Shown: positions 1 to 64,000 of the stretch, piece after piece
Position numbering within the stretch: the first letter of the stretch is position 1
How the letters are laid out: each line of letters begins with the position of its first letter
NCBI GenBank assembly: GCA_964369185.1
Contig: CAYJEN010000001.1
Coordinates: 32,907 to 96,906, forward strand
DNA: 64,000 nucleotides
Direction: 5' to 3'
Source of the DNA: an uncultured Desulfovibrionaceae bacterium
GTDB taxonomy: Bacteria > Desulfobacterota > Desulfovibrionia > Desulfovibrionales > Desulfovibrionaceae
The notes under the pieces: model-generated
The model's database searches: none
What the model was told of the DNA's origin: nothing
What the model saw: only the letters and a program-made list of their open reading frames with translations
Program-made: the position numbers and the translations under genes

Positions 1-3000
1 AAATAGCCTCACTCAATAACTTAGAAACACTTGACATATTTTTACCGTCGTTTGTTTCTTCATTGAATATCTTTGTAAGTTCTGTGTTTACTTCTGAATT
101 CCCCTTACAAACCATTCTCATTGAGTCAAGCATAGTTTTTGGCGAAAGGTGGTCGCACAAGATTGAACCATCTTTTGAAATATATACCATATAAAAAGGG
201 TGTAGCCTATTTTTACTTTGTATATGTATGTCTTTATTGATGTTTTTCAAAATAAAGATAATCCCTTCTTCGGAGCTTTCCTTTTTCTGTGCAAGAGCAT
301 GAAGTCCGTAAGGAGCTTTTTCTATATCGTTGTTATCTTTTATATAGTCGAGCAAATCCATTCTGAACTCATTCAAGCCTAAGTCCATAATAGAAATACC
401 GCCGTTTATATCCTCTAAATCAACAACTTCATCTTGAAGCTTTTCAAGTTGTTTTTTACGGTATTCAAGGTCTATTTTTTCTTCGTCTGAAATGATGTTG
501 TCATCGCCTGTAGCCGTCATATCAACGATTTTCATTCTTGTTTCGACTCTTGACTTTAGATTAATATATTCATCTAATGAAATATCAGGCCAAAAATTAA
601 GAAGCTGAATAACAGAATTTTCACTGCCTATGCGGTCAATACGTCCAAAGCGTTGAATGATACGTACAGGATTCCAATGTATATCATAATTTATAAGGTA
701 ATCACAATCCTGCAAATTTTGCCCTTCTGAAATACAATCTGTTGCTATGAGGATGTCAATAGTATCAGTATTATTCGGCATGGTAAGATGCTTTTCTTTT
801 GATTTAGGCGAAAAACAAGAAAGCACTTCATTGAGATTTGCTTTGAATTTTGGAATTGTTGTTCTGCCATCAACACTACCTGTTATCATCGCTGTGTTGA
901 GATTATACTTTTCTTTTATAATTTGGCTTACATTATCATAGAGATAGCTTGCCGTATCAGCAAAAGCTGTGAATATAATAATCTTTTTATTATCATTATT
1001 TATAGGATTTTTGATTTTATCGTCAATCACGGAAAACAATTCTTGAAGTTTTGCATCATGTTTTGGAGTGATTAGATATATTAAATCAGCAAGTTCTTGT
1101 AAAACAAGTAAATCATGTTCTAAATTTCTTTTCCATGAAGTGTAGTCCATATCTTCAAGTTTTACTTTTACATCTTTCCCGACAGAAAAGAAGTTCATAT
1201 TTTGATCGTCAATGTCATAATCTTCTTGTCTTTCAGAAGAAATATCTGTGAGCAAAATAGTTTTAGCTTCACGAGTAGCTTCAAAATCTTCAATATTTTT
1301 TATAACGCCATCAATCAAATCTTTAATTCTTGATAGAGTAAGACTAAATGCATAGACAGAGCTTTCCATTCTTTTCATTAGGTTGATAGCAGTAAGTTTT
1401 TTAATACCTTGTTCACGCCCTTTTGCAAAGTCTATATCTTTATTGAAGAGTTGATCTGCGTATTTTTGCCTTTTGCTTGGCTGCACATAAAAGAGCGGTG
1501 TATAGACAGCTAAAGTAAGCTTCATAAGATTATCAAAAATGATATTATATGAAATGGCATTATCAAGATTTGTTAAAGGGGGACGTTTTGAGATAGGCTT
1601 GTTCCTTGTTGGAAATGTGCCTATATCAGTCATATCGTAATGTTTTTCTATTTGCTTTCTTGAGCGTGCTATTGTCACACTATCTAAGACTTCAAAGAAA
1701 TCGAAATCAAGCATTTTTTGAAGCTCTGTAGTAGTTCGCTCAGCTACGGGAAGATTACTCCAAATATTGAAAACCCTTTGAGCTGTCCTAAAAATATCGT
1801 TTATGGAATGCTTTGTATTAAGCTTAGTGTCAATATTCTCCACATCACCTTCATAGGCCAAAGCAAGCTGATTTTTTAAGTCGTTGAAGCGGTTATTAAC
1901 AGGCGTTGCGGAAAGCATAAGAATTTTTGTCTGAATACCTGCTTTAATAACTTGATTCAAAAGCATAGTGTAGCGATTTTCTTTGTCATTTTCCTTAGTT
2001 TTTATTTCTCCGCCATTTCTGAAATTATGACTTTCATCAATGACAATCAAACCAAAGTTTGCCCAATTGAGTTTAGACAAATCAATACCGTTCGAGAAAC
2101 CTTTTTCTCTGCCTAAGTCTGTATGATAAAGAACCGTATAGGAAAATCTATCGCCTTGTAAAATATTGTTAACGTAGTTTCCTTTATAGGTGTTCCAGTT
2201 GTCAGCAAGTTTTTTTGGGCAAAGCACAAGCACGTCTTTATTTCTGCTTTCATAATACTTTATAACTGAAAGAGCCGTAAACGTTTTACCAAGTCCAACG
2301 CTATCTGCTAGAATACAGCCATTATACTTTTCAAGCTTTGTAATAATACCAAGAGCAGCATCTTTTTGAAAGTTGTAAAGCTTATTCCAAATAAGGCTTT
2401 CTTTAAAACCAAGCGCCTCGTTTGGAAGCACATCTTCTGAAATATCTTCTAAAAACTCATTAAAAATATGATATAGGGTGAGGAAATAGATATATTCAGG
2501 GGAATTTTCTTTATATACAGCAGTTATATTGTTAATGACCTCATCGGTAACATCTAAGAGTTTTTCCTTGTCATTCCATAGCTGAGTAAATAGATCCAAG
2601 TAATGTTTATTACTTGGTGAAGCTATACGATTAACGACATTGTACGCGTTATTTCCTCGTTCACTACCAATTTCAACGGTTGTAAATCCATTTATAGGAG
2701 TGTATGTGTATTGTTTTTCAATACCGTCAATGTTTGCCTCAGTATTCAAGAAGCCTTGCATAAATTGAGAAGTTACATTAGATTTAAACGTAACTTTCTT
2801 TCGTATCCAGTCAGCACATTCTTTGGCTATCGCTTTTTGACTAAGTTCGTTACGAAGCTTTACTTCAAATTCAGAACCATAAAGTGAACGTTCACGATTT
2901 AATTGTGGAATATAAAATTCTCTTTTTTCTTTAGGGGCTTTTTCGTTCGTAAAGGTCGGTGAAGTAAATATAAAGTCAAGTTGCTTTACTTGTTTTAGTC

Positions 3001-3634
3001 TTCTTTTTAATTCTTCATACGCAAAAATAGAAAAAGAATCAGAAGCAATAGATACTTTTGCTCCTTTTTTTATTGTCTTTTCTAAATCATCTCTTACAAT
3101 ATTGTTTATATTGTCAAAAATCTTAATTACATCAGTGTCTTGAGGTGCTAAGTTGACGATTTGTTTTTGATTTTTTCTTGCATAGTCAACAGTATATTCT
3201 GTTCCACCTAGTTTTCCGTCATAATAACAAATGAGCAAAGAAGAATTATCAACAAGATATTCATTTCTTAAGTAATACGCTCCTCGGCTATAATTTTCAG
3301 CAAGGGTAATAATTTCACTTGCATTATCAGTTAGCAGATTATATTCTTTTGATATTCTTTCTTCATCATTATCGGTTTTTGCAAAAGGAAGTACACAAAC
3401 AAGCTTTATATGAGAATAGATTTTCTTTAGCTCAACAACAGCTTCGCCTGCGTAAGTATCAAAACCATTTGCCATACCCACGAGAAAAGTATCATACCCC
3501 ATATCAATCGCTTGACTGACAGCATCAACTAAGCTTTTCTTGATAGTCTTCACTTCAAGGGAATTTTCATCACCTTGATTCGGGAGTTTAGCAGGTCTAT
3601 ATCCACTAAATGATACTGTTTTTTCTATTTGCAT
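1..3634 (-). CDS. SLOG (YpsA/DUF1273-type) + PLD-like N-domain + SNF2-family helicase fusion protein, C-terminus truncated by window edge
   Basis: Hand translation of the reverse strand from ATG 3634 stays open to position 1. The track lists no minus-strand ORF here, as expected for an ORF with no stop inside the window (same as hypF at the right edge). N-terminus: MQIEKTVSFSGYRPAKL...GMANGFDTYAGEAV...LPF...RNEYLVDNSSLLICYYDGKLGGTEYTV (YpsA-like). SNF2 motifs: ILADSVGLGKT, VIDESHNFRN, MLSATPVNN, QRFGRIDRIG. Confidence 0.8.
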   Translation of the reverse strand, partial: MQIEKTVSFSGYRPAKLPNQGDENSLEVKTIKKSLVDAVSQAIDMGYDTFLVGMANGFDTYAGEAVVELKKIYSHIKLVCVLPFAKTDNDEERISKEYNLLTDNASEIITLAENYSRGAYYLRNEYLVDNSSLLICYYDGKLGGTEYTVDYARKNQKQIVNLAPQDTDVIKIFDNINNIVRDDLEKTIKKGAKVSIASDSFSIFAYEELKRRLKQVKQLDFIFTSPTFTNEKAPKEKREFYIPQLNRERSLYGSEFEVKLRNELSQKAIAKECADWIRKKVTFKSNVTSQFMQGFLNTEANIDGIEKQYTYTPINGFTTVEIGSERGNNAYNVVNRIASPSNKHYLDLFTQLWNDKEKLLDVTDEVINNITAVYKENSPEYIYFLTLYHIFNEFLEDISEDVLPNEALGFKESLIWNKLYNFQKDAALGIITKLEKYNGCILADSVGLGKTFTALSVIKYYESRNKDVLVLCPKKLADNWNTYKGNYVNNILQGDRFSYTVLYHTDLGREKGFSNGIDLSKLNWANFGLIVIDESHNFRNGGEIKTKENDKENRYTMLLNQVIKAGIQTKILMLSATPVNNRFNDLKNQLALAYEGDVENIDTKLNTKHSINDIFRTAQRVFNIWSNLPVAERTTTELQKMLDFDFFEVLDSVTIARSRKQIEKHYDMTDIGTFPTRNKPISKRPPLTNLDNAISYNIIFDNLMKLTLAVYTPLFYVQPSKRQKYADQLFNKDIDFAKGREQGIKKLTAINLMKRMESSVYAFSLTLSRIKDLIDGVIKNIEDFEATREAKTILLTDISSERQEDYDIDDQNMNFFSVGKDVKVKLEDMDYTSWKRNLEHDLLVLQELADLIYLITPKHDAKLQELFSVIDDKIKNPINNDNKKIIIFTAFADTASYLYDNVSQIIKEKYNLNTAMITGSVDGRTTIPKFKANLNEVLSCFSPKSKEKHLTMPNNTDTIDILIATDCISEGQNLQDCDYLINYDIHWNPVRIIQRFGRIDRIGSENSVIQLLNFWPDISLDEYINLKSRVETRMKIVDMTATGDDNIISDEEKIDLEYRKKQLEKLQDEVVDLEDINGGISIMDLGLNEFRMDLLDYIKDNNDIEKAPYGLHALAQKKESSEEGIIFILKNINKDIHIQSKNRLHPFYMVYISKDGSILCDHLSPKTMLDSMRMVCKGNSEVNTELTKIFNEETNDGKNMSSVSKLLSEAI

Positions 3635-3661
3635 ATATAGTCTCTACATAAAGTTAATGTG

Positions 3662-4534
3662 TTATGCTCTCTTACTTATACAGTATTTGCGAACTATGTA
3701 CCATAATATTATACCTACTAAAGAGAGAAACATTAGAAATATTATATAGATATCACTTGTCTCATGAAGAATAATGGCCGAATATATGAGTAGTATAAGC
3801 CAGCCCATAGTTACAATATATGCAGATGCAATTGTTAGTTTCGAAATAGACGCAACTACTGGAGCTCTTGGATTATGCGAAACAACTTTATGAAGGTTAC
3901 CCGTTACGTAGTACTCTAGCTTGTCAATATGTTTTTCCCAGTTTTCATACCACCTTTTTGAGCTTTTAGCAACCTCAATCCAAAATGTTGAAATCATAAA
4001 ACCAATATAGGCAACAATAGTAAGTGAAACTGGTAGAAAAAAATCAATATTTGAGATGATATTTTGATTTTTTTGTAAGTCGTCTGTTAGGAATTTAAAG
4101 GTGAAACTATATACACCAAAAATGAATGCTATCATTACCCAATAGTAAGTTGCTCGTTTCCACAAGAGTTCAATTTCAAACTTTCTTATGTCGTGTGCTT
4201 TTTCGAGAGCTTTTTCAATTTTCCTTTGGATAGTTTTTATATCTTGGTCTTCTAAATTTCCGAACATTTCTTCAAAATACTTTGCATCATCTAAGGGACG
4301 TTTTTCACCGTTTATATTTATCGTCCATCTCTCATAGACTTTATAATTGCCTTTTCTATTTTTAAATATACAGCCTAAAATAAAACCAATAAAAAATGTA
4401 AGTAGTACCAAAGGTAGCAGGGCATATATATTAAGTAAGAGCAATGTTATAAACAACAGAAAGAATAGTATAGCAAGAAAAAAACAGTCTAGTGTATTTG
4501 TTTTACTATTACAATGAACTTCATCTTTTTCCAT
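3662..4534 (-). CDS. Multi-pass membrane protein, unknown function (candidate membrane effector partnered with the SLOG-SNF2 gene)
   Basis: 290-aa ORF. Two N-terminal TM helices, a ~75-aa charged helical linker (KIEKALEKAHDIRKFEIELLWKR), then 4-5 more hydrophobic helices. SD AAGGAG before the ATG. Stops 27 bp before the helicase start on the same strand. Confidence 0.65.
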   Translation of the reverse strand: MEKDEVHCNSKTNTLDCFFLAILFFLLFITLLLLNIYALLPLVLLTFFIGFILGCIFKNRKGNYKVYERWTININGEKRPLDDAKYFEEMFGNLEDQDIKTIQRKIEKALEKAHDIRKFEIELLWKRATYYWVMIAFIFGVYSFTFKFLTDDLQKNQNIISNIDFFLPVSLTIVAYIGFMISTFWIEVAKSSKRWYENWEKHIDKLEYYVTGNLHKVVSHNPRAPVVASISKLTIASAYIVTMGWLILLIYSAIILHETSDIYIIFLMFLSLVGIILWYIVRKYCISKRA

Positions 4535-4821
4535 AATATTACTCCTTAGTAGTGATTAGAAAATTGCGCTGAAATTTTTGATTATTTTGATATTGCTTTT
4601 GCTAGGTGAAAACATATACTAATGTTGGTGTAAGTTTAATAACTTGGATAGTTTAAAAAGCTTTAAACATACATAAATGAAAAGAAAGGCTAAAATCTTA
4701 TTATATACATTTATCACTCCCAAAAAAATGTTCAAATAGTAAAAAATAATGAAACATATAATATATTATATTGTATATTATAATTTTAGCAAAATTTATA
4801 AAATTTGTAAATCTCACAATA

Positions 4822-6315
4822 TCACCTCCCCAGATCTAAATTAACCTCCTTATGACTTCTATCTTCCATGCGAATTCCCCGCATGATTTCATACTGCTTA
4901 CCTATATCCTTTGCATTTTTGGTAGTAGTGACCTTGCGCCCGTAGTCTATGACTTTTGCTCCGTCGGAAAAAGTAAAGAGAATTGCTCCATTTGGAGTAA
5001 TTTTATAGATAAAATCAAGTTCTGTACTTGCTTTCATGTCGGCTACAGCAAACAAAATATTTTTAGACTTAGATGTGAAATCAAGACTCGATATTTCTTT
5101 TTTTGTCGACCAGTTTTCATGGCTTTGTTTCAAGGAATTAAGAACAGTACCTTTAGCTCTAAGATCAAGTTTTTTGTGAGTAGGGGAGTTTTGTTTGCGG
5201 AGCACTTCTAAAGCCTCTTCATTGCCTTCTGTAGCTTTTTTTATAAGGAAATCCTGCCAATTACTGCTATCGACAGTCAGGTTTTGTCGTAGCTCATTTA
5301 TTTCAAGCTGTTTCTTGATTTTGACTTGTTTTAGTAGTTCAAATTGAGTCCTTTTACTAACTGCAAGTCCACTAAGTCGTAATTCTTCCTTGAACCACTT
5401 CTGCTTGATTTTATTGATTTCTTCAAGCTTTGTTGTCTGAACAAACTCTCTCCAAAGTAAACTTTTATAATCGATTGCAAGCGGTTTTCTTTTATACCAA
5501 TCTTTAGCTTTGATATCTTGATTACTTGCTTGGTAGTTACCAAAACGTTCAGTCATTTTTTTATAGGAAAGTTCACGGTTAAATTTACTTGCTTTCAAGG
5601 ATTGTTTTCCTTCTTTATTCTTGATAGATAGACCATTTGCTCGTGGTTTTATTTCAAGTCCATATTGTCCAAAGACTTGATGAACCTCTTCCCAAGAATT
5701 TAGATTCTCAAGTTGTTCTATAATCTCGTCATGCTTACCCATCACAAAACGCTCAAAGCTTTCTTCGCCTGTAAGGCTTTCTTTAGTCGCTGAACCTTGT
5801 GAAAGCTTAGGGGAGTCATCTAATGGATCAATACCGTTATCTATGGAAAGTCCGTATTCTCGCTCTAGTTGACGGCACAAAATATCACGAGATTTGTAAT
5901 CTTGAAAAGGTTCGTGTCTTGTAAGTTTATCAATGTGAATCATATTGTAGGCTATATGCATGTGAATATTATCAGTATTTATATGTACCCCACAATGTCT
6001 TTGATGCTCTGTAAAGCCAAGTATTTCTGCAAAGCGTTTTTCTATGCTTTTGAAGTCGTCAGAGGTGAGCTTATCTTCATCTTCCATACGGAATGATATC
6101 AGTAAATGATATGTTTTTTCTTTTTTAGTTCGAGTATTTAGCTCTTGAGTTGCTTCGACTTCTTCAATTGCAAGATTGTAATCGTCACTATTCCACGCAC
6201 CTGCAACCCATGAAAGCAAACACTTTTCCCCTTTATGACTTGCATCGGCAATATAGTTTGCAAGTCTGCGGTAGTTATCATTTTCCGCTTTACAGGTTAT
6301 ATGCTTACTAATCAT
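4822..6315 (-). CDS. traI: Conjugative/mobilization relaxase, RP4 TraI-like (MOBP family)
   Basis: N-terminus MISKHITCKAENDNYRRLANYIAD... (candidate catalytic Tyr), TYHLLISFR, and the His triad HINTDNIHMHIAYN. Closely parallels the RP4 TraI N-terminal relaxase domain as I recall it. 4-bp overlap with the upstream accessory gene. Confidence 0.85.
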   Translation of the reverse strand: MISKHITCKAENDNYRRLANYIADASHKGEKCLLSWVAGAWNSDDYNLAIEEVEATQELNTRTKKEKTYHLLISFRMEDEDKLTSDDFKSIEKRFAEILGFTEHQRHCGVHINTDNIHMHIAYNMIHIDKLTRHEPFQDYKSRDILCRQLEREYGLSIDNGIDPLDDSPKLSQGSATKESLTGEESFERFVMGKHDEIIEQLENLNSWEEVHQVFGQYGLEIKPRANGLSIKNKEGKQSLKASKFNRELSYKKMTERFGNYQASNQDIKAKDWYKRKPLAIDYKSLLWREFVQTTKLEEINKIKQKWFKEELRLSGLAVSKRTQFELLKQVKIKKQLEINELRQNLTVDSSNWQDFLIKKATEGNEEALEVLRKQNSPTHKKLDLRAKGTVLNSLKQSHENWSTKKEISSLDFTSKSKNILFAVADMKASTELDFIYKITPNGAILFTFSDGAKVIDYGRKVTTTKNAKDIGKQYEIMRGIRMEDRSHKEVNLDLGR

Positions 6316-6632
6316 ATTCTTCTGAGAGCCCTTTTTAATTCAAGCTGCCTTCTTTCTATTTCCTTTAGTAGAGGGCGAAAATCTTGTGGGTTATCCTTTT
6401 CGGTTATTGCAAGCTTTAAAAGACCGCCAAGTCGACCTAAGTCCCCATTGATTTTCAATAATTCTCTTCTTGCCTGTGCATCTTCACGGCTTACTACAGG
6501 AGTTCCAAGGCATACTGCTCGTGCAAAACTTGAGATTGTCATACCTGCACGACTGCTTGAGTCAATGATTTGTTGGTATTCATTTTTTGTGAGGTAAACC
6601 CTCATCATAATTTCTCTAATTTCTTTCTTCAT
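6312..6632 (-). CDS. traJ: Relaxosome accessory DNA-binding protein (TraJ/MobC-like, RHH type)
   Basis: 106 aa, directly upstream of and overlapping the relaxase. The motif INGDLGRLGGLLKL matches what I recall from RP4 TraJ. Placed between the oriT-like site and the relaxase. Confidence 0.7.
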   Translation of the reverse strand: MKKEIREIMMRVYLTKNEYQQIIDSSSRAGMTISSFARAVCLGTPVVSREDAQARRELLKINGDLGRLGGLLKLAITEKDNPQDFRPLLKEIERRQLELKRALRRI

Positions 6633-6717
6633 TTTTCCTCTTTCTTATCACGTTGAGCTTTAGCGAATAAGGCAAACTCGATTATTATCGAGCAGGCTAT
6701 AAAGTTGCTTCTTTAAA

Positions 6718-6745
6718 AAAGTAAGCTTACTTTATCTGTCCTGCC
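6718..6745 (+). other. Candidate oriT core: 16-bp perfect palindrome plus RP4-type nick motif (predicted nick between 6743 and 6744)
   Basis: AAAGTAAGCTTACTTT (6718-6733) followed by ATCTGTCCTG|CC. Compare the RP4 nic region, ..CTTCACCTATCCTG|CCC, recalled from memory. Lies upstream of the traJ-like gene, as in RP4. Confidence 0.55.
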
Positions 6746-6971
6746 TTTTGGATTTGAGGAGCATTATAACAAAAAAAGGAAAATAATGATAGTGTTTATC
6801 AAAACTTTCCTTTTATTCGTAGGTATTCTCTGAATTGGTTTGATTTTTTGATAGATTGCCTTAGAAGTGCTTTATTTTGCTTTGTTTTAGCCTTATTTAT
6901 TCAAAAAAAATCAAATTCTTACTCTTGAGTGATATTTTTTATATAAACTAGTTCTTCGTAGCAAAGATTAT

Positions 6972-7000
6972 TTGCAAATAAAAAATATACAGATTATAAT
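6972..7000 (+). promoter_or_regulatory. Sigma70-like promoter for the nuclease-domain gene
   Basis: TTGCAA (6972-6977), 17-nt spacer, TATAAT (6995-7000). A small inverted repeat GCAAA-GATTA-TTTGC overlaps the -35. Confidence 0.4.
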
Positions 7001-7044
7001 AAATAAAGAAGTAAAATAAACTGATTTAAATACATGGAGGAAAT

Positions 7045-8103
7045 ATGTCAAAAAGTAAGACTCCAATTATCTTTTTCAACATAGGGTGGATGAAGAACTA
7101 TCAAGGTCAGACAAAAGAAGATATGGTAATTTCAAATTTTGGCTATGTTGTTGAAAATAAGACTGGGCATGAACAATTTAATTTTTTGGAAAAAGATGGA
7201 GATGTGTTTGGATATGTACCTCTAAAGTGGTATAAAGGTAATAAACCTACAAAGATTGGAATTGAAAGATTAGGTGCAGGAAGCAAAGATGCTTTTATAG
7301 AAGGTGTGACTGTTGTTTTTATTTCAAAAAATCCTTACGCAAAAGGTACAAGAGTTGTTGGTTGGTATCAAAATGCAACAGTTTATAGAGAACCAAAACC
7401 TCTTGAAGATAGGCTTATTCAAGGGCATTCGCAATATTACTATGCTCGTGCAGACAAAGAAAACTGTTTTTGTATACCAGAAGATGAGAGAGAAATACTA
7501 ATACCTACTGCCGAAAAAAATAAAGAAAAAGTGAAAAAAAAAGGAGGCTATGGACAAACTCCAATTTGGTACGCAAGCGATCGTTTAGATGTTCAAAAAA
7601 TGGTTTTAACATATATTGATGATATTCAGAAAAAAGAAAGAACACTAAAAGTAAGTGAAGATGATTTTTTTAGGATAAAACTATCACAAGAAGATAAAAA
7701 AAAGATTGAAATAGTAGCTGTAGATACAGTTATTAAGAGCTATCAAGGCAAAGGTTATGAGGTTGTTAGTACTGAATCTGAGAACTGTGGCTGGGATTTA
7801 GTTGCTATGAAGGGTAAAAAAGAAGTTTATATTGAAGTCAAAGGTACCGCTGGAAAACAACTGTCGTTTCAGCTTACTCATAATGAGTACACTCAATTAA
7901 AAGAGAACTATGAAAAATACAGAATTGCATTTGTAAAAGATTGTCTACGTAAACCTCACTTGGAAATATACCGTATAGAGCGAGTCAAAAATAATAAAAA
8001 GATTGTATATAAAGGGGTAAAAATCACGAAAAAAGAAGAAAAGATATTCTACCTTACGGAACGGGTAGAAACTACAGCCTTCCCTACAGCAATTATAAAG
8101 TAA
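7045..8103 (+). CDS. Uncharacterised N-terminal domain fused to a PD-(D/E)xK nuclease domain (DUF3883-like); candidate restriction/defence nuclease
   Basis: 352 aa with SD GGAGG. C-terminus GWDLVAMKGKKEVYIEVKGTAGKQLSFQLTHNEYTQLKENYEKYRIAFV carries the D...E-x-K core and the layout I associate with DUF3883. The N-terminal ~200 aa (IIFFNIGWMKNYQG...GHEQFNF...RVVGWYQNATVY) is unassigned. Confidence 0.6.
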   Translation: MSKSKTPIIFFNIGWMKNYQGQTKEDMVISNFGYVVENKTGHEQFNFLEKDGDVFGYVPLKWYKGNKPTKIGIERLGAGSKDAFIEGVTVVFISKNPYAKGTRVVGWYQNATVYREPKPLEDRLIQGHSQYYYARADKENCFCIPEDEREILIPTAEKNKEKVKKKGGYGQTPIWYASDRLDVQKMVLTYIDDIQKKERTLKVSEDDFFRIKLSQEDKKKIEIVAVDTVIKSYQGKGYEVVSTESENCGWDLVAMKGKKEVYIEVKGTAGKQLSFQLTHNEYTQLKENYEKYRIAFVKDCLRKPHLEIYRIERVKNNKKIVYKGVKITKKEEKIFYLTERVETTAFPTAIIK

Positions 8104-8163
8104 GTAAGAAGGTACAGAGTGAATTTAGAGTATAATAAAGCCCATTATGCGAACCTATAGTAT

Positions 8164-8205
8164 TCTCAAAACACCTTTATTCTAAAGAGTAAAGGTGTTT
8201 TGAGA
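8164..8205. terminator. Bidirectional hairpin between convergent genes
   Basis: 16-bp perfect stem: TCTCAAAACACCTTTA / TAAAGGTGTTTTGAGA. Confidence 0.6.
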
Positions 8206-8209
8206 TTTA

Positions 8210-9195
8210 TTAATGTGCAATATTAGAATTTAAGGAGATTTTTTTTACCTCCTTAGAAGCTTGTTTTCTTGAGTTATTTTTGGATTTTCTCTGTTTTTTA
8301 GTACGTTTTTTAGGTTCTAGATTTTCAACTTTCTTTTTTGATGAAGAAAGCAAATCCCTTTCAAGTTTATTAATCGCAGGCTTTGTGTGATTGGGTGCAA
8401 GATGTGCATATCGCATAGTCATGCTGATATCTCGATGCCCAAGGACTTTGCCTATTTCAAAAATACTTACTCCATCTTGTGCTAACCATGAGGCGAAAGT
8501 GTGTCGTAAGGAATGAAATACAAATATATTACGCCTATCTGTGACACCGTTATTGAGTCCTGCCTCCTTCACAGCACTTCTGAAATGATTTGAAACATCA
8601 CGAGGAGGTTTTTCAAAAAAGATAAAAGCCATATTCATTTTTGCATAAGTCTTTATTATTCTAAACCTTTCGTCACCTAAATTCACATTTCTGGAGTGCT
8701 TGTTTTTTGTATCATATAGGTGAACTATTCCATTATTAAAATCAATATCTTCGTTCTTCATTTTGAAAATTTCACTTGCTCTCATTCCTGTATTTAGAGC
8801 TATAAAAGAAATATCATGCCATAATTGACTTCTTTTTTGAGAAGTGCTAAAAGATGTTCTGCTTCTTCTTTGGAAAGAAAGCGCTCGCGTTTATTGCTGA
8901 CTATGATTTTAGGAAATCTAGGCAGAGCCTTTTTATATTCTTCAAATTCAATAGCTCTGTTAAGGATTACTTTAAGTAAACCTAAACAATGTGTTACAGT
9001 TTTATGAGTCAAGCCTTTATTGTATAAAGTAGCCATAAAAGAATGAATATCTTTATATTTTAACTTTTTCAGATTAAAGTTTTTCCAGTAGGGGTGTAAA
9101 TGCTTCTTGTAACGGTAGGTTTCAGTTCGTAAACTTTTTTGATTAAGTGTGTTTGATTGAACATATACTTGCCATAAACTTTCAATTCTAATCAT
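8210..9195 (-). pseudogene. Tyrosine recombinase/integrase interrupted by a -1 frameshift in a homopolymer (T6 on the plus strand, 8833-8838)
   Basis: ORFs 8800-9195 (N-terminal SAM-like domain) and 8210-8785 (catalytic domain: HSLRHTFASW, LGHRDISMTMRYAHL) are collinear with the intact paralogue. Adding one A to the A6 run restores ..LKKRSQLWHDISFIALNTGMRASE, against the paralogue's ..YPRSELWHDITLFALNTGMRASE. Confidence 0.75.
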
Positions 9196-9371
9196 AATAA
9201 TGCCTCCGTATAAAATTTTTTTTGATAATTAAATACGGAGGAATATTGAGCTATTATAATCTAAGTGCGGGGTCGTTTTATGTTGCTTTTGAGTGGTTTT
9301 ATTTAATGATTACAACTTATTATTTAAACAATCTTGTTTTGCTAAGTTTTGCCTATTTCTACTTGTAATCT

Positions 9372-10247
9372 TTAGATTTTTTCTTGACTATAAAATGGGC
9401 TTATGGTATTCGGAATTAAGCTTATGGCGTGCTTCCCTTGCTCGGGTGCAAGATGGGCGTATCTCATTGTCATTTGTAGACTTTTATGTCCTAAAAGACT
9501 GCTTACAACTGCAAGAGCTACTCCTTCTTGAACAAGCCACGAGGCAAATGTATGTCTAAGTGAGTGAAATACAATTTGATTTCTTTTTTCAGTTATGTTG
9601 TGATTAAACTTTAGTTCCTTTACAACAGAACGAAAAATAGTAGAAGCATCTCGTATTTTGTTATTTGAAAATAAGTAGTTATAATTCTTTGAAGCATATT
9701 TTTGACTTATAGTGAAAGTGGTGTCATTGAGCGGTATTGTTCGATTACTTCCATTTTTGGTTTCAAAAAGTGTTATTGTACCTTGTGGGAAGTTGATATG
9801 TTCAGCTTTTAGTGTGTAAATCTCGCTTGCTCTCATTCCAGTATTGAGCGCAAAGAGGGTAATATCATGCCACAACTCACTTCGGGGGTATAAAGCTGTA
9901 AGAAGTGATCGAGCCTCCTCGATTGTAAGATAGCGATTCCTTTTATTATCATACTTCGGCATGCTAAAATGAGGAATATTGCCTTCATACACTTCAAATT
10001 GCTTGGCACGGTACATGATTGTTCTTAGAAGAGAAAGACAATGAGCAATGCTTTTCGGGCTGAGCCCTTTCTCTGCAAGACACTTTTTATAAGCCAAAAT
10101 GTTTTTCATCTTGATGTCAGACAGTTGCTTTCCTTGCCAATACTCTGCTAAATGCAGATTGTAACGATTACGATCTTTTCTAAGGTTTTGTTCTTTAGAA
10201 TTAGTTGTTTCGAGGTAAGTTGCCCATGCTTCAGTAATGCTACACAT
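9372..10247 (-). CDS. Tyrosine recombinase / phage-type integrase (intact)
   Basis: 291 aa. R (NTGMRASE), HxxR (HSLRHTFASW) and H...Y (LGHKSLQMTMRYAHL) are present. SD AAGGAG. Sits beside the tRNA remnant. Confidence 0.85.
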   Translation of the reverse strand: MCSITEAWATYLETTNSKEQNLRKDRNRYNLHLAEYWQGKQLSDIKMKNILAYKKCLAEKGLSPKSIAHCLSLLRTIMYRAKQFEVYEGNIPHFSMPKYDNKRNRYLTIEEARSLLTALYPRSELWHDITLFALNTGMRASEIYTLKAEHINFPQGTITLFETKNGSNRTIPLNDTTFTISQKYASKNYNYLFSNNKIRDASTIFRSVVKELKFNHNITEKRNQIVFHSLRHTFASWLVQEGVALAVVSSLLGHKSLQMTMRYAHLAPEQGKHAISLIPNTISPFYSQEKI

Positions 10248-10314
10248 AAAGATATCTCCTTATAGGTTGAACTATAAGGATTTATTAGATAAGTATAATT
10301 TTAGTCGTAGGTTT

Positions 10315-10340
10315 GGGTTCGAGTCCCGCCCTCGGTACCA
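10315..10340 (+). other. 3'-terminal tRNA gene remnant (T-loop, 3' acceptor strand, CCA); probable att site / island boundary
   Basis: GGGTTCGAGTCCCGC-CCTCGGT-A-CCA. No matching 5' acceptor strand (ACCGAGG or a wobble variant) occurs in the preceding 100 nt, so this is not a complete tRNA. Confidence 0.6.
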
Positions 10341-10361
10341 TTTAGTTTTTATAGAAACTTC

Positions 10362-10394
10362 AAGGGAATCAGCTAGTTATGATTCCCTTTTTTT
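10362..10394 (+). terminator. Rho-independent terminator downstream of the tRNA remnant
   Basis: AAGGGAATC-loop-GATTCCCTT followed by a T-run. Confidence 0.65.
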
Positions 10395-10554
10395 GTTGTG
10401 TAAATTCTGCAAATCATGCAATAAAGGGCTCTTAAGTTTGACTTTATGCAAAACATAACTACTATTATTATTAGGTGCATAGTGTGTTCCAAATACATTT
10501 GACCTATCATAATATAGTTTATTTTTTAGTATTGTTTAGAATTAGGATTGTTAC

Positions 10555-11112
10555 ATGTTAAATATTAGAAATCAAAATATTAACGAGGTTATAGAGCGAG
10601 AGCTCGAGATGTTTTTAAATGTTAAACAAGAATGTGGTCCGGCAACTTGTCAACAAAACCCAAATATGTTTCGTCATTGGAGATGGATGATTTTTTCTGT
10701 ACTTTCGGATGAATATATAGAATCGTATCTGCAAGACCTTATTGATGCAAAAACTAAGGGACGTAATCTTTTAACGGAAAAATATGCGCGTATGGATAAC
10801 CTTATTCCTTGTGTATCACCAAACATGGATAAAGTATTGGCAATAACTAAAGCAGAACGCTTTTGGCTTGTTGAACTGGGAAAAGAGTTTCCTTTGCAAT
10901 TTTCAAAACAAACAAAACGATTTGACTTTTATTTCTCAGCAGAAGTTGAAACTCTTTCTGAAAGAACCCTCGATTGTTATCTCGATTGTATAGCTAAGGC
11001 ACAAAAAGAAGGGCGTAACCTTGCAAAAGAACGCTATCAAAATATAAATGCCCGTTTAAACTACCCAAGTTTAGCAGAAAGAGAAGTTCAATTAGAAAAG
11101 CTTGTTGCATAA
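10555..11112 (+). CDS. Hypothetical protein (possibly DUF4125-like; low certainty)
   Basis: 185-aa ORF with an internal motif repeat (KTKGRNLLTEKYARM / QKEGRNLAKERYQNI). No catalytic motif recognised. Confidence 0.4.
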   Translation: MLNIRNQNINEVIERELEMFLNVKQECGPATCQQNPNMFRHWRWMIFSVLSDEYIESYLQDLIDAKTKGRNLLTEKYARMDNLIPCVSPNMDKVLAITKAERFWLVELGKEFPLQFSKQTKRFDFYFSAEVETLSERTLDCYLDCIAKAQKEGRNLAKERYQNINARLNYPSLAEREVQLEKLVA

Positions 11113-11187
11113 TTTATGCTTCTTTGTTCAAGACTTTATTTAGATAGTCACTGCAATACTTTTAAAATATTCTCTTTTTTAAAGTAA

Positions 11188-11219
11188 AAAGGACTATATA
11201 GTTATTTATATAGTCCTTT
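11188..11219. terminator. Hairpin between convergent genes
   Basis: AAAGGACTATATA / TATATAGTCCTTT, a 13-bp stem. Confidence 0.55.
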
Positions 11220-11289
11220 ATATTTTTATTTAAATAAAATTTAATATGTTTCTAAAATGATTACTTTTCTAATGAATACCTTAGTAAGA

Positions 11290-12555
11290 TTACTCACAAG
11301 GTACTAGGTCTTCAAGTGGGCATGGTTTACTATAAAGGTAGCCTTGAGAATAGTTTACACCATATTTTTCTAGCACAGCTTGAATTTCTTCATTTTCAAC
11401 AAATTCCGCAATTGTTTTTGCTCCAATAAGTTCCGCCATAAAGCAGATAGATCTTAGAATAATAACATTATTTTCAGATGTTGCTATGTCTTTAATTATA
11501 GTTCCGTCAATCTTAATGAATTTAGGAGAGAGAGAAATAATAGTCGTGTAAGTAGCATATCCTGAGCCAAAATCATCAACTGAGATACGGCAACCATAAC
11601 TACGTACTTTTTCAACGAAATCGAAAAGCATTTCATCTTGATAGTTTTCAGTTTCTACAAATTCAATTATTATGCGAGTAGCGTCAGGATATTGTTCTAA
11701 CTGCCTGTAAAACCATGTTCTAAAAGATTCGCTTGAAATGTCATAAGCTGAAATATTAATGGAAAGGTTTTCAGTGCGGTTACTAAATTCACTTAGAGTA
11801 CGCTTAATCATAGCGATACTTAAACGGTTATAAATTTTATATTTTTTTGCAATATCTAGGAAACGGTATGGAGTGTATACAACACCATTTGTATCCATTA
11901 TACGCATAAGTGCTTCATACTTATCTATTTTACCTGTTTCATTATTACGGATACCGTGATAGTAAGGAACAATTCGATTTTCTTTCATTGCAAAGTTGAT
12001 TAAATCAAGTATTTGTGCATCGTTTTTTATTGAGTTTGCAACGTCAAAACTATCTGGAGTTATAATAAAGTTTTCTCTTGTATCTTTTGCGTTCAAAAGA
12101 GCATGAAGAGCACGTTCAATGAGTCTGTCTTCTTGCAAAACAACAGCAAAACGTGAAACAGCACTTACATCAATTTCTGAAGAAGCTGCAGATTCAAACT
12201 GCATATAAAACTGTTTCATTAAGGCAAGAAAATCTTCCTTAGGAACATCTTCACCGGCGGCAAGAAGAAAGTTACTGTAGTTGTAACTATAAAGGAAAAT
12301 TTTATCGTCTAAGTTAAATAGTGTTAAGGCCTTTTGTACGTTATTTAAAACATCTTTACAACCGGCATAGTAGGTTTCTTCGCCATAGGCCGCAATCGAG
12401 AGATCTGCATTAACAACTTCGGTCATGCAAAGTTTATTTAACTTTAGTGCGCTTAAATCTTGGCGAAACTTTATCGAGTTCGGCACACCTAAGTTTTGGT
12501 CTATGTAAATACTATTTGGCATAAAAGCAATCTCCCTGCTGCATATTGCACTCAT
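11290..12555 (-). CDS. EAL-domain protein (putative c-di-GMP phosphodiesterase) with an uncharacterised or degenerate N-terminal domain
   Basis: C-terminal motifs IIEFVETE, DDFGSGYATYT, IKIDG, AEFVENEE, QGYLYSKP. Confidence 0.75.
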   Translation of the reverse strand: MSAICSREIAFMPNSIYIDQNLGVPNSIKFRQDLSALKLNKLCMTEVVNADLSIAAYGEETYYAGCKDVLNNVQKALTLFNLDDKIFLYSYNYSNFLLAAGEDVPKEDFLALMKQFYMQFESAASSEIDVSAVSRFAVVLQEDRLIERALHALLNAKDTRENFIITPDSFDVANSIKNDAQILDLINFAMKENRIVPYYHGIRNNETGKIDKYEALMRIMDTNGVVYTPYRFLDIAKKYKIYNRLSIAMIKRTLSEFSNRTENLSINISAYDISSESFRTWFYRQLEQYPDATRIIIEFVETENYQDEMLFDFVEKVRSYGCRISVDDFGSGYATYTTIISLSPKFIKIDGTIIKDIATSENNVIILRSICFMAELIGAKTIAEFVENEEIQAVLEKYGVNYSQGYLYSKPCPLEDLVPCE

Positions 12556-12745
12556 ACATATAATAATCCTTTTTAATTAAAACCACAAGTACAAAGTTCA
12601 ATTTTTTTCAAATTTATCTATAACGATATGATTTTTTTATAAAATTATTTTTTACATAAAAAGTTTGCTAAAACAAGAGATTAACTGCAAATAGTTATAA
12701 TGCTATAACTAATTAAAAACTTAGATATTATACAAAAAAAACTGA

Positions 12746-12774
12746 TTGACTTTATATTAACAAAGTTATATAAT
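12746..12774 (+). promoter_or_regulatory. Sigma70-like promoter of the ROK/ABC sugar operon
   Basis: TTGACT (12746-12751), 17 nt, TATAAT (12769-12774). Confidence 0.5.
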
Positions 12775-12842
12775 CAACTTCGTTAATACTAGATAGATTT
12801 GCTCTATAAAAAACTCTATAAAAGGTGCAAAGTAGGTGTGGT

Positions 12843-14096
12843 ATGAATGGTGTTGCCGGAAACAATTATAGTGATTTAAGTGAAATGAATCGTTCGGTGA
12901 TAGTTAAGATACTGCAAAAACGTGAAATTTGCACTCGCGCTGAAATTGCTAGACTTACAGGACTTACGCAGGCTTCAATCACAAAAATTATTGCTACATT
13001 AATAGAGATGGGAATAGTTTCTGAAATAGGTAGCGTTGGTGGTTGTGGTAATAGGCGAGCTATAGGCTTGAAACTGAATGCAGATAAATATCAGGTTGTT
13101 GGAATTAAGCTTGGTCGTAATATGTTTGCAACGGGTAGTTTTGATATTTCAGGGAAATTATATACTCAAAAAAATACAAATTTTTCATCAAAAGATGATA
13201 GAAATGCTGTTCTTAAAATGATAAAAGAACAAGTACAATTTGAGATAGATAATAATCCGCATGTTGTAGCCGTGGGGCTTGCTTTGCCTGGGCCATATCT
13301 TCGAGATGAAGGCTATGTTGCCGTTATTTCTCAGATGAATGAATGGAAACATATTAATTTTAATGAAGAATTTTGTAATGCATTTTCAGTGCCTGTTTTT
13401 ATTGAGCATGACGCAAACGCCGGAGCATTAGCCTCTTGGTGGTTTGAAGATAGAGAAAAACCGGTTCATACTTTAGCATATCTATTAGTGGGCGATGGTG
13501 TAGGTTGTGGGATTATTGAAGACGGTAGGCTCTTGCTTGGTTCACAAGGTGCTGCATGCGAAATAGGGCATACAAGTATTGATTTAAACGGTGAACGCTG
13601 TGAATGCGGAAATTATGGCTGTTTAGAACTTTTTTGTTCTGCTACTGCCATGATAAATAGAATTAAAAAAGAAATTCCATATCTTGTTGAAGTTGAAAAA
13701 TGTGAAAAAAGTGAATGCTGCGATAAACTGTTTGATCTAGCAAGGGCAGGTGATAAAGCTGCTATAAGTATTGTTGATGATTTTGCAAAATATTTGGCTT
13801 ATGCCTGTGTAAATCTAATTAATCTTTATAATCCAACTCTTATAACAATTGGTGATATACTTTCAAAAGGCGGAGATTTACTACTGCCAAAGATTAAAGA
13901 AGTAGTTGAGGATAGAGTTGTTCCTAGCCTCTATAAAAATACAAGCATAGAAGTAACAAAATTATCAATTGATCCAACTCTTTATGGTGCAGCAGCAAGT
14001 GCAGCTGAACAGGTGCTTTGCTCACCGACAAATTTCCTAAGTAAAAAAGATTTCAAAAATAATGGCAAACAATTTAAAAATGGAGGGCAAGCATGA
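12843..14096 (+). CDS. ROK-family transcriptional regulator (NagC/XylR type)
   Basis: N-terminal wHTH (RAEIARLTGLTQASITKII) and ROK zinc motif (CECGNYGCLE). The track ORF starts at GTG 12825; ATG 12843, preceded by AGGTG, is more likely. The stop overlaps the next gene (ATGA). Confidence 0.8.
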   Translation: MNGVAGNNYSDLSEMNRSVIVKILQKREICTRAEIARLTGLTQASITKIIATLIEMGIVSEIGSVGGCGNRRAIGLKLNADKYQVVGIKLGRNMFATGSFDISGKLYTQKNTNFSSKDDRNAVLKMIKEQVQFEIDNNPHVVAVGLALPGPYLRDEGYVAVISQMNEWKHINFNEEFCNAFSVPVFIEHDANAGALASWWFEDREKPVHTLAYLLVGDGVGCGIIEDGRLLLGSQGAACEIGHTSIDLNGERCECGNYGCLELFCSATAMINRIKKEIPYLVEVEKCEKSECCDKLFDLARAGDKAAISIVDDFAKYLAYACVNLINLYNPTLITIGDILSKGGDLLLPKIKEVVEDRVVPSLYKNTSIEVTKLSIDPTLYGAAASAAEQVLCSPTNFLSKKDFKNNGKQFKNGGQA

Positions 14097-15649
14097 AGCG
14101 ACCTTACATTCTAAAAATGCAAGGTATAACAAAAGTTTTCCCCGGAGTAAAAGCACTCGATAATGTAACTTTTGAAGTGCAAGAAGGAAATATTCATTCT
14201 ATTTGCGGAGAAAATGGAGCCGGAAAATCAACTTTAATGAAAGTCTTATCCGGTGTATATCCTCATGGTACGTATGAAGGCGAAATTATTTTTAATGGTA
14301 AAGAGCTAGAAGCTCATAATATTAAAGATTCTGAAAACGCCGGTATAGTAATTATACATCAAGAACTCACGATGATTCCAGAACTTTCTGTTATGGAAAA
14401 TATTTTCATGGGTAATGAGATAGTTAAAAAAGGTCTTATTGATTGGGTTGAAACCGAAACCAGAACCTTAGAACTTCTTGAAAAAGTTGGTTTGAATATT
14501 GACCCTAAAACGCCTATTAAAAACTTAGGCGTTGGACAACAACAAATGATTGAAATAGCAAAGTCTCTTTCAAAAAATGTAAAATTACTCATTCTTGACG
14601 AACCAACTTCAGCTCTCAATGAAGTAGATTCTGAAAATCTTCTAAAGCTAATGCTCGATCTTAAAAGCAAGGGTATAACTTGTATTATGATTTCGCATAA
14701 GTTGAATGAAATAGCATATGTATCAGACGCTGTTACCGTTATTCGTGATGGGCAAACAGTAGAAACTTATGACGTTGTTGCCGGTGAAGTTGATGAAGAT
14801 AGAATTATCTGTTCAATGGTTGGTAGATCAATTGATAATAGATATCCACCGCATGAACCAAAGCATGGAGACGTTATCTTTGAAGTTTCAAATTGGACTG
14901 TAGAAGACCCTAATATCGCGGGCAGAATTATTTGTGATAATGCTTCTTTCAGTATTAAAGCAGGTGAGATTATTGGTTTTGCCGGTCTTGTAGGTGCAGG
15001 ACGTACTGAGCTTATGCGCTCAATTTTCGGTAAGAATTACGGTTTATTCCATCATGGGGTTATGAAGCTGCATGGTGAAGAAATTGAAGTGCCGGATGTG
15101 CAATCTGCAATTGATCAAGGTCTAGCTTATGTTTCTGAAGATAGAAAAATGCTAGGCTTGAATCTGCTCGATAGCATAAAAACAACAATTGTTTCCGCAA
15201 ACTTAGATGAAATAACTACAGGTGCTCTTCTAGATTTTGATAAAGAAACCTTAGTTGCTGAAAAATCAAAAGTAGAGCTTGGAATTAAAACAAAAGATGT
15301 TGAGAATGGTGTAACAACACTTTCAGGTGGAAATCAGCAGAAAGTTGTTCTTGCAAAATGGCTTTTCACAAATCCGGAAGTATTAATTCTTGATGAGCCG
15401 ACTCGTGGTATTGACGTTGGTGCAAAATACGAAATCTATAAATTAATTCATAAAGTTGCAGATGAAGGTAAGGGAGTTATCATAATTTCTTCCGAACTTC
15501 CTGAACTTCTTGGTATGTCTGACAGAATTTACACAATTTGTGAAGGCAGAATAACAGGTGAGCTTGATAAAAAAGATGCCAATCAAGAATCACTTATGCG
15601 CTTAATGACAACCACCAATAAAGGTGAAAACAATAATAAAAGAGTGTAA
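14093..15649 (+). CDS. mmsA: Monosaccharide ABC transporter ATP-binding protein (duplicated ATPase)
   Basis: Two ABC cassettes: GENGAGKST, LSGGNQQK, and Walker B LILDEPT twice. 518 aa. Confidence 0.8.
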   Translation: MKRPYILKMQGITKVFPGVKALDNVTFEVQEGNIHSICGENGAGKSTLMKVLSGVYPHGTYEGEIIFNGKELEAHNIKDSENAGIVIIHQELTMIPELSVMENIFMGNEIVKKGLIDWVETETRTLELLEKVGLNIDPKTPIKNLGVGQQQMIEIAKSLSKNVKLLILDEPTSALNEVDSENLLKLMLDLKSKGITCIMISHKLNEIAYVSDAVTVIRDGQTVETYDVVAGEVDEDRIICSMVGRSIDNRYPPHEPKHGDVIFEVSNWTVEDPNIAGRIICDNASFSIKAGEIIGFAGLVGAGRTELMRSIFGKNYGLFHHGVMKLHGEEIEVPDVQSAIDQGLAYVSEDRKMLGLNLLDSIKTTIVSANLDEITTGALLDFDKETLVAEKSKVELGIKTKDVENGVTTLSGGNQQKVVLAKWLFTNPEVLILDEPTRGIDVGAKYEIYKLIHKVADEGKGVIIISSELPELLGMSDRIYTICEGRITGELDKKDANQESLMRLMTTTNKGENNNKRV

Positions 15650-15654
15650 AAGTT

Positions 15655-16875
15655 ATGGAAAAAATTAAACAAATTTTAGGCGGCGACCCTAAACAGTACA
15701 CAATGGTTATAGCGCTGATTATATTAGTGTTATTTTTCCAATTCATGACAGGTGGACTCATGATGACTCCATCAAACTTTCAAAACCTTATTTCAGGAAA
15801 TGCTTATGTGCTTGTGCTTGCAATAGGCATGCTTATGGTTATTATTGTTGGACATATTGATTTATCCGTTGGCTCTGTTGCTGCATTTTCGAGTATGTCG
15901 CTTGCTATTTTGGCGCAACAATTTGATTTGCCTTGGTGGCTGGCTATTTTCTGTGGCCTTGGTATTGGTATACTAGTAGGCGCATGGCAAGGCTTTTGGG
16001 TGGCAAAGCTCGCAATTCCTGGCTTTATCACTACATTAGCGGGTATGATGATTTTCCGTGGTGGTGTTATTTGGATTTCCGGATCTATTTCCGTGCCTGT
16101 TCCACGTGAATTAAGACTATTCGGCGCAGGTTATTTACCTGAGTGGGGCCCTGCTTTTACAGGTATGAATAATTCAACACTTTTGTTAGGTATTGTTACA
16201 ATATTAGCTTATGCTTACTCTCAAATAAAAGCGCATAGAAGTCATGTTCAGCTATCGAATAAAGAGGGATCTTTCACACCTGTTTTAGTGCGTATTCTTT
16301 TAGTAGGTGGCGTGGTTGCATATCTTACTTGGCTTTTTGCAACAGGACGTCCGGGAACTTCATTCCCTGTGCCGGGTATTATTCTTGTTATTTTGGTTAT
16401 TGTGTATCACATAGTAACAACACGCACAAAATTCGGGCGTCATATTTATGCTGTAGGCGGTAATAAGAATGCGGCGGCATTGTCGGGCGTAAATGTAAAG
16501 AAAATATATTTTTATACTATGCTTAATATGTCTTTCCTTGCTGCTCTTGCCGGAATTATGTTTGTTGGTCGTTCTACTTCGGCCGGTCCATCTGACGGAA
16601 CAGGTTGGGAGTTAGACGCTATTGCTTCGGTATTTATCGGTGGTGCTTCTGTTGCCGGCGGTACAGGTACAGTTATGGCTACTATGGTAGGTGGACTTAT
16701 TATGGCTGTATTGAACAATGGGCTTATGCTTATGGGTGTTGGCGCTGATAAAACTCAAGTTATCAAAGGTTTAGTGCTTCTTGCTGCTGTTGCTTTTGAT
16801 GTATACAATAAAACACAAGGTAAACCTTCTATAACCGGTATACTTTTTGGCTCTAAAAACCAAGCTGACAAATAA
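15655..16875 (+). CDS. mmsB: Monosaccharide ABC transporter permease
   Basis: 406-aa polytopic protein of the GguB/XylH type, placed between the ATPase and the binding protein. Confidence 0.75.
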   Translation: MEKIKQILGGDPKQYTMVIALIILVLFFQFMTGGLMMTPSNFQNLISGNAYVLVLAIGMLMVIIVGHIDLSVGSVAAFSSMSLAILAQQFDLPWWLAIFCGLGIGILVGAWQGFWVAKLAIPGFITTLAGMMIFRGGVIWISGSISVPVPRELRLFGAGYLPEWGPAFTGMNNSTLLLGIVTILAYAYSQIKAHRSHVQLSNKEGSFTPVLVRILLVGGVVAYLTWLFATGRPGTSFPVPGIILVILVIVYHIVTTRTKFGRHIYAVGGNKNAAALSGVNVKKIYFYTMLNMSFLAALAGIMFVGRSTSAGPSDGTGWELDAIASVFIGGASVAGGTGTVMATMVGGLIMAVLNNGLMLMGVGADKTQVIKGLVLLAAVAFDVYNKTQGKPSITGILFGSKNQADK

Positions 16876-16989
16876 TATTTAGTAACTTATCCTAAAGATA
16901 GTAGGTAATCAGGTAGAAAGTCATAACTAAGTTGCCGGCTTTCTGCTTGAGTAAAAATAACAGTCGAAAGACTCTAAACGGAGGAAATT

Positions 16990-18054
16990 ATGAAATTGAA
17001 AACTCTTTCTATGCTTTTTGCTTCTATGGCTCTTACTTGTTCAATGGGGCATTTCACACTTGCAAATGCAGAAGGCTTCCCAGCTAATTCTGTTATTGGT
17101 ATTTCCTTGCCTTGGCTTGGCACACAAAACTGGAAAGAAGCAGAAGTAATGTTTAAAGATCAACTTACAAAAGCCGGTTTTAAACCAATTGTTCAAGCTG
17201 CAGATAATAAAGTTCCTCAGCAACAACAGCAAATTGAATCAATGATTCAAAATGGTGCAAAAGTTATTGTTGTTGGTCCTATTGATGGCACACAACTTGG
17301 TACGGTTTTAGAAACAGCAAAAGCTGATGGCATTAAAATTCTTGGTTATGACCGTTTAATTGAAAATACAGATGCTGTTGATGGCGTTGTTCAATTCGGT
17401 TCATATAAAACCGGTATTGCTCAAGGTAAAGCACTTTTAGCAGGTCTTAAAGAATTGAAAGGTGAAGGTCCTTACAATATTGAACTTTTTGCCGGTGGTC
17501 CTGCTGATCCTAATGCTCCTTTATTCTTCAACGGTGCTATGTCAGTTCTTCAACCGGAAATTGACAAAGGCAATCTTATTGTAAACTCAAAACAAACAAA
17601 GTTTACACAGGTTGCTACAGCTGACTGGGATAACTCAAAAGCTCAATCACGTATGGATTCACTTCTATCAGGTTTCTATTCAGATAAAGAAATTGATGGT
17701 GTGCTCGCTCCTAACGATGGTATTGCACGTGCTATTATTACTTCTTGTGAATTTGCAGGTCAACCAAATCCGGCTATATCAGGTCTTGATGCTGAAAATG
17801 AATCAATCGAATGGATCTGGGAAGGTAAACAATATTCAACAGTTGCAAAACCAACTGATTTACTTGTTGGTTTAACAGTTGATCTTATCAAATCTATGCA
17901 AGAAGGTGTTGAATCACCAATCCAGCCTACAGCTAAAGCAGATAATGGCGTTATTGAAGTAAATCTTTATGAGCTTGATCCTATTGCAGTAACAAAAGCT
18001 AATATTAAAGAAGTATTTGCTAATGATCCTGCACGTATGGAATTAATGAAGTAG
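16990..18054 (+). CDS. chvE: Multiple-monosaccharide ABC transporter periplasmic binding protein (ChvE-like)
   Basis: Signal peptide. GPYNIELFAGGPADPNAPLFFNGAMSVLQP and SGLDAE..QYSTV parallel Agrobacterium ChvE as I recall it. Confidence 0.7.
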   Translation: MKLKTLSMLFASMALTCSMGHFTLANAEGFPANSVIGISLPWLGTQNWKEAEVMFKDQLTKAGFKPIVQAADNKVPQQQQQIESMIQNGAKVIVVGPIDGTQLGTVLETAKADGIKILGYDRLIENTDAVDGVVQFGSYKTGIAQGKALLAGLKELKGEGPYNIELFAGGPADPNAPLFFNGAMSVLQPEIDKGNLIVNSKQTKFTQVATADWDNSKAQSRMDSLLSGFYSDKEIDGVLAPNDGIARAIITSCEFAGQPNPAISGLDAENESIEWIWEGKQYSTVAKPTDLLVGLTVDLIKSMQEGVESPIQPTAKADNGVIEVNLYELDPIAVTKANIKEVFANDPARMELMK

Positions 18055-18170
18055 TAAGTTTTTCCCCTTTTTAGACTCAATAATATAGTGGAAATTTAAG
18101 GTGATAATTTCAACTTTACATAAAGTGAACTATAAGATATAGACAACCTCTCTAAAAAAGTTTTATATTC

Positions 18171-18317
18171 TAGATAATGTCGATGCAAGTGCCTTTTGAC
18201 TTGTTTCTGTGTCAGATTTCAAATATTTTTCAGTTATTTATGTTTTGGTAAACGCCTTCAAAATATTTTCATCTTCCTTGATACAAACCAAAATTCTTCT
18301 TGCATCGACACTATCTA
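18171..18317. repeat. MITE-like element with 19-bp terminal inverted repeats (related core, different ends)
   Basis: TAGATAATGTCGATGCAAG (18171-18189) against the reverse complement of CTTGCATCGACACTATCTA (18299-18317), 18/19 matches. The internal TTATTTATGTTTTGGTAAACGCCTTCAAAATA resembles the core of the other family. Confidence 0.55.
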
Positions 18318-18393
18318 ACCTTAATTTAAAACTATATTGTTAATTATAAGAAAGTGGAAAATTCTCTACATAAATGAGAGAGGGAAAAAATGT

Positions 18394-18547
18394 TAGGCTA
18401 TGTTTCAAATTCATTCTTTTGTGTTTTTTCTGCTTAAAAGATGATTTTTTATTCCGTTTATGTATGTTTTTGATACACTGCACGTCATAAAAAATCACTT
18501 TCAATTGAAAATTCCACAAAATCTTTGAATTTAGAAACACACCCTAG
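18394..18547. repeat. MITE-like element, copy 1 (TAGGG..GTTTC / GAAACACACCCTA ends)
   Basis: Aligns along its length with 21874-22026 and 37076-37301. Imperfect ~20-bp terminal inverted repeats. Confidence 0.65.
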
Positions 18548-18604
18548 ATAAAACAGATTTCCCTCTTTCTACAAAATTTCAAAAAATTCTTTGGAGAAAA
18601 TAAA

Positions 18605-19291
18605 ATGAAACGTAGCGAAATAAATAAAGCATTAAAAGAACTTGAAGCAATGACGAAAGAATATCGTTTTGCACTTCCGCCATTTTGTCATTTTACTCCG
18701 GAAGAATGGCAGTCAAAAGGGCATGATTACGACGAAGTTCGCGATAATATGCTCGGCTGGGATATAACCGATTACGGTATGGGCGATTTTGAAAAAATGG
18801 GCTTTTCACTTATCACCTTGCGTAACGGAAACTTAGGTATGCAAGATAAGTATAAGAAAACATACGCAGAAAAACTTCTCTTTTTAAAAGAAGGGCAATA
18901 CGCACCTATGCACTTCCACTGGGCTAAAATGGAAGATATCATAAATCGCGGGGGCGGAAATATTTTAATTCGCGTATATAATTCAACAAAAGATGAACAG
19001 CTTGATAAAGAATCAGATGTTCACGTATACATGGACGGACGTGAAGTTGTAGTTCCTGCCGGTTCACAAGTAAAATTGTGTCCGGGTGAAAGTATATCTA
19101 TTCAACAATATATGTATCATGATTTTTCAGTAGAAGAAGGTAGTGGGCACGTTTTACTTGGTGAAGTAAGTCAGTGCAATGATGATAATACAGATAATCG
19201 CTTCCATGAGCCAATAGGTAGATTTCCGGCTATTGAAGAAGATGAAGCGCCTTACAGATTGCTTTGTAACGAATATCCAAAAGCAAAATAA
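18605..19291 (+). CDS. D-lyxose/D-mannose family sugar isomerase (cupin)
   Basis: 228 aa. HFHWAKMEDIINRGGGNILI and an overall YdaE-like pattern. Confidence 0.7.
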   Translation: MKRSEINKALKELEAMTKEYRFALPPFCHFTPEEWQSKGHDYDEVRDNMLGWDITDYGMGDFEKMGFSLITLRNGNLGMQDKYKKTYAEKLLFLKEGQYAPMHFHWAKMEDIINRGGGNILIRVYNSTKDEQLDKESDVHVYMDGREVVVPAGSQVKLCPGESISIQQYMYHDFSVEEGSGHVLLGEVSQCNDDNTDNRFHEPIGRFPAIEEDEAPYRLLCNEYPKAK

Positions 19292-19306
19292 ATAAGAGGT
19301 GTTACT

Positions 19307-20257
19307 ATGTATGATGTTGTAGCCTTAGGAGAACTTTTAATCGACTTTGCACAAAAAAGTCTTGATGAAGATGGCTATCCTACCATGCAAGCAAATCCGG
19401 GCGGAGCACCTGCAAATTTTTTAGGTGCGCTCAATAAATATGGCAGAAAAACAGCCTTTTTGGGTAAAGTAGGGGACGATACTTTCGGGCATCTTCTCAT
19501 TAAAACTCTAAATGAAGCTGATATAAATACGAGTGGAGTAGTAATTGATGAAAATTACTTCACAACCCTTGCCTTTGTTACTTTTGATGATAAAGGTGAC
19601 AGAACCTTTTCCTTTGCAAGAAAACCGGGTGCAGATACTAGACTCAACTTTGATGAAGTAGATTTATCTATTCTAGATAATTCTAAAACTCTGCATTTTG
19701 GAACACTAAGCCTTACCGCTGACCCAATGCGTGAAACAACGCAAAAAGTAGTGGATTATGCACGAAAGAACGGAAAAATTATCACTTTTGACCCTAACCT
19801 TCGTAGACCTCTCTGGGATGATTTAGAAGAAGCAAAAAAACAAATAGAATGGGGACTTATGCAAGCGGATTTTGTAAAAATCAGCGATGAAGAAGTTGAA
19901 TTTCTATGGAATTGCTCGCCTGAAGAGGGTGCAAAGCGTATTTTAAATGAATTTAATGTTTCCTTTGTTCTCCTAACTTTAGGAGTAGATGGCTCAATTG
20001 CGCTTACAAAAAATGCTTGTGGTGTAGCTAAGTGCCCGAATGTAAAACCAATTGATACAACTGGTGCTGGTGATATCTGCGGTGGAAGTGCTTATTGTAG
20101 CTTTCTAGATTATGATTGTAAATTTGAAGAATTAACGAGTGAACAACTTACAGAAATAGCTAAATTTGCTTCAACAGCAGCAAGCCTTTCAACGGAAAAA
20201 CTTGGTGGAATACCATCAATCCCAAGCAAGGAAGAAGTTATTTTAAATCTTTTATAG
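19307..20257 (+). CDS. PfkB-family carbohydrate kinase (fructokinase-like)
   Basis: GELLIDF, GGAPANF, DTTGAGD motifs. Confidence 0.8.
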   Translation: MYDVVALGELLIDFAQKSLDEDGYPTMQANPGGAPANFLGALNKYGRKTAFLGKVGDDTFGHLLIKTLNEADINTSGVVIDENYFTTLAFVTFDDKGDRTFSFARKPGADTRLNFDEVDLSILDNSKTLHFGTLSLTADPMRETTQKVVDYARKNGKIITFDPNLRRPLWDDLEEAKKQIEWGLMQADFVKISDEEVEFLWNCSPEEGAKRILNEFNVSFVLLTLGVDGSIALTKNACGVAKCPNVKPIDTTGAGDICGGSAYCSFLDYDCKFEELTSEQLTEIAKFASTAASLSTEKLGGIPSIPSKEEVILNLL

Positions 20258-20322
20258 TATTTTTGAACTTTTCAGTTGCATTCTCTATTTTTGAAAAATG
20301 CTCTAAATTTATCTAAGTCATT

Positions 20323-20366
20323 TTTCTATAGAAACTACCTGTATTTGATATACTTTTCTATAGAAA
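20323..20366. promoter_or_regulatory. Two identical 12-bp palindromes, TTTCTATAGAAA, 32 bp apart (candidate operator pair)
   Basis: Exact copies at 20323-20334 and 20355-20366, in the gap between the kinase gene and the GGDEF gene. Confidence 0.35.
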
Positions 20367-20569
20367 ATGGCTTACTTCTTTTAAAATAAAATTCATAGAT
20401 TTAGAAGTATTATTAAGTAAAGTATCCTCTTCTAGAGAATATTTTATATTGTTTTTTTTTATATATTATGCTAATTATAATGCAGAGGCTTTCCCTCGTG
20501 TGAAGTTTTTTTATAAACTAATAGTTTTCTCAAGATGTTGTATGATTCTAAATGCTGTTTGAGGTGATT

Positions 20570-21856
20570 ATGAGGTTGGCCAAATTTATTTATATTATTC
20601 TTATTGCTGTAAGTTGTTTTTCTACATACACGTATTATAAAAATTCGATTGCAGATGAAATTCTCACAAATAACCTTCTAAAACAAAGTTATATTGAACG
20701 AATTAAGCTTGCTATCTATTCGGTTGCGCAACCTATTGCAGGTTTTGAAAGAATAGAAAAAAGATATAAACCGGATTTAACTCTAAATGAATTCAATATG
20801 TACGCAGAGATTATGTATGACCCTGAAAAACATATCGCAATTACATACTCGCCTGCAGGTATAACAGAATTTGTATTTCCCTTTGAAGAGAATAAAGAAG
20901 CTATAGGGCATAATATTCTAACTTCACCTAAAACAATGATTGAGGGAATTCAAACTATAGAAAATAAACAAGTAACGATATCAGGTCCTTATTCTCTTTT
21001 ACAACAAGGAAGAGCCGGCATTGTTATACGTGACCCTATATTTGTTATCAGTGATGGTGAAGAAAAATTTTGGGGATTTACTACATTAGTTTTAGCATCA
21101 CCGAAATTTTTAAGCGTTACAGGTATACTTAATCTTGAAAGTATAGGATATGCTTTTAGCCTTTTAGGTGAATATCAAGATGAAAGCGTTCCTGTTTTTG
21201 AAAGTTCTAATTATAGTTCAGAGGTGGGTTCTTATCAGAGTTTTCAAGTGTATAACAGTACGTGGAAATTTTCTATTTATAAGGTTGGAGAACTACAGTT
21301 AATTTTTCAATATTCTTTATGGTTGTTAGGTTTTTTTCTTGCAGGTTCTACAGTTCTTTATAAGCTAATGAGTTACTTTGAAGAACGTAATAGAGAATAT
21401 AAACATCAAATTGAGAGAGATAGTCTAACCGGTGCATATACAAGAGTATTTTTAGATGAATTTAATTTTAGCCCAGCATACACAATTTTTTATATCGACC
21501 TTAATAAATTTAAGCCGGTAAATGATAATTATGGTCATGAAGTTGGAGATAAACTTCTGAAATGTTATGTAATGAGACTAAAAGAACACTTCAAAAAAGA
21601 TACCCCTGTAGTAAGAATGGGGGGCGATGAATTTATGGTAATCATAAATCAAGAAATGACAGCAAAAGACATAGAACATATAAAAAGTAGAATAAATTTA
21701 CTTTCAAGTCAGCCATTTAAAGTGGATTCACTCACTATTCAAATAGGTGCAAGCGTAGGTTATGCAGTTTGCCCGCAACAAAGTAAAGTTCTAGATGAAT
21801 TAATTAAGCATGCAGATAGGCAAATGTATCAAGATAAAGAAAGTAAAGGAAGATAA
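20570..21856 (+). CDS. Diguanylate cyclase (GGDEF) with an N-terminal TM-flanked periplasmic sensor domain (CHASE-like)
   Basis: RMGGDEFMVI, with the sensor domain between two TM segments. ATG 20570, preceded by GAGGTG, is preferred over the track start 20552. Confidence 0.8.
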   Translation: MRLAKFIYIILIAVSCFSTYTYYKNSIADEILTNNLLKQSYIERIKLAIYSVAQPIAGFERIEKRYKPDLTLNEFNMYAEIMYDPEKHIAITYSPAGITEFVFPFEENKEAIGHNILTSPKTMIEGIQTIENKQVTISGPYSLLQQGRAGIVIRDPIFVISDGEEKFWGFTTLVLASPKFLSVTGILNLESIGYAFSLLGEYQDESVPVFESSNYSSEVGSYQSFQVYNSTWKFSIYKVGELQLIFQYSLWLLGFFLAGSTVLYKLMSYFEERNREYKHQIERDSLTGAYTRVFLDEFNFSPAYTIFYIDLNKFKPVNDNYGHEVGDKLLKCYVMRLKEHFKKDTPVVRMGGDEFMVIINQEMTAKDIEHIKSRINLLSSQPFKVDSLTIQIGASVGYAVCPQQSKVLDELIKHADRQMYQDKESKGR

Positions 21857-21873
21857 AAAATAAGTTTTTTTCT

Positions 21874-22026
21874 TAGGGCGTGTTTCAAAAGTAATTCTTT
21901 TGCCTTTTGAACTGAGTCAAAGTAATTTTTTATTCAATTTATATATGGTTTTGATACATTGCACTTCATAAAAAATCACTTTTTCTGCCAAAAGGGCAAA
22001 ATCTCTTATTTTAGAAACACCCCATG
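21874..22026. repeat. MITE-like element, copy 2
   Basis: TTAGGGCGTGTTTCAAAAGTAATTCTTTTG...CAAAATCTCTTATTTTAGAAACACCCCATGG. Aligns with copies 1 and 3. Confidence 0.65.
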
Positions 22027-22046
22027 GGTGAAGCGAAATATTGTTA

Positions 22047-22065
22047 TCATATGATAATCATTATT
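22047..22065. promoter_or_regulatory. Fur-box-like site
   Basis: TCATATGATAATCATTATT matches 14/19 positions of the GATAATGATAATCATTATC consensus. Overlaps a 14-bp perfect palindrome, TTATCATATGATAA (22044-22057). Confidence 0.4.
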
Positions 22066-22329
22066 TAAAAAAACCTTGGTAAATAACAAAAAAAATGCTT
22101 GATTAATTAATAGAATGCGTGTAATTAATTAAACACGTTTTTCTTCTGCAACGATGATGAATGTCGGCAGACTGGATTTATGTTGATTCTTTGATTACTT
22201 TAGACAGCATAATTCAAATTATGATAGCAAAATTTTTTGCTTCTTTTATCGTACATTTCCTTTCCTACTATCCTGATTCCGGTACGTAACTTCAAATAGC
22301 GTGGAAACATGCTAAAAAAGGATAAAACC

Positions 22330-23145
22330 ATGTCTGCTTTAAAACTTAATATGCCAACACAACAGGGGCAAATCGACTTAGTAACCATTAAACAAGAAAT
22401 TTCAAACCTAGAATTTGCTTTCGATAGCAGAGCGGCAATTTTTGAAAAAAGTGATGTAAACTTAGTAATTGCGTTTGATAATGGTTCACTTCTAATTTTA
22501 GAAAATTTTTATAGTGTATACTCATCAGAATTATTACCTGAATTTGTAATTGATGGTAAAAACCTTGCAGGTGGAGAATTTTTTGCAAGCTTAGATTCAA
22601 ATCTAATGCCTGCTGCCGGACCTGTTAATTTATCAATTGAACTTGAAGATGAGCCAGTTGAAATATTAAAATCTTCCACTATGAAACTTAATAAAGATGC
22701 TATATTTGAAGTAGATGATAGCATTGAAATAGCTGAAGGTATTACAACTCTACAAGATGGCTCACTTAGAGGTGGCGATATTTATCTTAAGGGTGGAGTT
22801 AGTGATGACTTCCTTTTAGGCGGAGACGGTGACGACTTCCTTCGCGGTGGTAAAGGTTCAGATACTCTCCGTGGTGGACTTGGAAAAGATGTTTTTATGT
22901 GGAGCTTAGAAGATTTTCAATCTGGTGCCAATGATGTTATAGAAGACTTTACAAACGGTGATAGACTTGATTTAACTGCATTTAGTGTGAATTATTCTAT
23001 TGTGACTCAAGAAGCGGGTACAGATACTGTTATTACAATTTCTCATGCATCTGAAAGTCAAAATATAACTCTTCAAGGTGTGGATTATCTAAGCTATGAA
23101 GATGAATTCCAAACTTTTGAATTCAGCAGTCTTGTTGGTTTCTAA
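22330..23145 (+). CDS. Small calcium-binding RTX-repeat protein with a BapA-prefix-like N-terminal segment
   Basis: GGDIYLKGGVSDDFLLGGDGDDFLRGGKGSDTLRGGLGKDVF (GGxGxD nonapeptide repeats). N-terminal NLVIAFDNGSLLILENFY. ATG 22330 (after AAGGA) or 22309. Confidence 0.7.
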   Translation: MSALKLNMPTQQGQIDLVTIKQEISNLEFAFDSRAAIFEKSDVNLVIAFDNGSLLILENFYSVYSSELLPEFVIDGKNLAGGEFFASLDSNLMPAAGPVNLSIELEDEPVEILKSSTMKLNKDAIFEVDDSIEIAEGITTLQDGSLRGGDIYLKGGVSDDFLLGGDGDDFLRGGKGSDTLRGGLGKDVFMWSLEDFQSGANDVIEDFTNGDRLDLTAFSVNYSIVTQEAGTDTVITISHASESQNITLQGVDYLSYEDEFQTFEFSSLVGF

Positions 23146-23549
23146 GACTTGGTTAAGAAAATTGTTTCAAGTATAGTTGTAGATTATGAATTTATAAAAA
23201 ACTTTCTAATAAAACAATTAGTTAGAGTGTGATTCATTCTTGATGTGTTTTATGTTTTTATTTTATAAAACATAAAAAAATAAATTTGAATTGCACTCTT
23301 TTTTATTTAATTTTTGAATATTTTAGAAAAAATTATAAGATGTAAAATCAATAAGATATCTCTGAAAAGTACAAAAAAATAAATTTACCATCTTGATTAA
23401 TTTTAAAAGGTGGTATATCAAGATTTCATTAAATAACTTTGTAAAAGCAAAATGATAAAAAGTATTATAAAACAGTGGGTTATTTATCTCTCTATTAGGA
23501 AATCCGTTTTTCTTTAACTTTTAACTTGCTTGTGCAGAGAAATACTTTT

Positions 23550-24443
23550 ATGAGTACTTTAAATTCAAGAATTTTCATTCTTTTTTGTTTGTTTTTGCTT
23601 TATTTATCGTGGGGTTCTAGCTATATTATAACAAAATATACCCTCCTTTATTGTCCTGGAATTATGATAACTTTTGTGAGAATGGTTATAAGTGGAATTT
23701 TTATTATTCTCCTTACTAGACTTATGGGAGAAAAGATTAAATTTTCGCTTTTAGATTTAAGAAACTATTCTATTCTAGGGATTTTTGTTATTGTCATGGG
23801 TGGTGCTTTTGTGACTAAAGGACAAGAGACTGTTGCTTCAGGAACAACAGCTATGCTTTTGGCTCTTGCACCTGCTACAATGCTACTTGCTGACTGGTAT
23901 TTTAATAAAGTTAAACCAAATTTAATACAACTTCTTGGTATCACAGTAGGTTTTATCTCAATCGCTTGGATGCAGTACTATCAAGGTTTGAATGGACAAA
24001 CATCATTAGTTGGTTTTCTTTTTATTGTTGCATCGGTGATAGGTTGGATTTACGGCTCGCATCTATCTACAATATTTAGAACTAATACAGGAATGTCTAC
24101 TTTACGCTCATGTGGGTTTATGATGCTGATTGGTGGTATTGAAACAATGATTTTTGCCCTTCTAGTAGGAGAAAGATTTTCTGATATCCAATTAGGTACG
24201 GGCTTTGTTTCTTCCATGTCATTACAAATTATATCAACGATTATAGGTTATACATCATATTTTTGGTTGTTGGAAAAAACACGTCCAATGATTGCAATTT
24301 CATATGAATTTGTAAATCCTGTTGTTGCTTTATATTTGGGGTGGTTGTTTGGAAATGAGATTGTTGGGATTCCGCTAGTAATTGCTTGTGTTTGCCTTGT
24401 TTCCTCTGCTTTTCTTGCAGTATCGAATAAAACCACTCATTAG
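23550..24443 (+). CDS. EamA/DMT-family transporter
   Basis: About 10 TM helices in the two-EamA-repeat layout. The track ORF starts at TTG 23526; ATG 23550 is more likely. Confidence 0.7.
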   Translation: MSTLNSRIFILFCLFLLYLSWGSSYIITKYTLLYCPGIMITFVRMVISGIFIILLTRLMGEKIKFSLLDLRNYSILGIFVIVMGGAFVTKGQETVASGTTAMLLALAPATMLLADWYFNKVKPNLIQLLGITVGFISIAWMQYYQGLNGQTSLVGFLFIVASVIGWIYGSHLSTIFRTNTGMSTLRSCGFMMLIGGIETMIFALLVGERFSDIQLGTGFVSSMSLQIISTIIGYTSYFWLLEKTRPMIAISYEFVNPVVALYLGWLFGNEIVGIPLVIACVCLVSSAFLAVSNKTTH

Positions 24444-24467
24444 AAACATACTCTAATAGAAATAAAT

Positions 24468-24499
24468 AAGGGAAAGTATAGTTATATATACTTTCCCTT
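24468..24499. terminator. Bidirectional terminator hairpin
   Basis: AAGGGAAAGTATA / TATACTTTCCCTT followed by a T-run. Confidence 0.6.
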
Positions 24500-24546
24500 T
24501 CTTTTTATTGAATTTTACAAAATGCACTAATAAATTTTTTATGAAT

Positions 24547-25278
24547 CTATTTTTGAGCATTAATCCATGTAATAGCTTCTGAAAAATCTAATGAGCCTTC
24601 ATAAATTGCGCGTCCTGAAATCGCTCCAACACAAGTTGATGATTTTGTAAGAGCTTCAATTTTCTTTACATCGTCCATGTTTGCAAGTCCGCCGGCTGCT
24701 ATGAAGGGTAGTTTTGTCAACTTAGCAAGATTTTCTAAAGCAGGATAGTTGAACCCTGTTTGCATTCCATCTCTTTCAATATCGGTATAGATAAGAAAAG
24801 CTGCGCCATCTGCTTCTACACGAGGAAGGACTTCTTCGAGGGTGAGTTTACTATCGTCAACCCAGCCACGAGTTTTAAGAACATTTTGGTAAGCGTCTAA
24901 TGAAAGTCCAATTCTACCGGGGAATGATTGACATAAATCCTTAAATTTTTCCGGTTCTTCAAGAGCCATTGTTCCAATAATCAAACGGGTTACACCCTTA
25001 TTGAACCAATACTCAGCGTGTTCTTTTGAACGGATTCCGCCACCAAGTTGCACTGGAATAGTAAGTTTAGCACAAATTGCTTCAACGGCTTCTGCATTTG
25101 CACTATACCCATCAAATGCGCCGTCTAAGTCGATAAGGTGAAGATATTCTGCACCTAATTCTTGCCATTTTATAGCAAAATCTAGAGCGTTCCCGTAGTA
25201 GGTGCTTTCGTTGGCTTTACCTTGTTTTAGACGAACGGCTTTACCGTCTTGTAAGTCGACAGCTGGAAAAATTATCAT
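24547..25278 (-). CDS. hisA: ProFAR isomerase (1-(5-phosphoribosyl)-5-[(5-phosphoribosylamino)methylideneamino]imidazole-4-carboxamide isomerase)
   Basis: MIIFPAVDLQDGKAVRL..., GGGIRS, and GAISGRAIYEG. ATG 25278 (after AAGGA) is preferred over the track start 25332. Confidence 0.85.
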   Translation of the reverse strand: MIIFPAVDLQDGKAVRLKQGKANESTYYGNALDFAIKWQELGAEYLHLIDLDGAFDGYSANAEAVEAICAKLTIPVQLGGGIRSKEHAEYWFNKGVTRLIIGTMALEEPEKFKDLCQSFPGRIGLSLDAYQNVLKTRGWVDDSKLTLEEVLPRVEADGAAFLIYTDIERDGMQTGFNYPALENLAKLTKLPFIAAGGLANMDDVKKIEALTKSSTCVGAISGRAIYEGSLDFSEAITWINAQK

Positions 25279-25309
25279 GGATAAATCCTTAATTCTAAAA
25301 TATGTTGTA

Positions 25310-26467
25310 TTATTCTTGAGTGATATCCACATGAGCTTTTTTTAGCTCTTCCGGAATATTAATATTTTGAGGACATTTTTTTACGCATTTTCCGCAAGAA
25401 ATACAGTAGTCAGCGGAAGTTTTTTTTGCTTGCAACATAAAGTTATACATAACTTTTGCGTATTGTGCATTGTCGAAAAGATGTTTTTGATTATAAAGAG
25501 TAAAAGTTGTAGGAATATCAACAGTTGCAGGGCAGGGCATACAGTAAGCACACGTTGTGCAAGGTACTTTTTGTCTGCTTTGATAAATTTCTCTTGTTTT
25601 TGTAAATCGAGAAACTTCCTCAACTGACATTGAATTAGGTTCATGCGATGCTGATTCGATATTTTGATCAAGCTGTTCAATCGAGTTCATTCCACTAAGT
25701 ACTAAAGATACTTCACTTTGATTGAATAGCCAACGCAAGCCTCTATCTGCCGGAGTAGGAATAGGATTATCATTCGCCCAAAGAGCTTCTACATCTTCAG
25801 GTTGAGGGCGAGCAAGCGCACCACCCTTGAGCGGTTCCATAATGATTATACCGAGTTCTTTCTCTGCCGCTTTTTTAAGTCCTGCAACACCTGCTTGATA
25901 GAATTCATCGATGAAGTTGTATTGAATTTGACAAAATTCCCAATCATACATTTCAAGAACTTTTTCAAAGAGGTGAATATCATCGTGGAAAGAGAATCCA
26001 ACGTGCTTAATTCTACCTTCTTTTTTCAATCTATCAACAAATTCAAAGGCTTTGAACTTCTCAAAAGTTGGCAAAGTGAGTGTGTTAATATTATGGATAA
26101 GATAGCAATCTATATAATCAGTTTTGAGTTTTTGGCATTGTTCTTCAAATATTTTTTCCATTGCTTCAACAGAATTATATCCGCTTGTAGGCAATTTTGT
26201 TGCAAGAACAATTTTATCTCTAATTTTAAGTTCATCAATACAATGCCCTACAATAAGTTCACTAAGTCCACTATGATAAGGATAGGCAGTATCGAGGTAG
26301 TTTATTCCTTTTGATACAGCATGATCTATCATTTCACAAGTAGCTTTAATATCAATACTTGTTTGTACAGGGGAAGTGTTGTTCGATGGTAGAAGAGGAA
26401 GCCTCATACAACCAAGCCCAAGACGTGAAACTTGTAAGCCTGTTTTTCCAAGTGTATTGTAGAGCAT
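25310..26467 (-). CDS. Aldo/keto reductase with a C-terminal 4Fe-4S cluster domain
   Basis: AKR N-terminus (GKTGLQVSRLGLGCMRL) and C-terminal Cys clusters CTTCAYCMPCP and CISCGKCVKKCP. Confidence 0.8.
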   Translation of the reverse strand: MLYNTLGKTGLQVSRLGLGCMRLPLLPSNNTSPVQTSIDIKATCEMIDHAVSKGINYLDTAYPYHSGLSELIVGHCIDELKIRDKIVLATKLPTSGYNSVEAMEKIFEEQCQKLKTDYIDCYLIHNINTLTLPTFEKFKAFEFVDRLKKEGRIKHVGFSFHDDIHLFEKVLEMYDWEFCQIQYNFIDEFYQAGVAGLKKAAEKELGIIIMEPLKGGALARPQPEDVEALWANDNPIPTPADRGLRWLFNQSEVSLVLSGMNSIEQLDQNIESASHEPNSMSVEEVSRFTKTREIYQSRQKVPCTTCAYCMPCPATVDIPTTFTLYNQKHLFDNAQYAKVMYNFMLQAKKTSADYCISCGKCVKKCPQNINIPEELKKAHVDITQE

Positions 26468-26488
26468 TGTAGATTTCCTTAATGGTAA

Positions 26489-27418
26489 TTATACTGAGTA
26501 TTTATAGAGCCAGTCAGAGTATTTAGGATTGTTACCTTTAACAATATCAAAGTAAGCTTTTTGAATTTCTTGAGTAACTTTACCAGCTTTACCAGCGCCG
26601 ATTTGTCTTCCGTCAACAGCACGAACCGGAGTTACTTCTGCTGCTGTTCCTGTGCAGAACATTTCGTCAGCGATATAAACTTCATCACGTGTGAATTGTT
26701 GTTCTATAACTTTATATCCAAGGCTTTCAGCTACTTCAATAAGGGTATTTCTTGTAATACCTTCTAGAATTGATGTAAGTGGAGTAGTTTTAATTGTGTT
26801 TCCACGAACGATAAAAATGTTTTCGCCGGTTGCTTCTGATACGAAACCGTTTGTATCAAGCACCATAGCTTCGTGGTAACCGTTTCTTACTGCTTCTGTT
26901 TTTGAAAGAACTGAGTTTACGTAGTTACCGCAAGCTTTAGCTTTTGTCATCATGCTGTTAACGTGGTGACGGGCAAAGCTTGATGTACACATTGAAACAC
27001 CATTTAATAAGCCTTCTTCACCAAGATATGCACCCCAAGGCCATGTTGCAATGATTACATTGATTGGATTATCAGCAGGATGAATACCAAGCGCACCATA
27101 GCCTACAAAAGCTAAAGGACGAATATATCCTTCTTCAATTTTGTTAGCTTTCATAAGTTCAAGGGTAGCAGTTGTGAGTTCGTCAGCAGTATAAGGGCAT
27201 GGTAAATCTAAAATTTTACCTGAATTCACAAGGCGCTCCATGTGCTCTTTTAAACGAAACACTGAAGATGAGCCATCTTGACATTTATATGCACGTATGC
27301 CTTCAAAATACCCTGTACCGTAATGGACGACATGTGAAAGTACATGGATTTTTGCTTCATCCCATGGGATAAGGTTTCCGTCTGACCAGATAAATGGGGT
27401 TGGTTCTAATGCAGGCAT
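26489..27418 (-). CDS. ilvE: Branched-chain amino acid aminotransferase
   Basis: Class IV aminotransferase pattern (HYGTGYFEGIRAY, EATGENIF, GITR). Confidence 0.85.
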   Translation of the reverse strand: MPALEPTPFIWSDGNLIPWDEAKIHVLSHVVHYGTGYFEGIRAYKCQDGSSSVFRLKEHMERLVNSGKILDLPCPYTADELTTATLELMKANKIEEGYIRPLAFVGYGALGIHPADNPINVIIATWPWGAYLGEEGLLNGVSMCTSSFARHHVNSMMTKAKACGNYVNSVLSKTEAVRNGYHEAMVLDTNGFVSEATGENIFIVRGNTIKTTPLTSILEGITRNTLIEVAESLGYKVIEQQFTRDEVYIADEMFCTGTAAEVTPVRAVDGRQIGAGKAGKVTQEIQKAYFDIVKGNNPKYSDWLYKYSV

Positions 27419-27597
27419 AATATGCTCCTTAAATTTGAAATAATTTTTACTTTATTGTCAAGTGAGCGTATTGTCAATTTTTTTTTAGGATATTTTCATT
27501 TTTGTAGTTTTTTTAGGATAGATACAATTTGAGGGGGAAAAGTACATTTTTATAAAAAACGTACTCTTCCCCCTCTCGAAAAAAGAATATAATGATA

Positions 27598-28971
27598 TTA
27601 CATATCTTTAGCTTTTAATGCTAAATCTTGTAATTCTTTGATAAGAGCTTCAGCTTCATCTTTATTTTTAGCTTCAGCACGAATTGTAAGATATGGAGAT
27701 GTATTTGATTTTCTCATCAAAGCCCAAAGTAAAGGTTGCCCTTTACGAACAAGGCGAACACCGTCCATTGTATTACAATCATAGATTTCGCTATCTTTGT
27801 AATGATTTTGTAAATGCTCAATAACTTTTACTTTATTTTCATCTTCCATTGGAAGAGTAATTTCAGGTGTTGAATAGAGCTCTTCCCAGTTTGGTAAGTC
27901 TTCAAGTGTGAGGCTTGCTTTTGATTTGAGTTCAGTAAGAACATTTAAAAGACGTGCAGCACTATAAGTTGCATCATCAAAGCCATACCAGTTATCTTTG
28001 AAGAATAAGTGACCGGATAATTCACCCGCCATAAGAGCGTGAAACTCTTTCATAGCCTTTTTAATAAGTGAGTGACCTGTTTGATTCATGCGTACTCTAC
28101 CATTTAAAGCAGGGTCAGAGTAGAGGCGTTCGGAAGATTTTACATCAGCAATAATTGTTGCATTTGGTTCACGCATAAGAAGTTCACGCGCAAAAACAGC
28201 AACAATTTCATCACCCATGTAGTGCTTACCGTTTCTACCAACTACACCGAGGCGATCGCCATCGCCATCAAAGCCGAAGCCAACATCAGCACCGTGTTTA
28301 AGTACTGCTTCACGAAGGTCAACAATATTTTTTTCTACGGTTGGATCTGGGTGGTGATTAGGGAATGTTCCGTCCGGTTCGCAATAAAGTTCAATAACTT
28401 CAGCACCTAAGGCTTTTAGCACCATAGGAGCAACTAAGCTTGCAGCACCGTTACCGGCATCTACAACAACTTTATATTTTGCAACGCTAGGAAAACGTTC
28501 TTTAATATCAGCTACATAAGCAGGAACGATATCTTGATCGGTAATAGTTCCTAATTTTTCAGAAGTGATAAAGTTTTTATCATCAATAAGTTTTTTTAGT
28601 TTTTGAATTTCCGGACCTGCAATAGTGCTTTCGCCACAAACTACTTTAAATCCGTTATATTCTCCTGGGTTATGGCTTGCAGTAATCATTACTCCTGCAG
28701 TAAGATTTAGATGTTTTACACCATAATAAAGGCATGGGCTAGGAACCATTCCTATACGAATACAGTCGATTCCGCCTTCGGTTAGCCCTTTACATAAAGC
28801 GTCTGAATACATTGGAGAGGTTGTTCGGCAATCTTGACCGATAGCACATACGCTTGCATTATGTTCTGTAAAGTATGTTGCGAGAGCTTTTCCGAGTTCG
28901 TAAACAAAATTTGAATCAAAGTCGATTTCTGCTTTTCCGCGGATATCGTATTCCTTAAATATCTGAGCCAT
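27598..28971 (-). CDS. Phosphomannomutase/phosphoglucomutase
   Basis: Active-site loop TASHNPGEYNGFK and metal site DGDGDR. Confidence 0.85.
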   Translation of the reverse strand: MAQIFKEYDIRGKAEIDFDSNFVYELGKALATYFTEHNASVCAIGQDCRTTSPMYSDALCKGLTEGGIDCIRIGMVPSPCLYYGVKHLNLTAGVMITASHNPGEYNGFKVVCGESTIAGPEIQKLKKLIDDKNFITSEKLGTITDQDIVPAYVADIKERFPSVAKYKVVVDAGNGAASLVAPMVLKALGAEVIELYCEPDGTFPNHHPDPTVEKNIVDLREAVLKHGADVGFGFDGDGDRLGVVGRNGKHYMGDEIVAVFARELLMREPNATIIADVKSSERLYSDPALNGRVRMNQTGHSLIKKAMKEFHALMAGELSGHLFFKDNWYGFDDATYSAARLLNVLTELKSKASLTLEDLPNWEELYSTPEITLPMEDENKVKVIEHLQNHYKDSEIYDCNTMDGVRLVRKGQPLLWALMRKSNTSPYLTIRAEAKNKDEAEALIKELQDLALKAKDM

Positions 28972-29019
28972 TGAAATCCCCTTGTGTTAAGTATATAAAT
29001 TGAACATTAAAGCATTTTT

Positions 29020-30162
29020 TCACGAAAGGCAAATAATTTTTTTATAGATTTCTTCTACTTGTTCAGCAAATCTTTCTTTTGAGTAATTATCTGCAACTAG
29101 TTTAATCTCTTTTTTCATGTTTTCAGAGTTTAGACTTTCTTCTACTAATTTTTCTGCATATTTAGAAAAATCTTCATAATTATTGAAGAAATATCCAGTC
29201 TTTTCTGGGATTAACACATTATCTAGGCAAGTGTCGTATCTGCATAATAGGGGTATTCCATTTGCCAGTGCTTCAATATATGTAAGCCCTTGAGTTTCGC
29301 TTGTTGAGGCAGAAACAAAAATATCAGCAACTTGGTAATATTTATAGATTTTATCACGCGCTATCATGCCTGTAAAGCGGACTTTATCTTCTAGATTTAG
29401 CTCATTTACAAGGCGTTCTAGATTTTTCTTATTAGGACCATCACCAGCAATAATGAGTATCCATTTATCTGAATTCATTTGAGATAAGTAATCTAGTATT
29501 TGCTCAATCCCTTTTTCCTTAGCAACCCTACCCAGAGAGATAAAAATTTTCTTGTCATCTGATATATCAAGAGAAGTTTTTAGCGATTTTTTTTCATCAT
29601 CAGCTAGAATAGGAAAATTCAAATCGATTCCTGTTGGAATAATATGTAATGATTGTTTTATATTATAGTCTTCAAGTGCAGTTTTTATTTTTTCTGTAGG
29701 AACAATGATATCACTTACAGGAGTCATAAGTTTCCGTAACCAAAAAGCAACAAGTGGTTTAGCAATTACTTTAGGTATAAAAAGGTAGTGAGTATAATCT
29801 TCATAAAAAGTGTGATATGTATGCACCATAGGTACATTTAATTTTTTCGCAATTTTTTTAGCAAAAGTATAAGTAGAAAATTCACTCTGAGTATGAATTA
29901 TATCGGGCTTCCATGCGCAGATATCATGAAAAATTTGTGCATCAAAATTAAATGAAGCATAGGAGTTTGGATAAATTTTATCAATGCTAAATGCTGAATT
30001 ATAATAGGTAGTTCCTTGCACATTTGTTTTGCCCATCTGCGATAAGGAAAGTACCCGTACTTCATGCCCGCGTGCTGATAAAGATCCAGCAAGGATAGCT
30101 GTTGATGTAACAACTCCATTAATTATAGGTAGATATAAATCAGAAACTAATAGAACACGCAT
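29020..30162 (-). CDS. GT4-family glycosyltransferase (diacylglycerol glycosyltransferase-like)
   Basis: MRVLLVSDLYLPIINGV N-terminus. The C-terminal E-x7-E region ETQGLTYIEALANG. Confidence 0.7.
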   Translation of the reverse strand: MRVLLVSDLYLPIINGVVTSTAILAGSLSARGHEVRVLSLSQMGKTNVQGTTYYNSAFSIDKIYPNSYASFNFDAQIFHDICAWKPDIIHTQSEFSTYTFAKKIAKKLNVPMVHTYHTFYEDYTHYLFIPKVIAKPLVAFWLRKLMTPVSDIIVPTEKIKTALEDYNIKQSLHIIPTGIDLNFPILADDEKKSLKTSLDISDDKKIFISLGRVAKEKGIEQILDYLSQMNSDKWILIIAGDGPNKKNLERLVNELNLEDKVRFTGMIARDKIYKYYQVADIFVSASTSETQGLTYIEALANGIPLLCRYDTCLDNVLIPEKTGYFFNNYEDFSKYAEKLVEESLNSENMKKEIKLVADNYSKERFAEQVEEIYKKIICLS

Positions 30163-30712
30163 AGGTTACAATAACTCCCAAAATATATGTGACATAACCA
30201 ATAGCACCACCAATACATATTCCTGCCAGAACATCGCTAGGATAGTGTACAGATAAATAGATGCGAGAAAATGCTACAAGAGACGCAAATGGAAGCACAA
30301 TAAAAAGTAATGGGCTTTCCCAGCAATAACAGAGCATTGCTACAATGAATGACGAACACGCATGCCCTGATGGAAAAGAATAATCTTTATGTTTTTTTAC
30401 AAGTCCTTGAAAGTCGGATTGAATATCCGGTCTAGGGCGTGCAAATATTTTTTTTAGTTTAATATTACAAACATATACATGAATTGCAAAACCAGCTATA
30501 ATACTTGCACCAATAGTAAATCCTAAATGAATATCGCTGATTCCTAAAAATATAGCTAAAACTATCCAAATAAATCCAACATTAGAAATTTTTGACGCCC
30601 AATGCATAATAAAATCAAGGCGTTTTGTTCTTAGTCTATTTTGAATAAACCATAATATACTGTATTCAATTTTTTCAAAGCGAGAGAATGAGTTATAAAT
30701 CAAATTTACCAT
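30140..30712 (-). CDS. PAP2-family phosphatase (membrane)
   Basis: KX6RP (KKIFARPRP), PSGH, and SRX5HX3D (SRIYLSVHYPSD). The second ATG at 30712 has GGAGG upstream; the track start is 30724. Overlaps the GT4 gene by 23 nt. Confidence 0.8.
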   Translation of the reverse strand: MVNLIYNSFSRFEKIEYSILWFIQNRLRTKRLDFIMHWASKISNVGFIWIVLAIFLGISDIHLGFTIGASIIAGFAIHVYVCNIKLKKIFARPRPDIQSDFQGLVKKHKDYSFPSGHACSSFIVAMLCYCWESPLLFIVLPFASLVAFSRIYLSVHYPSDVLAGICIGGAIGYVTYILGVIVTYACSISF

Positions 30713-30874
30713 AGCACCCTCCATTAAAGCTATTTTCTTCTTCAGCTACTGTAGGTGTAGCAAAGATAAAATTTTGTGTCAATGATATCAAATTTACTCC
30801 TGCTCTAATTTTGTTGTTTTATAAAGTATTGAAATAACTAATTTTATAACATATATTAAAAAGAGAGCTAGTGA

Positions 30875-30892
30875 ATGTAACAAGGATGTAAC
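30875..30892. promoter_or_regulatory. Direct repeat ATGTAAC-N4-ATGTAAC (TGTTACA on the gene strand) at 11-bp phasing upstream of the PAP2-GT4 operon; Pho-box-like
   Basis: Same heptamer and phasing as the repeats upstream of pstS. On the gene strand a TAATAT -10-like hexamer follows after 16 nt. Confidence 0.35.
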
Positions 30893-30937
30893 CAAAAATC
30901 AATAAAAATATCACACTATATATCAGTAAAACTTAGT

Positions 30938-31618
30938 TTATCTTACAAAACAAAATTTATTGTTTTTATGTGCAACTTCTTGTAAATCAAGAATATTTTG
31001 ATGAGTCAGCGGATAGCCCTCATTTATAAAAAAATTTTTATTTAAAACTTCATCAATTTGTACTTTTTGTAGATAAATCGGACTGTTTGAAGAAAAATTT
31101 AAAATTTCTGAAAAACTCTCTTTTGTGATAAATGGATGAACGCATGGAATACGATATTCATGCTCAATTTCACTTGAATTCAGAATACTTATTGTTTTCA
31201 AAATATTTTCTTTATTATAATTCATTATTTCATTCGGATACTGCTTAGGATCTGCTTTTATATCCATAGCGACATAATTTATGTATTCATTATCAATAAG
31301 ATTTTGTACTACTGAAGGATTTGATCCATTTGTATCAAGCTTTATTACGTATCCCATTTTTTTTACTTGATAGCAAAATTCAGGTAAATCCTTTTGTAAA
31401 GTTGGCTCTCCACCAGTGATAACAAGACCTTGTAAAAGATGTTTTCTCTCTTGTAAAATAGTAAAAACATATTCGAGCGAAACTTCTTCTTCATCCTGTA
31501 AAAGCGAAGAATTATGACAGTAAGGACAAGTAAAATTACATGACTTAGTAAATATAACAGCACTCACTTTCTGTGGATAGTCGATAAAGCTTGTTTTTTG
31601 GAATCCACCGATTTGCAT
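30938..31618 (-). CDS. nrdG: Anaerobic ribonucleoside-triphosphate reductase activating protein (radical SAM)
   Basis: CNFTCPYCHN cluster motif, directly downstream of nrdD. Confidence 0.85.
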   Translation of the reverse strand: MQIGGFQKTSFIDYPQKVSAVIFTKSCNFTCPYCHNSSLLQDEEEVSLEYVFTILQERKHLLQGLVITGGEPTLQKDLPEFCYQVKKMGYVIKLDTNGSNPSVVQNLIDNEYINYVAMDIKADPKQYPNEIMNYNKENILKTISILNSSEIEHEYRIPCVHPFITKESFSEILNFSSNSPIYLQKVQIDEVLNKNFFINEGYPLTHQNILDLQEVAHKNNKFCFVR

Positions 31619-31713
31619 GATTTTTCCTCTGTTTAAAATATAAAATTAAAGTAACTATAATATGGAAAGACACAAAATTTAGAACCTGTGCCTTTCCACT
31701 ATTTTATATAAAG

Positions 31714-33804
31714 CTATTCATTAATTTCATAAGTTTTTCTTGCAAGAAATTCCTCTTGTTTACCATCATTCCAACGGTTTACAGGACGAAGATATCCAAC
31801 AACACGAGAATATACTTCTGTTTTTTCATGGCAGTGAGGGCATTCTTTTTGTTCACCTTGAAGATATCCATGTTCAGGGCAGATGCTGAAAGTTGGTGTT
31901 AAAGTGAAATAAGGAAGAGTGTAATTATTTGTAATAGTTCTAATAAGATAGCGCACTGTAGCAGTATCGCTAACTTCTTCACCAAGGAATCCGTGAAGCA
32001 CTGTTCCGCCTGTATAACTCGCTTGAAGTTTATCTTGCAGATTTAGCACATCAAAAATATCCTTAGAATAGTCAACAGGTAAGTGTGTTGAGTTGGTATA
32101 ATAAGGATTTTTTGTGTCAGTTTTACCATTAGCAAATATGATATCAGTGCATTTTTTTTGATCTAACATAGCAAGTCTATAACTTGTACCTTCTGCCGGG
32201 GTTGCTTCTAAATTAAAGAAAGAGCCGGTTTCTTCTTGATATTTTGATAATCTTTCACGCATAAATTCAAGGATTTTTAAAGAAAATGCTTGCCCTTCTG
32301 GAGTTGAAATATCTTTGCCTAAAAAGTTCACACAAGCTTCATTCATTCCAACAATTCCAACGGTTGAGAAGTGATTACTCCAATATTGACCGCTACGAGC
32401 TTTTACATCACGAAGATAAAAAGTAGTATAAGGATAAAGTCCTTTTTCTGTAAAGGTTTCAAGTTCTTTACGTTTTATTTCAAGACTATCCTTAGCTATA
32501 TCCATAAGTTTAGCGAGTCTATCCATGAAATCATTTTCATTTTCAGCTAGATAGCTAATTCTTGGAAGATTTATAGTAACAACTCCAATTGAACCTGTAA
32601 GTGGATTTGCACCAAAAAGACCGCCACCACGCTTACGTAACTCCCTGTTATCTAAGCGGAGTCTGCAACACATTGAACGTGCATCATCGGGTGACATATC
32701 AGAATTTACGAAATTTGAAAAATAAGGAATACCGTATCTTCCTGTCATTTTCCAAATTGCTTCATGCTTAGGGCTATCCCAGTCAAAATCACGAGTTATA
32801 TTATAGGTTGGGATTGGGAAAGTGAAAACTCTACCTTTATTATCTCCCTCCATCATAACCTCTGCAAATGCCTGATTAATCATATCTAATTCATTTTGAT
32901 AATCACCGTATACAGATTTTTGATCTTTACCGCCTATGATTACAGGAGTATTTTTTAAAATTGTTGGCACGGTTAAATCAAGTGTAATATTTGTGAATGG
33001 GGTTTGAAAACCTACGCGTGTAGGTATGTTGATATTAAATACAAACTCTTGAATTGCTTGCTTAACCTCTTTATAAGAAAGATTATCTTCACGGATAAAA
33101 GGCGCAAGGTAAGTATCAAAGCTTGAAACTGCTTGTGCGCCTGCGGCTTCGCCTTGCATTGTATAGAAAAAGTTCACGAGCTGACCAAGAGCCGTGCGTA
33201 AATGTTTAGCAGGTCCACTCTCAACATTTCCTGCAATACCTTTATATCCTTCACGAAGTAAGTCTGCTAAGTCCCAACCTACGCAATAAACAGAGAGCAA
33301 GTTTAAATCATGAATATGTAAATCTCCCTCAACGTGAGAATCTCTAATGATTGGAGTATAGATTCTATTAAGCCAGTATTCAGTTGTAATTTCAGAAGAA
33401 ATATAGTTGTTCAAGCCTTGTAATGAATAACCCATATTAGAATTTTCTCTCACACGCCAATCAAGCTTATTGAGATAGCCTTCCATGAGGTCTACGTTCA
33501 TTTTTGTTTTAATTCTGCGTAGTTGCGCTCTTTGTTCACGATAGAGAATATATGCTTTTGCGCTTGCACGATAAGGCGAATCGAGAAGCACTTCTTCAGC
33601 TAAATCTTGAATAGTTTCAACTTCGATTGTTTCTGGAAGGTGAGCCGCTTTTCCTAATGAAAGCAGTTGCATAGTTAGTTTTCTTGCTTCACGTTCTTCA
33701 AATTCTGAAGTTGATTTACCTGCTTTTAATAGAGCAGCTGTTATTTTTGAGGCATCAAAATCAACTTGTCTTCCATCTCTTTTTATGATGGCTGTAAAAT
33801 ACAT
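31714..33804 (-). CDS. nrdD: Anaerobic ribonucleoside-triphosphate reductase
   Basis: N-terminal ATP-cone, CCRLRLD, C-terminal Zn ribbon CPHCH, and the glycyl-radical segment SRVVGYLRP. Confidence 0.9.
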   Translation of the reverse strand: MYFTAIIKRDGRQVDFDASKITAALLKAGKSTSEFEEREARKLTMQLLSLGKAAHLPETIEVETIQDLAEEVLLDSPYRASAKAYILYREQRAQLRRIKTKMNVDLMEGYLNKLDWRVRENSNMGYSLQGLNNYISSEITTEYWLNRIYTPIIRDSHVEGDLHIHDLNLLSVYCVGWDLADLLREGYKGIAGNVESGPAKHLRTALGQLVNFFYTMQGEAAGAQAVSSFDTYLAPFIREDNLSYKEVKQAIQEFVFNINIPTRVGFQTPFTNITLDLTVPTILKNTPVIIGGKDQKSVYGDYQNELDMINQAFAEVMMEGDNKGRVFTFPIPTYNITRDFDWDSPKHEAIWKMTGRYGIPYFSNFVNSDMSPDDARSMCCRLRLDNRELRKRGGGLFGANPLTGSIGVVTINLPRISYLAENENDFMDRLAKLMDIAKDSLEIKRKELETFTEKGLYPYTTFYLRDVKARSGQYWSNHFSTVGIVGMNEACVNFLGKDISTPEGQAFSLKILEFMRERLSKYQEETGSFFNLEATPAEGTSYRLAMLDQKKCTDIIFANGKTDTKNPYYTNSTHLPVDYSKDIFDVLNLQDKLQASYTGGTVLHGFLGEEVSDTATVRYLIRTITNNYTLPYFTLTPTFSICPEHGYLQGEQKECPHCHEKTEVYSRVVGYLRPVNRWNDGKQEEFLARKTYEINE

Positions 33805-33844
33805 GAAAAACTCCTAAAGTTATGGGCAATAACGGAAAAAAAGC

Positions 33845-34085
33845 ACAAAAAAATCCTTCGCACATTAAAGGGCGAAGGAACCATTTTTATCCTTTTTGAA
33901 TCAGTCGACAAAAGCCCGTTGTCGTTGATACGTCTCCTAGACGAATAATAAAGCAGGTCTTCCGACTTCCACATCTTTTTCACCTTCCCAAATTTCTTCA
34001 GTGGTATTTAAAAAAAAGACTCTAGTTGTGGCTCACGGCGGCGGGTCCGTCCTTGACTTTGACAAGGTTCCCTATTAAGCAAATG
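33845..34085 (-). promoter_or_regulatory. Cobalamin (B12) riboswitch with intrinsic-terminator expression platform, in the leader of nrdDG
   Basis: Gene strand reads AATAGGGAACCTTG..GGACGGACCCGCCGCCGTGAGCC.. and the B12 box AAGTCGGAAGACCTGC (plus-strand coordinates 33953-33970). Terminator TCCTTCGC/GCGAAGGA plus a U-run at 33847-33879. Confidence 0.8.
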
Positions 34086-34315
34086 CACTTTATGAAGGCA
34101 ATATAAAAGATTTAATTCTCTTAAGTCAATAGAGCTATTTATGAGTGATAATCAGAACTCTTTTTTTTAAAGTAGAAATATTAGACTGTTAGATAACTAC
34201 TTTTTTAAATTAAATTTCCTCTCCATGTAATAGATTTTCCTCTTGACATTTTTTAAAATATAACTATTTTTGAACAAATGCGAAAATATAGAATTTTGAA
34301 ACTTAAGGAAAGTTT

Positions 34316-34627
34316 ATGATATCAAACCTCAATAATTGTGACGATTTTGAAAGGCTTGCTGAAATATTTAAGCTTTTTGGTTGTGTTACACGATTAAAAA
34401 TACTTACAAAACTTGCAGATGGTGAATGTAATGCAAGTGATATTGCAGAGGCTGTGTGCCTTAGTCAGTCAGCAACAAGTCACCAACTAAAAGATATGAA
34501 AAATTGTAGACTTATAAAGTCACGTAAAGAAGGGAAAAATGCATATTATTCTCTTGATGATCACCACATTCTAAACATTTTAAAAACTGGTCTTGACCAT
34601 GTGCGAGGAGAACATTGTAATGTCTAA
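34316..34627 (+). CDS. ArsR/SmtB-family metal-responsive repressor
   Basis: wHTH CNASDIAEAVCLSQSATSHQLKDMK. Its stop overlaps the ATPase start. Confidence 0.8.
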   Translation: MISNLNNCDDFERLAEIFKLFGCVTRLKILTKLADGECNASDIAEAVCLSQSATSHQLKDMKNCRLIKSRKEGKNAYYSLDDHHILNILKTGLDHVRGEHCNV

Positions 34628-36611
34628 CACACCTAATACTAATTCTCAAAAACAGCCGCCAGTAGGTTTTTCATTAGAAATGCCAAGTTGCGGTTGCGGA
34701 TCTTGTGCGACGGATGCTAAGGCACCGGTTCAGCACAGCCATAAAAAAGATGACCACCACGACCACGATCATGACCATGGAGGAAATCTTAAAATATTTC
34801 TTATAAGACTTACAGTTGCATTGATTTTACTGTTGTCTTTAGGTTTGACAGATATTTTCTCACAGTTTGAGTTAGCTGTTTATATTATTGCGTATTTTTT
34901 AGCAGGGTATGAAGTTGTTTTAACCGCTGTAAAAAACATAACAAAAGGTCATATTTTTGATGAAAACTTCCTTATGACGATTGCCTCAACTGGTGCATTT
35001 CTTTTAGGGGAGCACTCTGAGGGTGTTGGAGTTATGATTTTCTACGGTTTTGGTGAGCTTTTACAGGGTGCTGCGGTAAGTCGCTCAAAGAAAAATATCG
35101 AACAGCTTATGGACATTAGACCGGATTCTGCAAACCTTAAAAAGGGTAATGAAGTAGTTTCTGTTTCTCCGGAAGAAGTTAATATTGGCGACATAATAAT
35201 TGTTCGTCCCGGTGAAAAAATTCCTCTTGATGGCGAAGTTATACATGGTGAGTCATTCGTTGATACAACAGCTTTAACAGGTGAATCTGTTCCACGTAAA
35301 ACAAGTATAGGAAGCAGTGTTTTATCCGGTTCAGTAAATAAAAACGGATTGTTAGAAGTAAGAGTTACTACGCTTTTTGGTGAGTCAACTGTAGCTAAAA
35401 TTCTAAAACTTGTGCAACATGCAAGCGAGAAAAAAGCTAAGAGTGAAAAATTTATTACTAAATTTGCAAGATATTATACTCCGGCAGTTGTTTTCACGGC
35501 ATTATTCATAGCTATTTTACCTCCTTTATTTGGTTTTGGTAACTTTAATGAATGGATTTATAAATCATTGAGTTTCCTTATTATTTCTTGCCCTTGTGCT
35601 TTGGTTTTATCTATTCCGATTAGTTTCTTCGGCGGTATTGGCGGTGCGGCACGTAAAGGTATCTTGATTAAGGGCGGTAACTATCTTGAAGCTCTTTATA
35701 ATGTAAAGACTTTTGTTTTTGATAAAACTGGCACTCTTACAAAAGGAGTGTTTAAAGTTCAAGAAATTAATACAGTTAGTAACGTATCTGAAGATGAATT
35801 ACTTGAAATTGCAGCTATTTCAGAAGCGCATTCAACTCATCCAATTGCAAAATCAATTCTTTCTGCTTATGGAAAAGAAATTACTCAACAAGCTGATATT
35901 ACAGAAATTTCAGGGCAGGGTATTATTGCTAAATTCAATAATGATACTATTCATCTTGGAAATTCAACTCTTTTAGAAAGCATAGGAATAACTGACTTAC
36001 CAAGCTTTAACCAAACCTGTATTTATATTGCAAAGAATTCTGGGTTTTTAGGTTATATTCTTATTGCCGATGAAATAAAAGAAAATGCGGCAATTGCAAT
36101 AAAAAATACTTTTGAAGCAGGTATTTCAAATATTGTGATGCTCACAGGTGACAATAAAAAAATTGCGCAAGAAATTTCTCAAGAAATCGGAATTTCAGAT
36201 GTTCGAGCAGAACTTCTTCCACAAGATAAAGTTGCAGAGCTTGAAAAAATAATGTCTACAACAGAGTTTAGAACAGCATTTGTTGGTGATGGAATTAACG
36301 ATGCTCCTGTTTTGAGTCGTGCTGACATTGGTTTTGCAATGGGCGGTGTGGGTTCAGATGCGGCTATTGAAGCGGCTGATGTTGTTATCATGAATGATGA
36401 TATATCTAAGATTCCAACAGCTATTAAAATTGCGAAAAAAACACGTCAAATTGTAGTACAAAATATTATCTTTGCATTGGGTGTTAAACTTATAGTTATG
36501 GTTCTCGCCTTTTTAGGTATAACCTCAATTTGGTTTGCAGTGTTTGCAGATGTTGGTGTAGCTATTTTGGCTATTATGAATGCTATGCGAGCAATGTTTG
36601 TAAAAGATTAA
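34620..36611 (+). CDS. Heavy-metal (Cd/Zn/Co-type) translocating P1B-type ATPase
   Basis: CPC in the TM helix (SCPCALVLS), DKTGTLT, GDGINDAP, and a His-rich N-terminus (HSHKKDDHHDHDHDHGG). ATG 34620 overlaps the arsR stop (ATGTCTAA); the track start is 34593. Confidence 0.85.
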   Translation: MSNTPNTNSQKQPPVGFSLEMPSCGCGSCATDAKAPVQHSHKKDDHHDHDHDHGGNLKIFLIRLTVALILLLSLGLTDIFSQFELAVYIIAYFLAGYEVVLTAVKNITKGHIFDENFLMTIASTGAFLLGEHSEGVGVMIFYGFGELLQGAAVSRSKKNIEQLMDIRPDSANLKKGNEVVSVSPEEVNIGDIIIVRPGEKIPLDGEVIHGESFVDTTALTGESVPRKTSIGSSVLSGSVNKNGLLEVRVTTLFGESTVAKILKLVQHASEKKAKSEKFITKFARYYTPAVVFTALFIAILPPLFGFGNFNEWIYKSLSFLIISCPCALVLSIPISFFGGIGGAARKGILIKGGNYLEALYNVKTFVFDKTGTLTKGVFKVQEINTVSNVSEDELLEIAAISEAHSTHPIAKSILSAYGKEITQQADITEISGQGIIAKFNNDTIHLGNSTLLESIGITDLPSFNQTCIYIAKNSGFLGYILIADEIKENAAIAIKNTFEAGISNIVMLTGDNKKIAQEISQEIGISDVRAELLPQDKVAELEKIMSTTEFRTAFVGDGINDAPVLSRADIGFAMGGVGSDAAIEAADVVIMNDDISKIPTAIKIAKKTRQIVVQNIIFALGVKLIVMVLAFLGITSIWFAVFADVGVAILAIMNAMRAMFVKD

Positions 36612-36636
36612 AACTTAATTATAGTTTATCAAAATA

Positions 36637-36683
36637 TAAAACCACGTTATAGAGAAATAATTTTTTCATAAGGTGGTTTTTTT
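36637..36683 (+). terminator. Terminator after the ATPase gene
   Basis: TAAAACCACGTTAT / ATAAGGTGGTTTTT (one mismatch) followed by a T-run. Confidence 0.55.
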
Positions 36684-36760
36684 ATGCTTTTATCAATATC
36701 AAAAAAATTGACCATTACATATTAATAGAATATGCTTTTTAAAAATAAGGAGTTATAACT

Positions 36761-37066
36761 ATGATAAAACATATAGTCTGTTGGACTTTTAAAGATTTTG
36801 CAGAAGATGCAAGCGGTTTAGAAAATGCAGAGAAAATGAAAAAATGGGGTTATGAACTTATTGATAAAGTTGATGTTATCGAATCATTAGAAATGAGCAT
36901 GAAAATTCTAGATAGCTCAACAATTCCAACCCAATTAGTTTTACAAACAACTCATAAAACTGCTGAAGATTTAAGTGCATATCAGATGCACCCAGAACAT
37001 AAAAAACTTGGGGAATTTGCAAAAAAAGTTACAGCAAGCAGGCAAGCAATTGATTATGAAATATAA
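36761..37066 (+). CDS. Dabb (stress-responsive alpha/beta-barrel) domain protein
   Basis: 101 aa. MIKHIVCWTFKD start and the typical size. Confidence 0.65.
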   Translation: MIKHIVCWTFKDFAEDASGLENAEKMKKWGYELIDKVDVIESLEMSMKILDSSTIPTQLVLQTTHKTAEDLSAYQMHPEHKKLGEFAKKVTASRQAIDYEI

Positions 37067-37075
37067 GCTATTAAG

Positions 37076-37301
37076 CTAGGGTATGTTTCTAAATTAATTC
37101 TTTTGATTTTTGATAGTTGCATGAAGTTAGGTGAATTACTTTGATAAAAAAACGATATTTCGCTATCAGAAATATCAACAAGTAGCTTCGTCAAAGTAAA
37201 TTTTTATTCAAGTCATTTATGTTTTGATAAACTCCTTTCATAAAAATTTACTTTTCCTTGTCAAAAACGCAAAATCTCTTAATTTAGAAACACACCCTAA
37301 T
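37076..37301. repeat. MITE-like element, copy 3 (longer, ~70-bp internal insertion)
   Basis: TAGGGTATGTTTCTAAATTAATTCTTTTG...CAAAATCTCTTAATTTAGAAACACACCCTAA. The terminal inverted repeats match 20/21. Confidence 0.7.
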
Positions 37302-37386
37302 AAATAAAATTTTTTATGAGAGAAGAAGACCTTAAAAGGATAAGGAATTACTTTGTTTTACCCTATACCTTCTTCTCTTGTAATTA

Positions 37387-38241
37387 TTAATTTAGATTCA
37401 ATACATTTGTGATAAGCTTTTCTTCGTCTTCTACAGAGTGCCAAGTGGAATCTTTTGACTTGCCGTGATAGTCAGTACCTATTGATTTTATAAGATTTAA
37501 TTCATCTGCCAAGTCATTGAGTTGTGCTATTTGTTCGCTTGAAAAATTCTTGTAATATACTTCAATTCCATCAAGACCAAGTTCTTTAAGGTTTCTAATT
37601 ATCGTAAAAGATTGCTCTTGTGTAATGCTATCTTTCCATGCGGCATGAACAAGAATATCAAATGGATGCGCCATTATTGCAAGTCCATTTGCTTTATGTA
37701 CCATATCAATAGCAGATTTAGGATCGGGATAGATAGCTTTAAACTCTGAATATTCTTCTTTATTCAAAATTTCAACAAAAGATTCAAAGCGGTTTTTTGC
37801 ATATCCGTTGACGATAAGCGCATGTGATAAATCATTATGTGTGAGATATTGCCTACTTGGATGAGAAATTTCTAAATTGAATTTATACCCATTTTCTCTA
37901 AGTTTATTTGCAAAGGCAATAACAATTTTTTCTTCTTTTATATAGTATTTTTCTAATTCTTTGCTTAGGATATTGTAATCAAAATTAATTGCAAGCATAT
38001 GAAGATATTCCATAAAATCATTACGATTTGTAACTGTTAGTTCTATCCCATTTATGCATTGCATATCATATGATTCTGCAATTTTTTGTGCTTCTTTTAC
38101 TCCTGCAAGAGTATCATGATCTGTAAGAGCAAAATATTTTACATTATCAGCGTGTAATGCTTTAACAACTTGAGCTACACTTGTGTTGCCATCGCTACAA
38201 TTTGAGTGACAATGAAAGTTCACACGCAAGGAAGAATCCAT
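37387..38241 (-). CDS. PHP-domain metal-dependent phosphoesterase
   Basis: FHCHSNCSDG and LTDHD motifs. ATG 38241, preceded by GGAG, is preferred over the track start 38301. Confidence 0.7.
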   Translation of the reverse strand: MDSSLRVNFHCHSNCSDGNTSVAQVVKALHADNVKYFALTDHDTLAGVKEAQKIAESYDMQCINGIELTVTNRNDFMEYLHMLAINFDYNILSKELEKYYIKEEKIVIAFANKLRENGYKFNLEISHPSRQYLTHNDLSHALIVNGYAKNRFESFVEILNKEEYSEFKAIYPDPKSAIDMVHKANGLAIMAHPFDILVHAAWKDSITQEQSFTIIRNLKELGLDGIEVYYKNFSSEQIAQLNDLADELNLIKSIGTDYHGKSKDSTWHSVEDEEKLITNVLNLN

Positions 38242-38386
38242 ATTTTTACTCCTATTTTTGCTTGAATAAAAATAGGAGATAATCCGTGAAAAAGAAATCA
38301 TAATTTAACTCCTACTTATTACTTTGAAACACACCCTATTGAAAAATATAATATATTCCTTTAAAATTCAAGTTTATTTTAAAAGA

Positions 38387-38417
38387 GTAAAGCATAGGGA
38401 GATAACCTATGCTTTAC
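38387..38417 (-). terminator. Terminator of the malic enzyme gene
   Basis: GTAAAGCATAGG / CCTATGCTTTAC, a 12-bp stem, with a U-rich tract on the minus strand. Confidence 0.6.
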
Positions 38418-38451
38418 AATATTAATTAATATTAGAAAGACACCCTAAAAA

Positions 38452-39762
38452 TTATAAGTAGCTTTTGCAAAGAGCATCTGCACGTGCATTAGATTTTTGA
38501 ATACGCTCTGTAAGTGATTTTTTATATGCTTCCATATCAGTGATGTGTTTTGTAGCAACGCCAGAATCCATCGCTGCTTGAGCAACTGCGGAACTTGTCC
38601 AAGTAAGAAGGCGTGGATCAAGTGGAGTAGGAATGATGTAATCAGGACCATATTCAAATTTTCTGCCATTGTATGCAGCTTCAATTTCAGGAAGAACAGC
38701 TTCTTTTGCAAGAGCAGCAATGCTTTTTGCTGCAGCTAATTTCATAGCTTCATTGATTTTTTTAGCACCACAGTCAAGAGCACCACGGAAGATGTAAGGG
38801 AAACCTGAAACGTTGTTTACTTGGTTAGGATAGTCAGAGCGACCTGTTCCCATCATAACATCAGGGCGAGCTTCTTTAGCTTTAGGATATGCAATTTCAG
38901 GATTAGGGTTTGAGCAAGCAAAGATGATTGGGTGTGCATTCATTGAACGAACCATATCTTGAGAGATGATGTCAGGTTGTGAAAGTCCTAAGAACATATC
39001 AGCACCTTTCATACATTCAGCTAAAGTAGCACCTTTTGCTTGTGCAAATTGACCTTTATATTTATCAAGATTTGAACGATCTTTAGTGATAAGTCCTTTA
39101 GAATCAAACATATAGATATTTTTAGGGTCTACACCAAGTGCAACATAGAATTTAGAACAAGCAATACCGGCAGCACCAGCACCTGAAACAACAAGTTTCA
39201 TATCTTCAATTCTTTTGTTAGCAATTTCAGCAGCGTTTATAAGACCGGCACCTGAAATAACAGCAGTTCCGTGTTGATCATCGTGGAAAACAGGAATATC
39301 GAGTTCTTCAATAAGTGTTTCTTCTATTTTGAAACATTCAGGAGCTTTGATATCTTCAAGGTTGATACCACCAAAAGTTGGTTCTAAAGCTTTTACAATT
39401 TCGATAAGTTTGTCAGGGTCGTTACAGTTTAGGTTGATATCAAATACATCAACGTCAGCGAATTTTTTGAATAAAATCGCTTTACCTTCCATAACAGGTT
39501 TACCGGCTAAAGGCCCAATATTTCCAAGCCCCAGAACCGCAGTTCCGTTAGAAACAACAGCAACTAAGTTTGCTCTGCCTGTATATTTTGCAGCATCTTC
39601 AGGGTTTTCTTTAATTGCAATACATGCCTCTGCCACACCAGGAGAATATGCAAGTGATAAATCTAATTGGTTAGCGCATGATTTCACAGGTAAAACTTCA
39701 AGTTTACCCGGACGTGGGTTCAAGTGATAATTTAATGCATCTTCTTTAGTGAACAAAGCCAT
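38452..39762 (-). CDS. NAD(P)-dependent malic enzyme (short form, no PTA domain)
   Basis: [39 protein letters not shown]. Confidence 0.85.
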
Positions 39763-39903
39763 GACATTTACTCCTTTAATAGCAGGTTAATATTTTGAAT
39801 AGGTGTAGGCTATGTTAATTCAAAATTAAATGCAAGCTTTTTCAGAGTAGTATATTAATGTATTTATAAGTGCTAATTTCTTTTAAGTGTACTTCTAACT
39901 GTA

Positions 39904-40458
39904 CTAAAGCTTTATCCCTAGAAGTTTCATGCACTGATTTACAGAATCTTCTATAGAACCGGAGTTATCAACTCGTAAGCAGTTGTGATTTATTGGTATA
40001 TTAATTCTTTTGAGTCTGCCTTGCAGTTGTTTTCCACTTTCTCGCCCACGGCTGATGAGTCTTTTCTTTAGAATATCATGATTTACATCAATAAGAATAG
40101 GTTCAATGTGCGGGTAAAGCTTGATTGCATGAGGAAGATATTCTCGCGAGCCATTTACAAGAACATTTTTTCCTTTTTCAATTTCTTTCTCAACGTATTT
40201 AGGAATGCCATAAAAATGTTCGTGACTACTCCAAGACATTAAGAAGAAACCTTCTTTTTCTTTTTCTAAAAATTCATCTTTTGATATGTAGATATAATCT
40301 TCATTCACCCCTTGTTTTGATACAACAGATGGTTCACGAGTAATGTATCTTTGTACAAAAACAAAATTTGATTGATTAACTCTTCCTTTTAGTTCAGTGA
40401 GGAGGGTGTCTTTACCGGCGCCTGATGGTCCGATAAAGTAAAAAAGTTTTCCCTTCAT
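39904..40458 (-). CDS. phnN: Ribose 1,5-bisphosphate phosphokinase (PhnN-like; guanylate-kinase fold)
   Basis: MKGKLFYFIGPSGAGKDTLL..RYITRE..VLVNGSREYLP..RGRES parallels E. coli PhnN as I recall it. The start is 40458 or 40482. Confidence 0.6.
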   Translation of the reverse strand: MKGKLFYFIGPSGAGKDTLLTELKGRVNQSNFVFVQRYITREPSVVSKQGVNEDYIYISKDEFLEKEKEGFFLMSWSSHEHFYGIPKYVEKEIEKGKNVLVNGSREYLPHAIKLYPHIEPILIDVNHDILKKRLISRGRESGKQLQGRLKRINIPINHNCLRVDNSGSIEDSVNQCMKLLGIKL

Positions 40459-40732
40459 ATAATATATTTCTCTCGCTTTCATTTTATATTTAAAACCGAA
40501 AACTATGATACTTTTAATTCATTTATAAGTGCTATATTAAATCTGAAAATGAAATTAGTCAATAGCCTTTAAAGGAATTAGATATTCAGTAATAAAAATT
40601 ATCACAAAATGTTCACTTGTGTATTCTTTCAATGAGTGCTATAGATTTTTGAAGAAAAAGTTAAGGGTGATTAAAACTATTAAATCACTTCACTTTTTTA
40701 TATATAAACTAAAATAAAATAAGAGGTTATAT

Positions 40733-41698
40733 ATGTTATTAGCATCTATTGCATTAATTGTAGGTATTGTGCTTTTAGTTTGGAGCGCCGATAAATTTGT
40801 TGACGGAGCTGCCGGAACTGCACGATATTTTTCTATATCTCCTTTAATAATAGGTATGGTTATTGTTGGTTTTGGAACATCTGCACCGGAAATGTTAGTT
40901 TCTGCATTGGCGGCGGTTGATGGAAATCCTGGTATTGCTCTTGGTAATGCCTATGGTTCAAACATTGCGAATATTGCTTTAATATTAGGTGTAACAGCGC
41001 TTATTAGCCCTGTTGTTGTTCATAAAAAAATTATGACAAAAGAATTACCTATATTAGTAGCCGTAACAGCTCTAACCCTTTTCTTAATATATGATTTAAA
41101 TCTATCTCGTATTGATGCTATCATCTTACTTATTGTTTTTATTGCTATTATGGTATGGACAATTATAGGTGCAATAAAAGGTAAAGGTGGAGATTTTGAA
41201 ACTGAAGAAGAAGAAAAAACTCCTCTAAAAACTTCTATAATGTGGCTTGTAATTGGTTTAGTTCTTCTTATTGTAAGTTCACGTATACTTGTATGGGGTG
41301 CTATTGAAATAGCTGAATTGTTTGGTATTAGTGATATGATTATCGGACTTACAGTTGTTGCGATAGGAACCTCACTTCCTGAGTTGGCATCATCAGTAGT
41401 AGCAGCACGTAAAGGTGAACATGACATTGCTTTAGGTAACGTAATTGGCTCTAACTTCTTTAATACTTTAGCTGTTGTAGGTATAGCCGGTTCTATTCAT
41501 CCATTTGATTTACCAATAGAAATTATTACTCGTGATATGCTTATTATGGGTATTCTTACACTTTCTCTTTTCTTTTTTGGTGCTACGTTTAAAGGAAAGC
41601 TTGGGCGTATCAATAGATTTGAAGGTCTTATATTGGTGTTGATTTATGTGGGATACACAGCATTACTTGTAAATGTTGCGCTTTCCGGTCAACAATAA
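40733..41698 (+). CDS. CaCA-family cation/Ca2+ exchanger (YrbG-like)
   Basis: Two alpha-repeats (GTSAPE, GTSLPE) in a 10-TM layout. Confidence 0.8.
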   Translation: MLLASIALIVGIVLLVWSADKFVDGAAGTARYFSISPLIIGMVIVGFGTSAPEMLVSALAAVDGNPGIALGNAYGSNIANIALILGVTALISPVVVHKKIMTKELPILVAVTALTLFLIYDLNLSRIDAIILLIVFIAIMVWTIIGAIKGKGGDFETEEEEKTPLKTSIMWLVIGLVLLIVSSRILVWGAIEIAELFGISDMIIGLTVVAIGTSLPELASSVVAARKGEHDIALGNVIGSNFFNTLAVVGIAGSIHPFDLPIEIITRDMLIMGILTLSLFFFGATFKGKLGRINRFEGLILVLIYVGYTALLVNVALSGQQ

Positions 41699-41939
41699 TA
41701 ACTTAGTATAAAAATATATAAAGAGGAGAGACGTACTTTTATGGAAGTAAGCCTCTCCTCTTCTTGCTTTAAAAGCTTTTGTAATAGTTTGAGAAAAAAT
41801 AACAAAATGGTTAAAAAAAATAAATTTTTGTGTCAAGCTTGCAAAAAATTGATAAAAAGTGTATAAGGTTCGAGCACGAACGTAAATTGGTAAGAAAATC
41901 TTATACATATCGTTCGATAAAGATAGATGAGGTGTTTGA

Positions 41940-42914
41940 ATGTTTGCATTTATTGTACGAAGAGCAATCCAGGCTATTCTTGCTTTGCTAGTTATAAGCA
42001 TGATTGGTTTTGGGATTAAGTACTCTTTTGGTGATCCTGTACGCGAGCTGGTTGGCGTATCAGTATCTGTTGAAGAGCGTGAAGCTGTTGCGGAAGAGCT
42101 TGGCTTGAATGACCCTATCCCTGTTCAGTGGTGGAGATTTTTACAAGACGCTGCCCAAGGAGATTTTGGTACTTCTTATATTTATAGAAAACCGGCGCTT
42201 GATATTATTTTAGAAAAAGCTCCTGCTACTATGGAACTTGCAATATTATCGACTATTTTGATTATTGTTATTTGTATCCCTGCGGGTGTTTATTGTGCTG
42301 TGAAGCAAAAATCTGTTTTCTCGAAACTCATTATGGCTGTATCAGTTATAGGTGTTTCAATTCCTGTATACCTCATTGCTATCGCTTTTATTCTATATTT
42401 TTCTGTTAATTTAGGTTGGCTGCCTGCGTATGGTAGGGGACCAACAGCATTTATTGGCGGGTGGGAGTCTAACCTCTTATCGTGGGGCGCTTTCAGACAT
42501 ATTATTCTGCCTACAATCTGCTTAACCATTATTATGCTTCCTCTTTTTATCAGACTTATTAGAGCTGAAATGGTTGAAGCAATGCAGACTGAATATGTAA
42601 AATTTGCACGCGCAAAAGGTGTTTCAGAGTATGATATCATTATGAAGCATGCTTTTAGAAACGCACTTTTACCTGTTATTACAATGGGTGGTGTTCAAAT
42701 TGGTACAATGATTGCTTTTACAATTCTAACTGAAAGTGTTTTCCAGTGGCCTGGCTTAGGCTTTATGTTTATCTCTGCGGTGCATAGAGCTGATACAGCA
42801 ATGCTTGTTGCATATCTACTTTTCTGTGGTGTAATATTCGTTGGCGTAAACACTTTGGTTGATATCATTTACGGTTTAGTTAACCCTATGATTCGTATTG
42901 CAGGGAAAAAATAA
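41940..42914 (+). CDS. Peptide/nickel-type ABC transporter permease (DppB/OppB-like)
   Basis: N-terminal FIVRRAIQAIL and the characteristic EAA-loop region. Confidence 0.8.
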   Translation: MFAFIVRRAIQAILALLVISMIGFGIKYSFGDPVRELVGVSVSVEEREAVAEELGLNDPIPVQWWRFLQDAAQGDFGTSYIYRKPALDIILEKAPATMELAILSTILIIVICIPAGVYCAVKQKSVFSKLIMAVSVIGVSIPVYLIAIAFILYFSVNLGWLPAYGRGPTAFIGGWESNLLSWGAFRHIILPTICLTIIMLPLFIRLIRAEMVEAMQTEYVKFARAKGVSEYDIIMKHAFRNALLPVITMGGVQIGTMIAFTILTESVFQWPGLGFMFISAVHRADTAMLVAYLLFCGVIFVGVNTLVDIIYGLVNPMIRIAGKK

Positions 42915-43831
42915 TGTCAAATTTTAAGAAATTTTTAGCATCAGATTTTTGGTATTCCTTTTCAAAGGATTGGGTTGCTGTAATTAGTACAATTATATTG
43001 ATTATTCTTTTTGTTGGAGCTTTTGGCGCACCTATTATTGCTCCTCACACTCCTTACGATGGCGCAACAATATCAATTATGGATTCTGAACTTCCTCCTG
43101 TATGGATGGAAGGCTCTGATCCAAGATTTATTCTAGGGACTGACGATCAAGGCCGTGATATTTTTTCAGCTATGCTTTATGGTATGAGAGTTTCTCTTAT
43201 CATTGGTTTTGGTTCAGTTATCTTACAGATTTTCTTAGGAATTGTTATAGGACTTGCAGCAGGTTACGGCTCGTCTAGACTAGATAACTTCCTTATGCGT
43301 TTTGCAGATGTTCAGTTATCATTCTCATCATACATGGTAGCAATCTTTTTTGGAGCTGTTATTATGTCTGCTGTTGGTGTTGGTGGATATGAAAAAATTG
43401 CTGTTCCTTTCCTTATTCTTGTTATTGCAATCTCTGAATGGCCTAAAATGGCTCGTACAGTGCGTGGTTCTGTGCTTGCAGAAAAGAGAAAAGAATATGT
43501 TGAAGCGGCTAGAGTTGTTGGTTTTTCAAGTGTAAGAATTGTGTTCCGTCATATTCTTCCTAACTGCTTAACTCCAATTCTTGTTATTTCAACACTTCAA
43601 GTTGCGCAAGCTGTTATGACAGAAGCGGCTTTATCATTTATTGGTCTTGGAATGCCGGTTACTCAGCCATCGCTTGGAACTCTTATTCGTTCTGGCTTTG
43701 ATTACTTTTTCTCAGGTTACTGGTGGATTACATTATTCCCTGGTATTTTACTTGTTTTGCTTTCTCTTTCCATTAACCTCTTGGGTGACTGGTTACGTGA
43801 TTATCTAAACCCAAAAATTTATAAAGACTAA
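42914..43831 (+). CDS. Peptide/nickel-type ABC transporter permease (DppC/OppC-like)
   Basis: GTDDQGRDIFS motif. Start overlaps the previous stop. Confidence 0.8.
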   Translation: MSNFKKFLASDFWYSFSKDWVAVISTIILIILFVGAFGAPIIAPHTPYDGATISIMDSELPPVWMEGSDPRFILGTDDQGRDIFSAMLYGMRVSLIIGFGSVILQIFLGIVIGLAAGYGSSRLDNFLMRFADVQLSFSSYMVAIFFGAVIMSAVGVGGYEKIAVPFLILVIAISEWPKMARTVRGSVLAEKRKEYVEAARVVGFSSVRIVFRHILPNCLTPILVISTLQVAQAVMTEAALSFIGLGMPVTQPSLGTLIRSGFDYFFSGYWWITLFPGILLVLLSLSINLLGDWLRDYLNPKIYKD

Positions 43832-43840
43832 GAGGTTAAT

Positions 43841-44836
43841 ATGTCAAATACTAAAGATTTCCCTCTTTTAGAAGTAAATAATTTATCGGTAGAATTTGCT
43901 ACTCGTCACATGAATCTTAAAGCTGTTAATAATGTTTCATTTTCATTAAACGCAGGTGAAAGACTAGGACTTGTGGGCGAATCTGGTGCCGGTAAATCTG
44001 TAACAGGTTTTTCTCTTATCAATCTTATTTCTAAACCTGGTTACATTTCAAATGGTTCTATTTTATTTGATGGACTTGATATCGTAAAAGCTCCGGAAAA
44101 AACTTTACGCTCAATCCGTGGCGATAGGATTTCAATGATTTTCCAAGATCCAATGATGACACTAAACCCTGTGCTCACAATTGGTGAACAAATGCGCGAA
44201 ACACTTTTTGCTCATAGAAAAATGAGTAAAAATGAAGCGAATGAAATTGCAATCGACAGATTAAAACGTGTACATATTCCTTCACCGGAACGTAGACTTA
44301 CTCAATACCCACACGAACTTTCAGGCGGTATGCGTCAGCGTGTTGTTATTGCGATTGCTCTTTTGACCGACCCACAGCTTATTATCGCTGATGAACCGAC
44401 AACAGCTCTTGACGTTACCATCCAAGCAGAAATTATGGAACTTTTGCTTGAACTTTGCACAAAGAGAAATATGGGGCTTATCCTTATTACTCACGATTTG
44501 GGCGTGGTATCACAAGTAACACAAAGAATTGCGGTTATGTATGCAGGGCGTGTTGTAGAAACAGCAAATACAGCTGATATGATTGAAAAAGCTGCGCATT
44601 ACTATACAAAAGGTTTACTTGCAGCACTTCCGCAAGGAAAAATCTATGGTAAAGCCGGTGTACGTCAAAGATTGAACCAAATTCCGGGGGTAATGCCTTC
44701 ACTTACAGCTATTCCAAGTGGCTGCCCATTCCATCCACGTTGTGAAGCATGTCAACAAGTTTGTATTGACAAACGTCCGGAACTTACAGAAGTAGCACCT
44801 CAACATTTTGTTGCGTGTCACTTCCCAATTAAATAA
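43841..44836 (+). CDS. Peptide ABC transporter ATP-binding protein (DppD/OppD-like)
   Basis: GESGAGKS, LSGGMRQR, and a C-terminal Cys-containing oligopeptide-type extension. Confidence 0.85.
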   Translation: MSNTKDFPLLEVNNLSVEFATRHMNLKAVNNVSFSLNAGERLGLVGESGAGKSVTGFSLINLISKPGYISNGSILFDGLDIVKAPEKTLRSIRGDRISMIFQDPMMTLNPVLTIGEQMRETLFAHRKMSKNEANEIAIDRLKRVHIPSPERRLTQYPHELSGGMRQRVVIAIALLTDPQLIIADEPTTALDVTIQAEIMELLLELCTKRNMGLILITHDLGVVSQVTQRIAVMYAGRVVETANTADMIEKAAHYYTKGLLAALPQGKIYGKAGVRQRLNQIPGVMPSLTAIPSGCPFHPRCEACQQVCIDKRPELTEVAPQHFVACHFPIK

Positions 44837-44850
44837 GCTAAAGGTACACT

Positions 44851-45843
44851 ATGAATACTCCTTTACTCCAATTAAATAATGTTGTTAAGCACTTTGATAT
44901 ATCAGGTGGTTTTCTTGATCAGCTAAAGCTTACTAAAGAAGGCTTTAAGCGTAAAAAAACTGTTGTTCATGCGGTAAACTCTGTTTCTCTTGATATTGAA
45001 GAAGGTGAAACTTTGTCAGTTGTTGGTGAATCTGGTTGTGGTAAAAGTACGCTTGCTCGTACAGTTATCCGTCTTTATAAGCCAAACAGCGGTGAAATTA
45101 TTTATCGTGGTCAGCACATTGAAAAACTCAATGATAAAGAAATGCTTCCATTCCGTAAAAAAATGCAAATGGTTTTCCAAGATCCTTATGCCTCTTTAAA
45201 TCCACGTATGAAAGTAAAAACTATTCTTGAAGAGCCTGTTCGTTTCCATAATCCGCAAATGTCAACTAAAGATGTTGAAGCGAAAGTATTTGAAGTTATG
45301 GAACAAGTTGGTATTGCACCTGCTTGGGCGAATAGATTCCCTCATGAATTTTCAGGCGGACAAAGACAGCGTATTTCTTTAGCGCGTGCGCTTGTGGTTG
45401 ACCCTGAATTTATCGTAGCTGATGAACCTATTTCTGCGCTTGACGTTTCTATTCAAGCACAGGTTCTAAACCTTATGATGGATTTGCAAGAAAAACGCAA
45501 GCTTACATACTTGTTTATTTCTCACGATTTATCAGTTGTTGAGCATATATCATCACGTGTTGCAGTTATGTATCTTGGTTCACTTTGCGAACTTGCACCG
45601 GCTGAAGAATTATTTAATAATCCTAAGCATCCGTATACACAAGCTTTATTGTCAGCTATTCCAAATTTCGGAATTGACCCTAAAGACCGTATTAGACTAG
45701 AAGGTGAAGTACCAACTCCTATTAATCTTCCTAGCGGTTGTGTATTCCATGGTAGATGTAAATATGCGAAACCTATTTGTTCACAAGAAATTCCACAAAT
45801 TAAGAAAGTAGATAATACTTTTATAGCTTGTCACTTACATTAA
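44851..45843 (+). CDS. Peptide ABC transporter ATP-binding protein (DppF/OppF-like)
   Basis: [26 protein letters not shown]. Confidence 0.85.
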   Translation: MNTPLLQLNNVVKHFDISGGFLDQLKLTKEGFKRKKTVVHAVNSVSLDIEEGETLSVVGESGCGKSTLARTVIRLYKPNSGEIIYRGQHIEKLNDKEMLPFRKKMQMVFQDPYASLNPRMKVKTILEEPVRFHNPQMSTKDVEAKVFEVMEQVGIAPAWANRFPHEFSGGQRQRISLARALVVDPEFIVADEPISALDVSIQAQVLNLMMDLQEKRKLTYLFISHDLSVVEHISSRVAVMYLGSLCELAPAEELFNNPKHPYTQALLSAIPNFGIDPKDRIRLEGEVPTPINLPSGCVFHGRCKYAKPICSQEIPQIKKVDNTFIACHLH

Positions 45844-45844
45844 T

Positions 45845-47290
45845 ATGCATATCCGTACACTTTTCTTTATATTATCTATGTTGTTATTTGGTTTAGGTTG
45901 CACAATGGTGCTTCCGCTTTTCACTGCATGGTTTTATGATGAAAGTTTACGCCCTCTGCTCAGCTCTGCAGGGATTTTACTGGGAGTTGGCAGTCTATTT
46001 GGATATATATTTAGACCACAAAATGAAGTTACCTTATCAAATAAGGAAAGTATTGTAATTGTAGCATCTTGCTGGATAATGGCAGGAGTTGCAGGAGCTC
46101 TTCCTTATTTGCTTAACGGTAACTTTATTTTTGCGGACGCATTATTTGAATCCATTTCCGGCTTCACAACAACAGGTGCAAGCATTCTTAGTGATATTGA
46201 AGCGTTACCAAAAGGCATTCTTATGTGGAGAGCTTTAACTCACTGGCTTGGCGGAATGGGTATTATTGTGCTTACTCTTGCAATTTTGCCAATGCTTGGC
46301 ATGGGTGGAATGCAATTGTATAAAGCAGAAGTTACAGGGCCTCAAGTAGATAAACTTATGCCACGTATACACGATACAGCTTTATATCTTTGGATTGTTT
46401 ACTTTTTATTTACAGTAGTACAGTTTATTCTTTTGATGTTTGGCGGAATGTCGTGGTTTGATTCTTTAGCACACACATTTGCAACGGTTGCAACGGGGGG
46501 TTTTTCAACTCAAAATGCATCTGTAACGAACTATTCTCCATATATACAATGGGTTATTACCATATTTATGTTTTTAGCAGGTGTGAACTTTACCTTGCAT
46601 TATAAACTACTTTTTAGTGGTAAAATTCAAGCTTTTACAAAGAATACAGAATTTAAAATATATTTATATATCACAGTTATTTGTTCTTTAATAACTGCGG
46701 CATATCTTTATTTTATGAATACGGAATCCGGCGTTGAATACGCAATTCGTACCGCCTTCTTCCAGATTGTAAGTATCTGCACCAGTACAGGTTTTGCTAC
46801 TGCTGATTATGAAGTTTGGCCTTTAATTACTCAATCACTAATCCTATTTGTTATGATAATGGGTGCTTGTGCCGGCTCAACCGGTGGCGGAATAAAGGTT
46901 ATGCGCTTTGCGCTTCTTCAAAAAATTACTAAAAAAGAGCTTCAACGTATTCTTCATCCTAGAGTTGTGAACGATATTAAGCTCGATTCTAAATCAGTTT
47001 CATCTGACATTCTAAATGGTGTAACTGCATTTATTATTATTTATCTTGTTTTGATTTTTATTGGCGGACTTTTTATAACTGCTTTTGGATATGACTTTAC
47101 AACATCATATTCAGCATCAATTTCAGCTTTTTCAAATACAGGTCCGGGCTTTGGACTTATTGGACCTACAGAAAATTTCGGCTTCTTTGAACCTGCGATT
47201 AAGTATATGCTTTGTATTCTTATGCTCATTGGTAGACTAGAAATTTTCACAATCTTCTTACTCTTCTTACCGTCTTTTTGGAGAAGTTAG
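45845..47290 (+). CDS. trkH: TrkH/KtrB-family potassium uptake protein
   Basis: 481-aa polytopic protein with SGFTTTGAS and TGGFST selectivity-filter-like repeats. Confidence 0.8.
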   Translation: MHIRTLFFILSMLLFGLGCTMVLPLFTAWFYDESLRPLLSSAGILLGVGSLFGYIFRPQNEVTLSNKESIVIVASCWIMAGVAGALPYLLNGNFIFADALFESISGFTTTGASILSDIEALPKGILMWRALTHWLGGMGIIVLTLAILPMLGMGGMQLYKAEVTGPQVDKLMPRIHDTALYLWIVYFLFTVVQFILLMFGGMSWFDSLAHTFATVATGGFSTQNASVTNYSPYIQWVITIFMFLAGVNFTLHYKLLFSGKIQAFTKNTEFKIYLYITVICSLITAAYLYFMNTESGVEYAIRTAFFQIVSICTSTGFATADYEVWPLITQSLILFVMIMGACAGSTGGGIKVMRFALLQKITKKELQRILHPRVVNDIKLDSKSVSSDILNGVTAFIIIYLVLIFIGGLFITAFGYDFTTSYSASISAFSNTGPGFGLIGPTENFGFFEPAIKYMLCILMLIGRLEIFTIFLLFLPSFWRS

Positions 47291-47311
47291 AGTATTTTTA
47301 TGCTTTTTTAT

Positions 47312-47440
47312 TGTTACAAACGTGTGACAATTGTATTTTATTCTAAAAAGATAAAAATAAAATAATAAATAAAATTGAATAGATAGTATAAAAGTCGTTA
47401 ATGTAACCTAATTAACACATTGCCGTAACATAACTGTAAC
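47312..47440 (+). promoter_or_regulatory. Pho-box-like direct repeats upstream of pstS
   Basis: TGTTAC-N5-TGTGAC (47312/47323). GTAAC heptamer cores at 47403, 47425 and 47436 (spacing 22 and 11 bp). CCGTAACATAA-CTGTAACATTA lies 10 nt upstream of TATTGT (47451). Confidence 0.5.
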
Positions 47441-47511
47441 ATTAAGTTTCTATTGTGCATTCAACGAAGCGATTCGTACTAAAAAAGATCACAAAAAATT
47501 TTGGAGACATC

Positions 47512-48318
47512 ATGTTAAAATCATTCTTTACAGCAGTAGTTGCATCAGTGCTTTTCGTAAGCAGCGCAGTAGCAGGTGACATCGTTATCAACGGTTCAAC
47601 CACAGTTCTTCCAGTAGTTCAAAAAGTTGGCGAAGCTTACATGGAAGCTAATCCATCTGTAAATATTTCTTTATCTGGCGGTGGTTCAGGTAATGGCGTA
47701 AAAGCTCTTATCGATAACCTAACTGATATTGCTATGGCTTCACGTCAAATTAAAGACTCTGAAGTTGAAAAAGCTAAAAAGAATGGTGTTGAACCTCACG
47801 CATTTGCAGTAGGTCTTGATGCTCTTGTTCCTGTAGTTCACCCAAGCAACCCAGTTGCAGATTTATCTTTAGAACAACTTAGAGATATCTACACAGGTAA
47901 AATCGAAAACTGGAGCGAAGTTGGCGGAAAAGACGGCGAAATCGTTGTAGTTTCACGTGATACTTCTTCAGGTACATACGAAACTTGGGAACACTTTGTT
48001 ATGAAAGGCGAAAGAGTAATGCCAGGTGCATTATTACAAGCTTCTAACGGTGCTGTAGTTCAAGCTCTTTCTAAAAACCCTAATGCAATTGGTTACATTG
48101 GTTACGGTTACCTTAATGATGATGTAAAAGCTACTAAAGTTGGTGGTTTAGAAGCAACTCCTGAAACAGCATTGAATAAATCATGGCCTTTAGCTCGTGA
48201 ATTATGGCTCTACACAAACGGCGCTCCTGCTGGTGATGTGAAAGGTTTCATGGATTATGCACTTTCACCTGAAGGTCAAAAATACGTGAAAGAAGTTGGC
48301 TTTATCCCTTTCAAATAA
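47512..48318 (+). CDS. pstS: Phosphate ABC transporter substrate-binding protein
   Basis: Signal peptide MLKSFFTAVVASVLFVSSAVAG, then GSTTVLP and SRDTSSGT motifs. ATG 47512 (after GGAGA) is preferred over the track start 47455. Confidence 0.85.
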   Translation: MLKSFFTAVVASVLFVSSAVAGDIVINGSTTVLPVVQKVGEAYMEANPSVNISLSGGGSGNGVKALIDNLTDIAMASRQIKDSEVEKAKKNGVEPHAFAVGLDALVPVVHPSNPVADLSLEQLRDIYTGKIENWSEVGGKDGEIVVVSRDTSSGTYETWEHFVMKGERVMPGALLQASNGAVVQALSKNPNAIGYIGYGYLNDDVKATKVGGLEATPETALNKSWPLARELWLYTNGAPAGDVKGFMDYALSPEGQKYVKEVGFIPFK

Positions 48319-48337
48319 TAATTGAATGATAATGAAA

Positions 48338-48371
48338 GGGGGAATGCAAAAACAGCATTTCCCCTTTTTTT
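48338..48371 (+). terminator. Hairpin plus T-run after pstS (attenuator/terminator)
   Basis: GGGGGAATGC / GCATTTCCCC followed by T7. Confidence 0.6.
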
Positions 48372-48463
48372 GATAAGAACGGAATTACTTTTACAAGAAC
48401 ATTCTTGTAGTTTTCTTAAGCTTCAAGTAGATTTCTTTGCTTTGACGAAAAAGGAAAGAGATT

Positions 48464-48558
48464 TTTTGAAAAACCTTTTTCATTTTTTTCGAGGAACGAG
48501 AAAAAAATAAAAGGGGTTTGCAAAGGGAAAAGTTCCCTTTGCCCGTCGGAGACAAAAA
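48464..48558 (+). repeat. ~95-bp intergenic repeat, copy A (conserved hairpin)
   Basis: Aligns with 54043-54136. Shared TTTTGAAAA..CATTTTTT(T)CGAGGAACGAG(A/G)AAAAAATAAA..GGGTTT and a 10-bp stem hairpin at 48520-48542. Confidence 0.65.
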
Positions 48559-48598
48559 CTGTTGAAGACAAAAAAAACTTAATAACTATGAGAACAGT

Positions 48599-49492
48599 AT
48601 GTGGACAAAACGACTATTTAAAGAATTTGTAGTGAAATTCTCTTTGACAAGTGTTGCATGGATAGCATTATTATCACTATGCGGTATTTGTCTATTTTTG
48701 TTGGCAAATAGCTTGCCACTTTTCAAAACTTACCCTGTAACAGACTTTTTGTTTGGACTTTACTGGTACCCAACCCATTCACCGGCAGATTTTGGAATTT
48801 TCCCTTTAATCATCGCGTCTCTTATTGTTACGATAATTTCATGTCTTATAGCAGTACCTCTTGGAGTTTTTACCGCAGCATATTTAGCTGAAATTGCACA
48901 TTCAAAAACTCGTAGAATAATTAAACCTTTTGTTGAACTACTTGCTGCATTGCCATCAGTTGTTATTGGTTTTTTTGGTATGGTAATTGTAGCTCCATTT
49001 TTACAAGAAACATTCGGAATTGCAACAGGTTTGAATCTTTTTAACGCATCGCTTATGCTTGCATTTATGAGTGTACCTACAATTTGTAGTATTGCAGAAG
49101 ATGCTATGCACTCAGTTCCACGTGCATTACGTGAAGCAAGCCTTGCACTTGGCGCAACCCAGTGGGAAACACTTATTCATGTTGTTATTCCATCAGCATT
49201 ATCAGGTATCGGAACAGGCGTTATGCTTGGAATGAGCCGTGCAATTGGTGAAACAATGGTTGTTCTCATGGTGGCAGGTGGTGCAGCAATGATTCCTGAT
49301 TCTTTGTTCGATCCTGTTCGCCCTATGCCGGCATCAATTGCGGCAGAAATGGCGGAAGCTCCTTATTTTTCTGACCATTACTTAGCTTTATTTGCTATTG
49401 GTCTAGTACTTTTTGCATTTACATTCTGCTTCAACTTTATAGCTTTTAGAATTACTGAAAAGCATAAACAAGTCGGTTCTTCAGGATTATAA
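48599..49492 (+). CDS. pstC: Phosphate ABC transporter permease
   Basis: 6-TM permease with the EAA loop (SLALGATQWETL). Confidence 0.85.
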   Translation: MWTKRLFKEFVVKFSLTSVAWIALLSLCGICLFLLANSLPLFKTYPVTDFLFGLYWYPTHSPADFGIFPLIIASLIVTIISCLIAVPLGVFTAAYLAEIAHSKTRRIIKPFVELLAALPSVVIGFFGMVIVAPFLQETFGIATGLNLFNASLMLAFMSVPTICSIAEDAMHSVPRALREASLALGATQWETLIHVVIPSALSGIGTGVMLGMSRAIGETMVVLMVAGGAAMIPDSLFDPVRPMPASIAAEMAEAPYFSDHYLALFAIGLVLFAFTFCFNFIAFRITEKHKQVGSSGL

Positions 49493-49503
49493 AAGGAAAA
49501 ATT

Positions 49504-50388
49504 ATGTCAACAGCTCCAATTAGTAAAATGCCGGATCCGGCATATCGTTATAAGAAACAAGCATTTATGTTTGGCATGCTAAGACTTGCAGCCGGTGTAA
49601 ACGTACTTGCACTTGTAGGTATTTGTGCATTCTTGGTTATAAATGGTTTTCCTGCATTAAGTTGGGAATTTATTTCAGAGTCTCCGCGTAAAATGATGAC
49701 TGAAGGTGGCATTCTTCCATGTATCGTGGGAACAGCAATTTTATCATTTGGTTCAATGCTTATTGCATTCCCGATTGGTGTAGCATCTGCGGTATGGCTT
49801 AATGAATACGGTTCACGTTCACCATTTGCAAGATATATACGTCTTGGCGTGAATAATCTTGCTGGTGTTCCATCAGTTGTATTCGGATTATTTGGACTTG
49901 CTTTTTTTGTAACTTACCTTAAAATGGGTGTTAGTATTCTTGCAGGTGTTTGTACTTTAGCAGTTTTGACTCTGCCAATGATTATCAGTACAGCAGAAGA
50001 AGCTTTGAGACAAGTTCCCGATGCTTGGCGTGAATCAAGCCTTGCACTTGGCGCAACAAAATCTCAAACAATTGCAAGAGTTGTGTTACCATCAGCTTTT
50101 CCCGGAATGCTTACAGGTGCTATTTTAGGTTTAGCACGTGCGGCAGGCGAAACAGCGGCGATTATGTTTACATCAGCAGTTTTTTATACAGCAAAAATGC
50201 CGGATTCTGTATTTTCATCAGTAATGGCTTTGCCGTATCATATGTATGTGCTTGCAACTGCCGGTACAGAAATTGAAAAAACTCGTCCTTTACAGTATGG
50301 AACAGCCTTAATCTTGTTGATTTTGGTATTGGGTATGAACCTTATAGCGATTATCATTCGTGACCGCTTACAAAATAAAAAGCACTAA
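49504..50388 (+). CDS. pstA: Phosphate ABC transporter permease
   Basis: SLALGATKSQTI and RAAGETAA motifs. Confidence 0.85.
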   Translation: MSTAPISKMPDPAYRYKKQAFMFGMLRLAAGVNVLALVGICAFLVINGFPALSWEFISESPRKMMTEGGILPCIVGTAILSFGSMLIAFPIGVASAVWLNEYGSRSPFARYIRLGVNNLAGVPSVVFGLFGLAFFVTYLKMGVSILAGVCTLAVLTLPMIISTAEEALRQVPDAWRESSLALGATKSQTIARVVLPSAFPGMLTGAILGLARAAGETAAIMFTSAVFYTAKMPDSVFSSVMALPYHMYVLATAGTEIEKTRPLQYGTALILLILVLGMNLIAIIIRDRLQNKKH

Positions 50389-50390
50389 TT

Positions 50391-52196
50391 ATGAGACGTA
50401 GACTATTATTATCATTCTCCATTATTTTTGTAATTGGACTTATTATTCCTTTTGGAATAAGTTGGCAAACACTTCATGATTCAATAGCTGAAGATATTCG
50501 CTCTGCAAGTGCGAGAGAACTAAAGCTTTTGTCTGAACTATTTATAGATAAAGCTGAAATATCAGAAGAATCTGCATTCAATACTTTGCGTGAATCCGCA
50601 TCAAAAGAAATACGAGTAACTTTCATCAAAGAAAATGGTGAGGTTGTATTTGATTCTCGTGTGCCTGACAGTGAACTACAAAAACTTGAAAATCATGCAA
50701 CAAGACAAGAAGTGCTAACTGCAAAAGAATATGAAAAAGGCTCAGCAACTCGTTCAAGCGCATCAATCGGTCTAGATATGATTTATATTGCTGAAAAAGT
50801 AGAAGCAACTAAAAATACTCCTGAAGGTTATGTACGTTTAGCTGTTCCTATGGAAGGTATTTTCGATAGAGTTCAAAGTTTAGGTGTTGCACTATTTGCA
50901 ACATTTACATTGATATTTATTGCCGCAGTTGTACTCACTCAAATTTTCTTCAAGCGTTGGAAGAACTCTATGAATGAAATCAAAGTTGTAGTTGAATCTA
51001 CAGCAAATGGCGATACTCAAAGTAATACAGCACTTCCAATGAGACCGGAATTCAAAGATTTATCTTATGCTGTCTCACAAATGGCAAGCAGAGTAAATAA
51101 ACAACTAAAATTGATTAATACACAAAAAATTGAACTTGAAAGTGTGCTCAATAGCATCAATGCCGGAGTTATGGTTCTTGATGAACGTGGGCAAATTCTA
51201 TCAATCAATCCGGTGTTCAAAGAAATATTGCCTGATAACTTTTCAAAAGAATTAGAATTATACTTCGGAAAACGTTCGTTAGAAATCTTCAATAGTCCTG
51301 AACTTGAACAATTCTTACAAGCAGCACTTAATGAAGAAGGAAACTTCCATACGGTGCAAATGCAATTTGGCGGAAAAGTATTCCAAATCAATGCAACTAA
51401 AGCTAAAATTGATGATGAACTAAAACCGGAAATTCAACTTGTTACAGTTTTTCACGATATTACACAACTTGCTAAACTTGTTGAAATTAAACGTGACTTG
51501 ATTGCAAATGTATCGCATGAACTCCGCACTCCACTAACTGCAATTCAAGGATATGCCGAAACATTAAATGGCGTGTTTGATGAAAAAAATATTGAAAAAG
51601 AAAGTGCTCAGCGTTTCACACAGATAATAATGAAAAATGCTAGACATCTTGATAGAATAGTAAATGATTTACTCGCTCTTTCAATGGTAGAAAGCGATGA
51701 TACGCAAGAAATTGTTCATACAAGCATAGAGCAACCTTTCAATATGGCTATTGAAGAATGTAAGCCAATGATTGATAAGAAAAATCTTACTTTAGTAAAT
51801 CAACTCGATATGAATGTTGAACTTGCAATTGATTCAGATAGACTTAGTCAAGTATTTAGAAATCTTATAGAAAATGCTATTCGTTATGCTCCTGAAAACT
51901 CATCAATAATAGTTCATAGCTCTATTGATAACGAGCAATGCAGTATTTTTGTGCAAGATTTTGGTGTGGGTATTCCTCAAGATGATTTAGTTCGTGTGTT
52001 TGAACGTTTTTATCGTGTAGAAAAACACAGAACAAGTAATGGTACAATATCAACCGGTTTGGGTTTATCACTTTGTAAGCACATAGTAGAAAAATTCCAC
52101 GGAACAATACACGCGCTTTTCCATGCGCCTGCCTTAGTAGAAACAACTAACCTTGTTGGTGCGACAATTCGTTTCAACTTGCCACTATACAAATAG
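50391..52196 (+). CDS. phoR: Sensor histidine kinase (PhoR-like: TM, periplasmic region, PAS, HisKA, HATPase)
   Basis: H-box [10 protein letters not shown]-box [10 protein letters not shown]-box GTGLGLS. Embedded in the pst operon. Confidence 0.7.
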
Positions 52197-52219
52197 TACC
52201 ATTGAGTACAGGAGTTTTC

Positions 52220-52978
52220 ATGTCAGAACAAATTAAAATCCAAGCAAAAAACCTTGACTTTTTTTACGGAAGCTCACAAGCTTTATATGATATAAATTTA
52301 GATTTTTATGATAAAAAAGTAACAGCTTTAATTGGACCTTCCGGTTGTGGTAAGTCAACATTTTTACGTTGCCTCAACAGAATGAACGACTTGATTATAG
52401 GTACTCGTGTTGAAGGAAAAATTCTACTCGATGGCGAATCAATCCTTGAGAATAAAGATAGCGTTGATCTTCGTCGTAGAGTTGGTATGGTTTTCCAAAA
52501 GCCAAACCCATTTCCTAAAACTATTTTTGAAAACGTAGCTTATGGTTTACGTGTGAATGGTATCAAAGACGAAACCTATATAGCTGAAAAAGTTGAAGCA
52601 AGCCTTAAACGTGCCGCTTTATTCAATGAAGTGAAAGATAGACTAAATACATCTGCGCTTGGTCTTTCAGGCGGTCAACAACAGCGTCTTTGTATTGCAA
52701 GAGCATTAGCAGTTGAACCGGAAGTTCTTCTTATGGACGAACCTGCATCTGCGCTTGACCCTATAGCAACTCAACATATCGAGGAATCTATCCACGAGTT
52801 GAAGTCGCAATTGACAATTATCATCGTTACTCATAACATGCAACAAGCAGCGCGTGTATCTGATCAAACTGCATTTTTCTATATGGGTAAACTTATTGAA
52901 TATTCACCAACAAATATTCTCTTTACAACCCCAAGCCTAAAGCAAACAGAAGATTATATTACAGGACGTTTTGGTTAG
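52220..52978 (+). CDS. pstB: Phosphate ABC transporter ATP-binding protein
   Basis: [32 protein letters not shown] 52220 comes after AGGAG. Confidence 0.9.
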
Positions 52979-53039
52979 GAATAATCCTAAAACAGCCTTT
53001 TTAAAAATTCTGATTTTAAATTATATTAAAGGATTACAT

Positions 53040-53720
53040 ATGGAAACTATTAACAAACATATTGAAAACCACGTTCATATTCTTATTGATGATCTTCGTA
53101 CTCGTTTGCTTTTTATGGGTGCTAAAACTCAACAATCTTTCGATAATACATGCAAAGCACTAGAAAATTTAGATTATGAACTTGCTGAAAAAGTAATTGA
53201 TGGCGATAAAGAAATTGATGAGTTAGAAGTTGAAATCGATCACTCTTCACTCAGTATTCTAGCAAGAACTCAACCGGTTGCAAGTGACCTACGTCTTCTA
53301 GTAAGCGCAATACGTATGGTGAGCGAGCTTGAAAGAATAGGTGATGAAGCTTCAAATATTTCTGCTCGTATACTTCTTATGCAAGAACAAAAAGGACTAA
53401 TCATTCCTGAATGCTTACTTGAACTTGCAAATTTATCACAATACATGCTTGAAGAAAGTTTAGTATCATTCAGAGATAAAAATACTGACCTTGCAGTAAC
53501 CCTACGTGTTCAAAAAGATGAAGTCATTTCATTAGTTGTAAAATGTATTGATTATTACATCAGCAGTACAGCAAATAAAACTCTTGATGGTTGGCTTGCA
53601 ATGCACTATATCCTTATCACTCGTGCTCTTGAACGTGTTGCAGGGCGTGCGGTGAATATAGCAGAGCATACCTACTTCCTCGTAAATGGTGTAAATATCA
53701 AACACAGACCAGTAGAATAA
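53040..53720 (+). CDS. phoU: Phosphate signalling complex protein PhoU
   Basis: Two PhoU repeats (ELERIGDEA, ALERVAGRAVNIAE). ATG 53040 is preferred over the track start 52971. Confidence 0.85.
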   Translation: METINKHIENHVHILIDDLRTRLLFMGAKTQQSFDNTCKALENLDYELAEKVIDGDKEIDELEVEIDHSSLSILARTQPVASDLRLLVSAIRMVSELERIGDEASNISARILLMQEQKGLIIPECLLELANLSQYMLEESLVSFRDKNTDLAVTLRVQKDEVISLVVKCIDYYISSTANKTLDGWLAMHYILITRALERVAGRAVNIAEHTYFLVNGVNIKHRPVE

Positions 53721-54042
53721 GATTTTATAATTTAGATTATTTCTTGAGAGGGGGAAACCATACTTTTTGTGAACAAAAAGCTAAGGTTTCCCCCTCTCAA
53801 ACGTAGAACGAGTTCTCTCCCCCTTCCTTCAAAAAAACTTTTTAATTTCACCGCATATAATTCAGTGGTGATTTTTTAGTTTAAAAGTGGCGGTGAGTTT
53901 AGCCATAACTCAAGCCTAAAAATTAAAAAATCTTTCTTTAGCTCATATATTATCTGAGTAAAGAAAGATTTTTTTAATTAAATATTTCCCCTATAACATT
54001 CTAGAATAGGCTTTCTTACTTTGAGGATATAGGAAATAATTG

Positions 54043-54136
54043 TTTTGAAAAGCTATTTCATTTTTTCCGAGGAACGAGGAAAAAATAAATAGGGTTTCCA
54101 AAGGGGATTATCCCCTTTGGTCGCCGAAGGCAAAAA
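54043..54136 (+). repeat. ~95-bp intergenic repeat, copy B
   Basis: Aligns with 48464-48558. Hairpin CCAAAGGGGA-TTA-TCCCCTTTGG at 54098-54120. Confidence 0.65.
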
Positions 54137-54149
54137 TGCTTTTAAACTC

Positions 54150-55799
54150 TTACGCTAAGTGCGAATATAGACTTGCGGCTGCTTCACGTAGCTTGTATTT
54201 TTGAATTTTTCCTGATGCAGTCATCGGGAATGTATCAACAATTGTTATATGACGTGGAATTTTATGCCATGCTATTTGACCACGACAAAAATCACGTATA
54301 TCTTCCGGTCGAACTTCTGCATCTGCTTTAGGAATGATGAAAGCACATATATCTTCGCCGTATTTTCGTGATGGAATACCTATGATTTGTACATCATGAA
54401 TCTGCGACATTTTCAAAAGATATTCTTCAATTTCACGAGGATAGATATTTTCTCCACCACGGATAATCATATCTTTTATGCGTCCGGTAATGCGTAGATA
54501 TTTGTTATTATCTATAATACCTAAGTCACCGGTGTGTAGCCAACCGTCAGAATCAACAGCAGAGGCGGTAGCTTCTGGCATGTTATAATAACCTTCCATT
54601 ACGTTGTAGCCACGACAACGAACCTCACCAGCAACATTTGGAGGAAGAATTTGATTGGTTTCAGGGTCAAAAACTTCAACTTCAATACCCGGAAGTGGTT
54701 TACCAACTGTTCGACAACGATTTTCTAAAGTTTCGTTAGTCGTAGTCATATTCATTACAGGCGAACCCTCGGTAAGCCCGTAACAGATAGTAACCTCACG
54801 CATATTTAGTTCTTCAAAAACTCGTAACATAAGCGGTTCAGGGCAAACTGCGCCTGCCATAATGCCTGTACGCAATGATGAGTAGTTGAATTTATTGAAT
54901 AATCTATGCTCTAAAATTGAAAGGAACATACTTGGTACACCGTAGAGAGATGTACATTTTTCTTGGTCAACTGCGCTCATAACGTGCACAGGGTTGAAAG
55001 CTTCAATGATAACCATTGTTGCGCCATGGCTTACACAAGCCATAAGACCAAGCACACAACCAAAACAATGGAAGAGAGGTACAGGAATACAAACTTTATC
55101 TTTAGAAGTAAGTTTTTGTCCTACTCCAATCCAGTAACCATTATTTAGAATGCTTGTATGTGTAAGCATTACACCTTTAGGGAAACCGGTAGTTCCCGAG
55201 GTATACTGCATATTTATAATATCGCTTGGTGAAAGGGAGTCTTGACGAGCTTGATATTCTTCATCACTCACTTGACTATGCATAGATACAACTTCATCAA
55301 TAGAAAACATACCACGATGTTTTTCTTCTCCTAAGAAAATAAGCCTTTTGAAGTCTGGTAATTCTTCAGAGTGAATTTCTGAACGTGGTTGTGTTTTTAG
55401 CTCCGGAAGAACTGAATATATGGTTGAAACATAATCATGATCTCGCAAGCCATCAATAATACAGAGGTTTTCTGTATTAGATTGGTGTAAAAGATACTTC
55501 AGTTCACTATCACGATAAGAAGTATTTACGGTGAGTAAAATAGCACCTATTCTTGCTGATGCAAACATGAAAGTAGCCCAGTAAGGAACATTGGTAGCCC
55601 AAATAGCTATTTTTTCACCTTTTTTTATGCCAAGAGCCATAAGCCCTTTTGCAAGCTTGTCTACTGATTCGTCAAACTCTTTCCAAGTAAGGCGTATTTC
55701 TTTTTCGTAGTTTATAACGGCATCTTGATCGGGATATAGTAGAGCAGTTTCTCTCAATAATTGACCGAGAGTTTTTTCTTGCAATTTAAATTCTGACAT
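54150..55799 (-). CDS. AMP-dependent acyl-CoA synthetase/ligase
   Basis: YTSGTTGFPKGV, GYGLTE-like CYGLTEGSP, TGDLG, and the C-terminal GKIQKY. Confidence 0.85.
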   Translation of the reverse strand: MSEFKLQEKTLGQLLRETALLYPDQDAVINYEKEIRLTWKEFDESVDKLAKGLMALGIKKGEKIAIWATNVPYWATFMFASARIGAILLTVNTSYRDSELKYLLHQSNTENLCIIDGLRDHDYVSTIYSVLPELKTQPRSEIHSEELPDFKRLIFLGEEKHRGMFSIDEVVSMHSQVSDEEYQARQDSLSPSDIINMQYTSGTTGFPKGVMLTHTSILNNGYWIGVGQKLTSKDKVCIPVPLFHCFGCVLGLMACVSHGATMVIIEAFNPVHVMSAVDQEKCTSLYGVPSMFLSILEHRLFNKFNYSSLRTGIMAGAVCPEPLMLRVFEELNMREVTICYGLTEGSPVMNMTTTNETLENRCRTVGKPLPGIEVEVFDPETNQILPPNVAGEVRCRGYNVMEGYYNMPEATASAVDSDGWLHTGDLGIIDNNKYLRITGRIKDMIIRGGENIYPREIEEYLLKMSQIHDVQIIGIPSRKYGEDICAFIIPKADAEVRPEDIRDFCRGQIAWHKIPRHITIVDTFPMTASGKIQKYKLREAAASLYSHLA

Positions 55800-55816
55800 T
55801 AATTTTCCTTTTAATG

Positions 55817-57019
55817 TTAGGCTTTATCCAACATATGACCAAGTTTTTCTTTCTTGGTTTGCAAGTAGCTTAGATTTTGTTCTGATGGTTGTGTTTCAAT
55901 TGCAACACGTTCAACTACTTCAATTCCATATCCTTCTAATCCAATGATTTTTTTAGGATTATTTGTAAGGATTTTCAATTTCTTTGCACCTAAATCTACT
56001 AGAATTTGTGCGCCTATACCGTAGTCTCTTAAATCAGCTTTAAAGCCGAGTTTATTATTTGCTTCAACGGTGTCGTAGCCTTCATCTTGGAGAGCATAGG
56101 CTTTGATTTTATTAGCAAGACCAATTCCGCGTCCTTCTTGTCGCATATAAAGAATGATTCCACGCCCTTCTTTTTCGATTGCTTGCATTGCTGAAGTTAA
56201 CTGATTACCGCAATCGCAACGGAGTGAGCCAAGAACATCGCCTGTAAGGCATTCACTGTGAACACGTGTAAGCACAGGCTCATCGGTAGAAACATCACCT
56301 TTTACAAGTGCGATATGAGTTTTTCCATCGTATTCATTTTCATAAGCCATAATTTGGAAATCGCCGTGAGCAGTAGGCATTTTTGCTTCTGCAACACGTT
56401 TTACAGCTACTTGACCTTTGTTCATACGATAACGAATAAGATCACGAATAGTTACGATTGGAAGATTATGTTCTTTAGCGAAGATTTCAAGGTCAGGCAT
56501 GCGAGCCATTGTACCGTCTTCATTGAGGATTTCACAGATAACAGCAGCTGGTTTAAGTCCTGCCAATGTTGAAAGTTCAACACTGCCTTCTGTTTGTCCT
56601 GCTCTTGTAAGAACACCGCCGCTTTGTGCGCGGAGTGGGAATATATGACCGGGAGTTACAATATCAGCCGGTTTTACATCATCAGCTATTGCAGCTGCGA
56701 TTGTTGTTGCTCTATCAGCGGCAGAAATACCTGTGGTAACACCTTCACGAGCTTCAATAGAGAGTGTGAAGTTTGTGCCGAAACGTGAACCATTTCTTGC
56801 TGTCATTAGAGGTAAGTCAATTTTGTCACAATACTCCGGTGACATAGGAAGGCAGATGAGTCCACGACCATATTTTGCCATAAAGTTGATAGCTTCAGGA
56901 GTAGCAAATTCTGCTGCGATGGTTAAATCGCCTTCATTTTCGCGATCTTCATCATCAACTAAAATATACATTTTCCCTTGTTTTATATGTTCTAAAGCTT
57001 CTTCGATTGAACAAATCAT
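55817..57019 (-). CDS. ribBA: Bifunctional 3,4-dihydroxy-2-butanone-4-phosphate synthase / GTP cyclohydrolase II
   Basis: [10 protein letters not shown], then [18 protein letters not shown]. Confidence 0.9.
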
Positions 57020-57047
57020 AATGTATCCTTAATATAGTGGTAAAAAA

Positions 57048-57695
57048 TTAAAAACCTAAATCTTTAAGGTATGCTTCAGTGAGTTTAGATTCTTTTGTTT
57101 GATTCGTGTAAGCACGAGTTTGAGAATGGACATATTTTCCAATAATATCGCTCTCGAAATTAATATCAGACCCAACATTCCAACGCACAACAGTAGTTTC
57201 TTTCCAAGTTTCCGGAATAATATTTACGGAAAAAGTGTTAGATGTCACTGTTGTAACAGTAAGGCTAATACCATCAAGACATACAGACCCTTGAGGAATA
57301 ACATAGCCTTGCATTTCATCTTTAAGCTCCAAAGTACAGATTTTAGATGAAAGCTTTTCTTCAACGCTAAGAAGTTTTATTGTGCAATCAACATGACCTG
57401 ATACTATATGCCCGCCAAATCTATCACCAAGCGCAAGTGCCCGCTCAAGATTGACGATACTTCCAATACGCAAATCTCCTAAATTTGTTAATTCAAGAGT
57501 TTGGGTAGATGCGTAAGCTGAGAAAGATTGACCTGTAAAACTTTCTACGGTCAAACAAACTCCATTCACGGCAATAGACTCTCCAATGACTAAATTATCA
57601 AACATAATCAGCGGATTGAAAGTGAAGCGTGCTTCGGTGCTCTTTTTTTCAATGCTTGAAACTTGAGCTTGTGTTTGTATAATTCCTGTGAACAT
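57048..57695 (-). CDS. ribE: Riboflavin synthase (alpha chain)
   Basis: MFTGIIQ start and duplicated lumazine-binding repeats (GESIAVNGVCLTV / GSVCLDGISLTV). Confidence 0.9.
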   Translation of the reverse strand: MFTGIIQTQAQVSSIEKKSTEARFTFNPLIMFDNLVIGESIAVNGVCLTVESFTGQSFSAYASTQTLELTNLGDLRIGSIVNLERALALGDRFGGHIVSGHVDCTIKLLSVEEKLSSKICTLELKDEMQGYVIPQGSVCLDGISLTVTTVTSNTFSVNIIPETWKETTVVRWNVGSDINFESDIIGKYVHSQTRAYTNQTKESKLTEAYLKDLGF

Positions 57696-57712
57696 AATTT
57701 TATATAGTTATT

Positions 57713-58852
57713 TTAAACTGTTTGTAAAGGGGTATAGATAAGTTCTATATCATCATCTAACACTCTAGAAGATTTGAGTTTTAGTTTAAAGGCTGATGAA
57801 ATCTCATCAAGTTCATTTCCTTCAAACACATTTTTAGCATTTTTATCAGCAAAAACTAGTGGTGCAATATATTGCCTATATTCATCAACAAGTTTAGATT
57901 CCAGAAGTGCAAAGGCAAGTGTTGCGCCACCTTCGCAGAGAATATAAGGGCATTTTTCTTCGGTATAAAGAATAGAGAATATTTTATCGAGATCTAATTT
58001 ATTAGAATTTTTTCCGCTATCTACACCATAAATTGTAACTCCGCACGCACGAAGTTTTGCAGCATTTGGTGAAGCTGCTTGCGCGTGGGTAGTAAAGAAA
58101 ATTGTTTCGCTTGCTCTTTCTTTTAAAAGATATGAGGTTTGACTATGGGTGATAGTTGTGCTGATAACGGCGGCACGTGGTTGTTTAGCGCAGTCAACTT
58201 CTCTTGCTGTAAGTTTTGGATTATCCTTTAGAAATGTTTCGCCACCAATAAGAATAATACCATTTGCAATACCAAAATTTGCTCGTAAATTAGCAACTTC
58301 TTCTCTTGAGCCGACACCAGTGATATATTTTGATTTGCCCTCTTGAGTAGCAATTTTTCCATCAAGAGTAGTTCCCATTTTTAATATTGTATACGGGCGT
58401 TTATGCTTTACCCAGATTTTAAAATCTTCAAGAAGAGCTTGGCATTTTTCTTCAAGCACGCCTACAATTACTTCAACTCCTTGAGATTGTAAATATTCAA
58501 TTCCACCGCTTGCTTTTGGATTTATATCACGCATGCCTATAATAACTTTTGTTATACCTGCCGCTAAAATAGCATCTGTACAAGGAGGGGTTTTTCCATG
58601 ATGATTACATGGTTCAAGCGTCACTACTAGGGTAGTACCTTTAGTATCAATCCCTTTTGTATTAGCATTTTTTATGCATGAAACTTCTGCATGATCAGCG
58701 CCATAAATTGCGTGATATCCACCGGCTACGATAACATCGTCTTTAATAAGAACAGCGCCAACGCAAGGGTTAGGTGCAGTTTTATATTTTCCATGAGCGG
58801 CTAGTTGCAAGGCTTTTGCCATAGCATGTGTATAAAGCTCTTGATTATTCAT
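57713..58852 (-). CDS. ribD: Bifunctional riboflavin biosynthesis deaminase/reductase
   Basis: HAEV...TLEPCNHHGKTPPC deaminase motif and the C-terminal reductase domain. Confidence 0.9.
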   Translation of the reverse strand: MNNQELYTHAMAKALQLAAHGKYKTAPNPCVGAVLIKDDVIVAGGYHAIYGADHAEVSCIKNANTKGIDTKGTTLVVTLEPCNHHGKTPPCTDAILAAGITKVIIGMRDINPKASGGIEYLQSQGVEVIVGVLEEKCQALLEDFKIWVKHKRPYTILKMGTTLDGKIATQEGKSKYITGVGSREEVANLRANFGIANGIILIGGETFLKDNPKLTAREVDCAKQPRAAVISTTITHSQTSYLLKERASETIFFTTHAQAASPNAAKLRACGVTIYGVDSGKNSNKLDLDKIFSILYTEEKCPYILCEGGATLAFALLESKLVDEYRQYIAPLVFADKNAKNVFEGNELDEISSAFKLKLKSSRVLDDDIELIYTPLQTV

Positions 58853-58896
58853 ACTTTCTCTTCTTTTTTATAGTGGCTGTGGCAAAGTAAATAACA

Positions 58897-59367
58897 CTAT
58901 TGCAGTTCAAAATTTGTCATGGGATTATATTCAAGCAAGGTATGAGGTATTTTAGCTTCTTCAAGCATTTCAAGGGCTAAGGCATCGTGATAAGGATTTG
59001 TATAGAAAATCTCTTTTATGCCGGAATTTATAAGCATTTTTGTACAGATAATGCATGGTTGAGTGGTGCAGTAAAGAGTTGAATCTTTAAGAGATACGCC
59101 ACTTTGTGCTGCCTGTATTATTACATTTTGTTCAGCATGAAGACCACGACATATTTCATGTCTTTCACCTGAGGGCACATTTTCTTTAATTCTAAGGCAT
59201 CCTGTTGAGGCACAGTGAGTAATACCTTGTGGAGTGCCGTTATATCCTGTTGCAAGAATACGATTATCTAGAACAGCTATTGCGCCCACTTTGCGACGTA
59301 AACAAGTGGAACGTTGAGCAACGGTATAAGTAATTTGAAGAAAATAGTCTTGCCAAGTTGGTCTCAT
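58897..59367 (-). CDS. dCMP (deoxycytidylate) deaminase
   Basis: HAEQN and [10 protein letters not shown] zinc motifs. 156 aa. Confidence 0.8.
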
Positions 59368-59449
59368 AAATAATTATAGCAAGAGAATAGGTTAGAAAAG
59401 TAATATTTTAGAAATTTCTCTAACTAACCTAGACTCTTACATCTCCATT

Positions 59450-60700
59450 CTAGTTTTTGAAGAGAGGGAAAGAAAGCGCAAATGAAGTTACTTCTTTACG
59501 GATTTCTTTCAATTTTGTTTCATTTTCAACATTTGCTAAACTTGAAACGATGAATTCAGCAACTTTTTCCATATCTTGGGTTTTCATGCCACGAGTAGTA
59601 AGCGCTGCTGTTCCAAGTCTTATACCTGAAGTCACGAAAGGTGAACGGGTTTCAAAAGGAACAGTATTTTTATTTACTGTGATACCAGCCATATCAAGAG
59701 CATGTTCAGCTGCTTTACCGGTGATATCTTTATTAGTGAGGTCAATAAGCATTAGATGGTTATCAGTTCCACCTGAAACAAGGTTGAACCCTGCACTAAC
59801 TAATGATGAAGCCAATGTTTGAGCATTATCAATAACTTGTTGTTGATATACTTTATACTGAGGCTGTAACACTTCACCAAACGCAACAGCTTTAGCAGCT
59901 ATTACGTGCATTAAAGGTCCACCTTGAATACCAGGGAATATTTGACTATTCAATGTTTTTCCAAGTGTATCACCTTCAGCAACATTTGCTAAAATCATAC
60001 CACCACGAGGTCCACGTAATGTTTTGTGAGTTGTGGTAGTTACAATGTGCGCATAAGGAAGTGGAGATGGGTGAAGTCCTGCTGCTACAAGTCCGGCGAT
60101 GTGAGCCATATCAACAAAGAGTTTAGCATTTACTTCATCAGCGATTTCTCTAAATTTAGCAAAGTCAATTGTACGTGAGTAGGCAGAAGCACCTGCAACA
60201 ATCATGTTAGGGCGATGTGCATGAGCCAATTTGCGCACTGTGTCGTAATTGATTTTACCGGTTTCTTTATCTACACCGTAAGATACGATATTGAAAAGTT
60301 TACCGGAAAAGTTTACCGGGCTACCATGTGTAAGGTGACCGCCGTGTGATAAATCCATACCTAAAACGGTATCACCCGGTTTAAGATATGCAAGATAAGC
60401 AGCCATATTTGCTTGTGAACCTGCATGAGGTTGCACGTTAGCATAGTTACAATCAAAGATTTCACATGCACGGTTAATTGCTAAATCTTCAACGATATCA
60501 ACAAATTCACAACCGCCGTAGTATCTTTTGCTAGGGTAACCTTCAGCGTATTTATTGGTTAAAATAGAGCCTTGTGCTTGACGTACAGCCGGTGAAACGA
60601 TGTTTTCTGAGGCAATAAGTTCAAGGTTTGACATTTGTCTATTGCTTTCTAGGAAGATAGCATCTGCAATAGCTTTATCTTGTAAAATAAGATCGTCCAT
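59450..60700 (-). CDS. glyA: Serine hydroxymethyltransferase
   Basis: [14 protein letters not shown], and [14 protein letters not shown] (PLP lysine). Confidence 0.95.
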
Positions 60701-60739
60701 CTAAGTACCTATTATGTGAGTTGAAATTTAAAGGAAAAA

Positions 60740-61984
60740 TTATTCCGCGTATTTTTTGAAAACTAAAGCTGCGTTTGTACCACCAAAGCCATAAGAAGTT
60801 GAAAGTACATATTCAGGATCTAATTTTTGTGCACCGCTTGACATATAGTTTAAGTCACAGTCAGGGTCAGGGTTAGTATTATTGAGTGTTCCCGGAACAA
60901 TACCTGTATGAAGAGTCATAACCGAGAAGATAGCTTCAACAGCACCAGCCGCACCTAATAAGTGACCTACTTGTGACTTGTTTGCAGAAATTGCGATATT
61001 GTAAGCATGTTCACCAAAGAGATCTTTGATAGCTTTGGTTTCTGTTTTATCGTTTAATGGAGTTGAAGTTCCGTGAGCGTTCATGCAAGTGATATCAGAT
61101 GGTTTTAAACCAGCATCTTTAATTGCGCTTGCCATAGCTTGCTTCATACCTGAACCTGATTCGTGAGGAGCTGTCATGTGATAAGCATCACCGGAAGCAC
61201 CGAATCCAACAAGTTCAGCATAGATAGTTGCGCCACGTTCTTTAGCTGATGTAAGGCTTTCAAGCATAAGGAAACCTGCGCCTTCACCCATAACGAAGCC
61301 GTCTCTTGCACCATCGAATGGACGAGAAGCAATTTCAGGGTTATCGTTATTTTGTGTTGAAAGAGCTTTTAGAGCTGTAAAGCCGGAAATACCCATAGGA
61401 GTGATTGTTGATTCAGCTCCACCTGTGATAACAGCTTTAGCACGTCCGAGCATAATTTCAGCAGCTGCATAACCAATAGCATGAGTACCGGAAGCACAAG
61501 CAGAAGTCATAACTACGTTGCAACCTTTTGCACCTGTGAAGATTGATACTTGCCCTGGTGACATGTTTGAAATAAGCATTGGAATATAGAAAGGTGAAAC
61601 TTTTGAAGGACCTGATTGAACAAGTTTACTGTGGAAAGTTTCAATTGTGCCAAGTCCGCCAAGTCCTACGCCAAGCATTACGCTAACATCTTCGGCATTG
61701 CTTTCATTTATTTCAAAGTTTGCATGAGGTAAAAGCATTGTTGAAGCTGCAACAGAAAGTTGAACAAATCTATCCATACGCTTAGCTTGTTTAGCCGGCA
61801 TATAGTCTTCCGGATTGAAGTTTTTTACTTCACCTGCGATTTTAGAATCAAACTCTGAAGCGTCAAACAAGGTAATCGGAGCAATACCGGACTTACCTTC
61901 AATTAAAGCTTGGAAAGAGCTCTCAAGATCATTGCCTAATGGGTTTAAAGTTGCCATTCCTGTGACAACAACGCGTTCACGCAT
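60740..61984 (-). CDS. fabF: 3-oxoacyl-ACP synthase II
   Basis: Active-site SACASG, NAHGTSTP, and the GHLLGAAG motif. Confidence 0.9.
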   Translation of the reverse strand: MRERVVVTGMATLNPLGNDLESSFQALIEGKSGIAPITLFDASEFDSKIAGEVKNFNPEDYMPAKQAKRMDRFVQLSVAASTMLLPHANFEINESNAEDVSVMLGVGLGGLGTIETFHSKLVQSGPSKVSPFYIPMLISNMSPGQVSIFTGAKGCNVVMTSACASGTHAIGYAAAEIMLGRAKAVITGGAESTITPMGISGFTALKALSTQNNDNPEIASRPFDGARDGFVMGEGAGFLMLESLTSAKERGATIYAELVGFGASGDAYHMTAPHESGSGMKQAMASAIKDAGLKPSDITCMNAHGTSTPLNDKTETKAIKDLFGEHAYNIAISANKSQVGHLLGAAGAVEAIFSVMTLHTGIVPGTLNNTNPDPDCDLNYMSSGAQKLDPEYVLSTSYGFGGTNAALVFKKYAE

Positions 61985-62247
61985 CTTTATCTCCTGAATT
62001 AAAATTCACTGTTATTAAAAAATTATAGAAATTTTTAGCATATCTTCTTACTAATTGCAACATTTTAACAAGTCGTTTAAATTTTAAAAAAAGAGTTTTA
62101 TTCTTGTAAGATAACAAAATAAAATTCTATGATAATCATAGCTTATCGGTACTTGCATTTTGTATAATTCTCTGTATAGTCTAGGGTGTATTCCGAAATA
62201 TTAAAATATAACTTGTGAAATCTTTTTCGAGAAAATAAGGATATGCA

Positions 62248-64000
62248 ATGATAATACGTCGTAAATGCGTGGTAGTTGGTCAAGTACAGGGTGTGGGTTT
62301 TCGTCCATTTGTGTATACTCTTGCTATATCTTTAGATTTAACCGGTTCTGTGAGTAATACTCGAGAGGGTGTATTTATTGAAATTCAAGGAAGTGAGAAT
62401 AATATTGAAAAATTTAAAACTCGCTTGTTTGATGAACTTCCTCCTCTTGCAGAAATTTTGTCTTATAAAGAAGAAGAATGCCCACTCGTTGACGATGAAA
62501 AAGAATTTCAGATTGTTATAACAGATTCACATGGAAAAGGGCATTCAGTACGAATTAGTCCCGATGTTGCGCATTGCGAAGCTTGCAAAAATGAAATGCT
62601 TGATAAAGAAAACAAGCGATATCTTTATCCTTTTATAAATTGCACTCACTGTGGACCTCGCTTTAGTATTACGCATTCAATGCCTTATGACAGAGTAACT
62701 ACATCAATGTCATGCTTTCCGCTTTGTGAAAAATGCAAAGAAGAGTATACAAATCCACTAGATAGACGCTTTCATGCTCAACCAACCGCTTGCCATATCT
62801 GTGGGGTAAAAATCTGGACTGAAGAAGGGTTTGAAAATTTTGATGCTATAAAAATAACTCTTCAAAAATTACACGAAGGAAAAATTCTTGCAATCAAAGG
62901 ACTTGGAGGTTTTCATCTAGCCTGTGATGCAATGAATATAAAAGCTATAGAAAATCTGCGTGAAAGAAAGAATAGACCAAGCAAAGCTTTTGCTATCATG
63001 GTAAAAAACATAGATAAAGCTCGCGATATTGCATATATAGACGAAATAGAGGAAGAATTACTAACTTCAAGGCAAAGACCTATAGTAATCTGTAAAAGAA
63101 AGGAAAATATTTTACCCGATATTCTAAGTCCTGATACTAAAACTATTGGAATAATGCTTCCATCTACTCCATTACACGAACTTTTTTTCAATGCGGAACA
63201 CTTTGATGAAAAAAACTTTGAGGCTCTTGTGATGACGTCGGGAAATCCTGCCGGTGAACCTATATGTTTAAAAAATAGAGAGGCGAGAGATAAACTTGCT
63301 GACTTTGTAGACGGTTTTCTTTTTCATAATCGAGATATCCTAGTTCGAGTTGATGACAGTGTGCTTTTCGCAAAACCGCAACATATTAGAATTGATGAAA
63401 AAGACTCTTTTGTCAGTATTAGACGAGCAAGAGGATATGTTCCAACTCCTGTATCTTTGCCGATTGATTTTGAAAAACCGTGCTCTAAAAAACAAAATAT
63501 ACTTGCATTTGGAGCAGATTTAAAAAATACTTGTTGTATTACAAGAACTAATGAAGAAAAAATCGAGGCTATAGTTGGTCAACATGTTGGCGATATGGCA
63601 AGTATAAAAAATCAAGATTTTCTTCTTGAAACTATTGAACACTTAACAAAAATTTATGATGTAGAGCCAAAAGTTGTAGTTGCAGATGCACACCCTAACG
63701 CTTATTCTCACTTACTTGCAGAAGAATATGCCAGTGCAAGAAACTTGCCGTGCATAACTTTACAACATCATGCGGCTCATGCTTTTGCTTTGTTAGCGGA
63801 TAATTCCTACGCAAACCCTTGTATTGTAATAGTTCTTGATGGAACAGGCTATGGCTTGGATAATACTATGTGGGGTGGTGAGCTTCTTTATATAGATCCG
63901 CAAAAAGGTGAGTGGAAAAGGGTAGGGCATTTTTCAAAAGTTTTTCAACCAGCTAATGATAGAGCAGTGGAAAATCCGTGGTATATGACTCAATCTTATC
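62248..64000 (+). CDS. hypF: [NiFe]-hydrogenase maturation carbamoyltransferase HypF, 3' end truncated by window edge
   Basis: Hand translation from ATG 62248 (after AAGGA): acylphosphatase domain VVGQVQGVGFRPFV, zinc fingers CEACKNEM..YPFINCTHCGPRFSI, and a YrdC-like KGLGGFHLACDA. The frame is still open at 64000. Not in the track because there is no stop in the window. Confidence 0.85.
   Translation, partial: MIIRRKCVVVGQVQGVGFRPFVYTLAISLDLTGSVSNTREGVFIEIQGSENNIEKFKTRLFDELPPLAEILSYKEEECPLVDDEKEFQIVITDSHGKGHSVRISPDVAHCEACKNEMLDKENKRYLYPFINCTHCGPRFSITHSMPYDRVTTSMSCFPLCEKCKEEYTNPLDRRFHAQPTACHICGVKIWTEEGFENFDAIKITLQKLHEGKILAIKGLGGFHLACDAMNIKAIENLRERKNRPSKAFAIMVKNIDKARDIAYIDEIEEELLTSRQRPIVICKRKENILPDILSPDTKTIGIMLPSTPLHELFFNAEHFDEKNFEALVMTSGNPAGEPICLKNREARDKLADFVDGFLFHNRDILVRVDDSVLFAKPQHIRIDEKDSFVSIRRARGYVPTPVSLPIDFEKPCSKKQNILAFGADLKNTCCITRTNEEKIEAIVGQHVGDMASIKNQDFLLETIEHLTKIYDVEPKVVVADAHPNAYSHLLAEEYASARNLPCITLQHHAAHAFALLADNSYANPCIVIVLDGTGYGLDNTMWGGELLYIDPQKGEWKRVGHFSKVFQPANDRAVENPWYMTQSY

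Follow-up and report, generated by a model that had tools for sequence, protein, structure and literature searches.

A YpsA-type SLOG head on the putative SNF2-family motor of a mobile restriction-type cassette

Comparison with its relatives showed that the open reading frame at the left edge of the window, the 64,000-nucleotide stretch of DNA from an uncultured Desulfovibrionaceae bacterium analysed here, encodes a putative accessory SNF2-family ATPase heading a mobile four-gene restriction-type cassette. Sequence profiles and a structure model confirmed the assignment of its N-terminal head to the YpsA/DUF1273 SLOG family (PF06908), which the initial annotation had proposed from motifs.

Domain architecture of the SLOG-headed helicase

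The full-length product was identified by a database match as P0001, a protein of 1,254 aa whose first 1,211 aa are 100% identical to the window ORF; only its last 43 aa fall beyond the window edge. In P0001 a YpsA-type SLOG head is followed by a putative PLD-fold domain, which has no HKD motif, and by a complete SNF2 motor (Table 1). All the motifs by which these parts had been recognised in the initial annotation were found, namely GYRP (aa 11-14), the glycine-rich GMANGFD (aa 53-59), RNEY (aa 123-126) and GGTEYT (aa 143-148) in the head, and GLGKT (aa 447-451), DESH (aa 533-536), SATP (aa 575-578) and QRFGRIDRIG (aa 994-1003) in the motor.

Table 1. Features of the helicase gene and of the adjoining part of the island (nucleotide positions are those of the window; aa, residues of the window protein)
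Feature	Position	Strand	Details
SLOG / PLD-like / SNF2 helicase gene	1..3634	minus	1,211 stop-free codons, open at window edge
Conserved C-terminal region of helicase	1..514	minus	aa 1041-1211
SNF2-type ATPase motor	515..2389	minus	aa 416-1040
SNF2 motifs	GLGKT 2282-2296, DESH 2027-2038, SATP 1901-1912, QRFGRIDRIG 626-655	minus	
Degenerate putative PLD-fold domain	2390..3127	minus	aa 170-415
Short linker	3128..3139	minus	aa 166-169
YpsA-clade SLOG head	3140..3634	minus	aa 1-165
SLOG pocket motifs			GYR aa 11-13, G46, GMANGFD 53-59, RNEY 123-126, GGTEYT 143-148
8xMP (PF24838) membrane-protein gene	3662..4534	minus	27 bp upstream of helicase
MobA/VirD2 relaxase	4822-6315	minus	mobilisation module of island
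NikA-like gene	6312-6632	minus	mobilisation module of island

The Pfam YpsA profile (PF06908) matched aa 9-158 of the head with 69.8 bits (E=3.7e-19; gathering score 27.7), and positions 3-155 of the 168 in the profile were covered. The crystal structure of Bacillus subtilis YpsA (2NX2) was recovered both by sequence, with phmmer (aa 5-158, E=1.7e-8), and by fold, with Foldseek (E=1e-9, TM 0.81, rmsd 2.3 Å), for which an AlphaFold (AF2) model of aa 1-430 was used (pLDDT 86.4, pTM 0.79). The B. subtilis protein shares the fold and the GxD/E and glycine-rich pocket motifs with the window head, but the sequence identity is only 23%, and it is a stand-alone protein of ~180 aa, tied to cell division, gpsB synteny and NAD-related phenotypes, whereas the window head sits on a motor protein.

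Within the GxD/E signature, G57-F-D59 of the head aligned with G-V-E of YpsA (G53/E55 in B. subtilis); no fused head deviated from it, and in stand-alone relatives its conservation was 99%. Mutating this motif inactivates B. subtilis YpsA (PMC6459960). The pocket positions, which include the GxD/E residues (G11, R13, G46, G53, A55, G57, D59, P83, R123, N124, G143-G144-T145, T148 and A152), were identical in all 21 fused heads (100%), and their conservation in 161 stand-alone relatives was 84-100%. The divergence of heads and of helicase bodies was correlated (Mantel r=0.68, a value reached by 0/5,000 permutations). The head thus retains the family pocket signature, and from this conservation and the co-divergence we infer that it is old and functional.

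The remainder of the window protein (aa 171-1211) matched the PADLOC model C3a139 ‘HKD+Snf2’ (E=7e-115). Foldseek gave PLD-fold matches to the PS synthase 3HSI (E=1e-3) and to SauUSI 7CLG (probability 1.0, TMq 0.29), and no match to Pfam PLDc was obtained in the window protein. The motif HxKxxxx[DE] was found before the Walker A motif in 0/120 family members; the conserved remnants of the PLD-like domain are FKSN (aa 283-286) and GFTTxDxGxExGxN. The earlier description of a PLD-like N-domain without the HxK motif is supported, and the domain is predicted to be catalytically dead.

The motor is complete, as had been annotated, since both lobes (SNF2-rel_dom PF00176 and Helicase_C PF00271) scored over the Pfam cutoffs and motifs I, II, III and VI are in place; GLGKT, DESH, SATP and QRFGRIDRIG were invariant across 40 relatives. 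Its PDB matches are ISWI, SNF2 and RapA. For the helicase body (aa 171-1211), the structure model reached only moderate confidence (pLDDT 63) and matched only generic SNF2/SF2 structures. The best named NCBIfam/PADLOC match of the motor is DrmD of DISARM, likewise an SNF2 ATPase accessory to a DNA methyltransferase-based defence, in that case with an N6-adenine methyltransferase. Identity with DrmD was nevertheless rejected, as the NCBIfam DrmD equivalogs scored below their cutoffs (NF038317, 155 bits vs 610; NF038318, 101 vs 950) and the neighbours in all related cassettes lack DrmA, DrmB (DUF1998) and DrmC. In contrast to DISARM, the relatives have DUF4391 and a Mod and Res pair of the classical Type III kind as partners.

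Headed and headless relatives

The fusion recurred in genome surveys: 21 independent fused proteins, from different samples, were found with one common junction and head-to-head identities of 44-78%. Because the junction is identical in all of them, the fusion is not an assembly artefact, a source of error that the initial annotation had raised. The closest match to the window gene among GTDB species representatives showed 73% head identity, and the fusion was found in MAGs labelled as several different phyla.

The SLOG-headed form is rare (about 25 protein clusters), whereas headless relatives of ~1,080 aa number in the thousands and are common on Listeria and Enterococcus plasmids. These C3a139-type ‘helicase-related proteins’, such as that of the Listeria plasmid pCFSAN074383, are 53-68% identical to the window protein over aa 170-1211, and their Met1 aligns to Ile170 of P0001. 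They share the degenerate putative PLD fold, the SNF2 motor and the downstream partners in all relatives examined, but are without the 169-aa SLOG head and linker. C3a139 itself is merely a neighbour cluster out of a survey of type III CRISPR loci. Relatives of the helicase occurred in 584 plasmid records, 111 of them matching over at least 80% of the length, many being from Listeria, Enterococcus and Lactococcus. Since thousands of headless cassettes evidently work without it, the head is evidently an optional modifier.

None of L004-L008 and L094 showed a split arrangement in which a separate SLOG gene adjoins a headless cassette, and L148 alone has an additional stand-alone YpsA, adjoining a fused one. 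The stand-alone protein P0121 (75% identical) was considered as a possible head donor and rejected as a truncation remnant, because it carries an insertion specific to P0001/P0002 and terminates in the first helicase residues; P0126 is a truncated fused gene. A recurrent pairing of YpsA with an RsgA-like GTPase, prompted by L015 and some phage annotations, was also discarded, as the GTPase was found in L015 only.

At least three independent unions of a SLOG domain with a motor of this kind can be distinguished. In the window gene a YpsA domain is found at the N-terminus of the helicase. In the second type a YAcAr SLOG domain lies at the C-terminus of the same helicase, appended after the conserved C-terminal region. 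In the third type a YpsA head, 54-58% identical, is carried by a DrmD-like SNF2 protein (L022 and L148). The gene order of L148 is SNF2, small protein, MTase and ResIII, as in the window-type cassette, and its 208-aa protein showed no detectable kinship to DUF4391 (hhalign probability 0.1). In L022 the small slot is taken by an HNH protein, the order is interrupted by two genes on the opposite strand, and no Res is reached before the end of the locus.

The distribution bears on whether the fusion could be a neutral accident or be due to faulty assembly or annotation, the head being functionless. Most of the family does without the head, and truncated or remnant copies are known (P0121, P0126, L017 and L019), which would agree with such an origin. 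However, at least 21 independent fused sequences have intact heads in which the pocket is conserved, heads co-diverge with their bodies, the MAGs bearing the fusion span several phylum labels, and SLOG domains were fused in separate events to another helicase family and to the other terminus. The conservation data already contradict an accidental origin, which we consider extremely improbable.

The four-gene cassette and its island setting

Wherever the flank of a relative was long enough, the helicase stood as gene one of a cassette ordered SNF2 helicase, DUF4391, Type III Mod methyltransferase and Type III Res enzyme. The DUF4391, Mod and Res partners of this genome would fall to the left of the window, and the cassette was read from the relatives. 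The order was observed in fused relatives (L001/L014, L002/3, L016, L018, L020 and L095-L099), in headless relatives (L005-L008 and the Listeria plasmid L094) and also in the YAcAr variant (L004). The Type III partners matched PADLOC MTase_III (E=2e-230) and REase_III (E=2e-300) end to end. A profile search found no solved structure for DUF4391, and no published functional study of the helicase/DUF4391/Mod/Res cassette was found.

The initial annotation had pictured a self-contained module; in the relatives the helicase instead opens this conserved cassette, which could not be seen from the window, as the partners fall outside it. The defence role that the annotation had suggested is supported.

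In this genome the putative helicase cassette is cargo of a mobilisable island, a setting recognised from the start: a NikA-like gene, a MobA/VirD2 relaxase and integrases are located at 4.8-10.2 kb of the window. No RNA families were detected in window positions 1-12000 (Rfam), nor any tRNA anywhere in the window (ARAGORN).

The 8xMP membrane-protein gene directly upstream had been linked to the helicase, and the two could be regarded as a self-contained ligand-gated module composed of a membrane effector and a translocase. Both genes are on one strand, separated by a short gap (Table 1) with no terminator-like site between them (promoter/terminator scan at chance level). However, tblastn found no 8xMP homolog in any of the 131 related loci, the genes listed for other cassettes, fused or headless, do not include it either, its homologs on plasmids stand alone, and the conserved partners of the helicase (DUF4391, Mod and Res) lie downstream instead. 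The 131-locus search and the solitary plasmid homologs led us to reject 8xMP as a conserved partner, and the link drawn to the membrane gene did not hold; the comparative context largely refutes a joint module, and we give it hardly any credence. No TIR, Sir2 or cyclase gene was present in the window neighbourhood or in related cassettes.

Role of the SLOG head

Restriction-modification is usually regarded as constitutive, sequence-based immunity. SLOG domains on restriction motors, found in two helicase families and at either terminus, suggest that nucleotide-derived cues modulate some restriction systems. For the window protein we favour a cassette motor whose YpsA head could be a nucleotide-ligand sensor or regulator tuning restriction, a reading that stands about an even chance of being correct. 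The head would keep the biochemical activity of stand-alone YpsA proteins, predicted to be the binding of an NAD+/ADP-ribose-like nucleotide, and would switch or tune the ATPase activity of the motor or its engagement with DNA. Restriction by the cassette would then answer a nucleotide-derived cue, be it the metabolic state of the host or a nucleotide that the phage makes or depletes. The SNF2 motor is assumed, together with DUF4391, to aid Mod/Res on foreign DNA or to license them to act there, by analogy with the SNF2 components of DISARM, BREX and Dpd. YpsA proteins have no known ligand (PMC13042076), and no conserved signal-generating enzyme (TIR, cyclase or ART) was found in or beside the cassettes.

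The initial annotation knew of no described translocase with a YpsA-type SLOG head, and in agreement with it no SLOG-headed SNF2 protein was found in the searched literature, which excluded the SLOG classification of Burroughs et al. 2015. The design principle is shared with ThsA of Thoeris, in which a SLOG domain is fused to the effector of an anti-phage system; it senses a cADPR isomer and turns the effector on (PMC7272460, PMC9503650). The SLOG domain of ThsA belongs to another clade, its effector is a Sir2 or TM domain, an NADase rather than a DNA motor, and the Thoeris signal is made by ThsB (TIR), whereas window-type cassettes are without a linked signal synthase.

It is conceivable, though we hold it tentatively and think it more probably wrong than right, that SNF2 accessory motors of methyltransferase-linked restriction systems, meaning both the Type III-plus-DUF4391 cassette and DISARM-like loci, are controllable by a nucleotide-derived small molecule through SLOG sensors acquired independently at least three times. 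If true, this would be a direct bridge from signalling-type immunity or NAD/nucleotide metabolism to classical restriction, and would give a handle on the ligand still sought for the YpsA family. The finding also draws attention to a widespread cassette composed of SNF2 helicase, DUF4391 and the Type III Mod and Res enzymes. With the fused form, the ligand and function of YpsA could be approached by experiment, since ATPase activity or restriction can be scored more readily than the subtle effects on cell division seen with the stand-alone protein.

The head could also be a DprA/ShosA-like ssDNA binder that brings the motor to incoming ssDNA, such as conjugation, transformation or phage replication intermediates. 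ShosA (8ZVA, E=1.4e-6) and DprA structures (about 1e-4) ranked directly behind YpsA in Foldseek as the second- and third-best fold matches of the head, ShosA acts in a defence system, and its Rossmann domain binds ssDNA and RecA (PMC11961720, PMC12961424). The YAcAr tail of P0038 likewise showed a weak DprA match (E=1.4e-4), and the cassettes are carried by plasmids and mobilisable islands. DprA and ShosA, however, require a basic DNA-binding surface, and charge-reversal mutants lose binding (PMC11961720), whereas the fused heads are acidic, with a mean pI of 5.1 (4.5-7.0) and a net charge of about -6. The SAM domains and RecA-binding parts of DprA/ShosA are missing from the head, and the DprA Pfam profile PF02481 gave no match to the window protein at E<=0.1. 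A DNA-binding head is therefore unlikely, and a ligand sensor is favoured over it because the fused heads are acidic in comparison with stand-alone YpsA relatives (mean pI 7.8).

A further explanation, to which we assign a similarly low probability, is that the head is an enzyme, either a LOG-like N-glycosidase or one processing NAD+/ADP-ribose, and contributes a second activity instead of regulation by making or destroying a nucleotide signal or acting on modified nucleotides. Nucleotide N-glycosidases are found among SLOG members, and NAD+ use has been predicted for the YpsA and YAcAr clades (PMC9503650, PMC7824862, PMC6459960). The polar residues R13, D59, R123 and N124 are invariant, as is E146 in the 21 HKD-SNF2 heads; the latter occurs in only 10% of stand-alone relatives. 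Against an enzyme, E146 is replaced by Cys or Asn in the two DrmD-type heads and is therefore not a catalytic residue throughout. Enzymatic activity has been shown for no YpsA, and by our own reading the canonical LOG motif PGGxGTxxE is not reproduced in the head, which has GGTEYT.

Architecture and age of the fusion protein

The helicase gene is a single frame, uninterrupted by stops over 1,211 codons, which begins with an ATG at position 3634 and remains open at the left window edge. Its translation is identical to residues 1-1,211 of the database protein P0001, the full 1,254-aa form, so that 43 residues lie beyond the window. The protein belongs to the YpsA SLOG family and to the SNF2 family. 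Besides the Pfam domains (see table), the AlphaFold prediction for aa 1-430 (pLDDT 86.4, pTM 0.79) could be superposed on the B. subtilis YpsA structure 2NX2 with a TM of 0.81, and aa 171-1211, which comprise the middle stretch and the motor, matched the PADLOC model 'C3a139, HKD+Snf2' (E=7e-115), a name taken from a study that surveyed the gene neighbourhoods of type III CRISPR loci. The SLOG, PLD-like and SNF2 architecture proposed in the initial annotation was thus confirmed in one frame, and every motif quoted there was found at its place.

Location of the features discussed in the text (aa, residues of the protein; L numbers, loci of relatives; other positions, window)
Feature	Location	Strand	Remarks
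YpsA-type SLOG domain	aa 9-158		Pfam E=3.7e-19; 69.8 bits vs cutoff 27.7
SNF2-related domain	aa 433-591		Pfam
Helicase_C	aa 878-1003		Pfam
Helicase gene	1-3634	-	cut by left window edge
8xMP membrane protein (PF24838, 'octameric membrane protein')	3662-4534	-	between relaxase and helicase, upstream of helicase
MobA/VirD2 relaxase	4822-6315	-	
NikA-like protein	6312-6632	-	
NOV_C (PF13020) protein	7045-8103	+	352 aa; matches C-termini of PADLOC TmtA and HmaA
Tyrosine-recombinase gene 1, split	8210-9195	-	SAM-like N-terminal ORF, 131 aa, 8800-9195; catalytic ORF, 191 aa, 8210-8785
Tyrosine-recombinase gene 2	9372-10247	-	
YAcAr-family SLOG (PF10686)	aa 1091-1152		C-terminus of window-type helicases P0038, P0060, P0116 and P0117
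YpsA-headed DrmD-like SNF2 cassettes	L148:7473-19871; L022:8423-18846		SNF2 of 1,107-1,109 aa
Stand-alone YpsA locus, example	L038:9309-10444		
P0126, shortened copy of the fused type	L010-L012, 8001-8639		

For the part of the protein that separates head and motor, PLD-fold matches were obtained to both SauUSI and phosphatidylserine synthase. Since the HxKxxxxD/E motif was absent from all 120 helicase family members, in agreement with the missing HxK motif reported initially, this stretch is probably a degenerate PLD fold, very probably without catalysis, and, judging from the sequence, the protein does not qualify as a catalytically competent HKD enzyme.

A homolog search recovered 21 full-length proteins from different samples sharing this architecture (1,239-1,262 aa, 59-74% identical). 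Headless relatives, which have the same helicase without the SLOG head, begin with M-[EK]-[IVL]-[FI]-[DN]-N, matching the short-linker point of the fused proteins, which is Ile170 in the window protein. Mean identity among fused proteins was 57% for the heads and 70% for the body (the helicase without its head), and head and body distances were correlated (Mantel r=0.68, reached by none of 5,000 permutations); therefore head and body co-evolved and are not recent chimeras. These comparisons indicate that the SLOG-helicase fusion is real and old. In an approximate NJ tree built from the body, the fused forms made about five groups with headless forms interspersed, which suggests head losses, gains or recombination.

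The restriction-modification cassette

Gene context is the decisive evidence for what the helicase belongs to. In three classes of relatives the helicase is followed, in one conserved order, by DUF4391 (about 200 aa), by an N6_N4 methyltransferase of about 610-660 aa and by a ResIII-plus-RE_endonuc protein of about 1,010-1,045 aa. The classes are fused relatives (L001/L014, L002/3, L016, L018, L020 and L095-L099), headless ones (L005-L008 and the Listeria plasmid pCFSAN074383, L094) and a third variant (L004). The last two proteins of this gene order gave end-to-end PADLOC matches to the Type III methyltransferase (E=2e-230) and the Type III restriction enzyme (E=2e-300). The shared gene order and these matches indicate that the helicase opens a Type III restriction-modification cassette with two extra genes, and point to Type III-like restriction as the working context of the window protein. 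In the window's own genome, the cassette partners would sit to the left of the window. No paper was found that deals with the cassette or with such a role for DUF4391.

Variable slots between the core genes carry other defence-type genes, namely KAP NTPase, AAA_15 ATPase, Abi_C, SLFN_AlbA_2 with SduA_C, and Abi_alpha (L001, L005-L008 and L148), indicating that the cassette serves as a small hotspot for defence genes. Headless helicases form a very large family, with at least 8,000 significant candidates (8,000/8,000 scored). Helicase-related sequence was detected on 584 plasmid records; in 111 of them the match extends over at least 80% of the protein length, and none of the plasmid matches listed covers the head. 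The window protein was rejected as a DISARM DrmD, since it scored only 155 bits against the DrmD cutoff of 610 and the DrmABC partners are absent.

Distribution and predicted role of the head

Head-specific scans yielded 80 loci in 185,579 species-representative genomes and 51 in metagenomes. Heads at least 47% identical were always joined to a window-type helicase, apart from exceptions of three kinds: contigs that were too short (L021) or disrupted (L017, L019), the truncated copy P0126, and the remnant P0121 (L015), which keeps the insertion specific to P0001 and P0002 together with the first residues of the helicase. The MAG labels of the fused loci were Desulfovibrionaceae, Christensenellaceae, Oscillospiraceae, Lachnospiraceae and Rikenellaceae, and at every fused locus (MAGs) the GC of the cassette was near that of its flanks.

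Heads at most 43% identical were all encoded by stand-alone genes (150-180 aa), and no helicase lay near them. In many Christensenellaceae/Clostridia genomes, stand-alone relatives 33-40% identical to the head (L038-L093 and L111-L120) are located directly downstream of rsmG/gidB, with GidB (PF02527) as the upstream neighbour in 25/25 sampled, an arrangement indicative of a housekeeping-type setting; in Bacillus, by contrast, ypsA pairs with gpsB. When 1.84 billion representative proteins were searched exhaustively, 4,879 head relatives were detected, the best 150 of which were all short. At the stand-alone locus L043, a weak methyltransferase match was seen on the opposite strand.

The recovered sequences indicate that SLOG domains joined such motors at least three times: as the YpsA head at the N-terminus of the window-type helicase, as a YAcAr-family SLOG at the C-terminus of the same type of helicase, and as a YpsA head, 54-58% identical to the window head, on a different SNF2 protein matching DrmD (E=1.5e-197). 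Only 2 of the top 120 members of this DrmD-like SNF2 family have a YpsA head. Locus L148 has the order SNF2, small protein, large N6 methyltransferase and ResIII enzyme, as in the window's family, while L022 shows a looser version, with an HNH protein in the small-protein slot and a flanking PLDc_2 protein. An extra stand-alone YpsA/DprA-like gene (175 aa) is found on the opposite strand at the end of the L148 cassette.

SLOG sensors fused to effectors, and SNF2 accessory motors in methylation-based defence, are already known. The combination of SLOG and SNF2 motor is undescribed in searchable text, as the initial annotation had claimed (figures and Burroughs et al. 2015 are outside that scope), and one family member is already labelled 'SLOG family protein' by NCBI. 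The SLOG-headed helicase is rare and its mechanism is proposed only; it matters for its independent recurrence, as a pointer to regulated restriction, and for its place on a widespread, unstudied cassette.

The head retains the complete YpsA pocket signature (G11, R13, G46, G53, A55, G57, D59, P83, R123, N124, G143-G144-T145, T148 and A152), which does not vary among fused heads and whose conservation in stand-alone relatives is 84-100%. Part of the signature is the GxD/E motif, and B. subtilis YpsA is inactivated when that motif is mutated (PMC6459960). Fused-specific positions are few: E146, the A163-P164 linker and the minor sites G21 and V52. The ligand of YpsA was still unidentified in 2026 (PMC13042076), and in ThsA a SLOG domain gates the effector (PMC7272460, PMC9503650). 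There is perhaps an even chance that the head is a nucleotide-ligand reader, which would do as YpsA proteins do, with predicted binding of an NAD+/ADP-ribose-like nucleotide, and would pass this information to the motor, making restriction by the cassette conditional on the nucleotide cue. That the head is instead an enzyme acting on NAD+ or nucleotides seems unlikely. A role in ssDNA binding, like that of DprA and ShosA, is backed by fold ranking (PMC11961720, PMC12961424) but is rather improbable given the acidic surface of the head; the mean pI is 5.1 in fused heads versus 7.8 in stand-alone relatives. The nucleotide-reader interpretation has two weak points: no linked enzyme that would produce the signal was found, and most cassettes function in headless form.

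Mobile setting of the helicase

A relaxase, a NikA-like gene and two integrase genes lie beside the helicase, bearing out the mobilisable island described initially. The split tyrosine-recombinase gene is probably a broken integrase, and the NOV_C protein may represent further island cargo with a link to defence. As no tRNA gene is present anywhere in the window, the site of integration is not evident, and the composition of the island is not distinct from its surroundings. The 8xMP membrane protein, which had been put forward as a partner of the helicase, was ruled out in this role: homologs were detected in 0/131 related loci screened, and those carried by plasmids of Pantoea, Klebsiella, Raoultella and Bacillus stand alone as hypothetical genes. 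No literature was found on the 8xMP family. The cassette also appears to travel on D5_N-primase/serine-recombinase elements.

The contigs of the closest relatives (L014-L016; GCA_964369165, GCA_964370095 and related MAGs) bear the label 'uncultured Desulfovibrionaceae' or 'Mailhella', and have a GC of 30-35%, with 31-41% in the window. A GC of 30-35% is unusually low for Desulfovibrionaceae, so the bin labels of these contigs may be unreliable. In three assemblies the contig breaks off within P0126 at an identical point, and the element carrying P0126 is of the D5_N-primase/serine-recombinase type, also with a NADAR gene. In the YAcAr variant L004, a D5_N primase and a serine recombinase are found upstream of position 10001.
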